Shown: positions 1-64,000, numbered from the stretch's first letter. The stretch: 64,000 nt of DNA from Phyllobates terribilis (GCF_046119375.1 NW_027362770.1:154504001-154568000), one strand, 5' to 3'. Notes: generated by a model from the sequence alone, not told the origin. Numbers and translations: made by a program.

Positions 1-1080
1 ATCAGTAATGTAATGTATGTACACAGTGATTCCACCAGCAGAATAGTGAGTGCAGCTCTGGAGTATAATACAGGATGTAACTCAGGATCAGTACAGGATC
101 AGTAATGTAATGTATGTACACAGTGATTCCACCAGCAGAATAGTGAGTGCAGCTCTGGAGTATAATACAGGATGTAACTCAGGATCAGTAATGTAATGTA
201 TGTACACAGTGACTGCACCAGCAGAATAGTGAGTGCAGCTCTGGAGTATAATACTGGATGTAACTGAGGATCAGTAATGTAATGTATGTACACAGTGACT
301 GCATCAGCAGAATAGTGAGTGCAGCTCTGGAGTATAATACAGGATGTAACTCAGGATCAGTAATGTAATGTATGTACACAGTGACTGCACCAGCAGGATA
401 GTGAGTGCAGCTCTGGAGTATAATACAGGAGGTAACTCAGGATCAGTAATGTAATGTATGTACACAGTGACTGCACCAGCAGAATAGTGAGTGCAGCTCT
501 GGAGTATAATACAGGAGGTAACTCAGGATCAGTAATGTAATGTATGTACACAGTGACTGCACCAGCAGAATAGTGAGTGCAGCTCTGGAGTATAATACAG
601 GAGGTAACTCAGGATCAGTAATGTAATGTATATACACAGTGACTGCACCAGCAGAATAGTGAGTGCAGCTCTGGAGTATAATACAGGATGTAACTCAGGA
701 TCAGTAATGTAATGTATGTACACAGTGACTGCACCAGCAGAATAGTGAGTGCAGCTCTGGAGTATAATACAGGATGTAACTCAGGATCAGTACTGTAATG
801 TATGTACACAGTGACTGCACCAGCAGAATATTGAGTGCAGCTCTGGAGTATAATACAGGAGGTAACTCAGGATCAGTACTGTAATGTATGTACACACTGA
901 CTGCACCAGCAGAATAGTGAGTGCAGCTCTGGAGTATAATACAGGATGTAACTCAGGATCAGTACAGGATCAGTAATGTAATGTATGTACACAGTGATTC
1001 CACCAGCAGAATAGTGAGTGCAGCTCTGGAGTATAATACAGGATGTAACTCAGGATCAGTACAGGATCAGTAATGTAATG
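1..1080. repeat. 86-bp satellite array, left block (runs off window start)
   Basis: Unit GGATCAGTAATGTAATGTATGTACACAGTGACTGCACCAGCAGAATAGTGAGTGCAGCTCTGGAGTATAATACAGGATGTAACTCA; the 64-aa minus-strand ORFs recur every 86 bp. Confidence 0.97.
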
Positions 1081-4000
1081 TAGGCACACAGTGACTCCAC
1101 CAGAAGCATACTGGGTGCAGCTCTGATCAGCTGCTAGTCAGTGTGCTGATTACGGGTGTGGTGGCTGCAGATCCTGCTGTGAGCTCCTGATCTCTGAGAA
1201 ACCAACACCTCTCCACCTGGGAACCTGCTCTCTCTCTTTCCCAGAGAGAGAGCGGGTTTCTGGGATGAGTGAAGGAGCCAAGTCCCAGGCTTCTGCTTCC
1301 CGAACCAGGCCGGCGGGGGGCAGAAAAAAACAGCAACCGGCCTGCACATCAGAGGACTCGGGGGTGAGACGCTGCACCAGGAGTCGCAGCAATGTGGCTC
1401 CTACTCCCCCCGGGATTGTGGAGACCCCTAGAAGCCGCAAGGCTTCCAGCATGGAGGAAAAGCCTGACAGCGGCGTGCATGATGGCGCTCCTTCCGGAGG
1501 AAAGCTGAGTGCTCATGGAGGTGAGGCCGACCTCCCTGAGGGGGGTTGGGCGCTGCAGGGACCCCGGGAGTCTGTGTCCACCTATGCCTCCCGGGTCATG
1601 ATCCACCTCCGTGAGTATGAAGATGCCAGTAAGCTCATCAGGAGGCTCCGGGAGGAGCTGCGCTGCACAAGCGCAAAAGCTGCAGGGGCCTCCAAACCAA
1701 GGAAGGCCAAGCTCCAGGCTGAAGTAAAGAGGCTCACCAGTGAGATTCACCTGCTGGAAATAAGGAAAGCCACCATCAGAGAGCAGAGTGGTCCATTCAA
1801 AGAAAAACTAATAAATGAAGACCGCTACAGAGAAATGGCTGATACCAGAGAGCAAAGGCGGATGGGGCTGCAGCCTGAGAGCCAGGTGGATGATGAGAGT
1901 GATGATGACCAGCAGGAAGCCCCACCTGGCAGCCTGCAAAGTCACCCGCAGGCCACGTGCAGCGAGCTCCCTGCAGGACAGGCGACAGTGACATCCGGTC
2001 GCAGTTCTGCTGGCTCTGGGGAGGACAGTGACAGCAGTGGCCAGGGAGGGGCGCTAATGGCCGAGATTAAGCTCCCGGAGTCCCCAGTGTGCCTCCAAAA
2101 CTTCCATCTTGGTGACGATCTACCAGAAGAGGCACCTGGGGGCCACAAAAAGGCAAAGAAGACCAAGCCAAAGCTGCAGGAAGCGGTAAGATACGTATAT
2201 GCCCCCCTCCCTGTACCCCCTGAGTCGGTGGCAGGCTCAGCTCGCTGTATAAGCCCCGTTGCCCAGCCCAGCCCGGGTTCTGCTGTGGATCCGGTGCAAA
2301 GGCGCGGGGAGATTGCACAGTGCGGTAGTGAGGCGCAGAGCTCCGTCTCTGCTTGTAGTAGCGGGGACGCAGCAGGAGGTGCATCAGCCGAGAGGCTGGA
2401 CAGTGAGGGCGGCCCGGCGGCGGGCGTTCCATCCGGCCACGATGCTGTGGTGCGCTCCTCAGTGGGAGGGGGGAGCAGCCCGGTGTCGGGGGCAGCTCCG
2501 GTAGCCTCGGCATCTCTGAATGCTGTTGCCGCTGATCACTTAGTTGAGAAGCGGCGGCAGTGTGAGGGGGCTGAGCGTTCCGGTCCTCCCACCAAAGTGC
2601 TATTTTGTGTTGGCGTCGCTGGTCCGGAAGATCCTGATGCTAAAGATCAGCGGCGCCTAACAGCAGCTAAAGATCAGCGGCACATTATACCGAATGCCAA
2701 ACAGCGGAAATTACCGACCAATGATGTGGAGGGCACACATAAGACCAGGGGTGAGGTCGTCTCCAGTTCTATGGAGGTGACTGAGCCCCTTGTGCCTGAT
2801 GCGGAGGTCAAAATGTCATCCGCCATTGTTACTGGTCCAGCAGGAATGAATGTGGTGGTAGGGGTGAATGAGGCTAATTCATTGTCTAGTGGTGTGGTTG
2901 CTGGTTTGGTGGAGGGTGAGATGGAGGTGGGTAATGGTGATGCTGTTGGGGCTGATGTGGTCACTGGTCCGGTTGCCCCCCCGGGGGTGGCAACACCTGT
3001 CCAGAGTTATGCCAGTGTCACCTCCGGGGCAAATAGGGCATCCTCCTCGTCTCCGGGCTTTGGGGATGGCATGTTGCAACGGCGCCTTCTGGAGGCTCTA
3101 AAGAAGGGGGAGAGATCACTAATGGTAGAGGGTCGAGAGGTTGATCTATCCTTCTGGATAGAGAGGCATGGCCTCGGGGCCTTCCGAGAGCAAAAAGGGG
3201 GAGATACAGTGTGGTCCATCCCAACAGCCGGGCCAGGCAGTGTGCGTAGGAATGTGGTCCGTCTTCGGTGGAGGGGCAGTGATGCATGTCCGCCAAGGTC
3301 TAAAGTTGTGGAGCTCCTGCTGAGGATGGGCTTCAAGGCGATTGACATCTACGCCTTGATACATCCCTATTCCACGCCTGAGTTTGATGTCAGCTTTGTT
3401 CGGCCGGAGGGGCTTGAGCTCTTCTGGGCGAATTATGAGTTGGCAAAAAATGAGCCCGGCTGGCGAGACTTTGCCGTTCAGGCAGTGTCTCGCCAAAACC
3501 AGATCAAGAAAGTGACCGTGATGACTCGTAACGAGTCGCTTTCTTGCTATGACATCATGACGTGGCTTGGTCGGTATGGAGAGGTGGTGGAGATGCCAAA
3601 GAAAAACCGCGACGAGTTTGGTATCTGGTCAGGGGCCTGGACGTTTATGGTAAAACTTAAGCGTTCAGGTGGTACGGTTGCCCACATTCCATCGTCTGCC
3701 TTCCTGGGTAGGGATCGTATCCTGGTCTTCTACCAGGGGCAACCGAAGCTCTGTCACAGGTGCGGCGACCCCACACACTTCAGTGCAAACTGCACCGTGC
3801 AGAAATGCGCGTTGTGTGGGGGTGTCGGCCATCTTGCTGCCTCTTGTGTGGAGATTAGGTGCCACCTGTGTGGTGAGTTAGGTCACCCATTCAGCCGTTG
3901 TCCTCACTCCTTCGCTAATGCAGTCGAGACCCCGGTGGGAGTAAGCCGTGAGGCCGATTCTGCTGGGGAGGGAACTAGCAGGGGTGGGGGAGCTGAGGGG

Positions 4001-7000
4001 CCAGGGAAGAAAAGCAATAAAAAGACGCCTGCCCAACTGAGGCGTCTAGACAAGCGCAGACAGGAGAGGGAGCGGGGCGAGCCCCAGACTACCGGGGCAG
4101 CCCCTGTCCTGGATGCCAGTCTTGCTGCTGAGGCCCCGAGGGATGATGAGTTGGATGAGGAGGTCAGGAGGATCCACAGGGAGGAAACTGCCTCTGCCTC
4201 AGAATCCTCCCATTATGAAAGTATGGATGAGGATAATAAGCGGTGGCTAGAGAACAAGCGTAAGCTCTGCACCAAAAAGAAGAAAAAAGAAGGGAGATAA
4301 AACATCTTCTCCCGCTCTGACCAAGGTACCTAAGGAAGGTAAAACTGACTCCCCTCTGGTTGGTCTTTCTAACCGGTTCCAAGCCCTTGATAACATCTCT
4401 TCCTCTGAGGAGGAGGCTGAGGGTGAGGTTCCGGCTTCAGCGGAGCTTACAGGGGGCGCCGAGTCTCCTTGTCCTGGGGATGCAAGGTCCTTGGGGGGAG
4501 GGACTGGCCCAGAGTCCGGAGACGAGGACGAGAAAAGAAGGAAAAATGATGAAATGGACACCTCTATGTCATTAAAGAGGGGGAAGGATTCCTCGTCTGA
4601 GGCAGAGGATAAGGGGAGTGGGAAGAGGAAAGCCGTCTAACTTAATCACCAATGATGGCGGTACCCACTCCGTTGACGCTGGCGTCCATTAATGTCGCCA
4701 GCATTAAGTCAAATATGGCTAGATTTGCGGCCTTTGATTTTCTCAGCCGGGTTGAAGCTGACATTTTCTTTTTGCAAGAGACCAGGCTGCCAAATATGGC
4801 AGAGGTGTTTATAGCTAAGAGGGAGTGGAGACTCGGGCCCTCCTATTGGTCTCTTGCGGCCGAGCCGTATAGCGGAGTGGCGGTCCTTTTTACCGCACCG
4901 GGAGAATGCCGACGGGTTATTGAGTTAGAAATGGGGAGGTGCCTGATATTAGATGTCCTCATGAAGGGACAAGAGCTCTGGCTCATTAACATCTATGGTC
5001 CCCAATCTAAGTGGGACCGGAAGTGTCTCTTTACGAGGATCAAGCCCTACCTTTTTACGAGTCGGCAGGTCGTCTTTGGAGGGGACTTCAACACTGTCAC
5101 AAGGCCCCGGGAAAGAGGAGGTTCCAGAGACAAGCTGACTTATGATAGCGTCGCCCTTAATAGTATAGCTAGTGAGGCTCGCCTGGTGGATGTCCACATC
5201 CGGCACACCGCAGGCCACGAGGGGTTCACCTATCATAGAGGTAACTGTAGGTCCAGGATAGACAGGTTTTATTTAAAGGAGGAAGCCGTCTCTTCAGCAG
5301 TATCTGTTGTTGAGGTGGAGTTCTCCGATCACTGTTTGATTTTGTTTTCCCTGAATGTTACAGAGACCCCCCGGATGGGAAGAGGCTTTTGGAGGCTCAA
5401 TTCGTCTCTCTTGGAAGAAGCGGAGATAAGACAGTCCTTTGAGGATTTTCTTCAGAGCCAGGTACCCTTACTGGATCTTTGTAGTAGTAAGTCAGAGTGG
5501 TGGGAGATGTTTAAGAAAAGGGTGGCGAGATTCTTCCGCCAGCTCTCGAGCCTCAGGAGCCTGGACAGGTATCGCCTGTATCAGGGCCTGAGGAGGAAAC
5601 TCAAGCATCTTGTCTCAACTGGAGGTAGCCGCGAGGAGATCTCCAGAGTGAAATCTTTGCTAATGAGGTGTCAGTATGATAGACACGCATCTTTGGTTTT
5701 TGAGAGGGATTACGGGAAGTACCGCTCGCCCGACCCTTACAGAAACTGCAAGATGTCAGTGAATAGTAAAGTTGTTACAGGACTGGTTGACACTGCGGGG
5801 TCCCTGAAAAGATCCAGATCAGGGATCCTGGAGGTCGTCAGATCCTTCTACTCGCACCTCTTGGGGAAGAGGGATCTGGATTGGGATGAGATGTCGGCTT
5901 TTCTGGCTGAAGCCGTCCCCGAACCAGGGGTAGACCCCTCTCTTGGTGTTTTGACAGAGATGATCAGGGAAGAGGAAGTTAAGTTGGCGACTGAAGGGCT
6001 TGCCCTAAAGAAATCTCGGGGTCCAGATGGCTTAACATCTGAATTCTATAAGACCTTTAAGGACGCCTTGGTTCCCCTCTTGACTGAGGTATTCAATGAG
6101 TCTCTTTCCTCGGGCACTCTGCCAAAGTCAATGAGGAGGTCTGCCCTGATCATCTTGTCAAAGGGTAAGGACCCATCTTGCATTGAGAATTGGCGTCCCA
6201 TAGCGCTTCTCAATGCAGACAGGAAGGTTTTGGCAAAGGTGCTGTTTAATCGGCTGGTGAAATTTGCACCCCAGCTCCTTTCGGGGGCCCAGCATTGCTC
6301 TGTTCCGGGCCGCAGTACAATTAGTGCTGTACTCTGTGTCCGAGAGGCGTTGGAGCAGGGTAGGGCTGGTCACTGGAAAGGTACATGCTGTCATTGGACC
6401 AGGCAAAAGTGTTTGATCGGGTTAATCATGAGTACCTCTGGTTTGTCCTTCTGAGGTATGGCCTGCCGGGGGGCTTTGTTGATTGGCTTAAGACCTTGTA
6501 CGCTGGGGCAGAGAGTTTCCCGCTTGTGAACGGTTGGATTGGCAGCTCTTTTGAGGTTGGGTGTGGTGTTCGCCAGGGTTGTCCGTTGAGCCCGCTACTG
6601 TACGCGTTTTCGATTGACCCACTTCTTAGGAGGGTGGAGCGTGGACCGTTGGCTGGGATCGGGATGGACCGGGCAGCACCGGAAGCCACTCTGAGAGTGG
6701 TGGCGTATGCCGATTACGTCACCGTTTTTGTTTCATCTGATGGGGAGGCAGAATGGCTGATGTCAGAGGTAAATCGCTACTCGGAGGCATCCAGGTCTAA
6801 GATCAACCGGGATAAGTGTGAGAGTCTCTGGCTGGGAGGAGGAGATCCTGGTTTTGATCTCCCGGACACCCTTCCAGAACCCAAAGTCTCTGCAAAAGTT
6901 CTTGCCATCGAATTTGGCCAGGGGGATTACCCCAAACAAAATTGGGACAGCAGGCTAGAGATCGCCACTCAGAAGGTGAACCAATGGAAGGGTTGGTCTT

Positions 7001-7966
7001 TGACCCTAAGGGAAAGGGTAAACCTGATCAAAACTTACCTGCTCCCTTTGCTGATCTATCTGGGCAGTGTGTGCATCTTGCCGGAGCCTCTCTGGACTCG
7101 GGTCTACAGTTTGTTCTTTCAACTGTTATGGGGGAATAGACTGAACCTGGTCAAGAGGGAGGTTACTTACCGTACAAGGAGACTAGGAGGGTTGGGTATG
7201 GTCAACCCTGTGGTATTCCTTGTAAATACCTTCATTAAGATCAATATTGCAAACCTCTGGAAAGAGAGGGCTCCTCCGTGGGTATTCTCCTGTAAGGGAT
7301 GGTTTCAGCCTTTCTTCCAGGAATGGGAGACAGGAGGGCAAGTGAAGGATCTCCGCACACCGCATGGACATCTCCCGGCTTACGCTACCGTGGTTCTGAA
7401 GGTAATTCGCCGGTGGGGTCTGGTCAGGACTCTGCCAAGGAAGCTCCTTGACAAAAGGGTTCTGTTGACCCATTTTCAGAGGCCTCTGGCGCTCAGGGAT
7501 TGCCCAAGTCGGGATCTTGGGGTGGGTCTGCATCTTTTGAATTCTATCAGGATCCCCTCGAAGGTTTGGGACTGGGCTTGGCGCTGCTTCCATGGGAAAC
7601 TGTGTGTGAGGGACAATCTGAAGTGTAGGAGCTCTGAGGACAGGAAATGTCGGGAGCATTGTGGTACCATGCTTGAAAGCATGGACCACTTCCTGCTTCG
7701 TTGTCCCTTTAACACAGAGGTGTACAACAGGGTGGGCGCCTCCATTGGCTGGCCCCGGCTGGCCGGTCTCTCTTATGCGGAATGGGCCTATGGAGCATTC
7801 GGGGACCTGGGTGGTCGGGACCGCTGCACCTTATTTCTAGTTAGCGCAGTGGTTAGGTATCACACGTGGAACGCACGGTGCTTAGTATCGACGCAGCGGA
7901 AAATCCTCCCAGTGGATGATGTGTTTAGGACCATACTCGGTGACCTGGTGAAGGTGCATTCTCTGG
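1081..7966 (+). mobile_element. Tx1-clade (L1 superfamily) non-LTR retrotransposon, decayed copy embedded in the 86-bp satellite
   Basis: Two-ORF layout: ORF1 with three CCHC knuckles, ORF2 with APE endonuclease, RT and C-terminal zinc finger. The same satellite flanks both sides. No 3' UTR or poly(A) is visible. Confidence 0.9.
1265..4300 (+). CDS. Tx1-like ORF1p (nucleic-acid binding, ZCCHC3-like region, 3x CCHC zinc knuckle)
   Basis: 1011-aa ORF containing CHRCGDPTHFSANC, CALCGGVGHLAASC and CHLCGELGHPFSRC. It probably once extended to TAA 4638-4640 through frameshifts (LSNRFQAL motif in another frame near 4370). Confidence 0.85.
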   Translation: MSEGAKSQASASRTRPAGGRKKQQPACTSEDSGVRRCTRSRSNVAPTPPGIVETPRSRKASSMEEKPDSGVHDGAPSGGKLSAHGGEADLPEGGWALQGPRESVSTYASRVMIHLREYEDASKLIRRLREELRCTSAKAAGASKPRKAKLQAEVKRLTSEIHLLEIRKATIREQSGPFKEKLINEDRYREMADTREQRRMGLQPESQVDDESDDDQQEAPPGSLQSHPQATCSELPAGQATVTSGRSSAGSGEDSDSSGQGGALMAEIKLPESPVCLQNFHLGDDLPEEAPGGHKKAKKTKPKLQEAVRYVYAPLPVPPESVAGSARCISPVAQPSPGSAVDPVQRRGEIAQCGSEAQSSVSACSSGDAAGGASAERLDSEGGPAAGVPSGHDAVVRSSVGGGSSPVSGAAPVASASLNAVAADHLVEKRRQCEGAERSGPPTKVLFCVGVAGPEDPDAKDQRRLTAAKDQRHIIPNAKQRKLPTNDVEGTHKTRGEVVSSSMEVTEPLVPDAEVKMSSAIVTGPAGMNVVVGVNEANSLSSGVVAGLVEGEMEVGNGDAVGADVVTGPVAPPGVATPVQSYASVTSGANRASSSSPGFGDGMLQRRLLEALKKGERSLMVEGREVDLSFWIERHGLGAFREQKGGDTVWSIPTAGPGSVRRNVVRLRWRGSDACPPRSKVVELLLRMGFKAIDIYALIHPYSTPEFDVSFVRPEGLELFWANYELAKNEPGWRDFAVQAVSRQNQIKKVTVMTRNESLSCYDIMTWLGRYGEVVEMPKKNRDEFGIWSGAWTFMVKLKRSGGTVAHIPSSAFLGRDRILVFYQGQPKLCHRCGDPTHFSANCTVQKCALCGGVGHLAASCVEIRCHLCGELGHPFSRCPHSFANAVETPVGVSREADSAGEGTSRGGGAEGPGKKSNKKTPAQLRRLDKRRQERERGEPQTTGAAPVLDASLAAEAPRDDELDEEVRRIHREETASASESSHYESMDEDNKRWLENKRKLCTKKKKKEGR

Positions 7967-7992
7967 ACACAGTGACTGCACCAGCAGAATAG
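4652..7992 (+). pseudogene. Tx1-like ORF2p (APE endonuclease - reverse transcriptase - zf-RVT), frameshifted
   Basis: APE motifs SINVASI, LQETR, GGDFN, SRIDRFYL and FSDH; RT motifs ENWRPIALLN, LDQAKVFDRV and GVRQGCPLSP. There is a frameshift near 6375-6385. The catalytic YADD reads YADY (6706-6717). The stop TAG 7990-7992 lies inside satellite sequence. Confidence 0.9.
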
Positions 7993-10900
7993 TGAGTGCA
8001 GCTCTGGAGTATAATACAGGATGTAACTCAGGATCAGTAATGTAATGTATGTACACAGTGACTGCACCAGCAGAATAGTGAGTGCAGCTCTGGAGTATAA
8101 TACAGGATGTAACTCAGGATCAGTAATGTAATGTATATGCACAGTGACTGCACCAGCAGAATAGTGAGTGCAGCTCTGGAGTATAATACAGGATGTAACT
8201 CAGGATCAGTAATGTAATGTATATGCACAGTGACTGCACCAGCAGAATAGTGAGTGCAGCTCTGGAGTATAATACAGGATGTAACTCAGGATCAGTAATG
8301 TAATGTATGTACACAGTGACTGCACCAGCAGAATAGTGAGTGCAGCTCTGGAGTATAATACAGGATGTAACTCAGGATCAGTAATGTAATGTATGTACAC
8401 AGTGACTGCACAGCAGAATAGTGAGCGCAGCTCCGGAGTATAATACAGGATGTAACTCAGGATCAGTAATGTAATGTATGTACACAGTGACTGCACCAGC
8501 AGAATAGTGAGTGCAGCTCTGGAGTATAATACAGGATGTAACTCAGGATCAGTAATGTAATGTATGTACACAGTGACTGCACCAGCAGAATAGTGAGTGC
8601 AGTTCTGGAGTATAATACAGGATGTAACTCAGGATCAGTAATGTAATGTATGTACACAGTGACTGCACCAGCAGAATAGTGAGTGCAGCTCTGGAGTATA
8701 ATACAGGATGTAACTCAGGATCAGTAATGTAATGTATGTACACAGTGACTGCACAGCAGAATAGTGAGCGCAGCTCCGGAGTATAATACAGGATGTAACT
8801 CAGGATCAGTAATGTAATGTATGTACACAGTGACTGCACCAGCAGAATAGTGAGTGCAGCTCTGGAGTATAATACAGGATGTAACTCAGGATCAGTAATG
8901 TAATGTATGTACACAGTGACTGCACCAGCAGAATAGTGAGTGCAGCTCTGGAGTATAATACAGGATGTAACTCGGGATCAGTAATGTAATGTATGTACAC
9001 AGTGACTGCACCAGCAGAATAGTGAGTGCAGCTCCGGAGTATAATACAGGATGTAACTCAGGATCAGTAATGTAATGTACGTGCACAGTGACTGCACCAG
9101 CAGAATAGTGAGTGCAGCTCTGGAGTATAATACAGGATGTTACTCAGGATCAGTAATGTAATGTATGTACACAGTGACTGCACCAGCAGAATAGTGAGTG
9201 CAGCTCTGGAGTATAATACAGGATGTAACTCAGGATCAGTAATGTAATGTATGTACACAGTGACTGCACCAGCAGAATAGTGAGTGCAGCTCTGGAGTAT
9301 AATACAGGATGTAACTCAGGATCAGTAATGTAATGTATATGCACAGTGACTGCACCAGCAGAATAGTGAGCGCAGCTCCGGAGTATAATACAGGGTGTAA
9401 CTCAGGATCAGTAATGTAATGTATGTACACAGTGACTGCACCAGCAGAATAGTGAGTGCAGCTCTGGAGTATAATACAGGATGTAACTCAGGATCAGTAA
9501 TGTAATGTATGTACACAGTGACTGCACCAGCAGAATAGTGAGTGCAGCTCTGGAGTATAATACAGGATGTAACTCAGGATCAGTAATGTAATGTATGTAC
9601 ACAGTGACTGCACCAGCAGAATAGTGAGTGCAGCTCCGGAGTATAATACAGGATGTAACTCAGGATCAGTAATGTAATGTACGTGCACAGTGACTGCACC
9701 AGCAGAATAGTGAGTGCAGCTCTGGAGTATAATACAGGATGTTACTCAGGATCAGTAATGTAATGTATGTACACAGTGACTGCACCAGCAGAATAGTGAG
9801 TGCAGCTCTGGAGTATAATACAGGATGTAACTCAGGATCAGTAATGTAATGTATGTACACAGTGACTGCACCAGCAGAATAGTGAGTGCAGCTCCGGAGT
9901 ATAATACAGGATGTAACTCAGGATCAGTAATGTAATGTATGTACACAGTGACTTCACAAGCAGAATAGTGAGTGCAGCTCTGGAGTATAACTCTAGAAGT
10001 AACTCAGGATCAGTAATGTAATGTATGTACACAGTGACTGCACCAGCAGAATAGTGAGTGCAGCTCTGGAGTATAATACAGGATGTAACTCAGGATCAGT
10101 AATGTAATGTATGTACACAGTGACTGCACCAGCAGAATAGTGAGTGCAGCTCTGGAGTATAATACAGGATGTAACTCAGGATCAGTAATGTAATGTATGT
10201 ACACAGTGACTGCACCAGCAGAATAGTGAGTGCAGCTCTGGAGTATAATACAGGATGTAACTCAGGATCAGTAATGTAATGTATATGCACAGTGACTGCA
10301 CCAGCAGAATAGTGAGTGCAGCTCTGGAGTATAATACAGGATGTAACTCAGGATCAGTAATGTAATGTATGTACACAGTGACTGCACCAGCAGAATAGTG
10401 AGTGCAGCTCTGGAGTATAATACAGGATGTAACTCAGGATCAGTAATGTAATGTATGTACACAGTGACTGCACAGCAGAATAGTGAGCGCAGCTCCGGAG
10501 TATAATACAGGATGTAACTCAGGATCAGTAATGTAATGTATGTACACAGTGACTGCACCAGCAGAATAGTGAGTGCAGCTCTGGAGTATAATACAGGATG
10601 TAACTCAGGATCAGTAATGTAATGTATGTACACAGTGACTGCACCAGCAGAATAGTGAGTGCAGCTCTGGAGTATAATACAGGATGTAACTCAGGATCAG
10701 TAATGTAATGTATGTACACAGTGACTGCACCAGCAGAATAGTGAGTGCAGCTCCGGAGTATAATACAGGATGTAACTCCGGATCAGTAATGTAATGTACG
10801 TGCACAGTGACTGCACCAGCAGAATAGTGAGTGCAGCTCTGGAGTATAATACAGGATGTTACTCAGGATCAGTAATGTAATGTATGTACACAGTGACTGC

Positions 10901-12590
10901 ACCAGCAGAATAGTGAGTGCAGCTCTGGAGTATAATACAGGATGTAACTCAGGATCAGTACAGGATCAGTAATGTAATGTATGTACACAGTGACTGCACC
11001 AGCAGAATAGTGAGTGCAGCTCTGGAGTATAATACAGGATGTAACTCAGGATCAGTAATGTAATGTATGTACACAGTGACTGCACCAGCAGAATAGTGAG
11101 TGCAGCTCTGGAGTATAATACAGGATGTAACTCAGGATCAGTAATGTAATGTATGTACACAGTGACTGCACCAGCAGAATAGTGAGTGCAGCTCTGGAGT
11201 ATAATACAGGATGTAACTCAGGATCAGTAATGTAATGTATGTACACAGTGACTGCACCAGCAGAATAGTGAGTGCAGCTCCGGAGTATAATACAGGATGT
11301 AACTCAGGATCAGTAATGTAATGTATGTACACAGTGACTGCACCAGCAGAATAGTGAGTGCAGCTCCGGAGTATAATACAGGATGTAACTCAGGATCAGT
11401 AATGTAATGTATGTACACAGTGACTTCACAAGCAGAATAGTGAGTGCAGCTCTGGAGTATAACTCTAGAAGTAACTCAGGATCAGTAATGTAATGTATGT
11501 ACACAGTGACTGCACCAGCAGAATAGTGAGTGCAGCTCCGGAGTATAATACAGGATGTAACTCAGGATCAGTAATGTAATGTACGTGCACAGTGACTGCA
11601 CCAGCAGAATAGTGAGTGCAGCTCTGGAGTATAATACAGGATGTTACTCAGGATCAGTAATGTAATGTATGTACACAGTGACTGCACCAGCAGAATAGTG
11701 AGTGCAGCTCTGGAGTATAATACAGGATGTAACTCAGGATCAGTAATGTAATGTATGTACACAGTGACTGCACCAGCAGAATAGTGAGTGCAGCTCCGGA
11801 GTATAATACAGGATGTAACTCAGGATCAGTAATGTAATGTACGTGCACAGTGACTGCACCAGCAGAATAGTGAGTGCAGCTCTGGAGTATAATACAGGAT
11901 GTTACTCAGGATCAGTAATGTAATGTATGTACACAGTGACTGCACCAGCAGAATAGTGAGTGCAGCTCTGGAGTATAATACAGGATGTAACTCAGGATCA
12001 GTAATGTAATGTATGTACACAGTGACTGCACCAGCAGAATAGTGAGTGCAGCTCTGGAGTATAATACAGGATGTAACTCAGGATCAGTAATGTAATGTAT
12101 ATGCACAGTGACTGCACCAGCAGAATAGTGAGTGCAGCTCTGGAGTATAATACAGGATGTAACTCAGGATCAGTAATGTAATGTATGTACACAGTGACTG
12201 CACCAGCAGAATAGTGAGTGCAGCTCCGGAGTATAATACAGGATGTAACTCAGGATCAGTAATGTAATGTATGTACACAGTGACTTCACAAGCAGAATAG
12301 TGAGTGCAGCTCTGGAGTGTAATACAGGATGTAACTCAGGATCAGTAATGTAATGTATGTACACAGTGACTGCACCAGCAGAATAGTGAGTGCAGCTCTG
12401 GAGTATAACTCTAGAAGTAACTCAGGATCAGTAATGTAATGTATGTACACAGTGACTGCACCAGCAGAATAGTGAGTGCAGCTCTGGAGTATAACTCTAG
12501 AAGTAACTCAGGATCAGTAATGTAATGTACGTGCACAGTGACTCCACCAGCAGAATAGTGAGTGCAGCTCTGGAGTATAATACATGATGT
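7967..12590. repeat. 86-bp satellite array, right block (~53 units)
   Basis: Same unit as 1-1080, highly homogeneous, with recurring variant blocks. It ends near 12590 (GATGTAACTGCTGGG). Confidence 0.97.
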
Positions 12591-13467
12591 AACTGCTGGG
12601 AGATGTTCAGCAGGGCTGTATAAGCGGCTCACTGCTGCCCCCTGGCCTATCACCGCTGACTTGCCACTTGTGATTGACAGCTGGAGATCTTGCGTCACTA
12701 ACATGAATCTCCAGCAGCAGGACAGCGCCCACTGGTGTCCCCCTCGCTTACTACAGCCTGTACCTGCTGCACAGACGCCGCCGATGCCCGGTGTTCTGAA
12801 TACGGGGACGTCTGCCTTCGGACCGACGCTATTTCACATCCACAACATCTTCATAGTGATAGATGACAGGAGCCATCTTTCCGGATCAACCTGAGCAGAC
12901 TACGGGTGGCCACTGAGACCAAACAAATGCTGTGGATAGGAACGCATCATCAGTCGATCAGCTCTAGATCACCATCTAGTGTTCATCTCTGATATTACAG
13001 GCAGCATTTTTTGGAACCAGAAAATGATATGTAATTAGTCGTGTGATAAATATTTATCATTAATACAAAAAATAAAATTCAAGTGGGGTCTCATTGTTAG
13101 GATCAAGGGCAAACATAACACATTCTTTGCAGTGGTGGTGCACAAAACTGCATGCGTCCCGCCATATTTTTTATTGGATGCGCTAAATGGCATTTTTGCT
13201 GTAAAAACCTGCAGTTTCGACACCTGGTTGTCAGCTTTGCTGCACAACCATCATGTTAGGGTGAGTTACCTATAGGTGGCGCTAGAGGCAGTTCTCTCCT
13301 TTCTGGGAGGGAGCTAATTTGCATAGATTTCCCAGGATGCTGCTGGGTCTCCATAAGTCTTCTCTATCCATTCCTGACGTCACGATCTCTGCTTGCCGTC
13401 AGTCAATGCTCTTCTTCCAGTGAATAAATATCGGTCCAAGTTAAAGGGGACAGCCACTAATAATGCT

Positions 13468-14607
13468 TTAACCCCTTCACCCCCAGGCGATTATCCGTTT
13501 TTTTGGGGGCCCCTTCTTCCCAGAGCTATAACTTTTTTTACTTTTCCATCAATATGGCCATGTGAGGGGCTTGTTTAATGCGGGAAGAGTTGTGGTTTTC
13601 AACGACATCATTGATTTTACCATATCGTGTACTGGAAAACAGGAAAAAAGTTCCAAGTGTGGGGAAATGGCAAAAAAAAGTGCAACTCAACAATGTTTTT
13701 TTTTTTTATTTACCACATTCACTATATAGTAAAACTGACCTGACAATAGGATTCTCCAGGTCATTATGAGTTCGTAGACACCACACATGTACAGGTTCTT
13801 TTTTATATAAGTGGTGAAAAAAAATTGCATAAATTTGTAAAAAAAAAATAAAAACATTTTTGCTTATGTCGCCATTTTCCGAGACCCGTACTGTCTCCAT
13901 ATTTCGGGATCTGGGGCCGGGTGAGGGCTTATTTTTTTGCGTGCTGAGCTGACGTTTTTATTATTACCATTTTGGGGTAGATCCAATGTTTTGATCGGCT
14001 GATATGGCATTTTAATGCAATGTTGCGACGATCAAAAAAAAAAAAAAAAAAGTAATTCTGGCATTTTAATTTTCTCTTCTTGTTACGCTGTTCACCGATC
14101 GGATTAATTTGGTTTATATTCTGATAGATCGGGCGATTCTGAATGTGTGTGCTGTATATTTCTTTGTTTTATTTTTAATGGAGCAAAAAGGGGGCGATTT
14201 AAACTTGTGTTTTTTTTTCTTAAACTTTTTACTGCATTTAATAGTCTCCTTAGAGGACTTGAAGCTTCGATTGTCCCGTCGATGTGCTGCACATCAGCTC
14301 TGCTCTGTATAGTGGAAATCACAATGGCCGGTGTTCACAGGAGTATTGTGATGACCATCACGTGACAAGGGCGCCGATGGGCAATAACAATGACGCTCTT
14401 CCTGTCTTCGAGTGTTAAATGCTGCTGCCAGAGATTTATTGCGGCATTTAACTGGTTAACATCATCTGATAGACCTCGGATCCATCTGCACTGATTGAAT
14501 CAGTCATTGAGTGCGGGGGGGGAGTAAGATACGGGCTCAGCGTGTGAGCCCACAACAAAGGCAGGGAAACGGCCGATGATCTACATGGTCGGTCGTGAAG
14601 GGGTTAA
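13468..14607. mobile_element. piggyBac-type non-autonomous DNA transposon (TTAA-flanked)
   Basis: TTAA|CCCCTTCAC at 13468 and GTGAAGGGG|TTAA ending 14607 (terminal inverted repeats plus TTAA); no ORF. Confidence 0.7.
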
Positions 14608-14938
14608 TATAGTCACTTAACGACGCACTGAAACATGGCTACTGATGGAGGTGGGTGGCCGCCAGTGATCACCATCCATGCCCGTTGTACTGCGATATCT
14701 GGGGCACCTGGATGCCATGTGGTTGTAATACTGTGTGTGCACCAATGTTTTTTTTTCCACCTGTCGGTGAAACATGATCTTAGCTGGGATTTACTGTCTC
14801 ACCAGCAGGGGGTGAGCTGGTCATTCTCAAGGCTTATTTACATCCCATTGCTTAGATAGTGCACACATAGTCGGTAGCGCTGCACATCTGAATGCAGATT
14901 TTTTTGGGGGTCCTAAAAGTGTTATGAATCCAATTTTA

Positions 14939-15761
14939 GGGCTCTTTCACACATCAGTATCTCTGGTACAAGTGGTGACAGTTTCCAAACGTACCAGAGA
15001 CACTGACACACGCAGACCCATTTACATCTATGGGTCTGTTCAGTGTGTTATCACGGACCGTGTGTCTGTGTGCTCCCCTCGGAGACAAGTCCATTTTTTT
15101 GAGGATATACGGTCCACAAAACGTACCACACGGATGACATCTATGTGACACGTACTGGTGCCTGGGAATCAGTGTACAGCTGGCACTGTTTCCAAGCGCC
15201 AGTGCTGAACGCTGCCCTCATCATGGTTCCTGCCAGCGCTGCGATCAGCACCAGCAGGGACAATGATGAGGGTAGTAGTGTCTGCTCCCGGTGGCCCCAC
15301 CTGTAAAAATAAGAATAAAATCCATGTACTCACCTCTCCTAGGTGTCCCCAGCTGTAATTAGTGCGACCGCTGCTGCAGAAGAGCCGGGGAGAATGAGCT
15401 GGAGCTGCAGATCAGGAGCGGAGTCCTATCACTCACTGAGCGCAGCTCTGGAGCGGCTCATTCTCTCCAGCGTCAGGGGATTACAGCGGGGGACACCTAG
15501 GAGAGGCGAGTATAAGGATTTTATTCTTATATTTACAGGTGGGGACACTGGGAGCAGACTACCCCTACCCTCATCATTGTCCCTGCTGGTGCTAATCGCA
15601 GCGCCGGCAGGGGACAATGATGAGGGCAGCATTCAGCACCCGGGAACAGCGCTAACTGTACACTAATTCCCAGGTGCTGGAACGTGTGATCCTGATGCAG
15701 CAAACAGTTGCCACACTCGGACACAAGGGACATAGAGATATGTGGACGTGTGAAAACGGCC
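14939..15761. mobile_element. PIF/Harbinger-type MITE with long internal inverted repeat
   Basis: TTA on both sides (14936-38, 15762-64). Termini GGGCTCTTTCACAC / GTGTGAAAACGGCC match at 11/14. Internal arms ~15180-15350 and ~15490-15660 are reverse-complementary. Confidence 0.7.
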
Positions 15762-16112
15762 TTAGTATCAGGTCCTAAACTGACATCCAGCCTCGATATC
15801 ACTTAGATCCATCATTTTTTTCTCGCCTTCATTAATAAAAAGGCGAAGAGGCAAATGGTAAAATCTTTACTTTTATTCCTTTATGGACAGAGTATCTTAC
15901 AATGTGTCGCACAGAGATCAGGGCCAAACACAGACATTTATAGACAATTAAAATAGAGACGAGATGGGGGGGGCGCGACGAACACAGAGACTAGGAGGGG
16001 ACGACACTGCGGTTTCAAAGCCTGTTTTATACATCTGGGCATCACGATCCAGGTAAGGACAGCGGTGTCCGGACCGCCCGGGGGTCTCGAACTCAGCAGC
16101 CTACAAGGATGA

Positions 16113-16267
16113 AGGTTTGGGGAGGAGCCCCACGGCAGGTCCAGACATCGCGGCCGGCGAGAAGCCCCACGGGCGGTCCGAACATCGTGGCCGGCGAGGA
16201 GCCCCACGGGTGGTCCGAACATCGCGGCCGGCGAGGAGCCCCACGGGCGGTCCGGACATCGCGGCGA
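16113..16267. repeat. 37-bp CpG-rich tandem repeat (~4 units)
   Basis: GCGGCCGGCGAGGAGCCCCACGGGCGGTCCGAACATC repeated with a 37-bp period. Confidence 0.8.
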
Positions 16268-16320
16268 GTCATTGTAAACTCTAATGAGCCTTTTCCCGTA
16301 CTGCCTCTAAAAGTCATATA

Positions 16321-16503
16321 AGGGAAGAGTCAGACTGCCGTATAACTCAGGCAAGGATCCTCTGACAGGCTGGCGGTCTCCCGAACAAAACGTGACAGCT
16401 GCATAGAAATACATGCCGTCACGGTTGGGAGAGCCGCCGGCCAGTTAGATAATTGGGTTGCGATCCTTGCCTGAGTTATACGGCAGTCTGACTGTTCCTT
16501 AAA
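16321..16503. mobile_element. small MITE with ~35-bp terminal inverted repeats
   Basis: AGTCAGACTGCCGTATAACTCAGGCAAGGATC and GATCCTTGCCTGAGTTATACGGCAGTCTGACT are perfect reverse complements. Confidence 0.7.
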
Positions 16504-17110
16504 GGGGAAACCACATGGGGCGCCTGGTCATACATTGCCCACCATTGACCCGGCGGGCAGAGTTCCAGCTGTCTGCGGCCGGCCGCCCCTCGTGGTCTTC
16601 CCCCTTAGGGCTAAACCAGGTGACCAATGTGACTGCAGCTTAGCGTCCATATCACCAAGACCTGAACGGCTGCATCATGGACGTATATGAACCTGTACAT
16701 TCATTGGAGCGTCCACCATCCAGGACTTATATGAAAGCATTTTGGGCTAAAAAGTAATTATTTTTTGAAACCTGTCGTTAAACTTCAAAGGTCAGCTAAA
16801 ACGTGACCACATAGCATGGTCTGGATCCCCCGTATACATCTGGTGCGCAACGTGTCCGAATCCCCCCGGGGTCCAGGATTTGGTTCCTAAAATATAAAGC
16901 AAGAAATGGATGACTTTTATAGGCCGATGTTCCAAATGTCCCGATACAACATGAAAACTGTACAGAAGAGTCCACAAATCCTGAATATTGGAGTAACGGT
17001 CGGTGGGGGGATTGTTCCTATAGTAATCGGAGGAGTCCTCGCCCTGCGCACGCGTCTGCGGGGTGTGACGGCACCGGTGCTGGGTCCGGCGCTCAGTCTA
17101 TACATCAGGT

Positions 17111-31268
<14,158 letters not shown>

Positions 31269-31269
31269 A

Positions 31270-31720
31270 GTGCAGAGGTAGATAGCAGTCACCTTTCTTC
31301 TTAGTAGCCCCCTCTATGAGCGCTCATCCCCGGTCTGGCCACCCCCGGCGCCCCGCAGACCTTCTCTCTGTCCGTCCCAGGCACTGAATGATGAGCTCAA
31401 ACATCCCGCGCAATTCTTGCTTCTGACCATTCCCGCTCGCACATTCACCATTAAAAATAAATATTGTCCTCTTATTTAATATTTACAAGTACAATTTAAA
31501 GCCCGACTAGATACGTCACGATGAATAAACAGCGCGAATATTCATTTAATCACCCACCTGTCAATGAACGGGGAAAATGGCGAATCTGCTCGGAATGTAT
31601 TTACGCTGCCTAATCACGTGATACAGCTGTTTGCAGTTTTTTTCGCTTTTCCAGGTATCCTTGGTAACAGAAGCAGCTGCTCACGTGACCTTACCATAGA
31701 ATCTCACCTGACTAGAGAGG
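31270..31720 (-). promoter_or_regulatory. putative RAD51AP1 promoter/5' region
   Basis: CpG-enriched stretch just upstream of the ATG; two TCACGTGA E-boxes (31614-21, 31681-88). The TSS cannot be determined. Confidence 0.4.
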
Positions 31721-31889
31721 GCGTCTGGTGTTTTGTGTCTTGATGCGGTGAAAACTTGTAACAAGGAGTGAGACACCTACCGGCTATCAGAAGAATTGCA
31801 GCAAAGTAAAGCTTAGTGTTTGTACGTAGAAATTGTGCTTATTCGGGCCTGAATGTCTGGTTCCCCTCCCCCAAATACACTGTCTTTAA

Positions 31890-33394
31890 GGGGTTGTCCA
31901 CCTTAAAGGGACTTTTTTTTTTTTTTTACTTAAATTCATGTAATTGGAGCTAAAACTAATGTTTACAATTAGGTTTCAATAAAAATATGACACCATTTGG
32001 CTTTTACAGGCTTTTTATTTCCCTACACAATCAACTTTTATGTGTACTGTGGTCCTAAATCAGAAAAAGACAGAGAAAAGAGTTATCAGACTGTTAGGTG
32101 GAGCTCACTAATAGATCCTCAGTTAACTCATTTTGCAGCCAGCCATAAATCTATTATCAAAAAATGTCCAAAATTACACCTATGGCACTTCAAACAATAC
32201 CGATCACATACTCTGCTCCTATTATCTAGATCCAGATATGTATTAAAACCAATATATAAAATCTAGAATATAGAAACAGAGTGCCCAGTAGGGGGACACC
32301 ACCGCATCCCTAATAATGCACTGTTATTCACATGGGAGATCCAAAATATAAAGATGAATAAAACTCCTAACTGTGACAGTATATATTGACACCTAATAGT
32401 TGCTCTGAATAAGGTACAAACAAAATGCCATAAATCTGATTGAAAGATCTGATAGGAGAAATAATCCCACAGCCTAGCTTAATGAGAGTGCATAGCATAT
32501 AGGGGTGCTCCTAATGTGGGTACTAAAGCCCTACATGGAGACTATGGTGTGTACAATATGTATTTAACTAATATATATGCATAGGCAAGGACGATGGTCT
32601 GAACAAAAAATAGGAGGAAAATACCTTTAGAGGAGAAATATGAGCAGACAGGTGATGAAGGATGTGAGCGGTGCCCCCCTCACCCTGACGCGCGTTTCGC
32701 CACTAGCTTCTTCCAGGGACTTTAGTACCCACATCAGGAGCACCCCTATATGCTATGCACTCTTATTAAGCTAGGCTTTGGGATTATTTCTCCTTCTATC
32801 AGATCTATGGCATTTTGTTTGTACCTTATTAAGAGCGAATGTTAGGTGTCCGTATATACTGTCACAGTTGGGAGTTTTAGTCACCTTTAACTTTATATTT
32901 TGGATCTCCCATGTGACCAACAGTGCATTATTAGGGATGGGGTGGTGTCCCACTACTGGACACTCTGTTTCTATATTTTATATATTGGTTTTAATAAATT
33001 GTTTAATAAAGATGTTATAGTTTTTAATGAATATGGATCTCTTCTTGAATCCAGATCTAGATAATACGAGCAGAGTATGTGATTGGAGGCAGCAATAGAT
33101 ATAGCCTAAAAGTTACACTAGGAGCAGACGGGTGATGCAGGATGCGAGCGGCGCCCTCCTCACCCCGATGCGCGTTTCTCCACTAGCTTCTTCCGGGGAC
33201 TTAAGTAACCACTTAAGGAGCAGAGTATGTGATTGGAGCCAGCAATAGATATAGCCTAAGTGTTACACTAGAAGGATAAGCAGTGCAAAATATTTTAAAA
33301 AACACATTAAATAAAAAATTACTTTTAGTCCCAAATACATGCATTCAAGTAAAAAAAGAAATAAATAAATTTTCGACAAAAGTTGACAACCCCT
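31890..33394. mobile_element. TTAA-flanked T2/Kolobok-type MITE carrying a Penelope-like insertion
   Basis: TTAA 31886-89 and 33395-98; termini GGGGTTGTC / GACAACCCC; sub-terminal regions are imperfect reverse complements. Confidence 0.65.
32200..33250 (-). mobile_element. Penelope-like element terminal relic (inverted plus tandem terminal repeats)
   Basis: Inverted arms 32200-32532 / 32715-33087; two copies of the ACGCGCGTTTCGCC...GCTTCTTCC(A/G)GGG terminal motif at 32681-32720 and 33161-33200. Confidence 0.6.
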
Positions 33395-35450
33395 TTAAGG
33401 ATGGAGCCAATTTTTAGTTAGGTAAAATGGTGGAAAAGATAATCTGGAAATATAATTCTCAAAAATGTAAACTTATGCAAACGTTACATTAAATTTATTG
33501 ATATCAGTATGTTTTAGATTTTATTGGGCGATTATGCACGAGCATCGGTGAGGCGCAAAACCAAAACTTTTACACGTTCAGGAACTTTGCACACAAAAAA
33601 ATAATTTGGGTGTGTGGCGCCATTTTCTGAGATCAGAATCTTTTATATTTTGGGGTACATACAATATTTGCGATGACGCCAAAAAATGTAAAAATTGGAA
33701 TTTAATTTTTTTTTTTTCACTTTATGGCATTTACTACAATTACTACAGGTTCTACAATTTCCCTCTGGATCAATAAAGTGTATGTGCACGTGGAGTTTTT
33801 TGGGAGGGGGTCCTATTCATTTCTATTGCAAAACAAAAAACAACTTTGATCTTTTTGGAAAATGCTCCAAATTAGGCACCGTCCAATCAAAAGGCTTGAA
33901 AAAAAAAAACTTTAAAAAAAAAAAAAATCACCAAAAAAAAAACCACTTAAAGGTTATGTGCACACGACAGATTCCACCTGAAAAAACTCAACGCAAAAAA
34001 TGAACAGCAATGTAAAAAACAAAATTTCTGCTCACTTCAGTGTTCAGAAACTGCGAACTTCGCCTAGGAAGCTTCTTGCTAATTCTAGCATAAATTCTAG
34101 AAAAAAAAAAAAAAGAGCCCTTGAAAAAGCGACGGCGAAACCGCCAGCAAAGTTGCTTCATGGGGAAAAAAAAAAAGACCGGATTTTTCCTAAAAAACCT
34201 TCAACTAGAATATCTTTGGTGGGCATCTTAAGAACATCATGTCACTATACCCAAAAAAACTCTTCAAAACTGCTTCAGGAAACCCCAAAAACTCACCAAA
34301 AAAGAAGCATTTTCCTGAAGTGGTTTCCATTAGAAAACATGTGGTTTTTGACCACCTAAAAAAAAAAAAAATTTCTGTGTGCATTATTGTTATATTTTCA
34401 TAGATTGGACTTTTTTTTTATGGACGTCACGATAATAAAATGTTATGTTTTTATTTTTTTGAGGACTTGATCGTTTGTATTGCGGTATATAGTGGTCCAG
34501 GCTGCACAGAAGGCCCAAGATGGTGGAGGTGGAGCTTTTAGTAGGCCTCTGGCTGCCATTGCAACCCAAAATGGCTATAGCAGGGGTAAAGCGATGGGCA
34601 CCTCGCCGGAATTGACGCTTGTGTCAGGAAGAAGTTAAAAACGCATTATAGTTGGCGGCCATTTTGGAGATTTTGAATTGGGACCCATGACCTTATGCTG
34701 TACTCGGTGTATAAGAGCTGTCATGGCCGACCGGTATTCTGTGAAAGGCAGCGGCACTATTAGCGGACATGAAGGCCGACCTTCGCTCATACGGTCGACA
34801 GTGACTTATTTTGTTCACTTTTCATAACTGAGGCCTAGAAAATGTGTAAGGATCAATTGAGACGGTCACATAAGTGATGAATAAATGGTCGTAAACCGAT
34901 TTCTAAAGTGAAAAATGTCAATTAAACACAATGAAAACAATCTTTAAAAAAAAGTCTGTTGCCTATAGCAACCAATCACAGAACAGCTTTCATTCTGCCA
35001 GAGCACTAAAAGAAATGAAAGCTGTGCTCTGATTGGTCGCCTAGTTCTCTGCCTCCCTGAGAAATATTTCCCAAATCGACAATTTCCGTCAGGTTTCGCC
35101 AGGTTTTGGGAGATCAGCCGACCCTTCTGGGAGACTGAGAGGTCTCGCCTTTTTGTTTTTCCAACCATCCAAAATAATCCAGAGAAGGATCAGTTCTCCC
35201 TAAGATTGTTCTTTATTCGGTCACTGATCCAGGACACATTCTCTGAAAAATCTGCACAAAATCCAAGTGTCGATCACTTCTGATAATAAATTATAACACA
35301 ATTATAAGCGTTCTGTACAGAAAACAGGCGCGCGCCGTCATCTCACATATTATTCTACCATATATATAATTAGAAGGAATTTCCAATTTCACGTAAATCT
35401 TTCTAATTCCTTCTCGTCTTCATGATCTTTGCTTGCGGTCAGTGAATTAA

Positions 35451-36390
35451 AGTGTAACCGTTGTTTTAATTTTTATTTCACAAATCAATAGTACACGTGA
35501 AAATAAGCAACTTTATAATATATGTTATCAGAGAAATCTGCTTCTTTCTCCTCCTGGACTGATCTTTCACTCTCAATTCAGGGGTAAAATCTGTATTCAG
35601 TGAAGACAGATTGTTAAATTACTGAGATAGGAGATGACGGTTGGTGCTGATAAGATTCTATGCAGACAGGAGGGGGAGGAGTTCAGCCTGTAGCTCCACC
35701 CCATGTAGACAGGATGAGGAGGAGTTCAGCCTGTAGCTCCACCCCATGTAGACAGGATGGGGAGGAGTTCAGCCTGTAGCTCCACCCCATGTAGACAGGA
35801 TGGGGAGGGGTTCAGCCTGTAGCTCCTTCCCATGTAGACAGGATGGGGAGGGGTTCAGCCTGTAGCTCCTCCCCATGTAGACAGGATGGGGAGGAGTTCA
35901 GCCTGTAGCTCCACCCCATGTAGACAGGATGGGGAGGAGTTCAGCCTGTAGCTCCTCCCCATGTAGACAGGAGTTCGGTATGTAGCTCCACCCCATAGAC
36001 AGTATGGGGAGGAGTTCAGCCTGTAGCTCCTCCCCATGTGGATGAGTTCGGTATGTAGCTCCACCCCATAGACAGGATGGGAAGTTCAGCCTGTAGCTCC
36101 TCCCCATGTGGATGAGTTCGGTATGTAGCTCCACCCCATGTAGACAGGATGGGGAGGAGTTCAGCATGTGGCTCCTCCCTTCTACATAGAACTTTATCAG
36201 CACCAACTGTCAGTAATGTAACATTCTGTCTTCACTGAATACAGATTTTACCTGAAAATTGAGAATTTTGAAAATGAATGTTCAGTCCAGGAGGAGAAAG
36301 AAGCAGATTTCTCTGATAAGATCTATTACGTTTCTTATTTTCACGTGTACTATTGATATATGAAATAAATATTAAAACGACGGTTCCATT
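35451..36390. mobile_element. TTAA-flanked MITE with ~190-bp TIRs and an internal 43-bp minisatellite
   Basis: TTAA 35447-50 and 36391-94; arms ~35451-35640 / ~36200-36390 are reverse-complementary; centre (GGGGAGGAGTTCAGCCTGTAGCTCCACCCCATGTAGACAGGAT)n at 35670-36180. Confidence 0.85.
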
Positions 36391-36708
36391 TTAAATCCAT
36401 TTCCTTTACTTGGAGACTATAATCCGGACCACATCTATATTAATCACTTTTTTGGATCCCGGAAAATCCGATTTTTGCGAGGTAGTTGATGGTCCCAGTC
36501 TAAAATAGGCTGATAACAGGGAACAATAGATTTGATTTGACTGCCGGACTAAATGAGTTCTTTTAGTTAGTTGTCAGATATTCAGCGCTCTTAAAGGGGC
36601 AGCAACTTCTATTTAACGCCATATGAGGTGCAGCTCTCCCTCCAGAGGACCCCGACATAGCGCGAATTACATGGTCGTCCCTTTGGTTTCGTCGTCGCCA
36701 TTTGTTGG

Positions 36709-54598
<17,890 letters not shown>

Positions 54599-54689
54599 GG
54601 TATGTCTCCGGTCTGGAATAAAAAGAGTAGGGGACACACTCAAATAAAATCTTAATTAATATTTATTAATTAATATTAGCTCGTAGCTG

Positions 54690-55300
54690 TCTGCTTAGCC
54701 TTTGCTGGTTATTAAAATTGGGGGGAACACCACTTCATTTTTTTTTTTTGGGTCCCCCCTTTTTAATAACCAGTAAAGTCTACTCAGGCAGCTGTAAGGT
54801 GATATTAATAGACTGTGAAGGTCCATGGATACTGGCCCCTTCCCAAACTAATAAGACCAGCTCACAGCTGTCTGCTTTCCCTTAACTGGTTATTAAAAAT
54901 AAATAGGGGAGGACCCCACGCCACATTTTTTTTATGGGTCCCATCTTTTCAATAACTTGTAAAGGCTACAAAGACAGCTGTGAGGTGATATTAATAGACT
55001 GGGAAGGTCCATGGATATTGGCCACTTTCCAGATTAATAAGACCAGCTCACAGCTGTCTGCTTTCCCTTAACTGGTTATTAAAAATAAATAGGAGGGGAC
55101 CTCACGCCATATTTTTAATGGGTCCCACCTTTTTAATAACTAGTAAAGGCTACAAAGACAGCTGTAAGGTGACATTAATAGATTGGGAAGGTCCGTTGAT
55201 ATTGGCCCCTTCCCAGACTAATAAGACCAGCTCACAGCTGTCTGCTTCCCTTAGCTGGTTACTAAAAATAAGGGGGGACACCAAGCCATTATTTTTTTTT
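54690..55300. repeat. ~185-bp tandem triplication in the RMND1 5' intron
   Basis: TAATAAGACCAGCTCACAGCTGTCTGCTT...CTGGTTA recurs at ~54848, ~55037 and ~55219. Confidence 0.75.
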
Positions 55301-56335
55301 AAATTTATTCCAAAAAAAGACTGCCGGATAAAATATCTGACGGCTATCTATATCTATCTCTATCTGTTTATAAGATTTATTACTTAGAAAACTAGCATTA
55401 TATTACCTAGAGAATTACAGTATGTAAAAGAAGATGTTAAAAATGCACTGCATAGGGATGTCATACGGATGCTAGGTGAGGAAAATCGCTTTGTACTCGC
55501 ATGACACTCGTCCTACTTTTCAGGAACCAGGGCTGGTGTTAGGTGGAGAAAATATGGGCAATTGCCCAGGGCCCTACATTGTCTAAAACCGGCCCTGGAG
55601 ACAACCCCCTTTATATTTTGGACCACGGTCAAGATCTCTGCTACCTGTCAGTATACTGGAACATTCCTGAGATTGAGAACCCATACAGGCCCAATACTTC
55701 TCAGTTTACAGATTGCTACAATTGTATCCGATCCTATATCAGCCCGAATCTCCCTCCTGTTATGATGGTTTGCTACAATGTGTCAGTCTACATTGTCCGC
55801 ATGGTTAAGGCTCGGCTCCGATGCAGACTCTGTAGTCTAAATGACTTATCCCATTATAGTCGATGGGGTCCATCCGTTATTTTCTTTTTTCCGTCTCTTC
55901 TTCGCCCCAGGGCCCAAAATGTTGCAGAATATTTCATTATACGATGGTTTAGGTGCTTATATAGATGTTGGACCCCTTCTCCGGGGGGAATATGGGCACA
56001 CCTGGCTGGTTATGGTGGTTTTAGGGGCTTGTTCTGAGTGTTTAGGGTTAATAGAGGACAGTGACTTATAGGAGGTCCCTAAAAAATAGCATTAAAGAAA
56101 AGCGGTTTAAAAAACCCCCCACATTTTAACACTTAGAGGGGGTGTCACCATGGGTGATAATTTCACTGTTAAATGACCTTGTTGCTCCTATGGCTCAAGA
56201 CCAATGAGATTCCACCATAAATTCATCATCTGCTTCATTTGCAGCCTATAAGGGCAGCGGCAAAATATCCCTCTCCTAACGCAGCACGGAAGGAATCGAA
56301 CCAGCGACCTTCACCGCCCGAGACGCCGCACTTAC

Positions 56336-56700
56336 CTGCACGAGGGAGACCACGCCCACGGACTGACAAAAAGCCCCGCCCTCCACCGCTCAGTCCTGCT
56401 GGCTTTGGCCGCCTCCCTCTAGCGGCCGCGTTTTGTTATCGGCAGCGGCAGATTCGCTGACTACAGATACTGAGTACAACATTCACTTCACATTTTAAAA
56501 ATAATTGAATAAAAAGTTATTTTTTTCTACGTTGTTGTGGGTCCGAATCAGAGGAAATATTATAGTAGTAATTACAGTACGATCGGCGAATGTGCGGTAG
56601 GGGAGAGGAAGCTAGGTCTGGGCTCCGCCACCTGCAGCTGCTGTAGTGTCGGCTGAGCCGGAGGAGAGAGGTCTGAGCCGCGGAGGGATATGTATGACGG
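56336..56700. promoter_or_regulatory. CpG-rich bidirectional promoter region shared by RMND1 (-) and ARMT1 (+); probable RMND1 non-coding exon 1 ending at 56336
   Basis: Minus-strand donor CAG|GTAAGT at 56335; GC boxes (CCACGCCC, CCCCGCCC); high CpG. The head-to-head RMND1/ARMT1 arrangement is known in mammals. Confidence 0.7.
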
Positions 56701-56729
56701 CGCCTCACTGCTACTCTGTACACTGTGAC

Positions 56730-57440
56730 TGTGGTCGTTATCTGTGAGCCCGGGTGTAAGGAAGGAGCCTGCATGGCTGCACTGTATATGGGGGCACTCT
56801 CTGTAAGGAAGGAGCCTGCATGGACTGCACTGTATATGGGGGCACTCTCTGTAAGGAAGGAGCCTGCATGGACTGCACTGTATATGGGGGCACTCTGTGT
56901 AAGGAAGGAGCCTGCATGGCTGCACTGTATATGGGGGCACTCTGTGTAAGGACTTTATATGGGGGCACTCTGTGTAAGAAAGGGGCCTGCATGGATGCAC
57001 TGTATATGGGGGCACTCTGCGTGAGGACTGTATATGGGGGCACTCTGTGTATGGACTGTATATGGGGGCACTCTGCGTGAAGACTGTATATGGGGGCACT
57101 CTGCGTGTGGACTGTATATGGGGGGCACTCTGTGTGTGGACTGTATATGGGGGGCACTCTGTGTGTGGACTGTATATGGGGGGCACTCTGTGTGTGGACT
57201 GTATATGGGGGGCACTCTGTGTGTGGACTGTATATGGGGGCACTCTGTGTGTGGACTGTATATGGGGGGCACTCTGTGTGTGGACTGTATATGGGGGGCA
57301 CTCTGTGTGTGGACTGTATATGGGAACGCTGGAATAGCTACATGGGGGGCATTGTGACAGGATTGTGCATGGTGTCACTCTGTGAGGACTACATATGGGG
57401 TCCATCTGTGTAAGAACTCTATATGGGGGCACTGTGGCAG
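56730..57440. repeat. ~29-bp minisatellite (with ~46-bp variants)
   Basis: TGTGTGTGGACTGTATATGGGGGGCACTC units. Confidence 0.9.
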
Positions 57441-57759
57441 GACTGTATATGGAGGCAATCTGGTATAGAAATACCCAGTTTGGCACAAGGTATAAGGGGA
57501 CTCTGACTAGCACAGTGCACGGGGGATCTGCCTCTGCTTATGGGGGTGCTCTTTGGCTGGGGCTGTGTCTGGTTGTGCTCACAGTATATATGAAATCTCC
57601 TGGATATATGCTCTACTCAACATTGAAAGTGCAACACCGAGAAGGAAAATTCTGGAAATCACAAGATAGAGACAGGTTATTGATCTGCAAATAATCAAAA
57701 AATGGAAATATCCTGTGACTTCCAGAATTCCACCATTTTTCCTTCTCAGTTTTGTGTAC

Positions 57760-58335
57760 GTAGTAACGTCGCAGCTTTGCAGTAACGTCGCTGTTTTGTA
57801 GCAATTTCGCAGCTTTGCAGTAACGTCGCTGTTTTGTAGCAATTTCGCAGCTTTGTAGTAACGTCGCTGTTTTGTAGCAGTGTCGCTGTTTTGTAGTAAC
57901 GTCGCTGTTTTGTAGCAATGTCGCAGCTTTGCAGTAACGTCACTGTTTTGTAGCAATGTCGCAGCTTTGCAGTAACGTCGCTGTTTTGTAGCAATGTCGC
58001 AGCTTTGCAGTAACGTCGCTGTTTTGTAGCAATGTCGCAGCTTTGCAGTAACGTTGCTGTTTTGTAGCAATGTCGCAGCTTTGCAGTAACGTCGCTGTTT
58101 TGTAGCAATTTCACAGCTTTGCAGTAACGTCGCTGTTTTGTAGTAACGTCGCTGTTTTGTAGCAATGTCGCAGCTTTGCAGTAGCTTTGCAGTAACGTCG
58201 CAGCTTTGCACTAACATCGCTGTTTTGTAGCAATGTCGCAGCTTTGCAGTAACATTGCTGTTTTGTAGCAATGTCGCTGTTTTGTAGCAATGTCGCAGCT
58301 TTGCAGTAACGTCACTGTTTTGCAGTAACGTCACA
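57760..58335. repeat. 38-bp (19-bp dimer) minisatellite
   Basis: GCAGCTTTGCAGTAACGTCGCTGTTTTGTAGCAATGTC units. Confidence 0.9.
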
Positions 58336-58439
58336 TTTTCTCATAGTGGGGCTTCTGTTTAGCAGATAATAATCTAACAAACGTTCTGTTAACGTCATGT
58401 TTCTTCTTGCCCAGACGATACGCCCAGTAAACCAACAAG

Positions 58440-58477
58440 ATGGAGACTCCCTGCCCGCTCTCTGCCAAATTTGAAGG
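58440..58477 (+). CDS. ARMT1: ARMT1 first coding exon (METPCPLSAKFE-G)
   Basis: AAGATGG Kozak context; GG|GTGTGT donor in phase 2 joins to G-TCT of the next exon; upstream acceptor TTCTTCTTGCCCAG at 58414. Confidence 0.8.
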
Positions 58478-58856
58478 GTGTGTGTCTTCTTCAGCGAACC
58501 GTCATACAACTTGCACAATCCGTGGTAGATCAGGGCATGTAGTTCCCTGTCTCCAGCATTCAGGAAATTGCAAAACCCCATCTGACTGATCCTATAACCA
58601 CAATTTCAGAATTATTGCTTCTTTTTATTAAACTATTATTGTTGGCAGCCATGTAAAAATATAAAATGCCCCTTTAATTGGTTGTAAGGGGGGAAAGAAT
58701 TGCAGCCATGTGGTTACAGTTGGGGGGATTTTGCGCTCTCATCTTTGCAAGGAAGATGATCACAAGGTGCTGTTCTGTATGAGCCTCTAGTGATCAGCTC
58801 TGGGGGAACCTTACAAGTGTTCAGTTTCCCTGCAGGGCCATCACAGCGAAAATTAA

Positions 58857-59095
58857 AGGGGTTGTCCAGGTTTGGACTTCTATATCTATGACTGTAGACT
58901 TTTGAATCCTCACAGCGTGCACACTGCGCCCTGTCTGGATTCTCCGTTGATGGTTCATATATGCGGTCACATACCGACTAGATGTGCACGGCCGAACACG
59001 TCTAGTCGGAATGTGGCCGGAAGTATGCAAATCACATACCGGAGAATCCTGACAGCGCACACTGTGCACGCTGTCACATAGACTGGACAACCCCT
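58857..59095. mobile_element. T2/Kolobok-type MITE in an ARMT1 intron
   Basis: TTAA|AGGGGTTGTCCAG ... CTGGACAACCCCT|TTAA; internal palindrome shared with 37105-37396. Confidence 0.85.
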
Positions 59096-59275
59096 TTAAT
59101 TATTATATGCAGTTCCCATTAACAATCAGTGGCCACTTCATTTACAATATGGACACACCAGCTCCTCCGGAGTGAGATTCTTTTTCCTGCTCATGATGGG
59201 GACAAAAAATGGTCAATGCACATAACAATCCTATTTTTAATAAATGGTATATAAGTTATTTTTCTTATTTTTCAG

Positions 59276-59381
59276 GTCTTTTGCTTACTACACAGTTAAA
59301 GACCGGCTGCCACAGATTCTAACCAAGGTGATAGACACTGTACATCGGAATAAAAATAAGTTCTTGGAAGCTCATGGCGAG
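59276..59381 (+). CDS. ARMT1: ARMT1 (DUF89 damage-control phosphatase) second coding exon; the gene continues beyond the window
   Basis: TTTTCAG|G SFAYYTVKDRLPQILTKVIDTVHRNKNKFLEAHGE|GTGAGT, closely similar to human SFAYLTIKDRIPQILTKVIDTLHRHKSEFFEKHGE. Confidence 0.93.
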
Positions 59382-59444
59382 GTGAGTGGCAGCGCCGTAA
59401 ATCACATTTAGTAGAGGATTTGAGGTGACATTCCTGGGATAGGC

Positions 59445-62400
59445 TGGGAGACACGAGCTAGAGACAGACAGACATTCCAGGGAGGAGCTAGAGGCGGACA
59501 CAGACATTCTAGGGAGGAGCTAGAGGCAGACACAGACATTCTAGGGAGGAGCTAGAGGCAGACACAGACATTCTAGGGAGGAGCTAGAGGCGGACACAGA
59601 CATTCTAGGGAGGAGCTAGAGGCAGACACAGACATTCTAGGGAGGAGCTAGAGGCGGACACAGACATTCTAGGGAGGAGCTAGAGGCGGACACAGACATT
59701 CTAGGGAGGAGCTAGAGGCAGACACAGACATTCTAGGGAGGAGCTAGAGGCAGACAAACATTCCAGGGAGGAGCTAGAGGCAGACACAGACATTCTAGGG
59801 AGGAGCTATAGGCGGACACAGACATTCTAGGGAGGAGCTAGAGGCAGACACAGACATTCTAGGGAGGAGCTAGAGGCAGACAAACATTCCAGGGAGGAGC
59901 TAGAGGCAGACACAGACATTCTAGGGAGGAGCTAGAGGCGGACACAGACATTCTAGGGAGGAGCTAGAGGCAGACAAACATTCCAGGGAGGAGCTAGAGG
60001 CAGACACAGACATTCTAGGGAGGAGCTAGAGGCGGACACAGACATTCTAGGGAGGAGCTAGAGGCAGACAAACATTCCAGGGAGGAGCTAGAGGCAGACA
60101 GACATTCTACGGAGGAGCTATAGGCGGACACAGACATTCTAGGGAGGAGCTAGAGGCAGACAAACATTCCAGGGAGGAGCTAGAGGCAGACACAGACATT
60201 CTAGGGAGGAGCTAGAGGCGGACACAGACATTCTAGGGAGGAGCTAGAGGCAGACACAGACATTCTAGGGAGGAGCTAGAGGCAGACAAACATTCCAGGG
60301 AGGAGCTAGAGGCAGACACAGACATTCTAGGGAGGAGCTATAGGCAGACACAGACAATCTAGAGAAGAGCTAGAGGCAGACACAGACATTCTAGAGAGGA
60401 GCTAGAGGCGGACACAGACATTCTAGAGAGGAGCTAGAGGCGGACACAGACATTCTAGGGAGGAGCTAGAGGCAGACACAGACATTCTAGGGAGGAGCTA
60501 GAGGCAGACACAGACATTCTAGGGAGGAGCCAGAGGCGGGCACAGACATTCTAGGGAGGAGCCAGAGGCGGGCACAGACATTCTAGGGAGGAGCTAGAGG
60601 CGGGCACAGACATTCTAGGGAGGAGCTAGAGGCAGACACAGACATTCTAGGGAGGAGCTAGAGGCAGACAAACATTCCAGGGAGGAGCTAGAGGCAGACA
60701 GACATTCTACGGAGGAGCTATAGGCGGACACAGACATTCTAGGGAGGAGCTAGAGGCAGACAAACATTCCAGGGAGGAGCTAGAGGCAGACACAGACATT
60801 CTAGGGAGGAGCTAGAGGCGGACACAGACATTCTAGGGAGGAGCTAGAGGCAGACACAGACATTCTAGGGAGGAGCTAGAGGCAGACAAACATTCCAGGG
60901 AGGAGCTAGAGGCAGACACAGACATTCTAGGGAGGAGCTATAGGCAGACACAGACAATCTAGAGAAGAGCTAGAGGCAGACACAGACATTCTAGAGAGGA
61001 GCTAGAGGCGGACACAGACATTCTAGAGAGGAGCTAGAGGCGGACACAGACATTCTAGGGAGGAGCTAGAGGCAGACACAGACATTCTAGGGAGGAGCTA
61101 GAGGCAGACACAGACATTCTAGGGAGGAGCCAGAGGCGGGCACAGACATTCTAGGGAGGAGCCAGAGGCGGGCACAGACATTCTAGGGAGGAGCCAGAGG
61201 CGGGCACAGACATTCTAGGGAGGAGCCAGAGGCGGGCACAGACATTCTAGGGAGGAGCCAGAGGCGGGCACAGACATTCTAGGGAGGAGCCAGAGGCGGG
61301 CACAGACATTCTAGGGAGGAGCCAGAGGCGGGCACAGACATTCTAGGGAGGAGCCAGAGGCGGGCACAGACATTCTAGGGAGGAGCCAGAGGCGGGCACA
61401 GACATTCTAGGGAGGAGCCAGAGGCGGGCACAGACATTCTAGGGAGGAGCCAGAGGCGGGCACAGACATTCTAGGGAGGAGCTAGAGGCGGGCACAGACA
61501 TTCTAGGGAGGAGCTAGAGGCGGGCACAGACATTCTAGGGAGGAGCTAGAGGCGGGCACAGACATTCTAGGGAGGAGCTAGAGGCGGGCACAGACATTCT
61601 AGGGAGGAGCTAGAGGCGGGCACAGACATTCTAGGGAGGAGCTAGAGGCGGGCACAGACATTCTAGGGAGGAGCTAGAGGCGGGCACAGACATTCTAGGG
61701 AGGAGCTAGAGGCGGGCACAGACATTCTAGGGAGGAGCTAGAGGCGGGCACAGACATTCTAGGGAGGAGCTAGAGGCGGGCACAGACATTCTAGGGAGGA
61801 GCTAGAGGCGGGCACAGACATTCTAGGGAGGAGCTAGAGGCGGGCACAGACATTCTAGGGAGGAGCTAGAGGCGGGCACAGACATTCTAGGGAGGAGCTA
61901 GAGGCGGGCACAGACATTCTAGGGAGGAGCTAGAGGCGGGCACAGACATTCTAGGGAGGAGCTAGAGGCGGGCACAGACATTCTAGGGAGGAGCTAGAGG
62001 CGGGCACAGACATTCTAGGGAGGAGCTAGAGGCGGGCACAGACATTCTAGGGAGGAGCTAGAGGCGGGCACAGACATTCTAGGGAGGAGCTAGAGGCGGG
62101 CACAGACATTCTAGGGAGGAGCTAGGGGCGGGCACAGACATTCTAGGGAGGAGCTAGGGGCGGGCACAGACATTCTAGGGAGGAGCTAGGGGCGGGCACA
62201 GACATTCTAGGGAGGAGCCAGGGGCGGGCACAGACATTCTAGGGAGGAGCCAGGGGCGGGCACAGACATTCTAGGGAGGAGCCAGGGGCGGGCACAGACA
62301 TTCTAGGGAGGAGCCAGGGGCGGGCACAGACATTCTAGGGAGGAGCCAGGGGCGGGCACAGACATTCTAGGGAGGAGCCAGGGGCGGGCACAGACATTCT

Positions 62401-64000
62401 AGGGAGGAGCCAGGGGCGGGCACAGACACTCTAGGGAGGAGCCAGGGGCGGGCACAGACACTCTAGGGAGGAGCCAGGGGCGGGCACAGACACTCTAGGG
62501 AGGAGCCAGGGGCGGGCACAGACACTCTAGGGAGGAGCCAGGGGCGGGCACAGACACTCTAGGGAGGAGCCAGGGGCGGGCACAGACACTCTAGGGAGGA
62601 GCCAGGGGCGGGCACAGACACTCTAGGGAGGAGCCAGGGGCGGGCACAGACACTCTAGGGAGGAGCCAGGGGCGGGCACAGACACTCTAGGGAGGAGCCA
62701 GGGGCGGGCACAGACACTCTAGGGAGGAGCCAGGGGCGGGCACAGACATTCGAGGGAGGCGCCAGGGGCGGGCACAGACATTCGAGGGAGGCGCCAGGGG
62801 CGGGCACAGACATTCGAGGGAGGCGCCAGGGGCGGGCACAGACATTCGAGGGAGGCGCCAGAGGCGGGCACAGACATTCGAGGGAGGCGCCAGGGGCGGA
62901 CACAGACTTGCGAGGGAGGCGCCAGGGGCGGACACAGACTTGCGAGGGAGGGAGGCGCCAGGGGCGGACACAGACATTCGAGGGAGGCGCCAAGGGCGGA
63001 CACAGTGATTCGAGGGAGGCGCCGGGGCGGACACAGTGATTCGAGGGAGGCGCCGGGGCGGACACAGACATTCGAGGGAGGCGCCAGGGGCGGACACAGA
63101 CATTCGAGGGAGGCGCTAGGGGCGGACACAGACATTCGAGGGAGGCGCTAGGGGCGGACACAGACTTGCGAGGGAGGGAGGCGCTAGGGGCGGACACAGA
63201 CTTGCGAGGGAGGGAGGCGCTAGGGGCGGACACAGACTTGCGAGGGAGGGAGGAGCTAGGGGCGGACACAGACTTGCGAGGGAGGGAGGAGCTAGGGGCG
63301 GACACAGACTTGCGAGGGAGGGGTTAGGGGCGGACACAGACTTGCGAGGGAGGGGTTAGGGGCGGACACAGACTTGCGAGGGAGGGGTTAGGGGCGGACA
63401 CAGACATTCGAGGGAGGGGTTAGGGGCGGACACAGACATTCGAGGGAGGGGTTAGGGGCGGACACAGACATTCGAGGGAGGCGCCAGGGGCGGACACAGA
63501 CATTCGAGGGAGGCGCCAGGGGCGGACACAGACATTCGAGGGAGGCGCCAGGGGCGGACACAGACATTCGAGGGAGGCGCCAGGGGCGGGCACAGACATT
63601 CGAGGGAGGAGCTAGGGGCGGACACAGACTTGCGAGGGAGGGAGGAGCTAGGGGCGAACACAGACTTGCGAGGGAGGGAGGAGCTAGGGGCGGACACAGA
63701 CTTGCGAGGGAGGGAGGAGCTAGGGGCGGACACAGACTTGCGAGGGAGGGAGGAGCTAGGGGCGGACACAGACTTGCGAGGGAGGGAGGAGCTAGGGGCG
63801 GACACAGACATGCGAGGGAGGGAGGAGCTAGGGGCGGACACAGACTTGCGAGGGAGGGAGGAGCTAGGGGCGGACACAGACTTGCGAGGGAGGGAGGAGC
63901 TAGGGGCGGACACAGACTTGCGAGGGAGGGAGGAGCTAGGGGCGGACACAGACTTGCGAGGGAGGGAGGAGCTAGGGGCGGACACAGACTTGCGAGGGAG
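59445..64000. repeat. G-rich 32-36-bp minisatellite (>4.5 kb, runs off window end) in an ARMT1 intron
   Basis: GACATTCTAGGGAGGAGCTAGAGGCAGACACA progressively changing to GACTTGCGAGGGAGGGAGGAGCTAGGGGCGGACACA. Confidence 0.97.

Follow-up and report, generated by a model that had tools for sequence, protein, structure and literature searches.

It is rather probable, in our judgement, that the window, as the 64,000-nucleotide stretch of Phyllobates terribilis DNA analysed here is called, contains one member, frameshifted and cut short at its 3' end, of a young two-ORF APE/RT retrotransposon family that occupies one position and one orientation of an 86-bp satellite, and that is likely to integrate by target-primed reverse transcription with a satellite RNA leader of about 45 nt, which would pair with the target and, by prediction, folds onto the element's first 42 bases. 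What is taken from observation in this reading is the site specificity, the uniformity of the junctions, the scarcity of 5' truncation, the substitutions peculiar to the leader and the complementarity. The window copy is laid out as follows.

1..1080, + strand: upstream satellite array (the target) of 86/97-bp units, extending about 1.2 kb beyond the window start
1081..1125, + strand: satellite-derived leader, likely element-borne, with young-subfamily marks at 1107, 1111 and 1114
1089..1167, + strand: predicted sense-strand hairpin, in which leader 1089-1122 is paired with element 1129-1167
1126..1264, + strand: element-specific 5' UTR, with the uniform junction GCTCTG joined to ATCAGC
1265..4640, + strand: ORF1, coding for two RNA-binding domains of ZCCHC3 type and for a CCHC knuckle; in this copy a frameshift lies near 4283
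4652..7966, + strand: ORF2, with APE endonuclease, RT and zf-RVT; frameshifted near 6383, the final 22 codons gone
7960..7967, + strand: copy-specific break at which about 750 nt (end of ORF2 and 3' UTR) are absent and the satellite restarts off the family's site
7967..12594, + strand: downstream satellite array, 53.7 units

A sequence-only reading of the window had described a retrotransposon lying in phase within an 86-bp satellite, and the arrays at 94-1061 and 7967-12594 do flank the element on both sides. The segment 1081-1125, which that reading took for a diverged satellite unit, has the 7 mismatches in 45 that it reported, and array units, for which it gave usually 0-3, differ by 0-4 (30 of 62 at 0, one at 4); its correspondence of 1086-1125 to 7967-8006 (5 mismatches) is likewise found, and the element proper begins at 1126. 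Two of the seven mismatches, at -43 and -22, are private to the window copy (1/72 adjacent units each), those at -41 (7/72) and -29 (29/72) are polymorphic, and the remaining three are typical of the young subfamily (60-64/72). ORF2 does run into the satellite, ending SLDTVTAPAE and a stop. The lack of a 3' UTR is nevertheless no trait of the family but a truncation of the window copy, since 29/29 other copies continue ORF2 (EYERLG...FSVP, then stop) and carry a 3' UTR; the satellite-supplied stop codon is thus an accident of the loss of about 750 nt. The preserved satellite phase is equally accidental, because 8 nt of the unit are missing at normal junctions, and the supposedly invariant TAGGC start varies among copies. 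What did happen to the window copy is the third alternative offered at the time, loss of the 3' end into the array. Recombination at an 11-nt match between ORF2 and satellite was tried as the cause of the break and rejected, with 0 genome matches and no match in L142.

The proposal that the family is specific for the satellite was upheld. A search with 7700-7966, from which the best 30 of 40 matches were examined, yielded 29 other loci, and in 29/29 of them satellite ending GCTCTG lies directly upstream in one phase; 3' ends found without use of their flanks adjoin the same unit position in 59/59 cases, these being the ends analysed from the first 60 of the matches listed. The old subfamily has the same satellite phase in 29/29 other loci. 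A family counts as target-specific, by the criterion of one survey, when more than 20% of its flanks are one repeat (PMC4494074); here 59/59 and 29/29 lie in satellite.

Normal copies have a 0.7-kb 3' UTR and end AAGATC joined to TACAGG (class A), a pattern with 589 exact matches in the genome, 554/589 of which continue ATCTACAG. A second 3' end (class B), in which GGCTGG is joined to ACCAGCAG and the last 66 nt with AATAAA are missing, has 343 exact matches, many of them in one cluster on C3. Of the 29 other loci, 19 belong to class A (two with point variants) and 7 to class B; 1 more ends prematurely at the class A site, and in the remaining 2 an interruption precedes any satellite. Exact 5' junctions number 983 genome-wide against 932 3' ends of both classes, a comparison that is rough because the search patterns differ in length; the family thus comprises roughly one thousand relatives at one satellite spot, within a satellite of at least 209,799 units that makes up about 0.17-0.2% of the 10.6-Gb genome. 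Xstir, a MITE-borne tandem repeat, has an 86-bp unit, and arrays of that kind would be bounded by shared inverted termini; the array ends here vary in phase and flank, and many of these ends are other insertions.

Copies are 98.6% identical at the median (72 copies), and both ORFs are fully open in 2/79 (L127 and L142). The family tree is star-like, with two subfamilies at one site, labelled old and young from branch lengths. Because array lengths vary by locus, outer array flanks are mostly unrelated and the satellite units adjoining the element follow local array variants, the copies argue for independent insertions. Multiplication of one ancestral insertion carried along passively with the satellite arrays would account for local duplicates such as L095/L096, L170/L171 and the C3 cluster, yet the unrelated outer flanks, the locally matched adjacent units, the star-like tree and the use of one site by two subfamilies make it exceedingly unlikely as the origin of the family.

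Several features of the arrays were noted in passing. Two elements stand in tandem, with one to few satellite units between them, at L007, L025, L043, L057, L110, L141, L149 and L181; a dense one-strand cluster of class A and class B copies at C3:78-87 Mb is probably a large tandem duplication; and just upstream of the window the same array holds an insert of about 4 kb (L062:4876-8837) with an RT region, which we take to be L2/CR1-like, and an (AAT)n tail. Empty variant units as preferred targets were considered and dropped, with only 13 matches, of which the 12 viewed comprised 10 satellite and 2 element. In a contig from another organism the terminal/satellite junction is the same but follows a different 3' UTR (cf. 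L142:8896), a hint that the target may be common to another species.

Class B does not cluster on the tree (14 changes versus 15.7 when shuffled, 91/500 shuffles being as low; 59 rows, in a test weakened by mosaicism) and occurs on old and young UTR types and several haplotypes, with partial association to some SNPs. An origin as a single lineage was unsupported on these grounds and was set aside, and class B is likely to have arisen repeatedly and also to have propagated. The UTR 13-mer before its junction matches the satellite at 10 positions and ends in ACCAG, and this 5-nt match between 3' UTR and satellite would be the route of repeated origin; as its source, either internal priming at a second nick or re-cutting followed by microhomology repair would fit.

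The satellite-like 5' segment of about 45 nt, which the sequence-only reading proposed as a target mimic, appears indeed to travel with the element. In the satellite unit directly upstream (unit -1), substitutions at -19, -15 and -12 are present in 72, 73 and 69 of 83 copies, as against 1, 3 and 2 of 579 distal array units, and units -2 and -3 are near background; it is therefore likely that about 45 nt of satellite accompany the element as a leader. Substitutions -29C (34/83, background 40/579) and -44C (10/83, background 4/579) are also enriched independently of the local array, whereas a 5-nt deletion, an 11-nt insert, -71G and variants from about -46 outward track it, from which the RNA is inferred to start at -44 to about -50. 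Downstream of the element, agreement with the local array is seen from a variant as close as +7 (p=0.009), so that co-transfer is one-sided, extending at least 19 (probably 44) nt upstream and less than 7 nt downstream, which fits an RNA leader. Linkage of -29C and -44C to SNPs of the element (8/100 and 64/100 permutations) gave no confirmation of an RNA start at -44 to about -50, and depletion of the 11-nt insert in unit +1 (7/54 versus 114/323) is counted against the leader model.

Copies of this family are almost always complete at the 5' end. The full junction lies within 8.9 kb in 57/79 copies, 0/79 are truncated against satellite, and of the 13 interrupted class A copies that could be checked, 10 have a 5' junction on the same strand 9-29 kb further up. 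The sole copy 5'-truncated against satellite across loci L001-L225 is L063, which is doubly truncated, begins after CTCTGGAG and resumes exactly at AA^TACAGG; this copy is the one hint of two target cuts about 5 nt apart. No target-site duplication was found in class A copies, where units -1 and +1 share variants in 4/33 informative copies versus 0-8 of 30-35 controls, a comparison that duplications shorter than about 10 nt could escape; it speaks against the old 40-bp duplication suggested earlier and led to rejection of a hidden one of about 30 nt.

These observations can be assembled into target-primed reverse transcription with leader annealing like that of R2, each step of which is conjectural. 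The RNA would start 44-50 nt upstream within satellite sequence and would probably read a few bases beyond the AATAAA-bearing 3' end; the endonuclease would nick the bottom strand opposite TATAA^TACAGG; and the end of the cDNA would anneal to an upstream satellite unit and prime the second strand, for which reason cDNAs that stop early would seldom integrate. Copies look mosaic, and DNA-level exchange probably also occurs. If such exchange were the main route, the endonuclease would break an empty array and repair would copy the whole element from an occupied one, co-converting its flanks, which would account for full-length copies, mosaic haplotypes and the spread of class B without its last 66 nt and AATAAA. 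The one-sidedness of co-transfer, the conservation of the RT frame (82%) to sister families with other targets and the resemblance of L063 to a primed product all speak against homing of this kind, and we regard it as improbable.

On the sense strand, the leader and the first 42 nt of the element are complementary. The predicted fold reaches -46.3 kcal/mol in the young subfamily (0/300 shuffles) and -39.5 in the old (3/300), and the sense strand is the more stable in 122/122 copies; under DNA parameters the cDNA of the old subfamily is no less stably folded than its sense DNA (-15.3 versus -14.4). The old subfamily combines a plain satellite leader with a complementary arm and the young a substituted leader with a changed arm: pair -15:+16, which is C-G in 84, G-C in 32 and unpaired in 8 of 124 junctions, changes from G-C to C-G between old and young, while three pairs are changed one-sidedly, one or two are new and one has disappeared, in an alignment of 16 rows hand-picked from the 124 junctions. 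Such covariation is a single subfamily transition with no independent events and is counted against the hairpin. The young subfamily has lost pair -11:+12, and in 38/90 a basal pair is broken by -29C. The 3' strand of the basal helix is rich in G/T (56-60% pairing persists in slid controls) and resembles the 5' UTR of a sister family, whose own 5' hairpin has no significance (z +0.2 to -2.2).

It is accordingly possible, if doubtful, that the element is target-specific while its hairpin is a functionless fold-back fossil polished by template switching, as the one transition, the loss of pairs at two positions and the sister family's insignificant hairpin would allow. Templated DNA copying would not be expected to keep or create G-U pairs as seen here (A-U to G-U at -12, G-U kept at -17), and 7/8 counted inter-subfamily substitutions keep or gain pairing. 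In the preferred reading, the leader would be caged within the RNA by this hairpin, which is rich in G-U pairs. A further suggestion goes beyond this, namely that an APE-type LINE independently evolved a guide-like 5' end, a hairpin-held target-derived leader that integration requires for its completion; the copies that land would then be full-length (7.6 kb) almost without exception, and precisely placed even where the 3' terminus is missing. We put this suggestion forward tentatively.

An HDV-like ribozyme at the junction, freeing the RNA from a satellite co-transcript as in R2, was examined because of an Rfam match to the CPEB3 ribozyme at 1080-1178 (E=0.0038, 21.6 bits), with three leader substitutions at P3/L3-like positions. 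The score lies under the gathering score of 35, the match weakens to E=0.35 in L142 and is absent from the old subfamily, and a strict descriptor found 0/32 and 0/90 junctions (0/20 and 0/19 out to +900 nt); relaxed matches (31/32 and 76/90) give differing example topologies in the two subfamilies, and the long hairpin competes with the ribozyme fold. The candidate was dropped after the strict-descriptor zeros and the sub-gathering score, and a junction ribozyme is very unlikely. The 5' UTR contains a second long hairpin, at 1206-1276 in the window, with sub-threshold miRNA-type matches only in Rfam.

The proteins are those of an APE non-LTR element of L1/Tx1 type, with RNA binding and a CCHC motif in ORF1 and APE, RT and a C-terminal zinc finger in ORF2, and the closest solved structures are L1 endonuclease/ORF2. 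This architecture agrees with the Tx1 clade as a candidate placement; named relatives, down to about 45% identity, are all frog proteins, with no Tx1-labelled sequence among them or in the tree that was built. They represent an unnamed anuran lineage (Xenopus, Leptobrachium, Pelobates, Bufo) that shares an ORF2 of about 1130 aa, is 45-81% identical and forms one well-supported group of 13 rows. A sister family in the Phyllobates genome, its ORF2 82% identical to that of the satellite-targeting family, differs in using an AG(C/T)TCCAG motif instead of the satellite, and no satellite was found within 1.5 kb downstream of 60 of its loci. It forms head-to-tail arrays (L286-L289, L300-L305) of about 9-kb period on many chromosomes (e.g., C5:143638000-143694000), with AG(C/T)TC(C/T)A(G/C) after 39/39 3' ends and also at its own 5' start. 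A second sister group (L290-L298) has about 600 nt of upstream sequence common to 7-8 copies. Having a different target, the sister family can serve as a natural counterpart for mapping how targets are chosen.

Tx1L has a 23-bp target-site duplication, and the R2 endonuclease is restriction-like. Target-specific Tx1-clade families include Tx1L in Tx1D, Keno, Kibi/Koshi and Tx1-Mar (PMC4494074; PMC1950540), and the legend of Fig. 3 in one source already has 'Sat, satellites' among known Tx1 targets (PMC4494074), so that the targeting of satellites is in itself nothing new for the clade. The frog family resembles these as a non-LTR element of APE type that is restricted to a multicopy target, and differs in that no target duplication was found, 5' truncation is almost lacking, the target-derived leader pairs with the UTR and a second 3' end recurs, satellite-labelled families being compared by legend label only. 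R2 elements that self-cleave upstream in 28S have a target-derived 5' leader of 9-36 nt and an annealing model (PMC3774820). Target-derived leader, uniform 5' junctions, propagated substitutions at the junction and target-element pairing are common to both, whereas R2 has an HDV ribozyme and the frog family an APE enzyme, a leader of about 45 nt and a simple hairpin with no detectable HDV fold. The literature covered, whose scope did not extend to Repbase and subscription journals, yielded no account of the frog family and none of an APE element with a paired leader derived from its target.

The joining of LINE 5' ends and their frequent truncation are still poorly understood outside R2, and a vertebrate APE family that was active recently, has about a thousand uniform junctions, shows almost no truncation and includes copies with both ORFs open allows the leader-annealing model to be put to the test within the L1/Tx1 group. 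Full-length site-specific insertion, the trait seen here, is what retrotransposon-based gene delivery lacks. Elsewhere in the window, 46036-51995 holds gag/pol frames between 99-bp repeats at both ends, which we take to be LTR retrotransposon-like, and the frame at 29437-30463 is presumably a Tc1-like transposase.
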